DNA of 64,000 nt from Parasitella parasitica NRRL 2501. Its lineage: Eukaryota; Fungi; Mucoromycota. The notes under the pieces are model-generated. The model searched no databases. It had not been told where the DNA came from and was given only the letters and a program-made list of their open reading frames with translations. How positions within the stretch are numbered: position 1 is the first letter of the stretch; each line of letters starts with the position of its first letter. Location: NCBI GenBank assembly GCA_025201805.1, contig MU619271.1, forward strand, positions 1,169 to 65,168, read 5' to 3'. The translations under genes and the position numbers were made by a program. Shown piece by piece: positions 1 to 64,000 of the stretch.

Positions 1-660
1 CCTCACTCGTGGAACGTAATTGCTTTGGGGTAGAGTAGCCCGCTCGCTACCAAATGCCCTATCTAGAAAACAAATTGAACGGTGCTAACATATTCTTTTT
101 TAATATGTATATCAAAACACTATTGTATCTGGTTGAACCCGTATATCAATCTTGAGATTGGCAGTTTCATCTTCATTGGCAAGTTCAAAGACTGTATCAT
201 CCCATTTAGTTCGTAAGGTGTTGACGCTATCAAACAGCTCTACAATCGTGGGCGACCACAGTTTGATAACATAATCCCATTCAGAACAATCCTTCATGAA
301 ATCAAACAAATATGCCGATATTTGATGGCGTTTAAGCATATAAGATATGAAGGAAAGGAAGAAATTTTCTCCCCCGTTTATATCTGCTGTCTTTTCTTGG
401 TCATTTATCCAATATGAGAATTTCTTTCGCTTCGTTTCTAATCCAGCCTTTGCTTTGGACAACTGCTGTAAAACGCCCAAGAAGCGTGCAGTTAAACTAT
501 GCAAATTTATAGCCAACTCTGTATTTTCTTGTTCGACTGCAGAAAAACGAATTTGTAATTCATGTCATTGTTCTTGGCTAAATAGGGAAGACTCTCCTGC
601 CTCGAGTGTGTACAATGAACCCAAGATTGAATCCATCTCCAATTTATCATTGTTTGTGGC
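1..660 (-). pseudogene. Degenerate member of a Mucorales-expanded PD-(D/E)xK nuclease-like (Crinkler/REase-like) family
   Basis: ORF 112-516 contains SEWDYVIKLWSPTIVELF...LRTKWDDT...KIDIRV, which resembles the SExDY..KxWxP..E.LF / KWGE / KxDxR pattern of this family. The ORF stops right after this motif and the downstream residues (VQF...GLLYP) are interrupted. Confidence 0.4.
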
Positions 661-1149
661 TATTTAATATGGCTACTAAAATCTTCATATTTTCAAGAGC
701 TCTGTTTTTTATAAACAAGCCAACACTTTCGTCGAGACTAGAAACGTAAATTGCATCGTCTTCTTGCACTTGATTTACTACTGCTCTCCTGACAACCGCC
801 GAGGTTGATTTTCTTTTTTTTTTCAGTGTCGAGTTAATTTTCGAACACTTCCTCTGTAAAATAATTGACGCACTCGAGCTGAAAGTTTATTTGTCTTTGC
901 TCTGATTCTTTAATGTTTTGCTATTATTATTCCTCATACATTTAAATTACTTTTTCTTTATTAAACAGCACTCATAATATACAGCAACATTATTTTTTGC
1001 ACTAAAATAAAGAGTACCCCGCAAACAACTTAACGTATCTTGTAAAGTAGCGTTTACACACATTTAAAGTCGTTTAAAAGTCAATCCTTATCTTACTATT
1101 ACAAAATCTCTTCAAATTGCTTTGATCCGTAGCTTTGAAGCTTGACTGA

Positions 1150-2320
1150 AAAGCTCCCGCCGGGATGAATTTTCTCGAGTTCTCATCCCCACCTTGAGAC
1201 ATTCAAAATAGGCATTAGACAGCTGAAATAGATAATTTGATTCATTGCCATAGTGCTTTGACATTGTATCGATGTTAAGTGATTTAATAGTCATCTGCTG
1301 AAGGAGTTTCGAGGTTTAGCGGCCAGCGGGGCACTCTGCAGGGTGGGAGATTGCATGAGGGAGTAGAGGTAAGGGAGGAACCCCGACGGCATCTAGTAGT
1401 TAGAATAGTAGAGGAATAATCACGGTGGCACAGGAAAGCAAAGGGTATACAGGCAAAGAGATGCGAGGATTCAGGAAAAGTGGTTTAGACATTGATTGGA
1501 TCAAGATTGAAGGAGATATTGATGATTAAAGGGAAAGGGTTAATTGAGAGAAGAGAGATATAATATAAATGAGCAATAATAGAGGAATTATAGAAGGATA
1601 ATAATGATAAGAGGGGCAGTAGCTTTAAGAAGACGAGAAAGATAGGAATAAAAGACCAAGATTAATTCATTATAGCACAAGAAAAAATTAAATAATAATA
1701 CATTAACGTCAACAAAATAAATAAGATCAGGGTTTTATCATATATGAATATGTCATAAGTCAATAGCGTCCAGCGAAACCAATATAGTTTTTAGATGGGA
1801 TGGTTGAGTCCTAAATGAACTGCAAAAGGCGATGCATGAAAGGTTATGCTTCAGACTGGTTTATGACGGCAATCATGGAACATGTCGCCTATGATACCAT
1901 GTCATCTGCATTCAAAGCTGCAAGCGTTACGAAGGCTCTATTGTTGTTTAAAGAGAAGTTTGTAACAAATGAAAGGCCCAAGATAGCTCCCAGCAAGAAG
2001 GTCGAGTTGAGAAAGCTCGCCAAGGATCTGAAAAGAGGTTTATTACCCAGATGGCAACACATTATCTGGAAGCGCGAGCATAAGCCTAATGGTGATGAAG
2101 ACAAGACCATCGATACTCAATAGGACGAGCAAGAAGAATGTTATTAGAGTGAATCATTTTATTGGAGTCATCAGTTTTACAAAAAGAACTCAAGATGTCG
2201 TCAGTGTGATAGAATTAAAGAAGAAGGGATCAAGTTTGTATGGGCTGGACGTCATTAAAAAGATTTTGAAGAATGCAAGCAAGCACCTATTAATATATGA
2301 GATGTTAGTATGCGATGGTT
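1150..2320 (-). mobile_element. Highly degenerate non-LTR retrotransposon (LINE) reverse-transcriptase remnant
   Basis: Minus-strand fragments KPLFRSL, LAALNADDMV (YADD-like) and, further on, NYIGF (YLGF-like) occur in the expected RT order, broken by stops. Confidence 0.3.
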
Positions 2321-2487
2321 GAAAAAACACATTGCTAAATTGAGCACGAAACATGCCTAAAAAGGTAATTTTCTTTCATTGTTGTTGTTGTTGTTGTCAG
2401 GAACTTTTCTTTGATGAAATAATTATATTTTTATTTTCACACCTTTTCTTCTATAACTTTTATCTTGTAATTATACAAACACAATAA

Positions 2488-5400
2488 ATGCAACGTGCAG
2501 CAGTATTACCAACCAATATACTCTCAGAGGATGATGCAGTTGCAGGTAAAAAAAACTTAACATCAAGAAATATCAAACTAGCCACTTAACTTTTCGTTTT
2601 GTCAATGTAGGCACAAGTAAATCGAGAATCAAATTGCATAAAACTGCGTGTATGATTAACACTTTTATATAGATCGTATCCGATTATTAAAAGCCGAGCA
2701 ATCCAAAAACGATCGCAGATGGTTTGATAAAATGAGAAATCTGGTTCAGGTTCACGAATATCTCTGTCATATTGGTGAGGCTATTGAGTAAGTAAAGAAA
2801 ATGTTGGAAAAAAACATGGTGCCTAATATAGTAATTATCACACACGTACTAGCTGGATAGAGAACGTTTTAGGCGAGAGGATTGACAACAACGATGATAA
2901 AGAAGCGTCTATTATGCAGCTCGAAAAGACGCTACATAATGGTGTAGTTTTGGCAAAATTAGCAACGGTAATACACCCTGGAATCATCCAAAGTATCACG
3001 CCAGGCAACGCCAAACTCAAGTTTTTGCACTCCAACAACATCAATGCATTTCTGAAAGTTTTGCAGGAAGTGGGGTTACCGCCTATCTTTTGGTTCGAGT
3101 TTGTGGATTTATACGACAAGAAAAACATGCCCAAAGTGGTGTACTGTATTCATGCGCTCAGTCATTTTCTGCATTCAAGCGACTTGGCGCCGAAAATCAA
3201 GAATTTAGAGGGAAAATTCAACTTTTCAGAGGACGTCTTGGTGGCGACACAGAAAAATCTCGAGAAATCTGGTGCTACAATGCCCAATTTCAGCAATGTT
3301 GGATCTTCTTTACAAAAGGAACTGGATGGTGGATCCAAAAAACAAGTGTATTCATTCAAAAAGATTGAGGAGCCTTTGATTAGCAATGACGATGACGACG
3401 ACGACAATGTGGATATTGACGACTACAGTGTGGAGCACCAAGTACGTCAATTCCGTATTGCAACGTCCATAGAAGCAGATTTATACGATTCGGATAGCGA
3501 ATCTAGAACATCCTCAGGCGATGAATTAGAACGTAATATTGTGCCCACAATGCAGCGCTTACAATTTTTGGGCAAGTATAGGTAGTAATTTATAAACATG
3601 GGCAGACAATACTCATGCGCACTTTTTACAGATGCCGCTGCGGACTCTACCATCAGCAGTTCCGATTCAGAACTAGGCTACTACGAGGATGAAATGGGAG
3701 AATCTGAATTCGACGAAATTGAAAAAAGAATAGAGGCAATAGAGCAACATTTCGAAATTCCAGAAAACAACAGAATGTTGGTATCAGCACAGGGATGCAT
3801 TCGTAGTTATATCGCTCGAAACCAGTTGCAAAAGATTAAAGATCAGCACCGGTGTCAGTCGTACCAATCCACAGCACAAAGAATACAGGCTCGTATTGCT
3901 ACAGCATCCACGCATCAACAACTGGGTGTCAAGAGACGAGATTTCTTTTCTTTTCCAGATGATTGGGCCATTGCATTGCAGGCCATGATTAGAGGCTATC
4001 TTGCCATGCAAAATCTTGGTCGACAGCACCATCAGATCCAAATGCATACAGTACAGGCTGGTAGAATAAGGACAGAAGGCAAATCTACTGCACAGTATCA
4101 CGAAAAAGCTTATCAGACATTGAAGTCAGAAAAGAACCCCTCTATTGATGCGGTCAAAAACGTGCTCCACATGCTCAGCAACAACGACGTCGATTTCAAA
4201 GAAGATCTGATCATTGAAGAGCTTCGCCAGAAAATAGTAGAGTCCATCCGAGACAACAACCATCTAGACTCGCAAGTGAGCATGATCGACATTCAAATTG
4301 CTTTGCTCTTAAAAAATGCTGTAACTCTGGACGAGGTGGTGAAACTTAGCAATGCATTCTTCGTCCCCAACCGCAAGAAGCAGCAGCAGCAGAGATTCTC
4401 GGAAATGTTATCTTCAAACCCTTCTAGCAGCCCTTATGATTTGCGCGGCGTGGATAAGAGTAACAGGGACAAGTTGGAGCTGTATCAGCAACTGGTTTAT
4501 CTACTCCAAACTGAGCCTGCCTACCTAGCTCGTCTCATGTCAATTGCTGGTGGACAAGTCCATGGTGAGAAGAAGGGGCAGCGCAAGATTGACGCCACAG
4601 TGTTGGCCCTGTTCGGCTATGGTACGAATGCGCGCGAGGAGTGTTTACTGATCAACCTCTGCAAAGCCTGCATTGTCCAGGAAATGAAGCACGTTAAGAG
4701 TCCCCAGGAATTTATGAAGGGCAACTACACTTTTATGAAGTTGGTGGTGCAGGTTAATCGAGGCGCCAAAGAACGAGAGTTCTTTTCTACCTTGTTTCAA
4801 GGCTTGGTGAATAAAGTGCTGAACAATAGCGAACTCGATTTAGAGACAAATCCCATGGTTATTTATCAAAAATGCATCAGCCAAGAAGAATCGGCTACTG
4901 GCAAGCCTTCAGCTCGACCATACAACGTTAATCAAGTCCAAGCGCTTGAGTCTCCCGACGTGCTGCACATCCTGTCGGCTCACTTGGAAATGCTGAGAAA
5001 CACGACCGAAGAGTTTTTGAATGCCATCATCAATGCGCTGGATGTGATGCCTTACGGTATGCGTGCCATTGCACGAGAGCTGCGCCTAGTAATGGAAGAA
5101 AACTTTCCTGAAATATCGCCTGAAGAAATCAACAAAATCCTCGGCAACTTTATCTACTACCGCTATTTGAGTCCTGCCATTACTGCTCCTGAGCAGCACA
5201 TCTCTGTTCATCATGACATATCTTCACTACAAAGAAGGAATTTGGCCGAAATCTCCAAATTGCTGCAGCACATATCCAACGGAAAAGATTTTGAGACTAG
5301 GAACATCCAGCTGAGCGCTCTTAACGGCTACATCAAGAGCTCGGCCCAAAGATTCGCTAAATGGTTCATGGATTTAACAAACGTAGAGGAGCCCGAACAG

Positions 5401-6703
5401 CACTTTGGCATGGACCAACTCTCTGATTACACCAGCACACAAAAGCCCACAGTCTATGTGCACCCGACTGAACTTTACCACATCCACCAGCTGTTGCAAG
5501 ACAATGTCGATTTTGTAGAACGCCAGAGTGGCGGCATCCTGCATTCAATCTTGTCTGATTTAGGCCCAGCGCCTGCTCATGTCAACATGAGCGTCCCTTT
5601 GCATGTTCTCCGTCTAGAGCTCACAGATAGTCGCGACGGCATCCCCTCCGAAACAAAAAGCGATGTCAAAAAGCTGCTTCTTGACACAAAACGTCTCGTA
5701 ATCTTGGTGATTCAGGTGCAGGCAGGCTCATCTCTGGAAGCTATTTTCAACGACCCCGTTTCAGAGGAACATGAGAGAATATGGGAAGCAGTGCGCGAGG
5801 AGGCATTTCCTTCAGAGGGTACCGAGCAGGAGATTGCGATGGCTATTCGTGAAAGAAACTTCAAATTCGGATATCAGAATGCGGCCATGGATGTCAAAAA
5901 GTACGAGCGTATAATATAGCTATGCAAATGCAATGACTAATACCAGCTTGTTTTTATAATTATAGGCTGACCTTTGCAAAATTAAAGGCATTTGCTTGCA
6001 GTCTTCACAATCATCTCTTGAAGCATGGCATCATTCCGGCTAGCCCAGGATACCAAAGCATTATCAGCATGATCGCTGTCGACATCACCAAAAAGGGTGA
6101 GCGTCGCAAGTTGCGCAACACCGAGATCAAGAAGCTGCAAGTTATCTTGCAGCACCTGGACGAAAAGAAGCATTTCCTGGTCAGTCAAGGCACCAGCTAC
6201 AAGGAATACTTGGATGGGTGCATGAAGAACATGGCCGAAAGACGAGGCAAAAAGCAAAAGTTTGTGATGCCGTTCACAAGACAATACTTCCACATGAAAA
6301 ACTTGCAGCGACGCAACTTGGTTCCAAAGTTTGGCTCCTTCAAGTACTCTGCAAAGACGCTGCATGACCGCGGCATTATTATTGCCTTGGGTGGCATCCC
6401 ACAAAATCTGTATGCTCGCATCAATATTATTTTGTCTATGGATCGTGCGGGTATAATTTCTTTTGAGGCGTACTTTCCGTTGATGACACAAGATTTGCAT
6501 GTTGATGTGCATTATGAACATCTGTTGCAAACCCAATATGAAGGCGTGCAGACAATGAAAGTCCTAGATGGTATGGCCACAGTAAATGTGAATTTATTGA
6601 TATACTTGATAAACAAAAAGTAAGTTTTGTGAATTTTGATTGAATATGTAGCGATCACACGTATTTAATTATCCTCTATTGTAGATTTTATCATACCGCT
6701 TAG
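2488..6703 (+). CDS. IQG1: IQGAP-family Ras GTPase-activating-like protein (CH, IQ, RasGAP-related and RasGAP_C domains), multi-exon
   Basis: CH domain (YLCHIGEA; LHNGVVLAKL; DLYDKKNMPKVVYCIHALSH), IQ-like motifs (AQGCIRSYIAR, LQAMIRGYLA), GRD (LYQQLVYLLQTEPAYLARL; MPYGMRAIA; FIYYRYLSPAI) and C-terminal YSAKTLHDRG...NVNLLIYLINKKFY. GT-AG introns join the ORFs. Confidence 0.95.
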
Positions 6704-7011
6704 CCAAACTCTCTCATGAATGCTATTCTGTAAATATTCCTACTTTCACCCTGCCCTGTATATTTGCCCAGGAATAAAGACATGTTTGTTTCATTTAATG
6801 ATCTTGCAAAAAGATAAGGGTATTCCGTACTAGGAGAGTGATTGTGCAACAAGGATAGCACCATCAGCACGATATACGGCTGCTTATCTTGAGCTCTTCT
6901 TATCTTGCTTTCCCAAAACAGCTAACAAACAATTAACGTGTACTGGTCGCCAGAGATTCATGGCAGTGCACTTTTTTTTTTTTTTTTTCTAAATGTTTTT
7001 TCTGTCGTAAA

Positions 7012-7809
7012 ATGCCTATTATTTGCAACATTACAAATCAAAGGCAGTTCAAAAGGCTTGTGTCAAGGACGGATGCCATCAATATTCTCAATTTTTGGGC
7101 TACCTGGGCAGAACCGTGCAGGCAAATGAATCAAGTGTTTAGTGAGCTGGCAGGTAAATTTCCTTCCTCGACGTATATCCAGGTAAATTCGTTACATTCA
7201 CCAACTCTTGCTAGAACACAGTGTTTAATCAGAAAACGACAGATAGAAGCAGAAGAATTCGCATCTCTCTCAAAATCAATGCACGTCAATGCGACCCCCA
7301 CTTTCCTCATTGTCAAGGCAAGTCGCATGTTGCAGGATCATACTGATGTTGCTAAATTGCATGATATTTAGGAGAATCAAATACTAGATTCTGTAGAAGG
7401 AGCCAACACAGAAGAACTGTCGAATTTGGTTGCAAAATACAGCAATTCACAAGTCTCGCACCCGCAACAAAATGTTTGTGATAATCAGCTGGAATTCCGT
7501 CTTCGAGATTTAATTCAAACAGATCATGTCATGGTGTTTATGAAAGGAATCCCTGATAAACCGCGATGTGGATTTTCGAGAAAAATGGTCGAGTTACTGT
7601 CAGATTTGCAGGTGAAATACAGTTCATTCGATATCCTCACAGATGAACATGTCAGACAGGGGTTAAAAGAGTTTTCAGACTGGCCGACATATCCGCAAAT
7701 ATACGTGAATGCTGAATTGCTAGGCGGGTTGGATTTATTAAAGGAAATGATTGCATCTGGTGAATTTCAAGAAATGGTATATAAAAAAAAAAATGAAAGA
7801 ATCGCTTGA
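7012..7809 (+). CDS. GRX4: Monothiol glutaredoxin Grx3/Grx4 (thioredoxin domain plus CGFS glutaredoxin domain)
   Basis: NFWATWAEPC thioredoxin-like motif, VFMKG...PRCGFS, and SDWPTYPQIYVNAELLGGLD. Introns at 7183-7242 and 7318-7371. Confidence 0.95.
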
Positions 7810-8293
7810 TTACTTTTCTTCTGATCCAGGTGGTCGTTGAATTCGAACTTGCTCCCATTCATCGTCTGCATCTGCTTGTAAGCGCTGAACATAAGATATA
7901 TATCAGCATATATTTAAAACGCATCATTCATCACTAAAACTAGCTTACGAAATATTCCTCTTGTAAACTTAATTTACGTCTGTTTTTGTCCATTCCCAAT
8001 GCCTCTTCTTTGGCAACCTAAATAACTCTGTCAGAGGCGCCCTTGTTTTTTTTTGTTTTTTTTTTGTTTTTTTTTTTTTGTTTGAATGGCAATAATAATA
8101 TACAAACCTTGGTATGTCTTCTGTCCCGGTGGTCAAACTTGGTTTGTGTTAGTTCAGCCAAGCCAAATGACCCAGCTACCATTATAGCGAGGAATGGTAG
8201 GCCAAAAAAAAGAAACGGTTTCTTCTTAGCTTGTGCTGCCAAGGGGCTAAATACATTCTGTTGTCCGTAAGGTTTATTTTGAAAGGTTCCCAT
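7810..8293 (-). CDS. COX16: Cytochrome c oxidase assembly protein COX16 (exons 8293-8108, 8017-7949, 7884-7810)
   Basis: PFLFFGLPFLAIMVAGSFGLAELTQTKFD transmembrane segment. The spliced product continues RKLSLQEEYFRLQ...DEWEQVRIQRP. Confidence 0.9.
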
Positions 8294-9238
8294 TACTAAT
8301 AAATCAAAGCAAAAGAGGAAAAACAAAAGTGAGCCACCCTAGATAACTTGATGAAGCCACATTTAACATCAAGTCCGCCTGCAATAATGCGCAATCAGAT
8401 GCAAAACGATCTGTAACCATTTAATCGTGTGCGAAAATTATATAAAGTGAATATGCTAAATGACTTTATCTTATACACACAATATCTTACTTTACAATAC
8501 CAAATCTTTTCGTTGTCCTCTTAATTGACACTTGCCACATTAAGACATATTCGTTTGAATGGCTAAACTATGCCTCGGCTGATGGAACTGATGCAATCTG
8601 GCTCACGTAATAGTCGTTATTGCATGTTGTAGCCATATAGAACAGCTGCTACTTTTATTCTGCTGTCCAAGACCTTGACCGAGACAAATGTTTCTCCTTT
8701 TCGACATTTCCGGGCATCACATGTATGCAAGCTTATATTAATTTGACGTGTATTTTATCATCATGTAAACAAAACGCTTTTTATATATTTGCGTAGTACT
8801 AGATGTGATTGGAAGAATGGGATCATCGTAAAATGCAATTACAATAAATATACATTAATATGGCTAATTTGTTATACAACTGAATCTCAAATTATGTCAT
8901 ATTCAACAGTTTTAGTTTGAGGCACATTTTTGATATAGAGCGAGCAGTGAGACAGCACATAATCCAGCAACAGAAACGAAAAACCAGAAAAAGCCTTGTA
9001 TATATGGGTATTTTTGCCGTTTAAGCCTTTCATCTACTATTTCAACCAGTTTTTTAAACAAGTTTGGAGCTTTATTTTTGCTTGGTAACACAATTGGGGA
9101 ACTTATACCTTGGCAGTCTAATAGCACCAGTCTAAAACCGTTCCGTATTATACGACCATTTAGATCGTCATTGATTGTAGATCCCTAGATCTTTCTCTTT
9201 CTTTGCCTTTTTTTTTTCAACTTTATATATTATACACA

Positions 9239-10866
9239 ATGACATTTCTCGGTACAAAAGACACTGTTAAAAGATGCACACTGCTTGCTATTGCATTGAC
9301 ATGCTCGTTGATTATTTCTACATTGATTTATTCCTTGATGAGAGATCCCATCTTCAGTGATGCCAAGCAACCATACAGATACCCTGCCATGGTCAAATAC
9401 AGCTACAGATGGCCCAGCATCTCCTCCTATGCACATGGTGTGCATGATACTGCTAATTTAACAGAAAAAAATGATATTTACAAAGAAATCGACCAGAGAT
9501 ACTGCGGACAGGAAAGATGTAGGTTCTTGCTGCCGATAGCCATCACCGAGCAAGGTACAAGCAACATCCGCCGTGTACTATATAACATATACTGACAGCC
9601 TTGAATAATAGAATCGAAGGCACAATTGCATTTCAGACAACTGGCATTCCTGGCCGGTAAAATTGGCAGGACCATTGTGCTGCCCAATGTACACAATTCG
9701 CATTTAGGGGCATGTTTGCCACATCCATTCACGTTTTACTACAACTCGGACTGGCTGGATGCAAACAAACAGCATTTCAACTACATCACAATGGAAGACT
9801 TTAGGGCATGGCTGCTTGAAAGGCATTCCGCAGGCGTTATACCTTCCGGACAGGAGATCTACATGCAAGGTTCTCGGAAATCAAGGCTATTGACCAAAAT
9901 CAACAACTGTTTTGGAAATTCGTTTGATTTTTCAAATAGACCCACAGTTGGTTATCAGTTGCAAGACCATCAAAACCAGCGCCATGTTAACATTACAAAT
10001 ATCATGGTTAATCTGTTTAGCGACAACGCCAGACAACATGAATATCTTGATGGACAGCATTCACCCACCTCCTTGTTTGACACAATCAAGGCCCCTCCAG
10101 TCGATGTGATCAACTTGTTCTATGACAGAAGGTACTTTACACGGAGCAATATTAGTTGCTTCAAGGACAAATCTAACAAGCTTTTAATAGATACAAGTTT
10201 ATCAGCGATCATGACGCCCAAAAGCCGCTACCTTACAGTCAAAGATGGGTAAACGTGGCTAATCAGATTTCCAAGCAATTAACGCCATACGTGGCCATTC
10301 ATTGGAGAATGGAAAGGCTAGAGCCCGTATCTAACTTGCTGCCTTGCGCAGTGGATCTGGTTGATAAGGCCCAGCAGCTGGAAATGCCAAATAGTGAACC
10401 AAAACCTCTCAATGTGTTTCTTTTAACCGACTACCCGCATTTACTCAACGCAACTGGAGCAAAGCCCGAGTCAAATTCATTCCATGTGAATGAGTTGAAG
10501 GAAGAGCACCACAAAGCTGTTGAGTATTTGTATCAGCATTTGAATGTCTCTCTCACGTCCGTCAACAATAACATGATACCCTACAATGAGCTGCCCAAGG
10601 AAAACTGGCATATCTTGCCAATTGACGCGTCTTCGGATGACAGCCTATTCCCTGCTGCTGATCGCAGCGTGCTCGGTATTGTCGATAAATTAGTCGCCAT
10701 GAATGCACAGTGGTTCTTTGCTGGCCGCCCTGGAGTATGCGCAAAGTCAAGTAGCTTTACTGGTCGTATATCAAACAGTAGAATCCAAGCATTCAAACAC
10801 GGCGCGGAAAATGTCATTAAGCCTGTTGAAACATTTGATATGACAAGGCAACCGACTCAATTTTAA
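9239..10866 (+). CDS. GDP-fucose O-fucosyltransferase-like (O-FucT family) type II membrane glycosyltransferase, 3 exons
   Basis: N-terminal TM anchor, EQESKAQLHF...LAGKIGRTIVLP, PYVAIHWRME, VFLLTDYP, LGIVDKLVAMNAQWF...SSSFT. These match the O-FucT motifs HxR, TD, D..V and SSF. Confidence 0.75.
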
Positions 10867-11102
10867 GCGCCATAATCGCTTTGTAGTAACATATTTCGTT
10901 TTGAGCATACATTTGTATTATACATATACATAGTAAAAATAAAGCTTGCATTTTGGAAGACTAATTCCTCAAACAAAAAAACAAAAAAAAAGGATGCAAC
11001 AAATTACAACATAAAGATCACACATGTCCTAATCCCAAAAATTTAGTATCATCACAAGTAAACTATTCTGTTTATTTTCTATCAAGCCTCTTGCAAGCAC
11101 AA

Positions 11103-11405
11103 CTATTGATCATTTTTTGAGAGTTGCTCAGCTGCGCCAGGAGGCATACATAAACCCCCGGCAGCGCATGTTAGTCCAGGGCAACATGCTCTGTTGGCAT
11201 GGCAACCGTTGAACGGTATATTGTCAAAAGTGTCGTGCATAGTCAGACAGTTGAGGGTAGGAATTGGAGGTGGTTTCCGCCATTCCTGCGGAACACTAGA
11301 CTGTGGCAAACGAGGGTGCTTCTTTTTTTTCTTCTGGGTAGTTTCAGTTATGAACAAAGACAAAACGATGAGAGAGATGGCACAAAGTTTGAGATTGTAT
11401 TGCAT
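11103..11405 (-). CDS. Small secreted cysteine-knot (ICK/conotoxin-like) prepropeptide, 100 aa
   Basis: Signal peptide MQYNLKLCAISLIVLSLFITETT, a basic/Pro-rich pro-region, and a core C-x14-C-x5-CC-x4-C-x5-C. Paralog of 12418-12678. Confidence 0.8.
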   Translation of the reverse strand: MQYNLKLCAISLIVLSLFITETTQKKKKKHPRLPQSSVPQEWRKPPPIPTLNCLTMHDTFDNIPFNGCHANRACCPGLTCAAGGLCMPPGAAEQLSKNDQ

Positions 11406-11522
11406 TCGGGAAAATCTTTAATAAAGTAAAAAGAGAGTTCGAATCCCACGAAGGATCCTAACTTTTGTATACACCACCGGTTCAAGGAGAAGCATTCATT
11501 GTTAGTATTTTCACTTGATCAG

Positions 11523-11538
11523 TTCTTTGTTCTCGGTT
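11523..11538 (-). promoter_or_regulatory. Conserved upstream element TTCTTTGTTCTCGGTT (contains the HMG-box/TR-box consensus TTCTTTGTTY)
   Basis: Identical 16-mer at 12779-12794 and variants at 61891-61906 and 63906-63921. In the three intact peptide genes it lies upstream of a TATA-like element. Confidence 0.4.
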
Positions 11539-12226
11539 CATCAGGAGAGAACGTAAAAGATTGACTGGGTTTTATTGTCTCTATTTTGTGGTGTATGAAC
11601 GAGTTTGATTAGAATTTCGTTACTAAATGAGTTATAAAAGTAGAATTGAGGTTGAAAGCGCATTATTAGGACATTACCTCTAAGCAGCTCCAACTTGAGG
11701 CCTCATCTAAATTTTGCGATCTGAAAAGAATACCGTACCTATTCACTTAATTTCGGAGTATCCGCCAGCCTCAATGATTAATCTTATTGTGGTTTATTAA
11801 GCTTTATTCGTTAGTATATACTCAATTATTCAATTGGATAGAAGTATTGCCTTTTCAGCGAGCTATGGGATTCGCATATGTCCTCTGCATACTTATGTGA
11901 TCGAGTCCATTTATCTAGTAGTGTGCACCAAGATAAACTATGTGAACGGTAAAGGTTGACATTTTTAATTGCTAACATTGCTATCTACTTGGGCTGACAT
12001 GGCTTCACTGCACATTTCCGCACGAATCTTGATATTCAACTCTTTTCATAAATTTCTAGATTCATCCTTTCAAGAATAAAGAAATAGGCTCTCCATTCAA
12101 CAGCTCAGGGCGTTTCTTGACGAGAAAATTTGCTTGAGCCACAATGGAATGGTAGTCGATTGCAGTACGGTTTATTTCCATTTGATCAACGCTTTCGCCC
12201 ATCACACAAATACCCAAAGTTATTCA

Positions 12227-12236
12227 NNNNNNNNNN
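12227..12236. other. Assembly gap (N run)
   Basis: N characters. Confidence 1.
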
Positions 12237-12294
<58 letters not shown>

Positions 12295-12417
12295 AATACG
12301 CAGCGAATTGAGAGTGAAAGGTCTGTATTGATAAAACATGGCCAAATAGGCTTACTGTCTGGTCTACAAAAAAAATTAACTAGTGTGTCTCTTTACAGAA
12401 ACCATGCAGAATTCAAG

Positions 12418-12678
12418 CTAAAAACCTTTCCTAATAGTGCACGAACCAGCATGACAACGACCACCACCACAGCAGGGTGGAGTGTGAGCACTAGTACTAC
12501 ATGAAAGACCAGCCTGTATGCAATAAGGCTGAGGTGGGATTCGGTCTTCGGCCTTGATCCCTGACTGAGGCAGAGAGGGGGATTTCTCGTCTCTCTTGCG
12601 ATTTGTCTGGGTAGTTTCTGTTACGAATAATGATACGACAACCAGAGACACGGTCCAGAGCTTGAGGTTGAGAAGCAT
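12418..12678 (-). CDS. Small secreted cysteine-knot (ICK/conotoxin-like) prepropeptide, 86 aa
   Basis: Signal MLLNLKLWTVSLVVVSLFVTETT, Kex2-type RKR site, core C-x6-C-x8-CC-x4-C-x4-C. TATAAAA lies ~70 nt upstream. Confidence 0.85.
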   Translation of the reverse strand: MLLNLKLWTVSLVVVSLFVTETTQTNRKRDEKSPSLPQSGIKAEDRIPPQPYCIQAGLSCSTSAHTPPCCGGGRCHAGSCTIRKGF

Positions 12679-13189
12679 TTTAAATAATGTGAATTGCAGA
12701 GTGTATGAGAAAACCGGAAACAAACAGACCAAGAAAAGTTCAAATTTTTTATATGGGGAGTCCAGGACGCACGATGAATTCTTTGTTCTCGGTTTTTGGA
12801 GAGGACATGATTTGAATTTCGTTTAGTTTTACTAAACATCAGAATATCATGATCTGAGGTTTTGCTTTCTCCTATTTTGTATTCTATCATCATCATCGTC
12901 ATCATAATCATTGAACGCACAATGTAGGGTGTTTATGATTGATGAGACATTCATTCAGGTATGATGAGAATCCAATCAGCCGTGTATCCAAGAGTGATAA
13001 AACGTGAGCTACCGTACAAAACTTTCCACAGCATTTAGCTCTGCCAAAATTGTTCCTGTAATCCAAAAGGCCAATCATCTGAGTGTACTCTGTAACTGAA
13101 ACGCGTGTCAAGCACGATCAGATTCCAAGCCGCAGATTAATAATAATGTGTAGTTTTTTCCTTGTATTAACCAGCAACAAAACCACACA

Positions 13190-15831
13190 ATGGGAAGCCC
13201 TAGGAAAAAAGAAATCTATGCAAGTCCCACTGCAATCTTATCTTCTCTTCGAAGAAGCAAACGAAATTGCAGCAGAGACACAGAAGAAGTCTCTGACGAC
13301 GAAGTCCAATTGTGCCAAGTTCGCTCTGCTGAGGGATCTCCTGAACGACATACAGCCCAACGTACCCATGCGTCAAGAATGTACCATCAATCGCCACAGC
13401 GTCTGTCTTCCTCGTCCAGAATTCCCTCAGATTCATGGCAAGACGCTTCAGCAAAACCGCTTGTGCCTCAAACACCTAATCAGGTCGCCGTATCCAAGAC
13501 GAAGGATAACGAGATTACCCAAGCTCCAGAGACAACCATATCGCTTGGAAAACGTAAAACCGACGAATCCTTGGATGCAAACGACCAAACAAGAGCACCA
13601 AATCAATCACAGGATTCTCAGGAAGCACGCAATGCCTACTTGACGAAAAAACTGCAGCTGCAGTCTTCTCAGCAGATTTCAGCTTCGTCCTCAAGACTTC
13701 CCTCTGATTCATGGCAAGATGCTTCTACTGAACCTCTGGCCCCTCCAGACAGTGCGCATCGAGATAGTTTTCCACTTTCCAAGCCTAGCGACTCACCAGC
13801 TGCCTCGAGAAAGCGTAAAGCGAATGTGCCCGTGGATTTAGACGCACTCACGAAAGCATTGCGTCGAACAAAAGAAAACGTAAGTATGATGCTCTTCTTG
13901 GAATCTTACAAAAAAAAAACTGGATTTGATGATTTGTCTTTGTTTAGGCATCTATTGCATCACAGGCTAAAACTAACGATAGCTTTGCTGAAAAGAAGGG
14001 CGCTGGAAATCAGCAAACAACCAAAGCGGTCGAAAGCAGCCAAGAGCAAAAGCAGCCTATTTCTGGCAAAGCAACAGAACCAGAAAAGAGTATGGATCCA
14101 CCAAATGAGCAGGGGGACACAAGACCCACTAAAGAAGAGGAAGAAGCTCGTATCGTCAAAGAGATCGATCATATTATGAAAACTGTCAAATGCCTACCCA
14201 ATTACTACAAATTGGTCGATAAAATTGGCGAGGGCACATTCAGTACAGTGTATAAAGCTCAAGATATCCGTAGAGATTACTATGACAACAATGAGTGGGA
14301 GCCTCAATTGCTTGAGAGTACTCAAAACTCATACGTCTCTCCATGTGCTACGCCTACCCGACCAACAGCATCAGCAGAGACAACATATCAAGACAAAGGT
14401 AAAAGCAGCCAGTCTCCACCATCGTCCCCTAAAGATTTGAGCGAATTTGTTGCTCTCAAGAGAGTTTACGATACCAGTAGCCCCCGAAGAATTGCCAACG
14501 AAATCAAAATCCTCAGGAAGCTCAAAGGTAGCAAATGTATTTCCCCAATGATCACTGCATTTAGGCAGCAAGACCAGGTCTTTGTTGTAATGCCCTATAT
14601 TCAGCATGATGAATTCAAGCCATCATTCCATAAAATGGAAATAATCGATATCAAATACTACATGAAGTCGTTGTTTACAGCTTTACAACAACTTCACAAT
14701 TTCAAAATACTGCATCGTGATGTAAAGCCCAATAATTTTCTGTACAATATCCGTAAAAGAGCAGGCTATCTTATTGATTTTGGATTAGCAGAGGTAAAAA
14801 AAAAAAGAAAAAAAAGAAAACAAAAGTGTTGCTTGTTCTATACATTCATACCTTTAGCACTTAGAGCGAAGACGACGTCAAGCAGCTGGAAATGTATGTC
14901 GAAAAAGCAACCAAGGCGTCAAAATTTAGCGTTTACGCTCAAGCACATCATCAGAACAGCAGCATCACCAATGCTGCCAACAGCAATAGCATTAATAGCA
15001 AATCTATCGCCAAAATGGCAAGCTCCAATTCGGTGCTAGCAGCCCTTACAAACAAAGAAAATCGTGCTGGATTACCACCTACTACTTCCGCTTCCGTATC
15101 CTCGTCCGCATCTGCATCTGCATCCGCATCCGCATCCGCATCCGCATCCGCATCATCATCAGCAGCAGCACCTACAACACCCAATACTGGGCCACCAGGT
15201 TCTACAACGAGCAGACAATCAAACAGGATTATCAAAGGTTACATTAAAAATGATCCCAGATTATCAATTAGGGCAAATCGTGCAGGCACTCGTGGCTTTA
15301 GAGCTCCTGAGATTCTAATGAGAGTAACCCATCAGACATGCGGTAAGACTAGATGCAGGCTTTTATGGCTATTTTTTTTTTTTTTTTTTGGTATCTCACA
15401 AAAGACAAACATAGCTATTGATATTTGGGCTGCGGGTGTCATTTTATTGTGTTTTCTTACCAACACATATCCATTCTTCTTGTCGAATGATGAAGCTGAT
15501 GCACTTGTAGAATTAGGGCAGATATACGGATTAGAAAAATTGCAAGAGTGCGCTCGTACCAACAGTAAGTGTAGTAGTCTCTGATTTGTTCAACAACGTT
15601 GATTTTTTTTTTCTTTCAGATCGCCATTTTGAGACAAATGTCAATATACCGAAAACAAAATTACCTTGGACTACACTGATAGAAATACTAAACAAAGAGA
15701 AAGTTCAAACATGGAGCCGACGAGACTATGATGCAGCTGTGGATTTATTGAGAAGATCGTTAGAATTAGATCCAAACAAACGAATCACGGCAGAAGAGGC
15801 TTTGAAAATGGATTTTCTTCAGGTAGATTAG
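13190..15831 (+). CDS. CDC7: Cdc7/Hsk1 (DDK) serine/threonine kinase with a long low-complexity N-terminus, multi-exon
   Basis: KIGEGTFSTVYKA, VALKRVYDTSSPRRIANEI, HRDVKPNNFL, DFGLA, RANRAGTRGFRAPE, IDIWAAGVILL, RITAEEAL, with the Cdc7-type kinase inserts. Confidence 0.93.
15105..15152 (+). repeat. (GCATCC/GCATCT)n hexanucleotide repeat encoding poly-(Ala-Ser) in a Cdc7 kinase insert
   Basis: Directly visible tandem repeat; translates as SASASASASASASASA. Confidence 0.9.
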
Positions 15832-15855
15832 AGTAGCTACCTTCGCCTTCCTACC

Positions 15856-15856
<1 letters not shown>

Positions 15857-15923
<67 letters not shown>
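15857..15923 (+). repeat. Long poly(A) tract
   Basis: About 66 consecutive A just after the CDC7 stop. Similar tracts occur at 12237-12291 and in many introns. Confidence 0.9.
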
Positions 15924-15924
<1 letters not shown>

Positions 15925-16230
15925 AGGTTAAACGTTGTAAATAAAGTGTATATAAATACTATTCTATAATATAGAAATTGACTTGGCGGATTTCCGGTAT
16001 TGATATTATACCATAGCCATGATGCACGGATATAGCAAACTTTAATAGCGCAGAGATGTGCACTAGTAAAGATTTCAAATTAAAGATAATTATACATCTT
16101 GTTTATCAGATAATATGACAGAATATTAGTATTTAAAATTATTAAAGATTATTAAAGATTAACAGAATAATAGGGATGGTGCAAGTTAAGATAATATGTG
16201 ATTAAAGTGATTCTTGATCTAGTGGATAAT

Positions 16231-17398
16231 TCACATGTCTTTTCTGGGTGGTAATGGTGGGGGTATATCATCGTCAGTGTTGATCGATGCTTCTTCAATA
16301 CGAGATAACTCTACAGCAGGCTTCTTAATGCCATCTCCTTCTTCAATGCTTTGTTGCTGATGGCACTGCAGGTGTCGATTCAATATGGCACTGGATCGGG
16401 TAATAGAAGATTGTCCACGAGCTGTATTTTTCATGTTTATGTAAGCAATTGCATTATCGTTTACAATCGAGCCCATGCCAACCAAATCTGCTAAAGAAAG
16501 CCCTGTTTCTGGATCAACGATACCGGTATCAGCGCCGTTTTGAAGCAGAAACTCTGCCATGGGAAAGACAATCTTTCTAGGTGATATACTTGACGATGCA
16601 GCATTCGAAGCAGAGGGGATAGCCGATGAGGATGATGCGATAGAAGATTCATCACCACCGGCTTCTGCAGTATGGTTGGTTTTCGGACTAGAGCTGCTGT
16701 GCGTAACAGTAGGCGACGTATAGAATAATTCATCATTTGTTGCTTCACGTCCATGAAGTAGAGCATAATGCAACGCATAGCGCACAATCAAATGATCATG
16801 TCTATTTTCTCCATCCCCTTCAGATCCATTTACCTTGAGTTTCTGGGAAGATGCGTCATCCAAGTCTGCCAAAAATGGCATAAAAATATCTCCAGAATGC
16901 TGATTGTGGTGTTGCTGGTGCAAAGGTAAAAGAAGAGAGATACGTGGCGATTTAGTTGAGTTTGGACGAGAGGAATTTACATTTCCCCCAGAAGCAAGAG
17001 CAAACAAGGCCTTGGGGATGTCGTCATGATCGATGGCTTCGAATAGTAATTCATCGGCTGTAGTTGGGCAATCTTTGTCGAAAGGTTTGCTTACGAACTG
17101 ACGACCGACGTATTTAGCTTGAATGTAGGCCAGCTTGACAGCACGAGAATCTTTTGGGCTGGGTCTCGGTGTATTAGCCGTTGTTGCAGTTGCAGTTGCA
17201 GTAGTAGCAGACTCATTTTCAATTCGTGCATCCCATACGGCGTTTGCTCGGGCATTGCCAATTGACTTCAGCAGTTCCACAATGTCCGCAGTATACGAGT
17301 TACTGTCCAACGTCAAAGAACGTATTTTTGATATATGCGTCCCTAGGCTACGATGTATGCCAGAACACTCTGGATTGGCAATGCATTAGTGTATAGAC

Positions 17399-17440
<42 letters not shown>

Positions 17441-19393
17441 TATGGAAGCAAACCCTTACCTATACATAACAATACCCCTAAATTTAAGGAGCACCAGTCA
17501 GGGTTTTCGGCATGACAGTCAACGCAGTAATGATTCGAAGCATCTTCCCGTAAAATCGACAGCAATCTTGCATTAGCTTCAGAATCAGGAAGTGATGCGA
17601 ATACATAGTTTCCGTTGTTGTTATTGCTTTGCTGGAGGGTGGACAGTTTATTAGTGCCATTATTCTTGTCATGATGGCTTCCAAAGCTGAACCCAGACCA
17701 TCTAAATCTGTCACTGGGACTCGATGATGCTGACACCAGTAATTCAGCACCCTCCGATGGAGTATTTGCATCCGCAGCAGCATTGTTGGTTGCAACGCCT
17801 GTCTGTTTTTTCGATGCTGTTGAATGACTTGGCGAAGTAATCACTGTTTGATTTGTGGATCCAGAAGCAGCAGCAGCTACTGCAGCTAGTCCGTTTTTAA
17901 GAGCACCGCTCAAGGTCCTTCCATGTCGTTTGTTGGTGGCAATGGGAGCAGCAGCTGGCGCTTTTGAACTTTGATCCAACAAATTAGCAGAGGAGATGCT
18001 TCTTCCACTCAGGACGCTCTCAATCGAGTTATGTATTGTTCCAATCCAGCTTTGAGCCTCCTCTTCTGATGTTGCTTGATAGATACGTCGCATATGAGGT
18101 GTGATGACTTCAAAACAGAACCGACGCTCTGCATTGCGAGCCTCACGAACAGTAGCGAATCGCAGGTTGATGGGGTCGATATGTGGCTCCAACTGCCGTT
18201 TCCAATTTGAGTATTCGTGTAGCTGGCCACCACTCAACACACACCAATATCTAGCGACGAAAACAAATACACACACACACACACACATATTAGCGCATGT
18301 CATCAACAGTACGGCTATTAGTACATTACTTGTGCCATGTAACTGACGAGCCTGTGACATCAAATCCGCCTGTACTCTTGAATGGTTTCGATGTGGCAAA
18401 CAGAAAGCCCTCTTTTTTGCGTCCTAAAACCTGATCTCTCTGATCCATGTCTCGAACACCTTTGAATAAGCCTTGCTCACTGCTGCCAAAGTTCAGTTCG
18501 GGTATAGTCGGTGGGATTGTGCTAATAAGGTCGCTGTTCTCTTCTGTCTGATTCTGCTGTTGGTCCACGTTGTCAATGTTACACAGCAATTCTTTTCGTT
18601 TAACAGCTCTTTCTTTTGTTGTCAGCTCCTGTTCTAATGAGTTTGCAGTCATGAGCGCTACCAAATCGTCCAGTCCAGGCTTCTCGGGCTCGATTTTGTT
18701 TGCTATGGATTCGTAGTAGTTGAAATCTCGGATGGTGTGGTCTGTAACACAAAACAAAATTTCATTTTCCTTTTTACCCCCATGAACATCCAGCAGGAAT
18801 CCCAAGTAATCGAATCTTGCAAGGTCAAATCGACATTTTCGCTGATCCTGTCTCCTTTGCTCTTCTTTGGTCGTTTTTTTTTTGCTTTTGAGATACTTTG
18901 CAAGCGAAGCATAGTATTCCTTGCTCTCCTCTTCAAATTGCCGCTTTTTCAATTCAGCAGTTTTAATGTCTTGGTCGTAGATCAGCTTCAACGGTGCCAG
19001 TATTTGGCTGTACAGCGATTGATCTAGCCGAGTACGCTCATGTTGAATAATGCCGCACACATTATTCAGGTAATGACTCATCAATGGCTCCACGCATTGC
19101 ATATCCCGCAGAGCATCATAGTAACATTCGTCTGCTTGAGACAATTGACGACGGCTATCCAATGCGTTTGTTGCAGCTTTGATGATCTTCTTTAGTGATT
19201 GCTTCAGTGTGGATGTCCGGTCTTCCAGATTTTTGACTGTAGCCCGAAACAATGGCCCATCCTCCAAATAAGCGTCGTCCATGAATGATCTCTTTGAGAT
19301 ACATGTTGGTAGATGTGGTGTGGTTTCGGCTAATGTGGCTATGATTTCGTCGGACAAGCTTTTTCCGTACAATGCATCCTCATCGCTAGACAT
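16231..19393 (-). CDS. ACAP/centaurin-beta-type ArfGAP (BAR-PH-ArfGAP-ankyrin), 3 exons
   Basis: EDGPLFRATV BAR start, RKKEGFL...WHKYWCVL...RRFCFEVITP PH domain, CVDC-x16-C..C zinc finger (WCSLNLGVLLCI|ECSGIHRSLGTHISKIRSLTLD), and ankyrin-like EFLLQNGAD. Confidence 0.92.
17399..17438 (+). repeat. (GCA)n trinucleotide microsatellite in an intron
   Basis: About 13 tandem AGC/GCA units. Confidence 0.9.
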
Positions 19394-19645
19394 TTTTTAA
19401 TTTAAAAAAAAAAATAAAAAATAAAAAAAGAAGAGAGGAAAAAGGAAAGAGGGGGGGGGGTTTAATGTAGAAGAACCCCAATCAAGCAAGTGAAAAAATG
19501 CGCCGTGACACACATTTCCAATGTCTGTTGTGCTGGTTTCCTATAGTCGAAGCAGTTCATCATTCGAGCCATCTTTGTTGGCCAAGATTTACACAGTCCT
19601 TCTCACCTGCATTTACTCTTGATTTGAGATATAGTCGCTGCAGCA

Positions 19646-19677
<32 letters not shown>

Positions 19678-20320
19678 CTTGCAACAATCACCACTTGAAA
19701 AATGTAGCGGCAAAAAAAAAAGACTTTGATTATGATCTATGCAAAAAGCATCTCATTTCGTGGATAGCTGGAGCAACTGATTGCACGTTACATTGGGCGG
19801 TGATAAATTTCCGCCATCCTATCGCTTAGAGCAATGTACAAGTACAGGTACAGGATTGCTATGCAAAAATCCTCCTGTTCAAGATCTATAATCATTATTT
19901 TTCTATTTAGAGAAAGCTTCAACCCTTCAACCTGATGAATACTACATGCTTTATTAACAAAATTGGAATGCACATCAACCCTTTCTGATTGGCTTGGGTA
20001 TTCAATGACGTAGGATTCCCTTCATGTAGTTTATGTAACATTCGAGTAAATGTCATCATCAGCAGCTTTTCATCCATCATTCCTGCCCAAGAACACTCAA
20101 GTAGCAGTGAATTATTTGGCATTTCGGGGTCAACCACAGGTAATCTCTAGCATAAATAGTTGTCAATTGAACCTGCTCATCTGTCAACGCGACAGGACAT
20201 TTAGCAACAAAAGCGGCCATTCAAAGCTATCGCAATCCTTCTTTTTGCATCCAAAAGAGAAAACTTTTTCAACATCAAGCAAATTTCTGCTGTTATTTTT
20301 TTTTTTTTTTTTTTTTTTTT

Positions 20321-20460
20321 NNNNNNNNNNNNNNNNNNNNNNNNNNNNNNNNNNNNNNNNNNNNNNNNNNNNNNNNNNNNNNNNNNNNNNNNNNNNNNNN
20401 NNNNNNNNNNNNNNNNNNNNNNNNNNNNNNNNNNNNNNNNNNNNNNNNNNNNNNNNNNNN
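20321..20460. other. Assembly gap (N run)
   Basis: N characters flanked by T-tracts. Confidence 1.
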
Positions 20461-20570
20461 TTTTTTTGCTCTGCTACGAAATAATTCCCTTCTAAAATTC
20501 TCAACCAAACAGCACTGAATCTACACCACCACCGTCTCCACCTTCCGAACAACCACAGCAAACCGCTATA

Positions 20571-23145
20571 ATGACACCAGCGGAAAGAAATTGGTGTTTG
20601 CAAACTATCAAATCACTGCGAAAACACAAAAGAGCTATTGCGTTTCTGGAGCCTGTGGACCCAATCGTGTTCAAAATTCCAGACTATTTCGACATTATCA
20701 AATCACCAATGGACCTTGGCACTATCGACAAGAAATTGAAAGCAGAGCAGTATCCGACGCTTGCTGCCTTCAAAGCTGACGTACAGCTTGTATTTGATAA
20801 CTGCTTTCTTTACAACAATGCGGGAGACCCTGTTACTCAGGACGCTAAAAAGCTAGAGGAACACTACAAAAAATTGTGCAAGAAAGAGCCCTCTCTTGCT
20901 CATGCTACAGAAGCACCAAAAAAGATAGTAATCTCTGCACCGAAACCCACTACATACATTGACAATGTTAGTTTTTTAATTCTTTTTTTTTTCTTGTGCG
21001 CTTACATCTTGCGCTAATGGCTGTATTGACAAATTATTTAGACATTTTCGTCAGAACAGTTTCCAACGCAACAACCACAGCAAGATTATTCGTCAACACC
21101 TTCTACAGCTTTGGATGTCGATACAAGCAGCAGCAGCAGCAGCAGCAGCAGCATGATCCCTGATCAACAGACACCGAAACCGCGAATAAAGGTCAAATTG
21201 CCTGTACAGCCTGATCTATATAACGAGACACCTAAATCGGCTACGACTATGACTACGACTACGACTACGACGACAGCGACAGCGACGGCCCCAATTACTG
21301 CACCAGCCAAGTCACCAAGCACCGATTCAACATCTTTGGCAGTCAGGAATACCCATCATGGTAGAATGGAAGCGATGCCTGAAGACCAATTTAAGCGCTG
21401 CGAAGCTATTGTTCATGAGTTGAAGAAACCAAAGTACAAGGGGTTTTATTGGCCATTCCTTAATCCTGTAGATGCGGATGCGTGGGGTGCCTCAGATTAT
21501 TATGAAATCATCAAACAGCCCATGGATATGACGACTTACGAGCGAAAATTATACGAATACGAGTATTCAAATGAAGAGGAACTAGCACAAGACATTCGAC
21601 TCATGTTTCGAAATTGTTATTTTTACAATCCACCGAACCATCTTGTTCACGGCCTCGGTAAAGAGTTTGAAGAAATATTCGAGAAGCAATGGGCAAAATT
21701 ACATAGTAACAACAAGAAATCCTCTAAAAGCCATTCATCAAAACGACGACGTACTTCGCACACTGTAGATACACCCACTTTAAATAATACTCCTCCATCC
21801 ACTGTACAACAACCGCAACCACAAACACAATCTCTGCAAACTACTACTACCAGCTTCTCAGAATCATCGTTACTCAAAAGTGATAATTCATTATCTGACA
21901 TAAAAATCAATACTAATAATAACAACCAAGGTCGATCCACCATTTTGCGTTTGAAGCTGAATGGCCCCACTGTCAAAAAAGAAGAGCAGCCAAAGGTGAG
22001 ATAATAAGAACGAACGTAACTGGGCATTTATACTAATGTGTAATCAAGCCCAAGCCAATTGTCAAGGTTCCTGGGTTAGCTCTTTCGAAAGAACCTCCGT
22101 CCTCAGCAGCCATTACGTCGGTTGCTAATGGTCCAAAATTGGCTATTGGGGTAAAGCCTCCGTCGCCTGTTAAAGAAAAAAAACCAGAGAAATCTGTAAG
22201 TACTACCAGAGTCTTGATTCACATGTATTGACAGCGGACTAGACACCTATTGTTTTACAAAATCATGACAAGTGGCTCGCACTGGCTAAAAAATCCCCTA
22301 CAGAAGCTGCCACCGCACCAGCAGCACCTGTAGCAAAAGCAGCCACTCAACACAAACCAACTTTACAGCAAACACACCATACCAATTACAATAAAAAACC
22401 AAAAGAGATCATTTCCCCTAGTGCTTCGACGCCAAATTTACACCATTCGCCTCCGCCACAGCCGCCACAAGCACCAAAAGCACAACCGTTCGATATCAAT
22501 GTTTTGTATAATCAAATTCATAACGAAAAAAAGTTGAAAGAACAACAAGTAAAAATCTTGGCGAATCCGAATAAACTGCCAAGGCACTGATTTCTTTTTT
22601 TTTTCTTTTTTTTTTTTTGATAGAAACGAGAGGAGCAAGATAGGTGGGAAAAGAATGAAAAGATCAGATTAGAAAAGGAAAAAATCGCAACTGAGATCCG
22701 TCTTGGCAAATTAAGAGAACTCAACCAACAATCACAAATGCAAAGACAACAGGACAAAAAGGACAGATATCGTGAATTGGTAAGTGAGATAATTCTGTTT
22801 TTTTTTGTTTTTTGTTTTTAAGAAAAAAGTGTCTCGGGCTGAACTATTCGAAAGAATTCCCAAAGAATTGATATCAGCAAACAAAAGATGATGTTTGCCA
22901 AGTTTGAATCCTCATTCTTGGTCCGAGATCAAGATTGGAGGGAAGTCTTTACCTGGCAGCGAGACACAAATGATTATCGTCATATACCTGTTCCTGGCTT
23001 TGTGAAAAGAGCACCTATCAAAATACCAGAACTACGCAGACGGTTATTGAGCAAGTGTGCTCGGTTGGAAAACTCAAAGAGTAATGATCACAGCCCTGAA
23101 ACTGTTAATGGAGACGGCGAATTGTCTGATATGGATGTAGATTAG
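20571..23145 (+). CDS. Double-bromodomain (BET-like) protein with a BRD4-like C-terminus, multi-exon
   Basis: BD1 (FLEPVDP...IPDYFDIIKSPMDLGTI...NCFLYN) and BD2 (WPFLNPVDA...DYYEIIKQPMDM...MFRNCYFYNPP). The spliced C-terminus is coiled-coil followed by IDISKQKMMFAKFE. Confidence 0.88.
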
Positions 23146-23339
23146 TTGTGAGTTTTTTTTTACAGAGAGAGAAAATAAATTAAAATCTTTTTTTTTGTCG
23201 TAATAATTCCAATATAATGACGATCCATTTATTAATATGGGTAAGCCAAGTAAAGATGATAATAAAAGTAATACAGTATCAAAATGTTGGTTACAGTTAA
23301 TATATACTTACAAGGACGACACGATGTGGGCATTATGTA

Positions 23340-24690
23340 TACCAACTACATTTTTGGACATCGTGGCCTCAGCCATGAAGCCTGAACATCTTGACAAGAC
23401 ATTAAATCATTTGGGAGATCAATGCCTAACTGGGAGCACCATGAAGCTGCTTTAACCGATGGTTCGGGGAGAAATGGCTCAAGATCCCAAAGTGATAAAA
23501 TCAATGTATGCACATCCAGTCCGAAATATCTCGTCAGGGAAGTATCAATGTTATCTTTAGATAAATTCAAATACTTGAGTAGTCAGAAGGAAATAGCAAC
23601 ACGTCAGTTTAAAATACTTTGCCACATTGACTGTTGTTGTCACTCGAGCTGTATACAGTTGATTTGACAAGAGTTTTTCATTGTGATTGTGCCATTGTTC
23701 TGAGGAAGCTTAAAATTACTCCATAATCACTTTTCTCTTAATTTAGTATACTCTAACACTGCAAAATCTATAAATGAATGCTATATTATTTTGCCAGCCC
23801 CTTCAAATGATCTCTTGGCAGACCATCGTTATTATCTGAAGCCAAAGGAGATGGTTTAGAAACGTATTTCCCAACACTGATACCCGAGCCGATAGAAGCA
23901 CACCCCCCAATCCACCAGCACTAATAAGAGAATGCATAGTCTGCTGTAGTATGCTGCCCCCCCCCAAGGATCCCGCATCTTCTTCGTTGATGGTCCAGGT
24001 AGTACTGGAAAGACATTTGTGTTTAATGTACTCCTTGGTCGTGATAGACGAGAAGGTGATTTTGCGATTATTGCTATGGCCTTAAGTGAAACTGCTGCAT
24101 TGTTGCTCAAAGGCGGACGTACTGCTCGCTCTACCTTTAAGATACCTTTAGAGTTCACCAACGGTAGCGTGTACGACATTTCGCCCCGCTCTGACTAGCA
24201 CCATTTAATCCAAAGAGCAAAAATTATTGCTTGAGATGAAATGCTCAATGATCAGCAAGGACTTTATAGCAACAGTTGGTCGCTCATTTCGCGAGTGCTT
24301 GAACAAAGCCAGCTTTTGGCCAGTGGTAGTCTCAATGCAATTGCGTACAAACATGAGCGTTTGACAGGCCCTTCGGACTGACAATTCAGGTCTTGCTAAT
24401 GAACTTCAACAAGTTGCTGATTATCGACTTCAGGTTGGTCAAGGTACTGTTTCTACAGTTACTCTGCCCCAGAGGCATATCTTCAGATATTATCCAAATT
24501 CTCGAGGAGATGCTCATAGCTGGAGATAATTTGATTAATTTGATAAGAAGCATATCCTTTGATATTGCCACTGCGGCCAACAGTCTTGATTACTTTGCTG
24601 GGAGGGCTATCTTGACTGGGGAAAAAAAAAACCAGAGATGTCAAGGTGATAAACAATATGCTCTTGGAGTGCATTGAAGGGCGCGAAATT
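23340..24690 (+). mobile_element. Helitron-type PIF1 helicase remnant (pseudogenized)
   Basis: The plus strand from ~23977 reads IFFVDGPGSTGKTFVFNVLL...SETAALLLKGGRTARSTFKIPL, then KIIA*DE, ADYRLQVGQG and YFAGRAILT. These are Helitron helicase motifs with stops and frameshifts. Confidence 0.85.
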
Positions 24691-25859
24691 TAGTCAAGGG
24701 TACATTTACCGTAACGAAGAGAAGGCGAAAATCGAACGTGGCGGTGTGATACAGCTCGTAGGTCTTTAAGAAAATGGTCAAAAATGAGGTATCGTAAAAG
24801 TTTAACTGCCCAAGATAAATTAGCTGTTTCGGGACAAAAGTTTCCAGCCAAGAATTTCCATAGGTTTGACTTCATCGGCACCCAACTAATGCCATGGTGG
24901 AAGTGCTAGTTTTGCATTTGGCAACAACGCCAAGGATGCATTTGAATCCATTATTTTCGTATTTGTAACTGTAAGCAAGGTCTTTTTCATGGCAATTCTT
25001 AAGAGTGCTAATGCGGGTCGACACTCAGCATTCATTCGACTCTGGAGATCATTTTACTTTGAACATATACCAAAAATCTCCAAGATTCTAGCGGTAGATG
25101 GATGTTCCACAACAACTCTATGTTGGAGCTAAAAGATGAGCTGCAGCGGTTAAAGATCACATACGCCAAACCAAGAAGGAAAGATACCGATTGTGACAAC
25201 GAGGAGATTGATGACACTGACTTCAAGTACAATGACCCAAAGCTGAACAAATGGAATAAAATGTACAACTCAACTTCCAAATATCAAAACTATACTGGGT
25301 CTGTTGTATCCATGAGCCATCTCAACTTTCTGATCAAGATGCAACTGATGTAGGCGCTGCTGCTGGTGCCGCTGCCACTGTTGCGTTTACCACTGCAGCA
25401 ATTTAGATTAATATATACGGTACTTTGGTGACGCCTTTCTTGCACATGTACCTACAAACAAAATTTGAGGGATCAAAACTATACAAATGGAATACAAAAC
25501 TATCTCTTTAACAGATAAAACATTTGACCAAAGGTAAAACATGATGTCTCTTTTGTGATGTTCCCGTAACATGTTCAGATATACATGTATACGAATAGAA
25601 TAGAGTCTTTTGGATAAATGATATATCAGCCATTGATGTTTATTTTCAACGCAGCGTGAGAGTGCAATTTGGGGTTGATTCAAATCTGCGTTCATTACAG
25701 AATTGTCTGGATTTCCCAACATGTGCCATCACCGTCTTATTTTCAAAAAGCACACGTTCGATATACTCATTCAAAAAAGGGGCCCAAATACATTAAAAAT
25801 CGAAACAATGAGGTTAAAAGAATATCACTGCCAAAATATAATTTATTTGCAAGAGACGT

Positions 25860-26503
25860 TTAGTTTTCATCTTCGACAACTTCGGTATTGAGACCTAGAG
25901 ACAAAGTTTGTTTGGTCAGTAAACTAGTCGCTTCACAGATAGGAGGACCAAGGTCATTAGACAACTTGGCATATTTATACTCCAACCTCTTGCGCTCACT
26001 AACTGGCCGGAAATTCATGTTTGCAAGAGCTTATTCTTGACCAGAATAAAAACCCTCAGTTTAAACATAAATTACGCGGAATCGCAGTGGGATAGATTGC
26101 CAAGGAGATGTAAACTAATAGAAATAGAGAAAAAAACCCTCCCCCCCCCTCCTCTTCTCCACTTACCCTTAAAGTCAACAGTAGGCACAAATGTAACATA
26201 CGAATAGAGCTTTTCTTTGGCATCTTCATCGTCGTTACGCTTGCGGGCAATACGGACACGAATACGGTGGTCAGAATGCTTTACACCACGAGACCAGATA
26301 GCCTTGTTCAATGAGGGGTCAAGACGCACGTCTTTGGTACCCATAGCCTTCTGGGCAAAAGCCTTGACGGCCTTGATGGCATGGGGAGAACGCTTTCTCA
26401 AAGAGCGACCAAAGACATGCTTGTGCAAGTGGATGGTGTATTCACGAGTGACAACATCAGCAAGAGTGGAACGCTTTTGAGGGGTAGCAGTAGACTTGGC
26501 CAT
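25860..26503 (-). CDS. RPL31: 60S ribosomal protein L31 (eL31); exons 26503-26167 and 25894-25860
   Basis: [13 protein letters not shown]...[16 protein letters not shown]...[15 protein letters not shown]. Splicing gives the expected end FKG|[10 protein letters not shown]. Confidence 0.97.
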
Positions 26504-27143
26504 TTCAAGAGTATAATGGATGGATGGATGGATTGCCTCGGTATAGGAATAAAAGAGAGTGAGAGACGAGACTCTACTTGCTCACTCCAAACTATTTCAC
26601 CGTTTCAACTGGTGTTGAAATGTTGGTTGCGGCGGCGGTGGTGGTGGTCGTAGCACTGATACTAGCAGCCTTGGAAATCAAGGCCCTTGGTATTGTGTTC
26701 TTCAAATTAGGGTTATTGAGAGAAAGCTTAAATCTGCTCTTTAGGCAGGTTTAAAAAAGAAATACGCCCAGCTACTATGGCCAGCACTAGAAATCAGCTG
26801 CATTTACTGTATTAAAATTACTTGTTGAGCAGAAAGGCATACGCCCATTGCAGCTGCTTATGGTGCTTGCTTGCCGCTCGCAAAGCAAGGCGAAATTAGC
26901 CCTCATCTGGATCCAACCTCCAAAATATTGTAGAAACGACACGCCAAGTGGCTTGATTCAATGGCACATAGGCTGCCCATTGGTATACAAGGATGGTTGA
27001 TTAGCGCATCATCTTTTATCATTGGCCCCTTCTAGGCGTGTCCCAGAAACGCCAAAATTTTGAATCATCTCTGTTTGCACAAGTTTGTGACCCTTCTTGT
27101 GGGCCTTTCTTTTTTTTGCTTTTATTTCACTCTACTTTTCTGC

Positions 27144-29740
27144 ATGTCTACGAACCTTCGACAAAGACGTGTCGAGTCTGAAGGAGCCTCAGAAAAGCTC
27201 TCAGACGTTGATTTTGATGACTCTAAAAAGGTAATGTATTTACTGTGGCGATTTCCGTAACGCTCCAGCCTTAACGGACAAGACAGTATGGAAAGGACTC
27301 TACGCCTAGTCAGCGTTGTCCTCAGGGCCACTATGCTGCCTGTGCTCTGCTGTTAGTCATTGCTACGTTTACTACATTCTACAAGATTTGGAACCCTGCA
27401 GAAGTCGTGTAAGTCGCTTTTTTCCTTTGCTGACAAGGTTAGAACTCTCCCCCCTCTCCCCCACTCAACAAACACATCATGTAATAGATTTGATGAAGTT
27501 CACTTTGGCAAGTTTGCTGGTTACTACCTGAAAAGAACTTATTATTTTGATGTACACCCTCCGTTGGCTAAACTGATGATTGCGGGCGCTGGCTACCTTT
27601 TAGGGTTTGACGGCCAGTACGATTTTGCAAACATTGGCGACAGCTACATTGATCACCACGTCCCTTACATTGGTCTCCGCGCTCTGCCCGCAACCCTCAA
27701 TGTAATTTGTGTTGCTTTGATGTATGGGATCATGAAGGAATCGGGCTATTCATTGGCCATATGTGTCTTGACAACTGCCATGTACGTCTTTGATAACGCC
27801 ATGGTCACCCAGAACAGGCTGATCTTGCTGGACAGCATGCTGCTTGTGTTCATCTTGGCCACTGTATATAGCTATATTCAGTTTAGAAAGTTGAGGCACA
27901 AATCGTTCTCTGTAGAATGGTGGGGCTGGTTGTTGGCAACTGGCGTTTTCATGGCATTCACTGTGAGGTTGGTAGTGGTTTTTTTTTTTGGTCAAGTATA
28001 TGTATACAGGGTTTTTGACATGCTGTTGCTTTTTCTTTTTTATGCAGCGTCAAAATGGTGGGCCTTTTTGTGGTCGCATTGATTGGGTTTTCGGTTATCT
28101 ACGACCTGTGGATGCTTTTAGATATCAAACGTGGATTAACCATGGTAATGCGCTGTGAGCAAAACTATTGCCAAGACAACATGATTTATACTGACATGCA
28201 CCCTCGGTTAGAATCGATTTATGAAGCACTTTTACGCTCGCGCTTTCAGTCTCATCTTTGTTCCTATTGTCATCTATTTATTTTGGTTCTATGTTCATTT
28301 TGCCATCCTCATTGAATCAGGCCCTGGCGATGCCTTCATGACTACAAGGTTTCAAGACACCCTCAAAAATAGCCCATTGAAAATGTCTGCGCTGGAAATT
28401 TATTACGGCGATGAAATCACCATGAAGCACAAGGACACCAACTCTTATCTTCACTCTCATGATCTCCACTACCCGTTGAGGTACGAAGATGGCCGTGTCA
28501 GCAGCAAAGGGCAGCAAGTTACTGCTGTCATGGAGCCCAACGAAAACTGCTACTGGCGCATCAAGCCTACTACGCCTTCAGAGGATGACCAACAAGAGCC
28601 TCGCCCTGTCAAGAATGGTGACATTATTCAATTAGAACATGTAGTTACCGGCACCAACTTGCTGACCCATGACGTCGCATCACCATGGATGCCTACTAAT
28701 GAGGAAATCACTACCGTTCCCTTGGATACTAGATACGAAGAAACGCTTTTCAAGATTATTTTCGACGACGACGATGCCGAGATATTCGAAACGCACATGG
28801 TATCTTTCCGTCTTATACATGAGGACACCAAGGTAGCTGTTTGGGTTCACAACAAAAAGCTGCCGGAATGGGGGCTGGGACAGTTGGAGGTCAATGGCAA
28901 CAAGAACGCTATCGGCAAGACCAACTACTGGAGTGCTCAGGAGATCAAGGGCAAAAATGCCACTGAAATCAACGCCACCAAGAATGCCAAAGAGCTGGGC
29001 CATATGCCTTTTATCAAAAAGTTCTTTGAGCTGCAAGGACGTATGCTCTCGCACAACGCTGGCTTGACCAAACCTCATCCCTATCAATCGACTCCCATTA
29101 CGTGGCCATTTATGATTCGTGGCGTGTCGTACTGGTCCAAGGAAGAGACCCGATCTCAAATTTACCTGACTGGCAACCTGTTTGGCTGGTATTTGTCTGT
29201 AGGAGGCATTGCCGTTTTTGCTGGCATCATGTTGGCGGATGTGCTGGCTCGCCGTAGAGGCATCGATCCCATCGAGGAGCCCGTCAGACATCGTTTGTTG
29301 CAAAGCGTCGGCTTTTTCTTTGTCGGCTGGGCCTTGCACTACTTTCCCTTTTTCCTCATGGGCCGATCACTCTTCCTCCATCATTACTTGCCTGCTGCCA
29401 CCATCAACTACCTGCTGCTGGGCGCAATGTACCAGTTCATTTTTATAGATGGCATCGATTCTCCCGTCTCCTTTTTGAGCCGCAAGAGTAAATTGACCCG
29501 CCAAACAAGCATGAAAGCTGAAGTTTCATGGAAGGTGTATGTTGCTGTTGGCGTCACCCTTGCTTTGCAGATTGCAATGTTTGTATATTTGGCCCCTTTG
29601 ACTTATGGCACTCCCTTGACAGTCGAAGAGGTGCAAAATCACCAGTTACTGAATGGATGGAAGCTCCAATATGGTAAGTTGCGATAGACGTTTATTTAAA
29701 ATGACGCAAATACATCTAACAAGAGTGAATAGCTAAATAA
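27144..29740 (+). CDS. PMT4: Dolichyl-phosphate-mannose protein O-mannosyltransferase, PMT4 subfamily, multi-exon
   Basis: FDEVHFGKFAGYYLKRTYYFDVHPPLAKL, MIR domains (LHSHDLHYPLRYEDGRVSSKGQQVT), and HYFPFFLMGRSLFLHHYLPA. Confidence 0.92.
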
Positions 29741-29966
29741 CCTCTTTTTCATCATATAAAAATGACATTTCTCACATCATCTACAACTATTTCAATTACT
29801 ACTACAACCACTTCTACTACTATTACTACTACTACTACTACATTTATAAAATAAACCTTCTTTATTACAGTCACTTGAATTTGTGTACAACGATAACAGA
29901 GCATTTGCAGTTATTCCTCTTTTTTCTTGTTCTTGTTCTTATCTGTTTTCTAAATACATACATAAC

Positions 29967-31133
29967 ATGGCCACAAGAAGTAGGACTTTGCTGTTTCTCC
30001 AATATAGAAATTCGTATGCAAGGACGCAGGGCTCTGCTCCTCACTTTTCTGCTGGTTTATCCGAGACGGAAGGGCTAATAGAGAGCTCGGACACCGTAAT
30101 TGAAATGTCGGTGCTACCTCCAAAGTGGTTCGTGTGATGGATATCTCTGCACTAACCACGCATCTAGTAACTCTAATTTAGGGTCGATATTGTAGACGAA
30201 GTGGACGAGGCATTGGACGTAGTCAGAGATAAAAGTATAGGGGTTTTTTTTTTTTTTTTTTTTTGCATACATGCTGATTTTTCGTGTATAACTTAATGAG
30301 CAAAATTCATAGTAACCAAGCTGGAGGGAATGCATCGGAAACATTTGCTACCAGGATTCAATGACAGGACATCAGACGAAGCAGCAATCAATAAACTAAC
30401 ACAGCAAATCACTGACGTAACAAAGCCATACATACCCAGCCGAGAAACTAGGACTAAACAGCCATTTTGCATACAATTAGGAATTTTATCGCATCAAGCG
30501 TGACATTCAGCGTATTCGAGTGGGAGCGAACGACTCGGACCAGGATGACATGTTGGCCAGGAACATCCAAACCAGCTTGGCGACAAAAGTGCAGGACGTA
30601 TCCTCGAGTTTCAGAAAGCAGCAATCTTCATATCTACAGAGTAAAACAAACGTAACATGCAATTTTACACTTTGCTGGTCGCTCATATTCATCTACTAGA
30701 GCTGCAAGGCCAAGAAAACCGCAAAGCGGATATTTTGGGCCTAGAAAATGACCTCAGCTACGAAGCAGCCGAGCTTTTACTAGACGAAGATGCACAATTA
30801 GGCTTTACAGAATCCCAGCTGGCAGTGTTGGAGTCCAACAATGAGACGATCGATCAACGAGAAAGAGAAGTGAATCAGATCGCAAAATCAATACATCAGC
30901 TGGCCGAAATCTTTAGGGATCTGCAGACGTTAGTTATTGATCAAGGATCCATGCTGGACAGAATCGACTATAATATCGAGCAAACCAATGTGCAAGTGAA
31001 GGATGCAGTGGTCCAATTAGATAAAGGCGCTCACTACCAAAGCAAGACTCGAAAGCGCAAACTGATGCTGCTTTTGATCTTGGCCATCATGCTACTCATT
31101 GTCATATTAATTGTAAAGCCCAAGAGGCGATAA
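29967..31133 (+). CDS. TLG2: Syntaxin-16/Tlg2 t-SNARE, multi-exon
   Basis: N-peptide MATRSRTLLFLQYR, LPPKWVD, SNARE motif QREREVNQIAKSI...IDQGSMLDRIDYNIE, and a C-terminal TM. Confidence 0.93.
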
Positions 31134-31183
31134 ACCGCATACATGTATACACACCATAAAATTCTATATCCCCCTCTCCTTCC

Positions 31184-31318
31184 NNNNNNNNNNNNNNNNN
31201 NNNNNNNNNNNNNNNNNNNNNNNNNNNNNNNNNNNNNNNNNNNNNNNNNNNNNNNNNNNNNNNNNNNNNNNNNNNNNNNNNNNNNNNNNNNNNNNNNNNN
31301 NNNNNNNNNNNNNNNNNN
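31184..31318. other. Assembly gap (N run)
   Basis: N characters; probably hides the 5' end of ATG26. Confidence 1.
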
Positions 31319-31319
31319 C

Positions 31320-34300
31320 GCATGATATCAGTACGCATCGATCTTGTTGGCAACAGCTCACACCAGCGCCTCACGTTTACGTCATGATGTGGGTGCCCCA
31401 GCCATTGTGGCCGATTTGACAATGCATTTTGTTCTATTAAAAAGGCTGCAGTTACTAGATTTCTTTCCCGTTTCCTTTTCTTCTCCTGTATACATGTGTT
31501 TTTACTGTGGCGACCAATTTCGATTAAACATTGCGCATGTCAACTAGTAACAGCAACAACCCAATTGTGGTATGATTTACTTCAATGCCTTTCACGTCTG
31601 CAGAATTGCCACGCTTAATCTGTTGTTCAACATGTAGGCAGTACAAGATCTAGACGCTACTGCTGCTGGACCAACTTCTCCAGGTAGGTTCTCAATTACT
31701 TTCATTTCTTCTTCTTTTTGTCCTTTTACTAAAAGACTCTCGTCCTGGTTACAGATAACGTTGCACCTCAAGATGATACCCTCTGCGAAATGCCCACCGG
31801 AAACACCCATCGACCAACGGCTGGATTGACACGAAATCTATCTGAAATGTCAATCGAGTGTAGGACCGCAAATGATGGTCGTGAGCCGTCTTTGGACGAT
31901 GAAATAGTCAATGACAGCCTGTCGAATAGATTGTTGATTGAAGCCAAAGTGAGAAACGTGTTTGAATTACCCCAATCCGAAACACTCGTCAATGGTAAGG
32001 TATTGGCTGCTTAGGGGGTTTTTTTTTTATTGTTTGGGTTATTTAACAATTCGGTTCAATAGAATTTCCATGCTACATGATACGATTGGTCACATTGCCT
32101 GGATGGATGTACATTACTGATCATCATATTTGCTTCTATGCTTCTCTACCTGGGAAAAAGGTAACTATCGCCTACATATTGCATTTTTACACTATGAGCA
32201 AGCAGGCTTATGGATTTCTGCCCTAATCCATAGGAGGGCCCACATAAAGCAGGTTATCTGTCAAAAAAGAACCACGTTACTTCGCCTCGCACCTACCGCT
32301 ACTATTTTGAACTTCGAAACCACGTCTTGTCATGGTACGCATCAGCCGAGACAAAATATTCGCCATTGAACAGCGTAGACTTGAAATGCATCGTCAAAAT
32401 CGAGCCGTCCAAGTTGAAACGATTTGGTATTCGTTTGACCACCAATTCGCACAGCCATTTCACCATTGTGGCCGATTCCCAAGTGTCGCAACACGAATGG
32501 CTGGATGAGTTACGGAAGGGCGTTTTCGTCGCACAGCACGCTGGCAACAGTGTACGGATCGTGCTGCCCTTTTCAAAGATCATGACAGTGGATAAACCTT
32601 CGGTGTTCCAGTTTGCCGCCAACATTAGGATCAAATTTCAGGACGATTTGACGGACCCTGGTGCAACAGGAGAAGATGTAGGTTTTCGCATTGTGAATCA
32701 TATGCTTTATATGCTTTGTATATATATACATAATCTAATTTTGAAACAGTACTACTTTGCCTTTTTCCCAGATATCGAAGATGCGTATCAGGTTATCACA
32801 GATGCGTGGAAGAACAGCAGTGCCACCAACAGTGTTTCTCAGCGAAAGGTTAAAATAAAGACTACGGGCGCCAGTAAATCAACTACTGGTGCTGCTGGTG
32901 GAAGCTTTTTGAGCTTTGACAGCTTTTTGGAGAATATATCACCCGCTGCGTTACCAACGATGCTGATGGGCAAGTTGATGAGTGTTACAAATGCATTTCA
33001 GCAGCCATCAACTGCAACCAGCAGTAGCAATGCAGCCGAAGAGGATGAGTGTGTAGACGATGAGCATACGCAGCAACAACAACAACAACAACAACAACAC
33101 AGCTCATCTCGGTTACCATCTGTTAGAATCCCTTACTTGAGCAGCAATACCAATGGAAAAACAAGAGATGATCCTGCTCCCACGCTGACAACTTCACCAA
33201 ACGAGATGACCAATTCATCATTAGCAGCGAGATTAAAACGGAATTCTCTGTTTTTCACTAAATCAAATACTATCAGCACAACGGGGGAATTGTCGCCAGA
33301 TTCGCCTCCCAGTCAATCACCACCCTCGGCGATAAACAATAGCTCGCAGGAATATTTTCGAGGGGCCGATCAGGCCGAGCTAGTTCAGCCAATTGCAATC
33401 AATAAATCAAGGCCACTTACAGGGCCCTATTCTCTCTCTAAAATACCCCGTGCAGTGACTGATGCCATCAAACATCAAGTGCTTCGAAGTGAGACAGCAA
33501 GCTCAAGTGTACCCGCTGGTGAGTCGCCACCCTCGTCTGCCTCCACTGCAACAGAGGAAGACCAATCCACGCCCAATAACAAGGCCAGCAACAGAAGCCG
33601 AAGCTCATCACTCAGCAACTTTAAACACCATATATCTCCCTACTACCTATACAGCAAGATTAATGGAAACAGCAGCAATACCAGCGCCAGTAGCTTACCG
33701 GCGCCACATATATCCAACATGTCATTAATAAACACAGCCACGGACTTATCTCTGGTCAATGACGCCGACTCTTTTTCGTCAGCCACGAACCAGGCATCCA
33801 AAGCGGGTGCTACTGTCAGCAAAAGACACAGAGCCAAGTCAATGGGAACCACGTTAATCTCGGGTACATTGAACAAGTTAACTCCTGGAAGCACAGACTA
33901 CTATTTCCAGCAGCAGCATATGAATGAAAGTCAGCATAGACATCCCAAGGGGCCCATATGGCTGAGCGATAAAATGATTGAAGCGCTGGGAAAAGCCGCC
34001 AAAGCCGATGCAGCGAGTGCCCACTCTGATTCTCTGTCAGCAAGTTCAGCAAGTTCTGAAGACGACGAATGCAAGCCTACTTTGGATGCCCAAGCCCAAA
34101 AGTTTGCCGCTGCGACTGAGCCCAAAATCCGCCAAGAGGAGCAGCAGACCATCAATGAGCATTTGAATGCCAATTTCCCAATGCTACTCGAGACGGAAGA
34201 CGCAGAAGCAGGTAATAAATGATGTGATTGTGCTAGTTCAGGGTTCCTTGACGTGTAAAAAAAAAAAAAATTGTGATAGTGATCAAGGCGTCTTTTTGGC

Positions 34301-36488
34301 GCACAATTCCTTACTCGGGAAAGATCTACATTACAGACCATTACTTTTGCTTCAGCAGCAAGATATTGGCTGGCCAGCAAAAACTGATTGTACCTTGGCC
34401 TGATGTGATTCAGGTAAACAAAATTAGGACTAAAAGCTACTACCTGCTTTACGGAATGACTATGGTAGTAAAAGACATGGCCGACGAGGTATATAAATAC
34501 AATATTCTACAATCAACACTAGCTTGTAGAGTAGTAATTTGCTTGCGTTACTGACATGAATGCCATAGATTTACTTGGATTTCTCTTCTGTTGAATCAAG
34601 AGATTATTGCTATTCGATCTGTGAATTGAAAACAGAGGGTAAAGCCATACATGATGGGAGGTAGGCAGCTACAAAAAGACGTATGTACGAGTTTTTAGCT
34701 CACACCCGCCATTACCAAGCTCTATCTATTCAGAAGAATCCAATTCACTTTCTCTCAGCAGCTTACTTTTGGATAGGCCAGAGCATGTGGTCCCTCCTAG
34801 GGAATATGGCAAGTTGAATCAATCTTTATCAGTCCCAAACATGCTCTCACGTAATTTAATCCATTAGATGGGCCGCCACTGCTGTCAACTTCAGCTAAGC
34901 TGTCCAAACCAACAGAAGATAGCAAACGCCCTGAAAGAGCAATTCATTTTACATGTCTCACCATTGGATCCCGCGGAGATGTGCAACCTTATGTAGCACT
35001 ATGTAAAGAATTACAAAAGGACGGCCACACATGTCGAATCGCGACACATCCAGAATACGAAAACTGGATTACAGAGCACGGCATTGAATTTAGGTCTATT
35101 GGTGGCGACCCAGGAGAATTGATGGTATGAAACTATGTTGGAATTTCGTGAGTTTGGTATTAAAGCTAATGATCACATAGAAATTATGCATTGATAATAG
35201 CTTTCTGTCTGTTTCTTTCATCAGAGAAGGCACCAAATTCGTAAGTGTATTTTTTTTTCTTTTTATTTAGCGCAGTAGTGCCGTAGTATTGAATTGCGCA
35301 TACAAAGTTTTATAGCTGGTTTGAATCTTTACTAGAGTCATCGTACAAGGCGTGTCAAGGCACCGATGTTATTATCGAAAGTCCTAGTGCTATGGTTGGT
35401 GTTCATATGGCTGAAAAGCTGGGCGTGCCTTACTTTCGCAGTATGCCGTTCCCTTTCACGAGGACAACTAAATTCCCGCATCCTTTTGCCAGCCAATCCA
35501 CTGCTGGTGGACGCATTTATAACGACATGACCTATGTCATGATCGACATGGCCTTATGGACAGGCACGTCTAAATATGTGAATCGCTTCCGTCGCAACGT
35601 GCTTGGACTGCCTTCTACAAACCTGGACCGTCTGGAGTTATGGCGAGTTCCGTACATCTATTCATTCAGCCCGTCTGTTGTGCATCCGCCCAAGGATTGG
35701 CCCGACTACTATCATTGCACAGGCTACTGGTTCTTGGACAATCCTAACATGAAGTGGGAGCCAGACAAGGCACTGGTTGAGTTTTTGAGCAACCCAAGTG
35801 ATGCTCGTCCGGTTGTCTACATTGGCTTTGGCTCTATCATTGTCCCTGATGCAGTAGAGACAACTCGGATAATTGTAGAGTCGGTTTTGAAGGCAGATGT
35901 ACGAGCCATTGTCTGCAAGGGTTGGTCCGCCCGTATTACAACCGGCAGCAAGGCGTCGCACAGGAAATCAAGGTCTGTTGGCGATATGGAGGTCATCAAG
36001 CAAGAAGAGGCCGAACAAGAAGAGGATAGCGAAATGCTACTGGACCAAAATCCAGACACTATTTACCACATTGACTCTGTCCCACACGATTGGCTATTCC
36101 CGCAAATTCAGGGCGTAGTGCATCACGGCGGTGCAGGAACAACGGCGGCGGGATTAAGAGCCGGCTTGCCTACAGTCATCAAACCGTTCTTTGGAGATCA
36201 AAGATTCTGGGGCCAGCGTATTGAGGAGTTGCAAGTGGGAATCTGTTTGAATAAACTGACCAAAAATCATCTGATTGACGCGTTAAAGACGATTACTCAA
36301 AGTACAACCCTGATTGCAAAGGCAAACAAAATAGGAGAAACAATACGAAAGGTGAGTGTTGCTTGTTGTAAGCTTTTTTAAAAACGTAATAATTCTCTAA
36401 TTAAAACGCATGACAGGAAAATGGGCCACGAAACGCAGTGGAGAGTATATATCGCGAATTTCAGTTTGCCAAGGACCAGAGATTGTAA
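31320..36488 (+). CDS. ATG26: Sterol 3-beta-glucosyltransferase (GRAM-PH-GRAM-GT1); 5' end falls in the N-gap
   Basis: [15 protein letters not shown]...[14 protein letters not shown] (GRAM), PH domain, [55 protein letters not shown]. Confidence 0.93.
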
Positions 36489-36660
36489 TTAAATCTGTGC
36501 TGATGAAATAAAATCTTTTATATACGTGGTGCATTTGCATGCTACAGAGAGGAGGAAATAATAATATAATAATTATAACAAAGGAAAAGAGGCTGTTGTT
36601 TTCAACATTTCTTCATTTTTGCCAAAAAAAAAATGGGCTATTGAACAATACCGTAGGTAT

Positions 36661-39405
36661 TTAGAATTCAAGACCAACTTCAGGAACATAACCGGCCTTT
36701 TCGTAGTACGCGATAACCTTTTTGGACTTGCTGACAGTAGCCTCAACAGTGATACCAAACTTATTGTACAAAGCCTTGATGGGAGCGGATGCACCGAACG
36801 ATCTCATACCAACTTGAGCATGAGAGTAACGTTCCCAACCAGTGACACCGAGAGCTTCGATAGAAACAATAGGGACACCGAGAGAGAGAACAGACTTTTT
36901 GTACTCTTCAGGTTGCTCATCATAGAGCTCGGAACAAGGCATGGAAACCACACGAGTGGGAATTCCTTCAGCAGCGAGCGCCTTGGCAGCATCAACTGCC
37001 AATGAGACTTCAGAGCCAGTGGCGACCAAAATGAGCTTGGCACCCTCAGCGTCTTGGAGGACATAAGCACCACGACGAACAGCTTCAATCGAAGAACCTT
37101 CAAGTTGAGGCAAGTTTTGACGAGAAAGAGCAATGACAGAAGGGCGATGTTGATCCTCAATGGCTACCAAATAGGTGCCAGAGACCTCGTTACCATCAGC
37201 AGGACGGAATGTGAGCATGTTGGGAGTGGCACGGGTCAAGACCAGTGTCTCGATGGGCTGATGCGTAGGTCCGTCCTCGCCAAGGCCAATGGAATCGTGA
37301 GTCATGACATAGATAACACGAAGATGAGATAAAGCTGAAAGACGAGCAGCGCCCCAACCATATCTGTACAAGTCAAAAATGGCATGGTTAGTTGATAAGC
37401 TGATAGGTTCGGGTTACGCTGTGTGAGCTTACGTAAGGAAGTTCAAGAAGGTGCCACCAAAGGGGATGTTACCACCAAAGGCAGCTAAACCGTTCATGAT
37501 GGCAAACATGCCGTGTTCACGAACACCATAACGGAAGTAGCGACCGCTGTAGTCACCGAGGTTGGTAGAAGGATGTTGGAAATCAACAGCCTTCTTCCAG
37601 CGAGTAAGGTTGGAGCCGGTCAAATCAGCGGAACCGCCCAACAATTCGGGGATAACTTCAGAAAGGGCAGTCAAGACACCTTCAGACAACTTGCGAGTGG
37701 CAACAGCAGCGTCAGCAGGAGTGAAGCGAGGAAGAGCCTTCTCCCAACCCTCAGGCAGCTTGCCAGAGAAACGACGCTGGATTTCGGAAGCCTCTTGAGG
37801 GAACTCGGCACCGTATTTGGCAAAGAGAGCGTTCCAAGCTTCTTCGGTCTTGGCACCTTGTTCAGCACGGGCATTGTACAAGTCGTAGACCTATTTCATT
37901 GCATGTATTAAATACTTCTCCCCCCAATGACTGTCCTCGGGAATTTGATATGTCGCACTTACCTCTTGGGGAACAACATACTTTTCCTCGGGGTTGAAGC
38001 CAAACTTTGTCTTGACCTGAATGATATCATCATCTATTTCACATACTTTGGGTTAGCCATGTATGAAAAATATCCAAATGGCTGAGGGCAATTGACTTAC
38101 CAGAGAGGGGAGAGCCGTGAACCTTTTCCTCGCCTTGCATCAAAGAACCATAACCTTTTTTTTTTTTTTTTTTTTTGATTGAATCACAATACAGATTAGT
38201 ATGCATTTCGAATAAATCTCTGATGATAAACATCTATTACCGATGGTAGTCTTGACCTTGATAAGAGTAGGCTTATCGGTGCAAAGCTTGGCTGCCTCAA
38301 TGGCTTTTTCAATGGAAGCAAAGTCATTATCGCCGTCAGCGACAACAAGTGTTTGCCAACCATAAGATTCAAAGCGCTTGATGACATCTTCAGTGAATGA
38401 AACTTCGGTGGAACCATCAATGGTGATCTTGTTGTCGTCATAAAGAGCAATCAATTTACCAAGCTTCCAATGACTACACATATAGACATTCTCAGGGGTA
38501 AGTCACCAGATCTTCAGGTACCAACTTTAAAAGAAAAAAATACAATTACCCGGCAAGCGAAATAGCTTCAGCAGAAACGCCTTCTTGGAGACAGCCATCA
38601 CCGAGAATGACATAAGTGTGGTTGTTGAAGAGCTCATAGCCGGGACGGTTGAATGTAGCGGCAAAGTGAGCCTCGGCAGCAGCCAAACCAACGGCATTGG
38701 AGATACCTGGATCAAATCCCTGTCAGAGTCCTGATTTCTGATGACCTATTTCAGGTTTGTATCTTACCTTGACCAAGAGGACCAGTGGTGACTTCGATAC
38801 CGGGAGTATCATTTAACTCGGGATGGCCAGGAGTCCTATCCAAGTTCAAGTTAATTTTCCGGGATTCAACATGTTTGAAATGCGCAAAATCTTTTTTTTT
38901 TTTTTTTTTTTTGGTGCTGAGAAAGAATGACTCTTATTGTAAACGAACATCTCCGCTATTGGATTGGTCATCAAAACAAGAGCACACGAAATTCAACAGG
39001 TATGCCACATCTCGCGATTCTACGCTTTCAGGTACTTACTTTGAGTCGAGTTGACGGAATGACTTCAAGTCTTCCATGGAAACGTCATAGCCAGCGATAT
39101 GGAGCATAATGTACTGAAGAGCACAGCCGTGGCCGTTGGAGAGAACGAAACGATCACGGTTGATAAACTTGGGGTTCTTGGGGTTGTAGGCCATGAACTT
39201 GCTGAACAAGACATGAGCCATAGGAGCACAACCCATGGGAGCACCTTATAAACCATAAAATCAGTTGTTGTTGTTGTTGGGGGAGGGGGTTTGTCTATAG
39301 CGGGCAATATTACTTACCAGGATGACCAGAGTTGGCACCCTTAACCACATCAGCAGCGAGACAACGGACGGTATCTACAACTCTTTGATCAATATCTTGA
39401 ACCAT
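36661..39405 (-). CDS. TKL1: Transketolase, multi-exon
   Basis: ANSGHPG|[65 protein letters not shown]. Confidence 0.97.
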
Positions 39406-40188
39406 AATGGGTAATTTCTTTTATGTAACGAAAAAAAAAAAAAAAAAAAAAAGAAGTAAAAGGAGATCAAGATATCTACTTCTCGGGGCGGGCCTTTATA
39501 TACTTTTTTTTTTTTTTTAACCATACCTGAGCGACATCTATTACTCAATATCTTGTTCGATTACTGTAACGTCACATTTGGGGTTACGGTATGAAATAAA
39601 CTTTTTGAAGACAGTATAAATGGGGTGGGACCCGATTTTTACATCTGGAAACCTTGAAAACCTGAAAAAGTCAAGATGCGAAATGTGGGAGGGTGTTTAT
39701 GCGACCATAGCATCGATCATTGCCATGCAATTGAAGAGTATCGTCTTGCTTTATGCCCTTTTCCATCGAGGCATTTCGCAGTGAAAATGACGCCGTCAAT
39801 TAATTCCAGCAAAAAGTAGATTCTATAAAAAGTTGGCATCGCATAAAAAGCTCTATAATACACAAAAGCCTTTTGATAGATGCGGTTTTCTATAAAGTTA
39901 AAAAGAGAGGGGTAAAAATCAGTGGAAAGACAGCTGATAACTAGCCTACATATATAATAATATTCTTAGCATATATGCTCATAAGCGTTTCTTCTCAAGT
40001 CCACCTGTCTATACTTTTTGTTAGCACAAGCAAAAGATGGCTCACATGTCTTGAGTATCGACACATATATTGATGCGCTATACCCGTAATATTCCATTAC
40101 ATTTTTTGTTAGTGCCATCACTGATGAAACCCGTTTCATCCAATATTTTTTTCTGGTATTGTGCAGTTGCTCTCTCCCAAGCAAGAAA

Positions 40189-40824
40189 TACGGTACAATA
40201 TCTCACCTATATCCCAGCCAAAGCCTGTAACATCAACACGGTGGTGGCGTGGTGGTTTTCTATTTCGGCCTCCGCCATTTTTTTTTTTTTTTCCTTTTCG
40301 TTAGATGATCAACGGAGGCCGCATTTTGAATCAATTGACACCTTTTTACAAAAATCTCTAAAAGTTGCTAAAACAATATTCATTTTAAGCATAAATAAAT
40401 TTGTAGAGCGTTAAATTTTGCATCTAATGGCATACATTTCAATTAGTTTTTACCCCAAAAATCTGGAGCAACTTGAGGCTGAAGGAAAATTTGTTTTTCG
40501 ACCGAAAGTCTTTATTTGGTATAGGCAATACCTAAAATGGTAATAATGTACTTCAAAGTTCATGTAAAATGGAATGTTTTTGATTAATGTATACCATAGG
40601 GAAAAACTTTATTTTTGAGGTCAAACTTGACAGATTGTGTTTTCTCCCTATTTTGCCCTGTAGACCCTCATGAAAAATCGCCAAAAATCGATGATATTTC
40701 TTGACCTAATTTTTTTTGTGGAAATACATCAGATAGCAAGAGCGAGTACGGGGAAATTAGATGGTGTGATTTTCAGCGCTCGAATCGGCCAAAAACATGA
40801 GATATTGAGGTATTAAGCACGGTA
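40189..40824. mobile_element. Possible non-autonomous DNA element (MITE-like)
   Basis: Non-coding block bounded by inverted CAATATCTCA (40196-40205) and TGAGATATTG (40798-40807), each with an ACGGTA nearby. Confidence 0.25.
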
Positions 40825-41100
40825 AATTGGTTAATATATGACTGATAAGCTGCCGTATACGGTTGTATGGTAATATTTCGTCTGAGGATATCTTCCCACA
40901 TCTATTTAATACAAGCGTCATCATTTTGTTGAATGCCTACATTACACCCAAACCAGCTGGCTTCCGTATACTGAAGTTGGAGAGTGATTACTTGTGAAGA
41001 AACGCGAGTGAATGGGTTGGGACATCAGTATATATCAAAGATGAATTTATTATTTATGGTACAATCTATTTGAAAGAATATGTATATATGTATAGTATAC

Positions 41101-44100
41101 TTAATAGTATGTGGGGGATGAGGAGGAGAGGGGATGGCTACTAGTATCATGGTCAGGTTGTTGCTGTTGCTGTTGTCGGCCATGAGAAAGATGAGGTGGC
41201 TGCTGGTGTTGCAGTAATGGATCATTAGGACTAGAAGGGGAAGTGGGATCATGATGGCTGCTTTGATGATGCTGATGTAATAAATACGATTGATTGGGTT
41301 GAATATGAGTAATGTGCTGATACGTCAATTCTTCGGTCGAAGGAGTTGTAGGGGGAATAGGTGCAACAAAGTTTTCATTTTGGCTGGCTGGAGCCACAGG
41401 CAACAAGATCAAATTATCAGCATTTGTGGAATCCATGGAGGATTCTCTAGTAATGACATCCAATTTAGGCTGATGCTGTGCTTTGTGGATGCGATTCTTC
41501 ACGGCTGTCATCATTTTTTTGCCGAAACTGTTGGGCATCTTCTTATCGGAGCTGGTGGAGGGCCCACCATCACAGTGGCGAAGGCGGAATCCATTGAGCG
41601 GCATCCAATGTTTGCTAGATAAACTGGCTACTGATAGTCTCGATTGCCTTTTGTCAGACACATTGGGTTGAGAAAGATGACTGGTACCTGTATTGGTACG
41701 ATATACCGATTTTCGGTATTCATCAAACACGTGTGCATCGTCCGAGGAATAGGCAAAGCCCATGAATGATGCTCTTTTGCCAGTCTTCATGTACATGATT
41801 TCACTCTTGTTGGACCCATTGGTGGAGGTTCGGTGCAAGGCAAATCGACTACGCTTCTTCTGCTTCTTTAAGGTGTGCTCGTCATGCAGTGGCTGTTGAT
41901 GATGCTGATGATGCTGTTGCTCAGTTTCTGACCGAGTCCGAATCAGATTAATAGGGAGCTCTTCCTCCTCTTCATCGCGGTACCCTTCCTTTTGCTTCCC
42001 ATTGCGCAGGAAATGGAGGGCAGACGATCCCACTTTTGACGGCTTACAAAAGACAATTTCGCGGATAATGTCATTGTCAAAGGGATAGTAAGCCTGCAGA
42101 TAATATTTGGCAGTGAATCTTGGTAAAAGACAAACGACAAATGTTAAAACCAAACAGAGCCAAAAAGTGCCTTCTCCAAACAAAATCGCTTCACCAAAGA
42201 ATGTGAATGTCATGATATTAGAGTAGATTCCCGTCCAAAGGAAAAACGTGGCGCTGGAAATGAAGATGCACAAGAACATGATCCATGTCCAACTGAAAAT
42301 AGTGAATCCAACCAGAATATTGGCCACCACAACAGCGATACCAGCAATAAAGGTGCCCAGCTCCACGACGCCTTCCAAATCGTAGCCATTTCTGCTAATC
42401 TTGGGCCCAATAAATACCAGGTACGGCAGTCCAAAGCATACAGCCGACTGATAAATAGCGTCCACAACCGTTAAAAAGAACCGCGAGGTGGTGAATTTAT
42501 CGTTCCTAATGCCCATTAGGTACAGCTGAGGGAATTGGAAAGAGTATTCCGCTTTGAGATCTTGATCAAAGACACCTATACGTGGCTGTTTAGTTTGTGC
42601 GTAAGAAAACTGCTTGTATGTTTATGTTACCAGCAAAGATACAAGGCAGAGAAGTAAACACCAGATTATACAAGGTGATGTAAGAGTAATCAAACATCAG
42701 AGTGCCAGTGAAACTACACATCAGTTGAAACCAAAAGAGAACCAAGGTCCACATGATGTTTTTATAGAAAAAAGTCAAGATCATCTCTGAGGTGCGTAGA
42801 TACGACCATCTACCGTGCACCAGCAGCAGTTTACTCAAATAGCTAAACTGGGCAATGGCATAGTCCGAGGCCATTACAGCCTGTCTGCCTTCTTCGCCAG
42901 AGATGCCTACGCCGACATTTGCCTCTTGGATCATGGACACATCGTTGGCACCATCACCAATAGCCAGTGTCATGACCTTGAGCCCCTTTTTAACAAGGTT
43001 GACTACCTTGGCCTTTTGCATTGGACTCACCCGGCAACAAATTACAGCCCGGCATTGGGTGCCCAGTTCTAACAATTCCTGCTTACATTGAGCTTCCAGT
43101 GCATATTTGAGTGATTCGCCGTCAATAACAAGAGCGCATTTCTGCGTCTTTGATTTTTCTTCTACTTGCTCAATTGACCTTCTTAGCTGCTCCATGGTCT
43201 CTTCTTCATTGTGAGCATTGACGCTGATCAGCAGCATGTCTTTTGTCAGTAAATTGCATGCAAATCCAATATTGATGGCTGTCTCTACTTTGTCGCCGGT
43301 CAGAACCCAAATCTTGATGCCAGCTTCAGCTAGTACTGCAATAGTATCAGGCACGCCTTCTTGCAGCTTGTCTTCGATGGCTGTTCCTCCGATGAGGGTC
43401 AGGGAGTTTTCGATTTCTTCACAGACGGTTTCAATCTGTTCTTCACGGTTGCTGATGCTGTTGGATGCTATTTTATAGCGAGCTGCCCATGCTTGGTATT
43501 CGTCCTCATCAATAAATCGACTGGCAATACAAAGCGTACGAAGGCCTAGATAAAACAGTTTTGGTATTTGCTGCAATACAAGAAATACAGCATATGATAG
43601 ATAACGTACCTTCGTTGGCAAATGTGCTTAGATGTTGCAAAGTTTCCTCTCTCACTTTCAGCTGATCTTGACTTGCTTCATCGTCAACCTTGTTTTCCAA
43701 ACCAGTTGTAAGTCTCTCATATATGACAGAATCAGCGCCTTTACACAGCAATACAATCTTGCCGTCCTGTGGAGACCTCATAATGACACTCATGCGTTTT
43801 CTTGTTGAATTGAACTCCAATACATGCAGTAAATGCATGCTACGCTGCTCGCCCATAATATCCACAATCACATTGTCTTGGTCTCTAGCTACAAAGGTGA
43901 AGCCCATGTCTCTAGCCGTTGCTACAAGTGCAGCCTCATCTGGGGACTGTGCCTTGTAGTCGATGATGTTGGGAAGATCTTGGTTGGGCACTTCGGGTAT
44001 AACGGTATGACATAAAGCCAAAGCGGAAAAGAAATGAACTATGCTCTGTGAATGATCATCTTGAGCATTGATATCGTCAAACAACTGAGGGTCTACAAAG

Positions 44101-46450
44101 GTGGATTTGGGGTTCATGTATTTGTGATTGAACAGACTGCTCTGCTTTTGCAGCATTTCGGCACGGGCTTTGTCCAGGTCGATTTGTTGCAAAATTTTGG
44201 CAGAGTCCACAGCTGCATCGTCGTCTTTCAATCGAGCACCTGCTGCCGCTTCTGTGTCTCCCAAACCGTAGCACACACCGTTGATTGTGCATCGCCTGAA
44301 TTCCATGATATTCTGTGTTAATGTGCCCGTTTTATCGGAAAAGATGTATTCGATTTGTCCGAGATCGTCAGAGATGTTCCATGTCTTGGGCGTGCATGGC
44401 TGATCCAGTCTTTTATTGTACATGTCAATATCAGTGTGAATGAAATAGGCCTACAGCAAAGTGTGGGTCAGTCAATGTCTGGTAGTTTTTGCGTGTACAC
44501 ATACTGCTGCCGTTTTGACAATCTGGACGGATATATAGAGTGAGATGGGTATGATATTTTGATAGATAACCAAGGACGTCCTGCAACACGAAAATGAGTA
44601 TTTGTCTACCATCAACCAAAAAATGCACGCTTTACCAGAACATCAGAAAACCTGCCATGGTGCCACTTTCTGCATCCTGGCTTTCAAAATAAGTCGCTGA
44701 TGTATCGTTGTTATACACGATGCTTGCCGCAATGGAACAAATCAGGCATAAAACTAGCAGTAATACAAAATTCGTAATAACCTGGATCAAAAATATGTGA
44801 GTCAAACTTAGAAAGGCCAACAGTAGCCGGTATACTTGCATATGGATTGGTGGCCTTTTCCATTTTACTGCGTTTGCTTGGTGTCTTGCCTGAATTAAGC
44901 ATAATCTTTGTTTCATTACCAGTAAATAACACTAAGCCAATGACCCAGCCTGTGTTTCTGAGTACACAGCCACGCAAGAGCATAGAACTACCAGTGATCG
45001 CCTCAGTTTTTTCGTGGGATACTTGCTCTTCGTCGGTGCCATCGCTGCTGATTGTATGGAAATCATCAATGTCTTCATCATCCGTGTCGTCGCTGCTGAT
45101 TGTATAGAGATCATCATCAATATTACCATGGCGCCCAGACTCGCTGATAGGTTCGAGATCTACAGCAGTTGCCTCGGAAGCTTCGCTGGCCAGGGCAAAG
45201 CCTTCATCGCCATCAGCATTGGCACTTTTCATCCGTCTCCTAGTCGTTTCGGTTCGCATAAGGTCATTGCTCTTGACTTTCCATTTGAGCACGCCATTGT
45301 AAGAGTAAAGATTAGCATGCGGGGGCTCACTCTCGATGTAAAATTTACTGCGTTCGCACTCTTCAGGTGTGCTGATTTCGTTGGTGGCTTGCAATGAGCG
45401 CTTGATCTTGAGGTTTGTCTCGCCATCCAAATTTTGCGTCTCTACGTAGCAAAGCCCATCAGGCTCTGAGCTGGAAAGCACAACGATATCCGCAGGAATA
45501 GCATCGTCATTTCGAAGTACTACAAAGTCGCCTACTTTGACATCCTCCCACAAAGTTTTGCGCCACCGCTTGTCCAGAGGCTTGCGAGCTGAAGATACTG
45601 ACCTTATCGGCTTCTGTTCAGAATCTGATCCGGATGTCAACAACCTATTTGATCTAAGGACAGAGTGTGGCACTTGTCCAGGTCGGTACGGCACACGGCT
45701 TTTTCTTTTGGATGTCAACATCTTTGTGAATGAAGCGGTCGATCGGAACGTCTTTTTGAATGTCGATGCAACGGAGGGTGATGTTGGAGGATGAGAATGA
45801 GGATCTGATGTGTTGTCGTCATGGTAACTGGCTACGCTGTAGCTTGTATTGACACGGCCAAGTGCACCATGTCTTGCCGTTAGTTCAAACTGCTGATTCT
45901 CCTTTGGAGTGCGAAAGATGAGAAAGTTTAGGGAATTCAGCCATCGTTTCCAACGAGGCACTTGATGAGCAGCAATATTGATGTTTTTCCATGCTGACAG
46001 GGTATATGTGATGGCTTTATTGACACCCTGATCTGTTTTGTGTCGTCTGTTGTCCTCCACTGCGTCTTTGGCGCCCGTTAAAACCAAAATTGCAGCCAGT
46101 GGTAAAACCACAAGCACTGGTGAGGCTGAAGTGCTAAATAAAGGAAACATCTGAAGGATCACCAGGAACAAAAAGTATAGGTTAGCTATACCTCTGAACT
46201 GTTCAAACAGGTTCTTTGGCAAAAACGTAAACCAAGTGTATTTTGCTGTTCTTATTTTATTCGAAATGTATGTCTTTGTAGGCTGACCGTAATCGTCTAA
46301 TTCTTCGCTAGGAATATCCATATTTACATAAATGGTGCGTCTTTCGGTTGACGCAACAGGGAACGCACTCTTTTGCTGCTTTTTCCGCTCTCGATCCGCC
46401 AAGAACCGATTCTTTTTTCTTTGTATGAATCTTTGAGAGAAATTCGACAT
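41101..46450 (-). CDS. P4-type ATPase phospholipid flippase (Dnf1/Dnf2-like), multi-exon
   Basis: NKIRTAKYT..FLPKNLFEQF, ETQNLDGETNLK, SDKTGTLTQN phosphorylation motif, QSPDEAALV, VLTGDKVETA, IGDGANDVSMIQ, LLVHGRWSY. Confidence 0.96.
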
Positions 46451-47674
46451 TTGATGTAAGGTATTGAAAGAGAGAGAAAGAAGCTCGTTTTGTTATTTTT
46501 GATGCTAATTGTATATAAATTGGCCTTGTGTTTCGTATCATCATATTTATATTGCGGATATTGTAAAGTAGGCGAAATTGCAAAAATGTGGAGATGATTC
46601 GGTGACCTGAGGAGTCAAATTTTATGACGATAAAAAGGGGATATTCTATTCGGGTAACTCTCAACATCTAAAAATGGGCTTTCGTCTTATGGTCTATTTA
46701 TTCTTTTGGGCTGCACATTTTCCTGCCTTCTCGTATTCTTCTTCCATGTATAGAATGCCTATTGTATTTAATCCGGCCACTATCTACAAAGTCATTCATG
46801 ACCATTCTATTTTAGCTTCGGAAGCACATCCAATATCGGGGTTAGCTAGTGTTCAACAGATATAAATTGCTTTGGCTGTTTTAGACAAGAAATTTCTATG
46901 TTCCACGTGTTTGTAAATTTTGTTCAAACGCCAAGGATGTACCGTAAAATGTAAAATTTGCTCGGATGCTTGATTCTCCCGCTTATCCGTCTAGCAATGG
47001 TTCTATATCCCGTATAACCTTGTGAGAAAGATGATAAGCACAGCAAATATTTCATTTCATGGATTTTAAAAAAAAGGAATACGAGGTATTAGCACCCAAG
47101 ATAAGCTTTCTCAACAAGAAATGCTGCGCCAATCAAGATTACATTTTCAAATGCTTATATCCTGCTTCCATTGATACCAGCAAATGGTATCGTTACCACA
47201 GCAGAACATGTATAGTCTAAAAATAGTGTGGCTGGAAATGTTTGTATGTACATTCTATTCATGCAATATGAATAAAAAGACGAGTACAAAACGTAAACAA
47301 AGAGGATAAACCAAGGATTTGCGTTGAAGCGCCGCACTGCTTCAGGTTAAGATTATACATCAAACGCCAGAGCAGCCTAATAACCGTTATGGTATTACTT
47401 GCGATCTGGTAGCCTCATCCAGAAACTTGAGACCATAGGAGCTAAGAAAAAAATTATGGTTTGTCTAGCCATACATATCTTTTACCATTTCGTCTCCAAA
47501 TGCCCATTCATTAGGATGGAAAAAATTACTTGATCAACTAAAATAGGCAATTGTGTGATTCAAAGATGATGGTGGGTGGACGATTTAGAAAATTCAAATG
47601 AGCTAGACCAACAAAGCAACATTTGAATAATGCAGCAAAACTTTGTACAGCATATTTAAATGTATGATTTTTCT

Positions 47675-47676
<2 letters not shown>

Positions 47677-47709
<33 letters not shown>

Positions 47710-49620
47710 TTTTTTTTTTTTTTTTTTTTTTTTGATTTTGAGGGACACAACGAATAGGCGGATTATCTATTTTATGATAATGTGTTTGTAGAGAGCAGTT
47801 TTATCAGTGTTACAAACTGTCCTGGACAAAAAGTGCTCCATTGAGGCGGGGAAGGGCAGTGCCGGATTTTGGTTAGGGTGAGGCCAACACAGATTCCCCA
47901 TTCGCCAGACGGTGATAGATATAACAGCGATGTATTTCGAGCGATCTTTAATAAAACAAGGAAGCTGTGTATAAACGCACGGTGCCATAAATAATTTCTG
48001 AAGTCAAAGGATAGTTGGAGTAGTATTGAGAGAGAACGGATAGCCATAGCTGCATTTAACCGGACAGTCAACGAGAAAACGCCTCAGTGTATGTCCTTGA
48101 TACTGCCTGAAATCCAAGGCCGCATACCATGATGTCTGTTTCTATCCTGAGCAGCACCAGCACCCCTTCAGTTCTAAAGCATTCTCAGCTGCTGCAGCGC
48201 CAATCCCATTAGTAGGAAGCCTAGCTTCACCTTAGGCCGCAACAGCGTCCTCAACACCACCAGTTCCTGTTGTAAATTTGTAACATAGAGTCAATCCTGA
48301 GTAGCAATATGCGGAGAGCAGCTTATGGAGTCTTGGATTTCAATAATCGATTCTGTTTGCGTTCCAAATGCTTGGTGCTCATCCTGCACCAATTTACATG
48401 TTTCACACCAAACTTTTGGACAGTCTTTCGAGTTGCCTATTTGATGCTTTCCCATTGATCCTGCGGGGTCATAGTAACGTTCATTGTATCCATTGCTGCG
48501 TTGATAATCTCTTCCAATTGTTTTCGAAACGTTGGGTTGCCCTTCCAGAGTCCCTCGCCTAATTTGGATTTGCCAATGTTGAAATTGACTTCAAGGATGG
48601 CATGGTCCGACCAAGAGGGAAGGATATGTCCCATGTTCGCATCGCTAAGCAAATGCTGTAGTGTATATCCAGCATATATGAAATCGATAGTTGATAAAGG
48701 CATGTGGATAAGTTGGCACCGATTACATGTCATTAAGGATCAAGCAGTTGTGGAAGTGCTGATCTAAATAACCCAACCAATGCAACAATGTCTTCACAAT
48801 TCTAGAGGCCTTGGTTGTGGGGTAACTTGGCAGATGTCGTATCATTGGACTTGATACCTTTGCTGTTGTTTCTGCTGTTGCTGATGTTGCCCTTTGGGTT
48901 GTTGCTTACCAGCACCAGAGTCCTTCTAGTGTTTCTGGGTGCTCGATAGACTTGGGGAATTGCTGGATGATTGCATAGCCGGAGCCAGCCATGGACTGTT
49001 CATAATTAAGACCGATGACCAGAATGTTGTCGAAAACACCAATGGCATTGGATAGTTCTTGTAACAGTTGTGATTGAGGGAGGGAGGGGACATCCGTGAG
49101 AGCGATTTGGATTAATTTACCTTCTCCATCGACAGCTTTGCAAGCGAAAAGTTGAATATTGGAGGTCTTGGATTCATACATTACACCTTCGATGAGGATG
49201 CGGCTGACAATATCTTTGGTGATGCATCATTGAGTGCTCTTGCCCAAAAACTTGATATTAAGGAAGCTGAATACCTTGTATTATTGATCAAGGATTTGCA
49301 AATGTTGTTGTCCAGTTGCGTTAGCGGTCTTGGAAGTGTTAAGAAAGTATCCATCGTTGATACGAGCATTTCGTCAAATGCGAGTCTTAATTTAACGGCT
49401 GGTTGAAGCGGTTGCAGTTTCGGTAGGCGTACCAGTGCCTTCGGTGGCAATCTCTCCATGCATTAGAGAGTGTGATGTTGTGGTAATACGAAATCTAACT
49501 GCGGCAGCATAACTCATTTGACCAGGTACTGGTGTATTAATTGGTTTCTGTTTTTTTTTTTTGCTAGGAAGAACCATGTTAAATGTATGGTTAAAATATT
49601 GCCAAGCACTGGCCATTTGC
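47677..49620 (-). mobile_element. Internally deleted L1/Tx1-like LINE remnant with 3' poly(A) tail
   Basis: ORF1-like fragments (SYAAAV...; LTDVPSLP..LLQEL...GSGYAI) and the end of an EEP endonuclease (STIDFIY...SDHAIL...GEGLWKGN...WESIK). A T-tract at 47677-47733 forms a poly(A) at the 3' end on the minus strand. Confidence 0.8.
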
Positions 49621-50082
49621 AGATGCGATGAAATGGTTGCATTTTTTCAGGGGTAACGCCATTCTCGGACATCAGTATTTACCCGGGTTTCGCCAAAAAT
49701 TAATCGCATTGTGCTGTTCTCTCACAATACAAAAGCAATGAGCTTTTAACATGCATTATTAATTGCCAACTGTATTTGCCTCCTGCAATCTATTTGCTCC
49801 TCTCTATCTTGCGCAGCGATAAAGATGCCAGTCGGTGAGATATGAATAGAAATGAACGAATATTTATTAATGTTACAGATGCGTGATATTACAGGATTGT
49901 GATGGAGTATATGTAATGAGATATATATATGCATGTGTATATTTATATGTTTGTGGATAGTATAGGGAGTAGCAAAATGTAATCAATCAGAGCAAGAAAA
50001 AGGGACTTGTGCCACCAAAAAAAAAAAAAGTGAATACAAGATGGGTAAATAACGGTAAAGGAAGAATATACTGTCGATCAAG

Positions 50083-50820
50083 TTAGTAAATGCATTCACA
50101 CGTCTCTGGTAAAACCAGCAATTGGCGCAACTGGTTGCGACTATATTCCCAACTTTGCTCGATCTCCTCGTCTACTTCCTCCAACGTAGAGCCTAGAATT
50201 TGATAAACCTGAAAAGCTAATGAAGACTGATTCAGCTGCTTATGGGGTGGAGGTGTAGGTGGTGCTGGTGCATGATAAGGAAGTGACATCATATTACTTT
50301 TGATTGAAGTAGGTTGCCAAAAGGACGGATCTATGATGCTTTTGCTGTTAGGATGGCAAAATGTATTTGCAGTTCCCTCTGCGGGAGACGCGGGCATGTG
50401 ATCCGAAGCCTCTGAAGATGAGCTAAGCGTAACACTGGAGTTATTATTGCCGAGAGATTGCAGCAATGTAGGTGTGCCGTCGTCCGACTGCTCAGCAATT
50501 GAGGCAAATGACACGGTAGAAAACCTCTTGCTTTGGTGCAAACTAGTATGACTGAGGTTGCTATTTCCACTAAAGGTTTCTTTTAATGTCGTTACAACGG
50601 GTGATGGTGAGCGGAAAAACAAGGATAACTTTTGACGTATGCGAGACGGTGAAGCGATAGATGAGGTCGATTGCTGTGTGTCTACACCAGTAATGATTTT
50701 CAATGATTGCCTCTTCTTTTTGGTAGTAGTGTTATCATTAACCATGACTCGATCTCTATCCAAATTGAAGCTTTTTCGAAATGGACTCATGCTGCTTTTA
50801 CTTGAAAAGGCGCTAATCAT
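50083..50820 (-). CDS. Hypothetical Ser-rich protein with a C-terminal helical motif
   Basis: 245-aa single-exon ATG ORF. Low-complexity body, then SLAFQVYQILGSTLEEVDEEIEQSWEYSRNQL. No family recognised. Confidence 0.6.
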   Translation of the reverse strand: MISAFSSKSSMSPFRKSFNLDRDRVMVNDNTTTKKKRQSLKIITGVDTQQSTSSIASPSRIRQKLSLFFRSPSPVVTTLKETFSGNSNLSHTSLHQSKRFSTVSFASIAEQSDDGTPTLLQSLGNNNSSVTLSSSSEASDHMPASPAEGTANTFCHPNSKSIIDPSFWQPTSIKSNMMSLPYHAPAPPTPPPHKQLNQSSLAFQVYQILGSTLEEVDEEIEQSWEYSRNQLRQLLVLPETCECIY

Positions 50821-52149
50821 GCTTGTACAATATATATGAAATATTTATGTAAATATAGAGAGAAAGAGGAGAAAAAGCAAATAATCATTCTAATGGTTTT
50901 ATAGTAAAGCTCACTAAAGTTCATACTTTACGTGCATTGGTTTACATATCGGGAAAATGTCACCTTACCGTACAGCTTCTATTTATTCGTTCCGTACCTT
51001 ATATAGTCCTGCTGTGTAGCCATCTGGTCATTACCTTTACAAATGCTTAAGTACGTCATTATCTAATCAACCTTTGATATACAAACATTTAGCTTACAAA
51101 AAATATTAGGTGAGAAAGGGGTAGCACTATTCGCAACATAAACAAAGACTGCCATAACCATAAAGCATTGGAAAGGAGCATGGTATGAAATCTGTGGAAA
51201 GAGAAAAGGATGATGTGTCAGCAGTTTATAAGAATGCGTATAGTAAAAATATTCTCATGCTGTGTTCACTTTTTTATTTCAGGATAAAATATTGTTGTTG
51301 GTTTGATTAAGTGTTTGCTGATCGTAATGAATAATTAAGCTATACAGCGTATGTAATTAACAGCTCATAAGCTGGCTCTTTAGAGAAAAATCAATTTATT
51401 CATCTATACGTGTGGTAGTTGCCATGAATAAACCTATTGCTTTATTAGTCACTATCTTATAATTCTGATGGTGCTTAATGATTAAATAGCATTGATGGAT
51501 TCCACATGTACACCTTAAATGCATTTTTATTTGTATACATATACACATGAATGCACAAGTATTAATTTTTTGCTTTTATGTATGTAGGAGGGAATTTAGC
51601 TTGGATGTGTAGTTTCAAAACAAACCCGAGTGTACCTAATAGCAGTACCAAATCTTAGGCTTGGCTACTTGATAAAATAGCCATATTTTTTAAAGGAGGT
51701 TAATTCTATTCCATCGCCTATAATGTACTGTCAATCTGATTTGGTTTTACTCCTGCGTACACCGTATACTCTAATGAACTTAATTTATCTGATAGCAACA
51801 CGTTCAAAACAAGATAAACCGGTGCAATTATTCTAACAACATGGAGGATCAATACATTATACATTTAGCTGCAAAGTGCATAATTTATTTCGTTTTTGTG
51901 TGCTCCATGTGCAAATTGACCAAGACCTTAGTAAAACTTTATCTTTCTAATTCTGACTGGCATCACATATGACATTTTATATGTGGAGTTACGAAAGTAT
52001 GCAAATACTCATTTTCGATTCTGATTAATATCTCAAAAGATTTTGATAATAGTATATCCCAGCAGTGTGCCAATGCAAATATCATCATATTTTTTTTTAC
52101 CTTTATACCGCGACTAAATTAACAATGGTCTCTGTCATGAAATGCATGC

Positions 52150-52870
52150 AACAAAAAAATAAATCTACACACATGTGCCAAGGTGATTGAAGGTTAATAA
52201 TGATTCGCCAACTTCTACTTGGAAAGTAAAACGTCAATAAATGATTCCTTGTCATTATTTACAGTTGATTTATCTATCCAGTAATTGCTTAATCTCAAGC
52301 CTTCCTGACACAAGACATATTGTTGTGAATATGAATGAACTTCAAATTATTCAGGAACATTCTACAAAGATGGCAATCATATCAATTGGAATCATGACCC
52401 CCAGAGGGACAGATCCAACTGTCACCTTTGTTGCTTATACGGTATCGTAATACTGCAAGTAAGCTAATCTGAAACTTTCGCCTTTTACGAACGCTATGTT
52501 ACCTTTGGTACCCAGTTCGACTTTCTTTAATGCGGCCGCAATAGAAAAATAAGAGTGCTCTAACTTCTTGAACGAAAAGATCTCTCATACATGTCAAGGC
52601 CGTTGAAACTATTAAGCTGGGCCAGAGAAACCAACAGCAACAATACAACAAACGTACAAGCTAGAAGCTCACTGTCTACAAGGAAAACGTCTTGATTCTG
52701 AAGAAGAACCCAGGAAAGATAGATATGTTCCCAAAAGAACGGTGGCTAGGCCCTTGGACAATCCAAAGGTTTCTTTGCCACCAACTTTTGTGATCTGCAA
52801 CCTTACGACAGCTACTGTTGTGCCTCTAATATTAAACCCACCGCATACCTAGTACAATAAGGGCAATCGA
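52150..52870 (+). mobile_element. Degenerate LTR-retrotransposon (Gypsy-like) integrase C-terminal remnant
   Basis: Fragments PTVTFVAYTVS*...LKLSPF (FAYNT..SPF-like) and VLILKKNPGK..PKERWLGPWTI (GPY/F-like). Confidence 0.4.
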
Positions 52871-54067
52871 TAGCGTTTGCTACGTTATTAAATTACTATA
52901 CGAATCCAAAAAATACGAAACACACAAAAGATTAAGTAACCATGTCCAAAAAAAATAGCAACAACAACTTTAACATTCGTTAATTCTATTTTTATTTTAT
53001 CTTGTCGCAAACCTTGCTTCCACGTAGTCAATTGTAAACAATTCATATTTATAATTTAGCTGACATTCATAATCATTTTATCCTCGAAAAATCAAGAATA
53101 AAAAGATTGTTTTTAGACGATATTTTTATTATCTTCATCATCAAGAAAATAAATAACAGCTTTAATTATTTTTTGTATTTTTTTTTTACTAATAATTTCA
53201 TACCCGTGTTGAAATATATACAGTAATATCAATAACTTGGCAACGTCTCACATCAGAGTGTCAGGTCAATCCCAGGGCCTCAGGGTACATCATATAAAAT
53301 CATGAGTTATATTATAAACTTAACCAGTATAAAACTCTAGTGTAATGAATGTGTATAAATACATAGAGATATTACGAATAAAGGTCTAATTCTTTGGCAG
53401 ATTTAATTTATCAGACTAGCGACTTTTGAAAACGTAGAATATATTCCATCATGATCTGATAGTTTACTCATCAGATGTGAGCTCCTAATGATATAAAATT
53501 TGATTTTAACACGTATAACTAAAAAAAATAAGACTCGAATGTCACGTATTGACTCTCTGATCAATGCTCTATTCATGAGAACTGATGTACGACGATTCAA
53601 ATTTTATAAATACTAAGATGTCTTTCTCTAGATAAAACATCAGTGCTCTTTTATAATAAAGACCCCCAAAATTGATTATGATTGTAATTTTACAACGCTT
53701 TTGTTTCTATATTTTTTTTATGTTCGTAAATCTTTCAAATTTACTGCATTTGGGATAAAAATATGGTGCAGGTGAAATTAGATAATGATCTTTGGAATAT
53801 TCATATACGCCCGGTATTGGATCCTATGTGTCTTGGCATTTCTTATTTGTGTATAGTTTGTGGTGGTTAGCGCTATTGCTACTTTTGACAGTGAGATTCT
53901 ACAATTGTTTTTAAATACAACTTTATGTCTTGGTAATACGACTCATAAGTCAAGCAACACGTATTTAGTTTGGAATTTGCAACTGGAGTAAGCCGGTAAT
54001 AGTAACCGCGGATAGTGATACGTAAAATTAGGTATTTTGGATTTATTTCATTTAAAACGAAAATATT

Positions 54068-54872
54068 CTATAACTCTCGCTTGATGTACTTCATAGTCTC
54101 TATATCAACGACAATTTTGTCGCCTTCGTTCACAAATTCAGGCACTTGTAATTTAGCACCATTGGCTAAATTGGCAGTTTTGTAAACGGTTCCCTTTGCA
54201 GCTTGACCCGCCCGATCTACTACAGATAGAACTGTATAGGTATAAGTCGAAGGTAACTTAAATATACAGGGCTGCCTTCCATGCTCTGGTGTAGTCAAGA
54301 AGCTGACAGAAATAGGCATGGAATCTAAACAATATAGGTGAATAACTTGGCCTATTCCAACGATGAACAAGCCCACGCATACCTTCCAACATGCCAATTG
54401 ATCGATCTCCTCCTTCACACTTGGAGCTTGCCATTTCAATCTCTTCAAATGTTTCTAAATTCAACAGATGAACTTTATCGCTTTCAGAATATAAATATTG
54501 GTATTGTTCATCCGCCAAATTCAATACTATTCACATACAAAAGAAGATTTTAGCCAACACGTAGACATTTAAATGATACTAATTCCACTTACTCTCTAGT
54601 GAATCTCCAGACTTGAAGCGCTCGTTAATTTTTGCTGATGATAAGATATCTTGCAGCTCCATCTTGACAACAGCTCCACCTCTCCCTGTAGAGACATGGT
54701 CTCTCGTTAAAACTTTCCAAGGTTTATCTTTGAATTGGACAATTTGCCCTTTTTTGATAGAGCCAACACTGAGCTTATAGAATCTCTTGGCTAATACAAC
54801 CGTTCCACGGGGCAAAATATGTGGCCAACGCACAGAGGCTTGCCTAGCTAATGCGAGCAAGGTAAATGACAT
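54068..54872 (-). CDS. efp: Bacterial-type elongation factor P with a predicted mitochondrial presequence (exons 54872-54593, 54526-54383, 54324-54068)
   Basis: IKKGQIV...PWKVL..DHVSTGRGGAVVKMELQDI...NERFKSGD (KOW), YQYLY...LNLETFEEI (OB), KTANLANGAKLQVPEFVNEGDKIVVDIETMKYIKR (C-terminal domain). The N-terminal ~30 aa are Arg-rich with no acidic residues. Confidence 0.9.
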
Positions 54873-55037
54873 TGTATGAGTCAGCTAATGTCCAAATAAA
54901 AACACTACATTGCATTAATTCCAAGGGGCACCAATAACATCTTCTAAGCCACTGGTGTTAACACTTCATCTCCTACTAAATCTCGAACGAACAAAAAAGT
55001 GCTGCTCTTTTCATTCTAACTCTCTCTGTTTGGAAAA

Positions 55038-56525
55038 ATGGCTGATTTAAGTAAAGACATTACAAATTTAAGGTTGGAAGGAGAAGCTATCAAAGTCGCT
55101 CCCGCTGAAGCTGCCAACAATGCCTCACAAAATGTCACTCCTTGGGATGTAGAAGGTGCTATCGTCGACGGTGTTCAACAAGCTATCGATTACAGCAAGC
55201 TCATAGAGCAATTCGGCACTAGACATATTGATGATGAGCTATTGAAACGCTTCGAAACGCTGACTGGTCGTAAACCTCATATTTTCCTGCGAAGGGGTAC
55301 CTTTTTCTCTCACAGGTACGTACGCCAAACTTGTAATCAGCTGCATTGAATTGAACGCGCCCGACATGGTAGAGAGTTTGACAAGATTCTTGATCGTTAC
55401 GAGCAAAAGAAGCCCTTCTTTTTGTACACTGGCCGTGGTCCGTCTAGTGCATCTATGCATTTGGGACATATGATCCCTTTTATTTTCTGTCAGTAAGTTG
55501 TTTCGAGACGAGTGTATTGGCCATGGATTGAACGCTTCAATATAGGTGGTTGCAAGATGTTTTTGATGTGCCCATTGTTATTCAATTGACTGACGATGAG
55601 AAATTCTTGTTCAAGCCCAATTTGACCGTTGAAATGTGTACTCAATTTGCTCTTGACAATGCTAGTGATATTATCGCTTGTGGTTTCAAGCCTGAAAAGA
55701 CTTTTATCTTTTCCAACTTTGATTTTGTCGGGTAAGATTGGAAAGGATTGCATTGAAGCTTGGAAAGTAACTATTGTATTACAGGAAAGAATTCTATCAC
55801 AATGTTGTCAGAATCTCTCGCTGCATTACTTTATCGCAATCAAAGGCCACGTTTGGCTTTGTGGACAGGTAAGTCGAACCATCGAAGGGCTCGGGTTTAA
55901 TCTCATGTCTGGAATGTATAGTGATAATGTCGGCAAAGCTCATTTCGTCTCTGTCCAAGCAGCACCCTCATTTTCCAACTCTTTCCCTCAAATCTTTGGC
56001 GACAAGAAGGATATTCCTTGTCTAATCCCTTGTGCTATTGATCAAGACCCTTACTTCCGTTTGACTCGTGATGTCGCAAAGAGATTGAAGTATCCCAAGC
56101 CATCTCTCATCCATGCCAAGTTTTTCCCTGCTCTTCAAGGTCCTCAGACCAAGATGAGTGCCTCCATTGACAGTTCCGCCATCTTTATGACGGACACTGC
56201 CAAACAAATCAAGAACAAGATCAACAAGCATGCCTTCTCTGGTGGTGGAGCTACTCTTGAAGAGCACCAAGCCAACGGTGGCAATCCCGATGTTGATGTT
56301 GCCTATCAATACCTCTCCTTCTTTTTGGAAGATGATGAAGAATTACAAAAGATTTATGACTCGTATAAATCAGGCACACTATCGACTGGTGAATTGAAGA
56401 AAACGTGTATTGAATTGTTACAAAAGTTTGTCAGTGATTTCCAAGATAGAAAAAGCAAGATTACGCCCCAGATTGTTGCCCAATATATGGACGCTACTAG
56501 AAAGATTGATGCTGGAATGAAATAA
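55038..56525 (+). CDS. WRS1: Tryptophanyl-tRNA synthetase, cytoplasmic type, multi-exon
   Basis: [56 protein letters not shown]. Confidence 0.97.
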
Positions 56526-56646
56526 ATCATCCAAGTTGTGTAACATGTGCATTTTATGATTCAAAGAGGGGGAGGGGGGGGGGGGGTTAATACGTGGGGC
56601 AGTGTGGTGTGTATTTTGTTTTCTTTCTTTCTTTTTCATAACGAAA

Positions 56647-58924
56647 ATGTCCATCAAAAGAACAAGCTCGAGGATACCTTCAGCTGCTTCCCATCGCAAC
56701 GACAATGCCTCTATATTTTCAACAAATGAATCAACAACTGGTAGTAGACAGCGTCAGTCAAAGAGAGATGAGGTATATATTACGCGGAATCACATATTTC
56801 AGTTACTGACTGCTTCCTGTCATAGGCCATCAGAAAGAAGCTAGAGTCAGAGCTATCCAAGAAGAAGACGGGATCAAAGAGAATTCGTCAGACTCGGAGG
56901 ATTGCAGGCACCGTATCAGCTCTTCGACCTGCTCAGGCGCTTACTGTAAAAGAAAACATGCTGGTTATTGAGGCATCGCAGCTGATGGCAGCAAAGAGGA
57001 GTGATTGTGTGCTTGTTGTGGACGAAGACGACCATTTAAGTGGCATTTTTACTGCCAAAGACATTGCCTATAGATTGGTTGCCGAGGCTCTGGATGCAAG
57101 GTATGTTGTATGGTTATGAAACCAAACAAACACATGGAAGCTAACATTTATTAACAGAAATACGGCAGTAGCCAATATCATGACTAAGGGCCCCATGTGT
57201 GTCACCTCTGACACATCTGCAACTGATGCTCTAAATCTTATGGTATCCCGTGGCTTCCGTCATTTGGTAAGCTTCGTTGATACGATGCATACACGCTTCC
57301 CATAAACAAGCGTTAACTAATGCTTCTCGACTACAGCCTGTTTGCAACGAGGAAGGTGACATCTTTGGATTGCTAGATATTACCAAATGTTTGTATGAGG
57401 CACTAGATAAAATGGAGAGAGCATTTGGTTCGTCCCGCAAACTGTACGATGCCTTGGAGGGCGTTGAAAAGGAATGGTCCAACTCACCTATACAGCTTGT
57501 GCAATACATGGAAGCCTTGCGTGATAAAATGGAATGCCCAGACCTGAATACTGTGCTAGACGGCTTACCGCCTGCTGAAGTCAACGTAAAGACAAATGTT
57601 CGTGATGTTGCACGTCTGATGAAAGAGTATCATACGACTGCAGTATTGGTTAAGGACAAGGATGGTCTGGCAGGCATCTTTACGACCAAGGACGTTGTGC
57701 TTCGTGTAATTGCTGCTGGTTTGAATCCAGAGACCTGCTCCGTTGTGCGGGTTATGACTCCCCATCCTGACACTGCACCTCCTCAAATGTCAATCATGGA
57801 TGCCTTGAGAAAGATGCATGGTGAGTATACGACGCCGCTCCGTTTGCAATGTACTCATTGCATTTTATACAGATGGTCATTACCTCAATCTTCCTGTTAT
57901 TGAGGACGGCGATGTTGTCGGCATGGTGGATGTTCTGAAATTGACATATGCCACCATGGAGCAAATCAATAGCATTCAGGGCAACGATGGCGAAGGGCCC
58001 ATGTGGGGTAGATTTTGGGACAGTTTTGGTGCTGCAGATCAACATGAGACCGAATCGCAAATTTCTGATCCATTGTCGTCTCAACTGCTCTCAGCTCATT
58101 CGCACAGCAGCAACGCAAATGGTAATGGAAATATCGCTTGTGCTATTTCTCCTGAACCTTCTGCCTCATTTTCGCAACTTCAGGGTTTCTCAGAAATCAC
58201 ACCTAACGAGTCCGCAAGCATGGTGGCCAACAATGAAGAAGGCCGTTCGACTATGTCGGACGATACCAGGGCGATGAGTAAAGGCGAGGATGTATTTTCG
58301 TTCAAATTCACAAGTGATGGCGGAAAGACACATCGGTTCGCATCTGTCTATAACAGCTATGTTGCACTCTTGGAAGCTGTGCGTCAGAAGGTCATTGGCG
58401 AGCATCTGGCTCATCTTGGAGCTAGTTCAGACGACGTTCCTGTGGATTCCTGGCTGAGCATTTCCTATTTGGATGATGAAGAAGACCAAGTGTTGATTAC
58501 ATCAGATTCAGATGTTTTTGACGCCGTCAAACTGGCTCGCAAAATGGGCCAAGATCGTGTCAAATTGTTTGTTCATGATGCCAGTAGAAAAGAAGAAGAG
58601 GTTGTAGAGGAGCCTGTTGTGATAGAAGAAAAGGCTGCTGAGCCAGTTACGCCTCCAGCCGTAACTGTGCCTCCTCCATCTGCTTCTCAAGTAAGTGAAT
58701 CAACTCGTCGTGAGAATAAGAGCAAGAGACGTAGCATCAAAAAGGAAGTTGAATCTTGTTCAGACTCTGACGAGGATGATGGTCGTAAAGGTCGCAACGA
58801 GCAAGAAGGTGCTACTGTTGCAGGAATTCCTCAGGAGCTGGTGCTGCCAGCAGCTATTGCGTTTTTGGGTGTTGTCATTGTTGGTGTGTTTGCTTTTTCA
58901 AGAGTCAGCTCACACCATCGTTAA
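56647..58924 (+). CDS. CBS-domain and PB1-domain protein with C-terminal TM (Mug70/CBSCBSPB-like), multi-exon
   Basis: RQRQSKRDEAIRKK, GTVSALRPA, two CBS pairs (GIFTAKDIA; GIFTTKDVVLRVIAAGL..SVVRVMTPHPD), PB1 (FSFKF...THRF...SYLDDEEDQVLITSDSD), and a C-terminal hydrophobic anchor. Confidence 0.9.
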
Positions 58925-59131
58925 TCCCATACCGTATATACTATTAATACAATCATGCCCCCCCCCCCCTACTATCATATATCAAACTCAAAGATTTATT
59001 CGTGTATTTTATGAACAAAAATAAACGCAAACCTTCTTTATTTCAAGACAATGTTCATATGTCAAATCAAAAAATATATGGGGTAAATTAGTGCATGGAC
59101 AAGTCATGTCATACCATTGTGCACAAGCAGT

Positions 59132-59954
59132 TTATTTTTTTGATTCAATGGCATTACTATTGCCGGCTTTCTTCTTGGGTGGTGGGGGCGTCTTTTTCTT
59201 CTTCTTCTTCATTGCTAAAGGATTTATGCCACTCACTTTTCTCTTTTTTTGGGGCTGCGGTCTATGGGATTCCGCTTTCTTTTCCCCCTCTTCATTGGCA
59301 AACAAGGCTCTTTTGATCCGCAAGGTATCTTTGTCTAATGGCTTTACTTTTTCCGCTTCGTGGACTTTCATCATTAGTTTTGATTTATCAGTCATTGGTT
59401 CAAGGCCAAGGCCCTGTTGCTTGACATTGACATAGATGATTGGCACGCCAGGAATCTTTCGCATGCGATCTTTCAGTTTAGGGTTTTGGGTGGCAATACA
59501 AAAATGCTGCTTATTTTCGGCACCCACTAAATCTCGGATACACTGGTAGCTGGAAACGGGGTTGTCTTTGTGTGGACAGCGTCGAGAGTCTGATTTTTTG
59601 GCTAAAATATAGGCACTAGTGAAATCATGGCCCTTTGATTTGATATCTTGCAAAATGCATTCGGTTACAACTATACTGAGCAAATTAGCAAGGCAGGTAC
59701 ATGTCAATAACTCAAGCCTCTGGTACCTAAACGAGTAACGTCCCCCATTAGGTTGGGAAGTTCATCTTTGATGTAAACTTGCTTTTCTAAAGCCGCTTTG
59801 CAAAAATCACCGTCCACTAAATTCAAATGTCAGTATCCTTGGATACGTCAATTGCTCTACAGAACGTACTTAAAATTTGATATGGGGGCCTAAATCCAAA
59901 CCCTACCGTATAAGCATGTACTGTTTTCTTGTTTGATCTGGAAGCTTTAGTCAT
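59132..59954 (-). CDS. UTP23: rRNA-processing PIN-domain protein Utp23 (Fcf1 family), 3 exons
   Basis: YTVGFGFRPPYQIL|xDGDF, VTECIL, RRCPH...CI...NKQHFCIATQN..L...MRKIPGVPIIY, and C-terminal GINPLAMKKKK. Confidence 0.88.
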
Positions 59955-60142
59955 ATTGACGTTCAATTGCGAGAAAGAAGTAAAAGAAAGACATCATGGA
60001 AATTTTTTTCAGGTGAGGGTTATGTGACTTTTAGGGAAGAGGTTTGCATGCTGCTGGGGATCAAAAGGTGAATGGAGGAGCATCTTCTGTCAAGGGGCCT
60101 GTAAGTAAAAAAAAACACATCTCTTCCTATTACCTTATCAAT

Positions 60143-61186
60143 ATGTCTAATCTATTGAAATTTGCTCGTATTTTACCTGCAAATGCGGTTATGGGTCTGA
60201 CTCGCCGTCAGATGGCACCCTCCATGCTTCAAATATCTTCCAAACGATTTGCCAGCAACTACCATCAACATCAGCATCATCAGCAACAGCAGCAGCAGCA
60301 AGATGACATTCTTCAATATAGGGAAAAGCCAGAATCATTATCCTATTTTACCGGCAACTTTAAATACAATGATCTTTTGATCGAGCTCGATGCACTCTAC
60401 AAGACATTCGAAAATTGGAAGCCCACTGATCACATCCAAGTTGATGGCTCTGGACATGTCACTCATGACAAGGTGTATTCGTGGAAATTGCGTGACAAAA
60501 TGTCAGAGTTACTCAGCATTCCTCTAACCACATCACAATGGAGAAAGATTACAGCTCATCTCAACACCCTTGCTTCTCTTCCCAAGCCATTACCTGCTTC
60601 TGTAGAGAGCATTTTAGAGTCCTATCAAAGATTTGATGCTTCAATTCAAAGCAGCGGGGAAACCAAGTCTCGCACCTTGGATGAAATGGGCCGTGCTTAT
60701 GCGGTTGGTCGTAGAAAGGAGTCTAGCGCCAGATGCTATCTTGTTGAAGGCGAGGGTAAGGTGCTTGTCAACGGCTTGGATTTGGAACAGTACTTTCAGA
60801 GATCTGTCGATAGAAGCGAAGTTACTTTGCCCTTGGATGTGACAGAATTAAAAGATAAATTCAATGCTTGGATTCTTGTGAAGGGTGGTGGAAGCACTGG
60901 TAAGTGGATTATGTCTGATCAAGTGCAGGCAACTGATTTGTCTTGCTGTTAGGCCAAGCACAGGCTATCAAATTGGGCCTTGGTAAAGCCTTATTAATTC
61001 ATAACAATGAATTAAAGCCTGCTTTGCGTAAAGGTGAGTAGTACTGCAATATGCAAAGTTCACATGGATCAGAATTGATGTATTTTTTTTATAGCTGGTT
61101 GTATAACTCGAGATCCCAGAGTTGTTGAACGTAAGAAAGAAGGTCAAAGAAAGGCTCGTGCAAAGTATACCTGGGTCAAACGTTAG
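60143..61186 (+). CDS. MRPS9: Mitochondrial ribosomal protein uS9m, 3 exons
   Basis: Presequence, SYFTGN, GRRKESSAR..LVEGEGKVLVNG, VKGGGSTGQAQAI, TRDPRVVERKKEGQRKARAKYTWVKR. Confidence 0.95.
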
Positions 61187-61610
61187 AGAAATCTCGGTCT
61201 TTTCTTCTATTTTGCTGTATATTTGTTTTATATTATATGAAGAGAAAAATAATAATAATAATAAAAAGAAGCACTATCATTATTTAGAATTTGTGCGGCA
61301 CTGAGATATTTACATGATTTTTTATGATGCGTTCATCTAATGCTCTAAGAGCTTATATACAGCTTTATTATATCCGGTCATCATTTGCCAGGCGCTTGAA
61401 TGCGCTCAAGTTGACCATTTAATTGCATCAACATTGCATGGTTTTATGTATACTATGCTTTCTTCAATTTATCACATCACGCGAACACTAGTCCCCCAAC
61501 CGTACTACATTTGACAGTAATAATAGTTTTATTTAGTTATGCTACGTATATAATTGATTTTGATCGCTTGTGGTGCATGGTAACTCGTCGTGCAAAATTC
61601 TTTCAACAGC

Positions 61611-61808
61611 TTAGCTGCATGTCTTTTGTTGTACCCGTATGCTTCCAGACCCAGGATGAAATGATGTAGTATGTAAATTACACTTTTGAGAGCAACATTC
61701 TGCTGAATTGCCACATATTTCATTGGAACCCTTACACTGAGCCGACACGAAGATGGATAATGACAACACAATGAGAGAAGTAGTGTAAAATTTAAGATTG
61801 AAGAGCAT
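61611..61808 (-). CDS. Small secreted cysteine-knot (ICK/conotoxin-like) peptide, 65 aa
   Basis: Signal MLFNLKFYTTSLIVLSLSIFVSA followed directly by QC-x6-C-x5-CC-x3-C-x20-CS. TATA box at ~61862-61870. Confidence 0.85.
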   Translation of the reverse strand: MLFNLKFYTTSLIVLSLSIFVSAQCKGSNEICGNSAECCSQKCNLHTTSFHPGSGSIRVQQKTCS

Positions 61809-62891
61809 TTTGAAGAAAATGTTATAAGAAATTAAAAAAAAAGGGAAAGAGTCAGTTTGATATTTATATACCAACAGATAATGAATGCACTTCTTTGCTT
61901 TCAGTTATCAGAAAACATTGGATAAATAAAGAATATAGCAAAAGTTAGCGTGGTTGCAACCATCAGCTTAATATATTATGCAGCTATTATTAACAATTCC
62001 ACATAGTACACTCGCATTTGGAGCAACCAGGATTAGAAAGGGCTTCGCATCCGCACCACAATTTTATCATTACTGTGGTGTTCAAAGTAGAACTACCGAT
62101 AGTTTCTACTTTAAAGAATGATTTTAACTGCGAATGACTCAAGAGACTAGATGCTTTATCACAAGTTGCTTTGAGAACAAAGAACCCCCTCTTTAAGAAG
62201 CAAACTACACTGACTGTAAATTTATTGCTCACAATGAATATTTTGATGGCGATAAAAATAAAGGTAGCTAGTCTGATTTTTAGGATATCAAATGTCAATT
62301 GCACAATTCAAGGCGTTGTCCTAATATGTTTGAATTGATCAGCTCTCATGGGTTTATAGATGTGCGCTTATAAAATATCATATGGCCTTTGAGAAAATAC
62401 ATAAGAAAGATGCTGTGAGCATTGCAATTTGATACGTCGAAATCATAATATTGTTTTTATGTATTGTATATTTGCCAGTATCGCCTTATATACAATTAGA
62501 AAGATCTTTTCATGCACATACTAAGTATTGCAACTACTGTGCTTACAGAGCTGCTTTCAGGACTATTTTCAACAAATTCATGTCCAATTTGACTAAAAAT
62601 CACAGCTACACCGCTTCAGTATCATGGCTTGGCATAAACAAGTCTATCGAGACGCACTACTGTCATTTTTTGTATAATCCATCGGATTCACTCCAGAATG
62701 CCTCATTGAAAACATTCTCAGTCTATGATTACTAAATGCTATGATATTTGGCATAAACCATAATGTGGGTCGCTTATTCAGTGAAATTTGCTCTATTATA
62801 TATTAATTAGTTTTACGATTTGGAATGCTTCTAATTATATCGTGGTAGGCTTGTGTTATGCGGTACCATTCCATATGTGACATTTGTCAAT

Positions 62892-63096
62892 TTAGCTGCA
62901 AACTGCAATAGCCACTCTGTCTGTAGCATGAGCAACAGCTGCTGTTGTCTTTCTAATATAGTTCAGAATCAGCATTCGTTATCATCATCACAAGTACTAG
63001 CAATGTTTGTACACCGAGTGTACACAAAGATAGACGACAATAAAGTGATAAAGAAAGACTCGAATAAAGAATGCCACTAGAATCAAAGAATAACAT
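62892..63096 (-). pseudogene. Frameshifted paralog of the 61611-61808 knottin gene
   Basis: The minus strand reads MLF..., then in another frame LLSSIFVYTRCTNIASTCDDDNEC* (cf. LSLSIFVSAQCKGSNEICGNSAECC), then KTT...RVAIAVCS* (cf. HTT...RVQQKTCS*). Both end in the identical TGCAGCTAA. Confidence 0.7.
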
Positions 63097-64000
63097 TGAT
63101 ATCATGATTAATAGTTTACATTAAAGATGGAACCAAGAATTACAAAAATCTTGATTTATCCTGCCCCAAAGATGGTGATGATTTAAAGCTGAAGCAAATA
63201 TGCAGAAATATGAACTGTTAATTAGTGTTAGCATACAAACAAACGCAACCACCATCATAAATTTCCCTAGCGCATAGGGCCAAAAGAGCCACATCGTTAG
63301 AAACTTTTATCAAGTCATTCCGTAGACCTGTACAGCAGATAAGAATAAAGCATTCAGCTCACAAAAAAAATAACGATGACACCAGAAATAAACAAAAACG
63401 GTCTTATATACAACTAGGTGCCAATACTGCAAACAAAAGTAAAAATAGAAGCACCTAAACGAGACAACCTATCTTATCTGTAGCCCAAAATTAACTATTG
63501 AAGGCTATGCAGGTCCATCCAACGGAGGTTCTTTCTTTTTGCATGTATATCAGGATTACAAAGCTCCAAATGGTAATTTCAAAAAATTCAATAGATGATA
63601 TGAATGGATTCTTCAAGAAAAGTTTATATATGGCATTATAGAAGCCTTTATATCTAGGCCCGTGTACCTTTCAAAGCAGACTTAATTCTTGACACGAGTC
63701 GTCTTCTGCCATCAATTTTTTTTTGTTGACAGCTTAAGAGGTGGGTAGGCGATAAATAGGTCCTACCGCTGATTTGATTGTCTTTTCACCCCATTACTGG
63801 GCGGCAGCTTTGACATATAAACAATATTAGGAATTGCCTAAAAAAGGGTATCAACAGCTAAAGGAGGGCTTTCGTTTGCACATACTAACTTGTATGCATT
63901 CAGTTTTCTTTGTTTTCAGTTTAACAGGAGGAGCCGGATTAACAGTGATTTAGGAATAGCACCTCAACAGCACCACACCTATATTGTATATGCTGAAAAA

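Follow-up and report, generated by a model that had tools for sequence, protein, structure and literature searches.

Three small genes sharing one family of signal peptides lie on the minus strand of the 64-kb window, the whole stretch of DNA analysed here, which is intron-containing and fungal in type with ~40% GC. Genes A and B form a pair, and both minus-strand open reading frames were found where the original prediction had placed two same-strand genes ~1 kb apart. Gene C, which that prediction had overlooked, is located 49 kb away from the pair. It came to light through a copy of the signal at 61736–61809 (repeat search, family D15; tblastn) that opens a 65-residue frame, and its core begins one residue past the likely signal cut. 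A profile of the three signals scored above threshold only at A, B and C in the 64-kb window, and it is to this window only that family size and all motif counts apply. The three reading frames are intact and free of internal tandem repeats, and each carries six core cysteines in the knottin-type order C-C-CC-C-C within a short domain, spaced C-x14-C-x5-CC-x4-C-x5-C in A, C-x6-C-x8-CC-x4-C-x4-C in B and C-x6-C-x5-CC-x3-C-x20-C in C. The first loop of A and the last loop of C are presumably unusually long compared to the knottin norm. Since C has no spacer, the pro-region is optional, and the unit of the family is signal plus knot, with a spacer added in A and B.

Sequences from five of 16 listed runs (X4, X6, X10, X11 and X13) were compared with the window, and X10 was left out as its differences were only C>T and G>A changes (bisulfite-like). 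The pair is flanked on one side by a gene with an N-terminal membrane anchor, which is ~84% alike in the relative represented by run X11, has no Pfam match, and may be a glycosyltransferase. On the other flank lies a CDC7 kinase gene, for which the best PDB match is yeast Cdc7 (E 6.6e-37). The interval between A and B measures 1012 nt, including a 10-N gap and 55 nt of poly-A. This tract is bridged by no contig in the four runs compared, and both the distance between A and B and their adjacency therefore rest on the scaffold. Two more scaffold gaps occur further along the window (Table 1).

Table 1. Positions of the genes, putative regulatory words and scaffold features in the 64-kb window.
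Feature	Position	Strand	Description
Membrane-anchored gene flanking the pair	9239–10866	+	Three exons; two introns spliced in run X4
Gene A	11103..11405	-	100 aa; ORF, RNA contig; signal ~1–23, spacer 24–52, six-Cys core 53–86, tail of 14 residues
TATA-like word	11464..11471	-	-66 of A; counterparts at -75 of B and -62 of C (consensus match only)
Second HMG-type word, AACAATGAA	11495–11503	-	-98 of A
Upstream element of A, 16-mer AACCGAGAACAAAGAA	11523..11538	-	12-mer core at -129 from ATG; HMG/TR-box-like
Intron upstream of A	11581..11677	-	97 nt, GT..AG, spliced in X4 contig
A–B interval: 10-N scaffold gap plus poly-A tract	12227..12291	.	
Gene B	12418..12678	-	86 aa; ORF, RNA contig; signal, spacer with KR28–29 and E-D-R46, six-Cys core 53–80
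Upstream element of B, identical 16-mer	12779..12794	-	Core at -112
Scaffold gap	20321–20460		140 N
Scaffold gap	31184–31318		135 N
Gene C, third paralogue	61611..61808	-	65 aa; no spacer; signal family common with A and B
12-mer upstream of C	62173..62184	+	Inverted, at -376

Divergence of signal, spacer and core

Residues 1–46 of A and 1–49 of B align with 27/49 identities (BLASTP, E 9e-8) and the alignment ends before the Cys core, in agreement with the earlier description of a pair that aligns through signal and pro-region. As MAFFT misaligned the cysteines, the codon alignment of A and B was anchored by hand in two variants. Protein identity is 16/24 in the signal, 11/22 in the spacer and 2–3 of 19 aligned non-Cys residues in the core; divergence thus rises from signal to spacer to core rather than being uniform along the genes, and the cores do, as had been claimed, share almost only their cysteines. 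Substitution estimates were dN 0.21 and dS 1.31 for the signal (dN/dS ~0.16) and dN 0.53 and dS 1.10 for the spacer, while non-Cys nucleotide identity in the core is 26–30%, with silent sites saturated in both hand alignments. Even the six Cys codons all differ between A and B, TGT against TGC each time (11148–11249; 12439–12522). Because silent sites are near-saturated in signal and spacer and saturated in the core, dN/dS is not estimable and diversifying selection is not inferable; the region-wise comparison by codon alignment yielded values for signal and spacer, and no core ratio. Judged from the extent of sequence divergence, the A/B duplication is old.

Alleles provide a comparison at closer range. 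The X6 allele of A keeps the frame and all cysteines. Among the differences listed (40 of the 41 on its contig), the signal holds no replacement and two silent changes, the spacer three replacements and two silent changes, the core two replacements and no silent change, and the tail none; replacement versus silent counts do not distinguish core from spacer (Fisher p = 1). In the coding part of A, 10/303 nt (3.3%) are changed compared to 14/1628 (0.86%) in the neighbouring gene, and a similar share is changed in the 220 nt that precede A (9/220). The coding sequences of B and C are identical in X6. Over the wider region, X6 departs from the window at 41 positions across 9200–12226 and at none across 12301–14787, placing a sharp haplotype boundary between A and B, near the scaffold gap. 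The strain may be recombinant or hybrid, or A may lie in an old allele block.

Two relatives extend the comparison. In X11, 7 of the first 10 readable spacer residues of a B-like copy differ. In X13, the C orthologue aligns over the signal and the start of the core with 12 differences in 83 nt; C32 and C38–C39 are in frame, and there are four mild replacements among 10 core residues (hand-read from a 30-nt loose end) and three silent changes among the six residues kept. A second X13 contig carries an A/B-type signal, with the TTQ end at the same positions. In the allele and orthologue data, the spacer changes at least as fast as the core. The pattern fits purifying selection on the signal and the Cys frame, with the spacer and the loops loosely constrained, and positive selection on the cores is possible. 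The diversifying selection previously ascribed to the mature peptide was nevertheless not upheld, given saturated synonymous sites, an allelic contrast of core and spacer at p = 1, and a spacer that changes fast in X11 (7/10) while the C core of X13 keeps its Cys frame.

Processing and predicted fold of the products

Cleavage sites were assigned by rule, with K, R or P required at P2 for Kex2. B has a single KR site, KR28–29, which is followed by DE and lies 24 residues before the first core Cys, A is without KR or RR and has one possible Kex2 site at PR31–32, and C contains no KR. The basic clusters reported after the signal are thus present in both A and B, although A has neither of the dibasic pairs that had been invoked. 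In the X6 allele of A, P31 is changed to H and K26 to R, such that PR32 is lost and KR26 gained; the loss of one possible site alongside the gain of another favours some Kex2 trimming of A. In the B-like copy of X11, 3/10 residues are kept after K28, with no Arg at position 29 (hand-read, 30-nt loose end), and residues 25–28 are unreadable, so a shifted site there is possible. The Kex2-type sites directly follow the signal, ahead of the LPQS stretch. A cut so close to the signal would remove 5–9 residues and leave ~20 residues before the first Cys, the conserved LPQS stretch among them.

A different motif, E-x-R-x-P-P, is kept near the end of the spacer in both A and B, where the core junction reads QEWR and AEDR, respectively. 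Neither E-W-R nor E-D-R is a Kex2 site, as P2 must be K, R or P. Placed ahead of the core, this E-x-R agrees with the processing motif of spiders, Arg at -1 and Glu at -2 to -4, given in excerpts of PMC6832493, and the conserved triplet is a better candidate for the pro-cut than the Kex2-type sites. Excerpts of the KEP survey (PMC7329392) count KK and RK as sites too and define KEPs by three or more tandem repeats between Kex2 sites, an arrangement absent from A, B and C; those of PMC8999023 offer general Kex2 background only. The proposed signal–pro–mature precursor accordingly stands in part: a signal, a spacer, a knottin-type core, a good Kex2 site in B and one possible site in A are all present, but the sites precede the conserved LPQS stretch and the paralogue C has no spacer.

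With respect to fold, B matched the Pfam Conotoxin family PF02950 at E 1e-4 and 23.6 bits and A at 14.5 bits, both below the gathering cut-off of 25.1, and C gave no PF02950 match. All Pfam matches were sub-threshold, and all were to ICK toxin families. The model of the B core (pLDDT 74) contains a C-terminal hairpin at 28–35. ICK peptides rank first for this model in Foldseek (best E 0.38; none at E 0.001), and VIA returned 44 rows at Z 2–3.4, mostly cystine-knot peptides, of which the best was a spider ICK peptide with Z 3.4, a value under 5, and rmsd 1.1 over 30 residues. A hairpin is also predicted in the A model (pLDDT 56), for which Foldseek rows were weak and VIA found 0 of 48161 chains at Z 2. 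Atlas scores reached 0.89 for B and 0.82 for C, both to animal ICK clusters, and are leads only; PDB sequence searches gave nothing under E 0.3. None of the structural matches reached significance. By Cys pattern more than by score, B is likely a knottin and A and C are probably knottins, and the six-Cys cores of all three are likely to fold as inhibitor cystine knots.

Database searches found no homologue. NCBI nr contains A as a one-member cluster, with B and C absent as exact sequences. A word-based search recovered only A itself among two candidates for A and none for B or C. The full HMMER search with B returned three proteins at E 0.001, namely A and two long repeat proteins, one of 2657 aa matched in 22 stretches and one of 501 aa set aside as matching through its repeats. 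Scanning metagenomes with the alignment of the three proteins and with the neighbouring kinase produced 69 and 159 pattern matches, respectively, and 0 confirmed relatives. In the literature searched, of incomplete coverage, we found no description of Mucorales knottins or of HMG control, a remark in a Histoplasma preprint excepted; excerpts of that preprint (bioRxiv 2025.05.13.653811) describe secreted fungal knottins with cleaved propeptides, with hits in Mucoromycota, and show that tagged knottins of Histoplasma lose their propeptide. A, B and C are best read as an old, lineage-restricted family of secreted knottins.

The upstream element and the transcripts that cross it

The word GAGAACAAAGAA occurs three times in 64 kb against 0.02 expected, once upstream of each gene. 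The count of the 12-mer TTCTTTGTTCTC was matched by 0/100 shuffles, and Markov models of orders 1–5 expect 0.02–0.03 copies. For the 16-mer of A and B, 16 letters were in common in 0/1427 control pairs made up of AT-rich 500-nt stretches, and a 10-mer taken from it occurs in 0/121 other 500-nt tiles of the window. Sharing of 12–13 nt, as between A and C or B and C, is reached by ~5% of control pairs, and the weight therefore lies in the same word occurring three times. A near-match, AGCAAAGAA, is found at -91 of C in the orientation of A and B. Of the upstream DNA earlier described as shared, the 16-mer is thus beyond chance, whereas the 10-nt second word, GAATTTCGTT, although present, falls within it, since 53% of control pairs share 10 letters, and was rejected; its copy at A lies inside the intron of the long transcript.

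With silent sites near saturation and the surrounding upstream DNA no longer alignable, a 16-mer kept letter for letter points to constraint. No X6 difference falls inside the A element, compared to 9/220 nt upstream, in a stretch too short for significance alone. The X11 contig of the B-like copy aligns over the signal, leaves 84 nt unaligned and then realigns at 12771–12790, 20 nt that hold the word and form the only upstream stretch aligning there; this footprint is one 20-nt piece behind a short joint, a kind of alignment that calls for caution. The copy at C, being inverted and 376 nt from its gene, counts against common control, and contigs of the relatives X11 and X13 do not cover it. 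The eight letters after the C 12-mer (62164–62184) recur, one base shifted, past the 12-mer in the X11 B-like copy, and behind them the loose end of X11 at 12790 holds an imperfect inverted copy of the word; a longer element, or a double site, is possible. Separately, two X6 contigs end at 62264–62266, ~80 nt beyond the C element, with reverse-complementary loose ends that likely represent a transposon with terminal inverted repeats.

The letters of the word resemble binding sites of HMG-box factors. The TR-box consensus TTCTTTGTTY is present upstream of 3/3 genes, with five matches in the window against 1.04 expected, and in A and B a TATA-like word follows ~40–60 nt downstream of the element. 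The word exactly matches the Ste11 TR-box as given in excerpts of PMC10005788, and contains (A/G)ACAAAGAA, which excerpts of PMC3730723 report to be bound by Podospora PaHMG5 in EMSA. The same excerpts place this core word in ~5% of Podospora genes, such that the word alone does not mean mating, and they name ROX1 as an HMG factor unrelated to sex. The second HMG-type word listed in Table 1 is weak, as its 7-mer occurs 19 times in the window, and a shorter HMG consensus is also found at 15050, 29324 and 63906, with one inside the CDC7 gene region.

None of the matching runs is recorded as RNA, but run X4, which is identical in sequence to the window, was judged to be RNA because neighbouring genes show five GT..AG joints and introns lack cover. 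Its contigs cover A and B, and not C, and X11 covers the B-like copy, and not A or C; such lack of cover is no sign that the genes are missing. The pair is transcribed, for A at least on the coding strand. One X4 contig spans from 12199 down through A and another covers B over 12301–12981, with no joint in either coding part, and both stop at the poly-A tract. The spliced intron upstream of A implies minus-strand transcription from at least 12199 through A. Leaders measure at least 697 nt with 15 upstream ATGs before A and at least 303 nt with 11 before B, and these long RNAs would be expected to translate poorly. Since the contigs run through the upstream element at both A and B, the transcripts seen are not short mRNAs that start below the TATA-like word, and contigs cannot show transcript starts, short mRNAs or a common B–A transcript. 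The long transcript or transcripts at 11107–12981 (minus strand) cover both genes and their promoters and start within ~210 nt of the divergent CDC7, and could be read-through or a repressive long isoform. In the A–B intergenic region, three further X6 contigs match 11932–11986 and then diverge, delimiting a small repeated element.

A proposed explanation, its alternatives and known systems

We propose, with a probability of roughly 0.5, that A, B and C are old paralogues whose cores likely form inhibitor cystine knots, and which are likely secreted and likely switched on together by an HMG-box factor acting through the shared word. Such a factor would bind the element ~50 nt upstream of the TATA-like word and start a short mRNA. 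With respect to the parts of this proposal, the element is very probably functional, and the factor that binds it is rather probably of the HMG-box type; that this factor is related to mating is a tentative suggestion that we would not favour. The signal would almost certainly be cut at about residue 22–23. C would then leave the cell in this form. From A and B, a Kex2-like protease may trim 5–9 residues at KR or PR, and another protease may cut after the conserved E-x-R, freeing the knot; the odds that the spacer is removed in A and B seem to us about even. Once outside the cell, the stable peptides would affect a partner, a competitor or a grazer, possibly with a different target for each core. 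That the cores differ so much would follow from an old duplication in which only the Cys frame is constrained.

Excerpts of PMC3116813, PMC9233402 and PMC12638772 describe sex in the Mucorales as governed by the HMG genes sexP and sexM, with sexM mutants sterile. For A, B and C the mating link is a lead only, as it presupposes a Mucorales-like lineage, which gene style suggests, and the right HMG factor. In its full form, an HMG-box regulator of the sexual cycle (SexM/SexP or Ste11-like) would act on the three genes directly, and mating-induced knots would signal between partners or defend the mating zone or zygospore, held down in vegetative growth by the long, upstream-ATG-rich transcript over the promoters; we consider this quite improbable. 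The products may instead be ordinary secreted defence or cell-surface peptides with no sexual link, the word being bound by a non-HMG factor or acting in the 5′ leader RNA, which is possible if still doubtful. The RNA contigs that cross the element in A and B are compatible with a role in the leader, the run in which transcription was seen is of unrecorded condition, and consensus match alone ties the word to HMG factors. However, inversion of the word at C speaks for an element read in DNA rather than in RNA, and the conserved letters include the whole TR-box consensus.

The original prediction, a tandemly duplicated signal–pro–mature precursor that loses its pro-region through Kex2 cleavage at the basic cluster and whose mature peptides were split by positive selection, now appears unlikely. 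The identity gradient between spacer (11/22) and core (3/19) is consistent with it (Fisher p 0.046), as are the KR of B followed by acidic residues, preferred by Kex2, the one possible site kept per A allele (PR32 or KR26), the inclusion of KK and RK among the sites of the KEP survey, the replacement nature of both core changes between A alleles, and the excess of allelic difference in the coding part of A over the neighbouring gene. Yet the sites lie before the conserved stretch and not after it, C has no spacer, dN/dS above 1 is not demonstrable with dS saturated, allelic changes are no commoner in the core than in the spacer, and the spacer diverges fast while the C core is conserved across species. 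Similarly low odds attach to a history in which gene conversion evened out the 5′ halves (element, signal and spacer), or domain shuffling brought them in, the cores being much older or unrelated knottins. Identical codons occur at 12/26 kept residues in signal and spacer compared to 1/8 in the core, but this difference is not significant (p 0.12); the random level of core nucleotide identity and the wide variation in loop length would agree with such a history, whereas near-saturation of signal and spacer makes any conversion ancient, and C is non-adjacent yet has the same signal and element. Finally, that the genes are decaying or non-coding duplicates without function is very unlikely indeed and largely refuted by purifying selection, since three intact frames with six core Cys, an A allele that retains frame and cysteines, the low dN/dS of the signal and related copies in two divergent relatives weigh against the lack of a homologue in word-based, HMMER and metagenome searches and the long leaders rich in upstream ATGs.

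Secreted propeptide knottins and families with a conserved signal and variable core are already known, and the A/B pair is in itself modest news; what could matter most is the shared, apparently conserved TR-box-type element. Excerpts of PMC9233402 present what lies below the HMG sex genes in the regulation of the Mucorales as incompletely understood, and excerpts of PMC12638772 give some of the targets as known. The 12-mer in front of these three genes for small secreted products can be tested directly and could seed a genome-wide target search, and the family adds three knot scaffolds not studied before, two with a spacer and one lacking it. If the sexual-regulator reading were true, a TR-box cis-element and peptide effectors would be in hand for sex in an early-diverging fungus, from a lineage in which trisporoid small molecules are the mating signals known.

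Conotoxin and spider ICK precursors (PF02950, PF07740 and PF08093) share with A and B the signal–spacer–ICK layout, a conserved signal and divergent core, the C-C-CC-C-C frame, and Glu and Arg just before the core (PQM-like). Unlike their acidic spacers, those of A and B are basic and Pro-rich, and the Pfam scores obtained here all fall below cut-off. Conotoxins show position-specific conservation of Cys codons, whereas the Cys codons here differ between A and B. The likeness to ICK toxins may represent convergence on a common scaffold and says nothing about toxicity.

Among fungal proteins, the K2PP effectors (SnTox3 and the SIX proteins; bioRxiv 2020.05.27.120113) likewise combine a signal, a disordered-looking spacer and a Cys-rich domain, and B has a KR as they do. 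In K2PPs, KR, RR or LxxR marks the border of the mature domain; A and B instead have E-x-R there, P4 is not Leu, and the dibasic site of B follows the signal. The Fungi1 knottins (Histoplasma Knot1-4 and Cladosporium Avr9) come, according to excerpts of bioRxiv 2025.05.13.653811, from two-exon genes whose second exon encodes the Cys motif; A, B and C each have an uninterrupted coding part, and the sole intron lies upstream of the A start codon. No sequence match was found between the two groups, the spacer is optional in the A/B/C family, and those excerpts describe no common upstream HMG-type word for Fungi1 knottins, unlike that of A, B and C. The promoters of Ste11 and PaHMG5 targets are alike in having the 10-nt TR-box and the (A/G)ACAAAGAA core that occur upstream of all three genes; the targets known from the excerpted sources are ascomycete mating-type, pheromone-pathway and regulatory genes, whereas A, B and C are knottins by our reading.

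Follow-up and report, generated by a model that had tools for sequence, protein, structure and literature searches.

The EF-P gene and its genomic setting

The window analysed here, the whole stretch of 64,000 nucleotides of contig MU619271.1 from the mucoralean fungus Parasitella parasitica NRRL 2501, carries on its minus strand a gene for an elongation factor P (EF-P), which runs from an ATG at 54872 to a TAG ending at 54068 (coordinates exact). Its coding sequence of 681 nt specifies 226 amino acids, contains no internal stops and is interrupted by two GT..AG introns. Exon 1 (54593..54872) encodes a predicted presequence and the KOW-like domain I, residues 1–93 (PF08207, 61.8 bits against a cut-off of 23). 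It is followed by intron 1 (54527..54592; 66 nt, GTAAGT..TAG), by exon 2 (54383..54526) with the OB domain II, residues 94–141 (PF01132, 28.1–28.9 bits against a cut-off of 27), by intron 2 (54325..54382; 58 nt, GTATGC..TAG) and by exon 3 (54068..54324), which holds the end of domain II, the OB domain III with residues Y221 and R224, and the stop codon (PF09285, 55.2 bits against a cut-off of 25), all on the minus strand.

The gene is real, spliced and expressed. Its spliced model is identical to a P. parasitica protein that NCBI names “hypothetical protein” (P0001), and a 2079-nt contig of run X7 omits precisely 58 and 66 nt, with a splice joint at each intron that confirms the end of exon 1 and the limits of exon 2. 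Expression was judged from this single run, which is probably RNA, a nature assigned to it by guess only. Contigs of three DNA runs retain both introns, and six exon fragments from other samples start or stop at query residue 93/94, the boundary of intron 1. The initial annotation of an intact three-domain EF-P with two spliceosomal introns is thus borne out by the coding sequence, the identity with P0001, the X7 joints and the Pfam matches. Single-intron gene models were discarded: all ten open models lack domain II, and it is the two-intron model that agrees with P0001 and with the joints in the contig. We likewise rejected contamination and a bacterial insert. The window is ordinary intron-bearing eukaryotic DNA (RasGAP, ArfGAP, bromodomain, PMT and L31e genes), and since the neighbours of the EF-P gene are ordinary eukaryotic genes, the gene is not a bacterial insert; the EF-P stretch is also in one piece in three DNA runs (any of which may be where the window itself came from), which counts against contamination. 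Runs of N in the window (12227–12236, 20321–20460 and 31184–31318; 285 bases in total) are not close to the EF-P gene.

A tryptophanyl-tRNA-synthetase-like gene (PF00579; ATG at 55038) lies head to head with the EF-P gene across an unstranded spacer of 165 bp (54873..55037). A single X7 contig spans both gene starts and omits the first intron of the neighbour (57 nt), which does not imply a single transcript. The spacer is likely to be a compact bidirectional promoter that serves these two translation genes. The window also contains further genes connected with the ribosome, which encode an Fcf1-family rRNA-processing protein (59132–59761, minus strand), a ribosomal S9 protein whose N-terminal part is long and which may be the mitochondrial form (60035–60952, plus strand), and the cytosolic L31e (26072–26581, minus strand); their proximity is probably due to chance. 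The product of a multi-exon gene at 57271–58924 (plus strand) combines CBS and PB1 domains with a C-terminal stretch that is hydrophobic.

Domain architecture, fold and tip loop

All three Pfam domains of EF-P (PF08207, PF01132 and PF09285) score above their cut-offs. The AlphaFold model has a mean pLDDT of 83.9, with residues 1–30 below 50, and its best PDB match is Thermus EF-P (1ueb; E 1e-15, target TM 0.90, rmsd 2.3). The bacterial model TIGR00038 (NCBIfam efp equivalog) is the best-scoring family at 138.1 bits, yet this is below its cut-off of 185.8. The factors eIF5A and aIF5A possess two domains only, with a hypusine Lys; the Parasitella protein has a domain III and an Arg at the tip, and reaches 26.6 bits with the eIF5A/aIF5A models against cut-offs of 75–138.

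The β3–β4 loop reads HVSTGRGGA (residues 59–67; 54672..54698, minus strand) instead of the canonical HVKPGKG, exactly as first annotated, with Arg64 at its tip (codon 54683–54681). In the alignment, Arg64 corresponds to K34 of E. coli EF-P, G63 to G33 and T62 to P32. Both G63 and R64 are found in all 33 named fungal proteins and P32 in none of the 33. In domain III, Y221 corresponds to E. coli Y183 and is kept in 32/33 fungal proteins, while R224 corresponds to R186 and is kept in 31/33; the contact role of Tyr183 and Arg186 is taken from PMC11611912. Judged by its domains, its fold, the Gly-basic residue pair at its tip and the Tyr/Arg contacts, the protein is a bacterial-type EF-P, and relief of polyproline stalling is its predicted activity.

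The E-site-codon residues D145/T146 are replaced in the query by Q182-A183-A184, and D145 is also missing in the alphaproteobacterial rows (G-Q-T). This codon contact has been described as a lesser determinant, and its replacement may loosen codon preference. The changed codon contacts would also suit a mitochondrial, endosymbiont-derived EF-P whose job has shifted to first-peptide-bond formation, general elongation or mitoribosome assembly, leaving polyproline to TACO1. That factor resolves polyproline stalls in human mitochondria, the predicted mitoproteome of Andalucia godoyi contains both EF-P and TACO1 (PMC7050145, in part), and bacterial EF-P also recognises initiator tRNA. A shifted job nevertheless appears unlikely to us: the tip Arg, G63, E93, Y221 and R224 are conserved across fungi, as ordinary binding to E-site and P-site tRNA predicts.

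Predicted mitochondrial targeting

Residues 1–32 (54777..54872, minus strand) form a predicted mitochondrial presequence that ends in R30-F31-Y32 directly before the mature domain. The extension includes four Arg and one Lys and has no Asp or Glu, in agreement with the Arg-rich extension of the initial annotation. The amphipathic character claimed alongside did not hold up in a simple test: the best 11-residue hydrophobic moment, 0.54, was equalled by 60% of 300 shuffles (p 0.60), and the moment gave p < 0.05 in 1/29 extensions tested.

Among the 33 named fungal proteins that have a KOW domain, 28 carry an extension of at least 15 amino acids. The motif R-x-[YFLIMV] closes 27 of these 28 where the mature domain begins in the alignment (shuffling predicts 1.4), and the net charge is at least +2 in all 28, with acidic residues making up 1.3% of the extensions vs 14% of the core. 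Compared with the query, the extensions of Mucorales orthologs are about 29% identical and the cores 75%. Under the R-3 rule, MPP cleavage is followed by Icp55 trimming. An acid-poor, fast-evolving extension with an R-3 end thus matches the picture of a cleavable mitochondrial presequence, through which EF-P is probably mitochondrial.

A cytosolic or vestigial EF-P would be compatible with the negative amphipathicity test and with the fact that targeting is predicted. We regard it as extremely unlikely, given the acid-poor and fast-evolving extension with its cleavage-motif end in 27/28 proteins and an intact, spliced gene whose conservation extends over four phyla. In addition, M71 is the first Met after residue 1, so that no shorter ATG form with the whole KOW domain is available, and the Acanthamoeba counterpart was detected in mitochondria by mass spectrometry (PMC4500093, in part).

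Seventeen NCBI models of Mucorales and Umbelopsis orthologs (P0019–P0035; 147–158 amino acids) lack the KOW domain and the presequence. They mostly start at the Met equivalent to M71, and several fragments break immediately behind K70. This suggests that other species have an additional intron at that point and that the annotations of these seventeen models missed a first exon.

Distribution in fungi and other eukaryotes

A search with exon 1 retrieved 11 full-length Mucorales proteins among 191 candidates. A profile of these 11 gave 174 matches among 4854 candidates, of which the 120 listed added Umbelopsis, Syncephalis and two chytrids. Profile searching of 1.84 billion representatives produced 3953 matches; 150 of them were listed, 30 of these were looked up, and 18 had an organism name. 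The fungi named among the 30 were Bifiguratus, Mortierella, Acaulospora, Basidiobolus, Coemansia, Dispira, Neoconidiobolus, Ramicandelaber, Allomyces, Phlyctochytrium, Geranomyces and Caulochytrium, and the other eukaryotes were Diphylleia, Chlorokybus, Cyanophora, Erythranthe and Goniomonas, with one cluster containing both Diacronema and Picocystis. Together with the looked-up genera, the named orthologs overall comprise Mucorales, Umbelopsidales and Syncephalis, and they include five chytrids in all. By these orthologs, four phyla of early-diverging fungi share the EF-P gene, namely the Mucoromycota, Zoopagomycota, Blastocladiomycota and Chytridiomycota. A homolog search from Basidiobolus returned three matches, none of them new. 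No ascomycete, basidiomycete or animal was among the 18 named of the 30 looked-up matches (150 listed), which fits a loss in the ascomycete, basidiomycete and animal lines. The closest Atlas clusters are 94–100% eukaryotic, mostly plants and green algae. Several of the fungal orthologs are already called “Elongation factor P” in UniRef.

One of the closest counterparts is the mitochondrial EF-P of Acanthamoeba castellanii (N378, XP_004334345.1), which was identified as mitochondrial by mass spectrometry in 2014 with an ion score of 172, six redundant peptides and a TargetP value of 0.95; its ortholog row gives Arabidopsis AT4G26310 alone, and the protein is catalogued only (PMC4500093). Like the fungal protein, it is nuclear-encoded; read by eye, its presequence ends R-x-Y just ahead of the KOW domain and its loop is of the Arg type, with no P32. 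It differs in its TAQR-type loop, compared with TGRGG in fungi, and in an acidic C-terminal tail of its own. The Acanthamoeba protein is absent from our trees, and it is a probable ortholog by way of the similar protein P0200. The EF-P of A. godoyi is also nuclear-encoded and predicted to be mitochondrial, with an Arg at the loop tip (PMC7050145, in part). Plasmodium PF3D7_0913400 is a further nuclear-encoded, predicted mitochondrial EF-P (PMC8550323, in part); it has no domain III, whereas the fungal EF-P has all three domains. The Parasitella gene agrees with the mitochondrial kind of EF-P in being a spliced nuclear gene with a basic, acid-free extension of R-3 type, and in grouping with eukaryotic EF-Ps; detection in mitochondria, by mass spectrometry, is on record for the Acanthamoeba protein only.

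Ancestry of the fungal EF-P

Bacterial EF-Ps were drawn from the best 30 of 151 Pseudomonadota genomes, 13 annotated plasmid records and 71 motif-matched genome loci; the last were picked by two motifs, have no alphaproteobacterium in their titles and were used as an outgroup source only. Three alphaproteobacteria are named; the class of the other alphaproteobacterial-type sequences is presumed from clustering and, for L076, from an efp-suhB gene order as in Sphingomonas. Trees were built on subsets of 81, 50 and 168 rows from an alignment of 176 columns. The 50-row set received a full search with the loop columns removed. One 81-row tree kept the loop and the other, a quick tree with a mixture model, had it removed, and the 168-row tree was quick.

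In the 50-row tree, the fungi form a clade (SH-aLRT 99.1/UFBoot 100), fungi, other eukaryotes and the alphaproteobacterial-type side group together (94.7/99), and this combined side plus a neighbouring group is supported at 98.4/100. The 81-row trees contain the same split of alphaproteobacterial-type and eukaryotic sequences, and the 168-row quick tree places a 65-row eukaryote-like clade (96) inside a 119-row side of alphaproteobacterial-type and eukaryotic rows (99). The best 50-row tree has no split that unites all eukaryotes, a grouping that was not rejected (AU p 0.59).

The alphaproteobacterial EF-Ps are the closest bacterial side in all free trees and share with the fungi an ERF stretch in domain I and a domain III loop of the GQ type rather than the GDT type. 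They differ in their PGKG Lys loop with P32, against an Arg without Pro in fungi, in an identity of about 26–30%, and in having neither presequence nor introns; in Sinorhizobium and Paracoccus, the EpmA gene adjoins. By E-value, the best match in the plasmid collection was a Sphingomonas efp (104 bits), the next reaching 85 bits among the 60 of 84 records listed. With the fungal profile, the best 30 of 151 Pseudomonadota genomes, picked by top score, reached 136–167 bits, and all 30 have a PGKG loop; EarP-type EF-Ps scored 83–98 bits, EfpL 98 and GRGGA-type bacteria 100–136.

These scores bear on the alternative of horizontal gain, by which an early fungus took the gene from an Arg-type bacterium and added introns and presequence later. 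The donors considered were EarP-type Burkholderiaceae (for example, fungal endosymbionts), Patescibacteria and bacteria with EfpL. A horizontal origin would account for a GRGGA loop common to Patescibacteria, Margulisbacteria, Dehalococcoidia and Thermus. However, the fungal profile favours the Pseudomonadota genomes over the EarP-type, EfpL and GRGGA-type sequences, and the Arg loop is also found in plant and protist homologs. AU tests on the 50-row set, where the free search ran longer than the constrained ones and rejection was thereby favoured, rejected a union of fungi with EarP-type EF-Ps (p 0.030) and with Patescibacteria (p 0.002). Even in those two constrained trees, the next relatives of the fungi are still other eukaryotes. 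The same set did not reject fungi with EfpL (p 0.18) or fungi outside the side of alphaproteobacterial-type and eukaryotic rows (p 0.25). Nothing was rejected on the 81-row quick trees (p 0.093 and 0.40; EarP-type p 0.40), where two constrained trees outscored the free tree; these tests are uninformative because the free search was sub-optimal.

With 176 columns only, the ancestry tests are weak, and endosymbiotic descent from the alphaproteobacterial ancestor of mitochondria is the best-supported origin, not one proven by so short an alignment. We consider horizontal gain very unlikely. The choice originally left between an endosymbiont-derived and a horizontally acquired factor therefore leans towards an endosymbiont-derived nuclear gene, probably mitochondrial, with loop type and trees disfavouring transfer. 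The phylogeny that had been proposed as a check places the fungi on the alphaproteobacterial side with plant and protist EF-Ps (94.7/99), tempered by the p of 0.25 for fungi placed outside it.

The arginine loop and its modification state

Within the eukaryote-like clade of the 168-row tree, a group of 11 rows has mostly PGKG Lys loops, and Arg loops prevail among the other 54 rows, which comprise fungi, plants, Cyanophora, Goniomonas and others. The switch from Lys to Arg therefore likely occurred inside eukaryotes, once or several times. Six proteins of the eukaryote-like clade (P0140, P0199, P0226, P0233, P0234 and P0241) combine presequence-like extensions with a PGKG Lys loop. The 50-row tree places P0140 as sister to the fungi (93.4/94); the 168-row tree does not. 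Lys-loop proteins of the P0140 type may belong to eukaryotes that retained the ancestral loop. Another set of homologs (most of L004–L071, and L011, L015, P0192 and P0248) has unusual bacterial EF-P loops. An ITPGRWKA loop, in which the tip is Arg and the Pro is kept, occurs in genomes labelled Aminicenantes/Acidobacteriota, a TPGNLRA loop with an Asn tip in Gemmatimonadota, and an HVGGRGGA loop, one residue longer, in two proteins near the alphaproteobacterial side.

The fungal combination of an Arg tip without P32 fits a rule for bacteria, in which Arg tips occur without P32 (PMC6544042, in part). GRGG-type loops are also present in plant and protist homologs and in Thermus, Patescibacteria, Dehalococcoidia and Margulisbacteria, and Thermus thermophilus EF-P (PDB 1ueb, 4v6a) matches the fungal protein in the GRGGA motif, in loop length and as its best structural counterpart. 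The Patescibacteria GRGGA group branches apart from the fungi (AU p 0.002; Thermus itself was left out of the trees), so the likeness of the GRGGA loops is likely convergent.

EarP-rhamnosylated EF-Ps likewise have an Arg tip and no P32. Their loop, however, is SGRN or SGRS, with earP adjacent in L054, where the fungal loop is TGRGGA. The early hint at EarP loses ground on this difference (GRGG, not SGRN) and on the AU test of the 50-row set (p 0.030), though the 81-row quick trees gave p 0.40. The three EarP clusters shown in the Atlas are 100% bacterial (few records), and neither EarP nor another modifying gene was found among the 42 ORF frames scanned in the window. Rhamnosylation of Arg64 appears highly doubtful. 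EfpL/YeiP also has an Arg tip and lacks P32; its nine-residue loop is two residues longer, with a Pro three residues upstream of the Arg, and the fungal loop has neither feature. The query scores 72 bits with the EfpL model against a cut-off of 216.

On balance, we lean towards an unmodified Arg64, because P32 is missing in 33/33 fungal proteins, because the unmodified K34R variant of E. coli EF-P retains about 20% of its activity, and because K81 is basic in all of them. K81 matches, by offset, a “position 50” at which a positive charge aids unmodified EF-Ps (bioRxiv 10.1101/2023.09.18.558224, in part), and is K or R in 33/33 fungal proteins. Of eight unmodified EF-Ps tested in E. coli, only one worked.

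A possible but less probable alternative is that Arg64 carries a modification. The loop has the canonical length, neither lengthened as in the unmodified EfpL nor braced by Pro as in the PGKGP types, whose Lys is flanked by two prolines (the query has an Arg and no Pro). Since the loop is without either known built-in substitute for modification, and since EarP-type EF-P is inhibitory when unmodified, a modification may be required. The protein would then be the same mitochondrial EF-P, one step apart from our preferred reading, with an Arg64 that depends on a eukaryotic enzyme and is, for example, methylated. The GRGG sequence resembles the targets of arginine methyltransferases, and G63 and R64 are invariant (33/33). 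In about half of bacterial genomes the modification of EF-P is not established, and Arg-type EF-Ps without an assigned modification are reported for Thermotogota (PMC11388002, in part). An enzyme-dependent Arg64 of this kind seems to us conceivable rather than probable, as the residues flanking G-R vary widely among fungi and protists, which fits loose constraint, and as the scan of the 42 window frames turned up no modifying gene. A wider and rather unlikely version would give the last eukaryotic common ancestor (LECA) a mitochondrion with both EF-P and TACO1 for polyproline rescue, with the Arg loop of fungi, plants and several protist lines, derived from the alphaproteobacterial Lys type, activated by a new eukaryotic arginine modification. 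If true, this would constitute a new EF-P activation chemistry inside mitochondria.

A probable mitochondrial elongation factor in early-diverging fungi

The reading that we consider likely is that of an endosymbiont-derived mitochondrial elongation factor retained in early-diverging fungi, which would ease proline stalls with an Arg64 that is itself slightly more likely unmodified than not. The protein would be imported by the presequence pathway, cut by MPP after R30-F31 and trimmed of Y32 by an Icp55-type activity, yielding a mature protein of about 194 amino acids. It would bind the E site as in bacteria, with Y221 and R224 touching the P-site tRNA as well as the rRNA of the small subunit, and with Arg64 holding the tRNA's CCA end steady. 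Its likely substrates are PP motifs in Cox1 and Cox3, motifs that even yeast mtDNA has kept (PMC11381339, in part), and its work may lie beside or overlap with that of TACO1. TACO1/YebC is the known mitochondrial polyproline-rescue factor and would meet the same problem in the same organelle as the fungal EF-P, whose role is predicted; the two differ in their unrelated folds and in that TACO1/YebC binds beside the A site and EF-P in the E site. The ancestral PGKG Lys loop may have become an xGRG Arg loop after the bacterial beta-lysylation enzymes were left behind, and EF-P would have been lost in the lines leading to yeast and humans.

EF-P is said to be absent from mitochondria in a NAR paper of 2024, a Nature Communications paper of 2026 and a NAR review of 2026 (PMC11381339, PMC12996406 and PMC12856214), which base the argument for TACO1 on this absence. 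That mitochondria are without EF-P seems true of humans and yeast, but not of eukaryotes in general. Three mitoproteome papers, on Acanthamoeba (2026), diplonemids (2025) and Babesia (2026), do not mention EF-P in their main text, and four supplements of the Acanthamoeba paper do not name it; a term search of PMC13632651 and PMC13673260 gave no match. Our literature search, over the text of mostly freely available papers, turned up neither a study of a fungal EF-P nor functional work on any mitochondrial EF-P; the supplementary tables of plant mitoproteomes may well list EF-P.

The novelty is lower than the initial annotation implied, given the occurrence in four fungal phyla, the UniRef names and the detection in Acanthamoeba in 2014. 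Mitochondrial EF-P has stood in protist proteome tables since that year, and the Parasitella gene is neither a one-off nor a new system. The fungal EF-P is instead a member of a catalogued, little-studied kind, the mitochondrial EF-P, of whose fungal branch we found no description. The early-diverging fungi, the nearest large outgroup to yeast, appear to have retained a complete EF-P with a predicted mitochondrial presequence. The Mucorales include laboratory-tractable species, so both the division of work between EF-P and TACO1 on one mitoribosome and the activation of GRGG Arg-type EF-Ps should be testable in them. The fungal EF-P would also allow a comparison that tests why the factor was dispensable in yeast and animals, and it runs counter to a general statement that the current literature on translation repeats.
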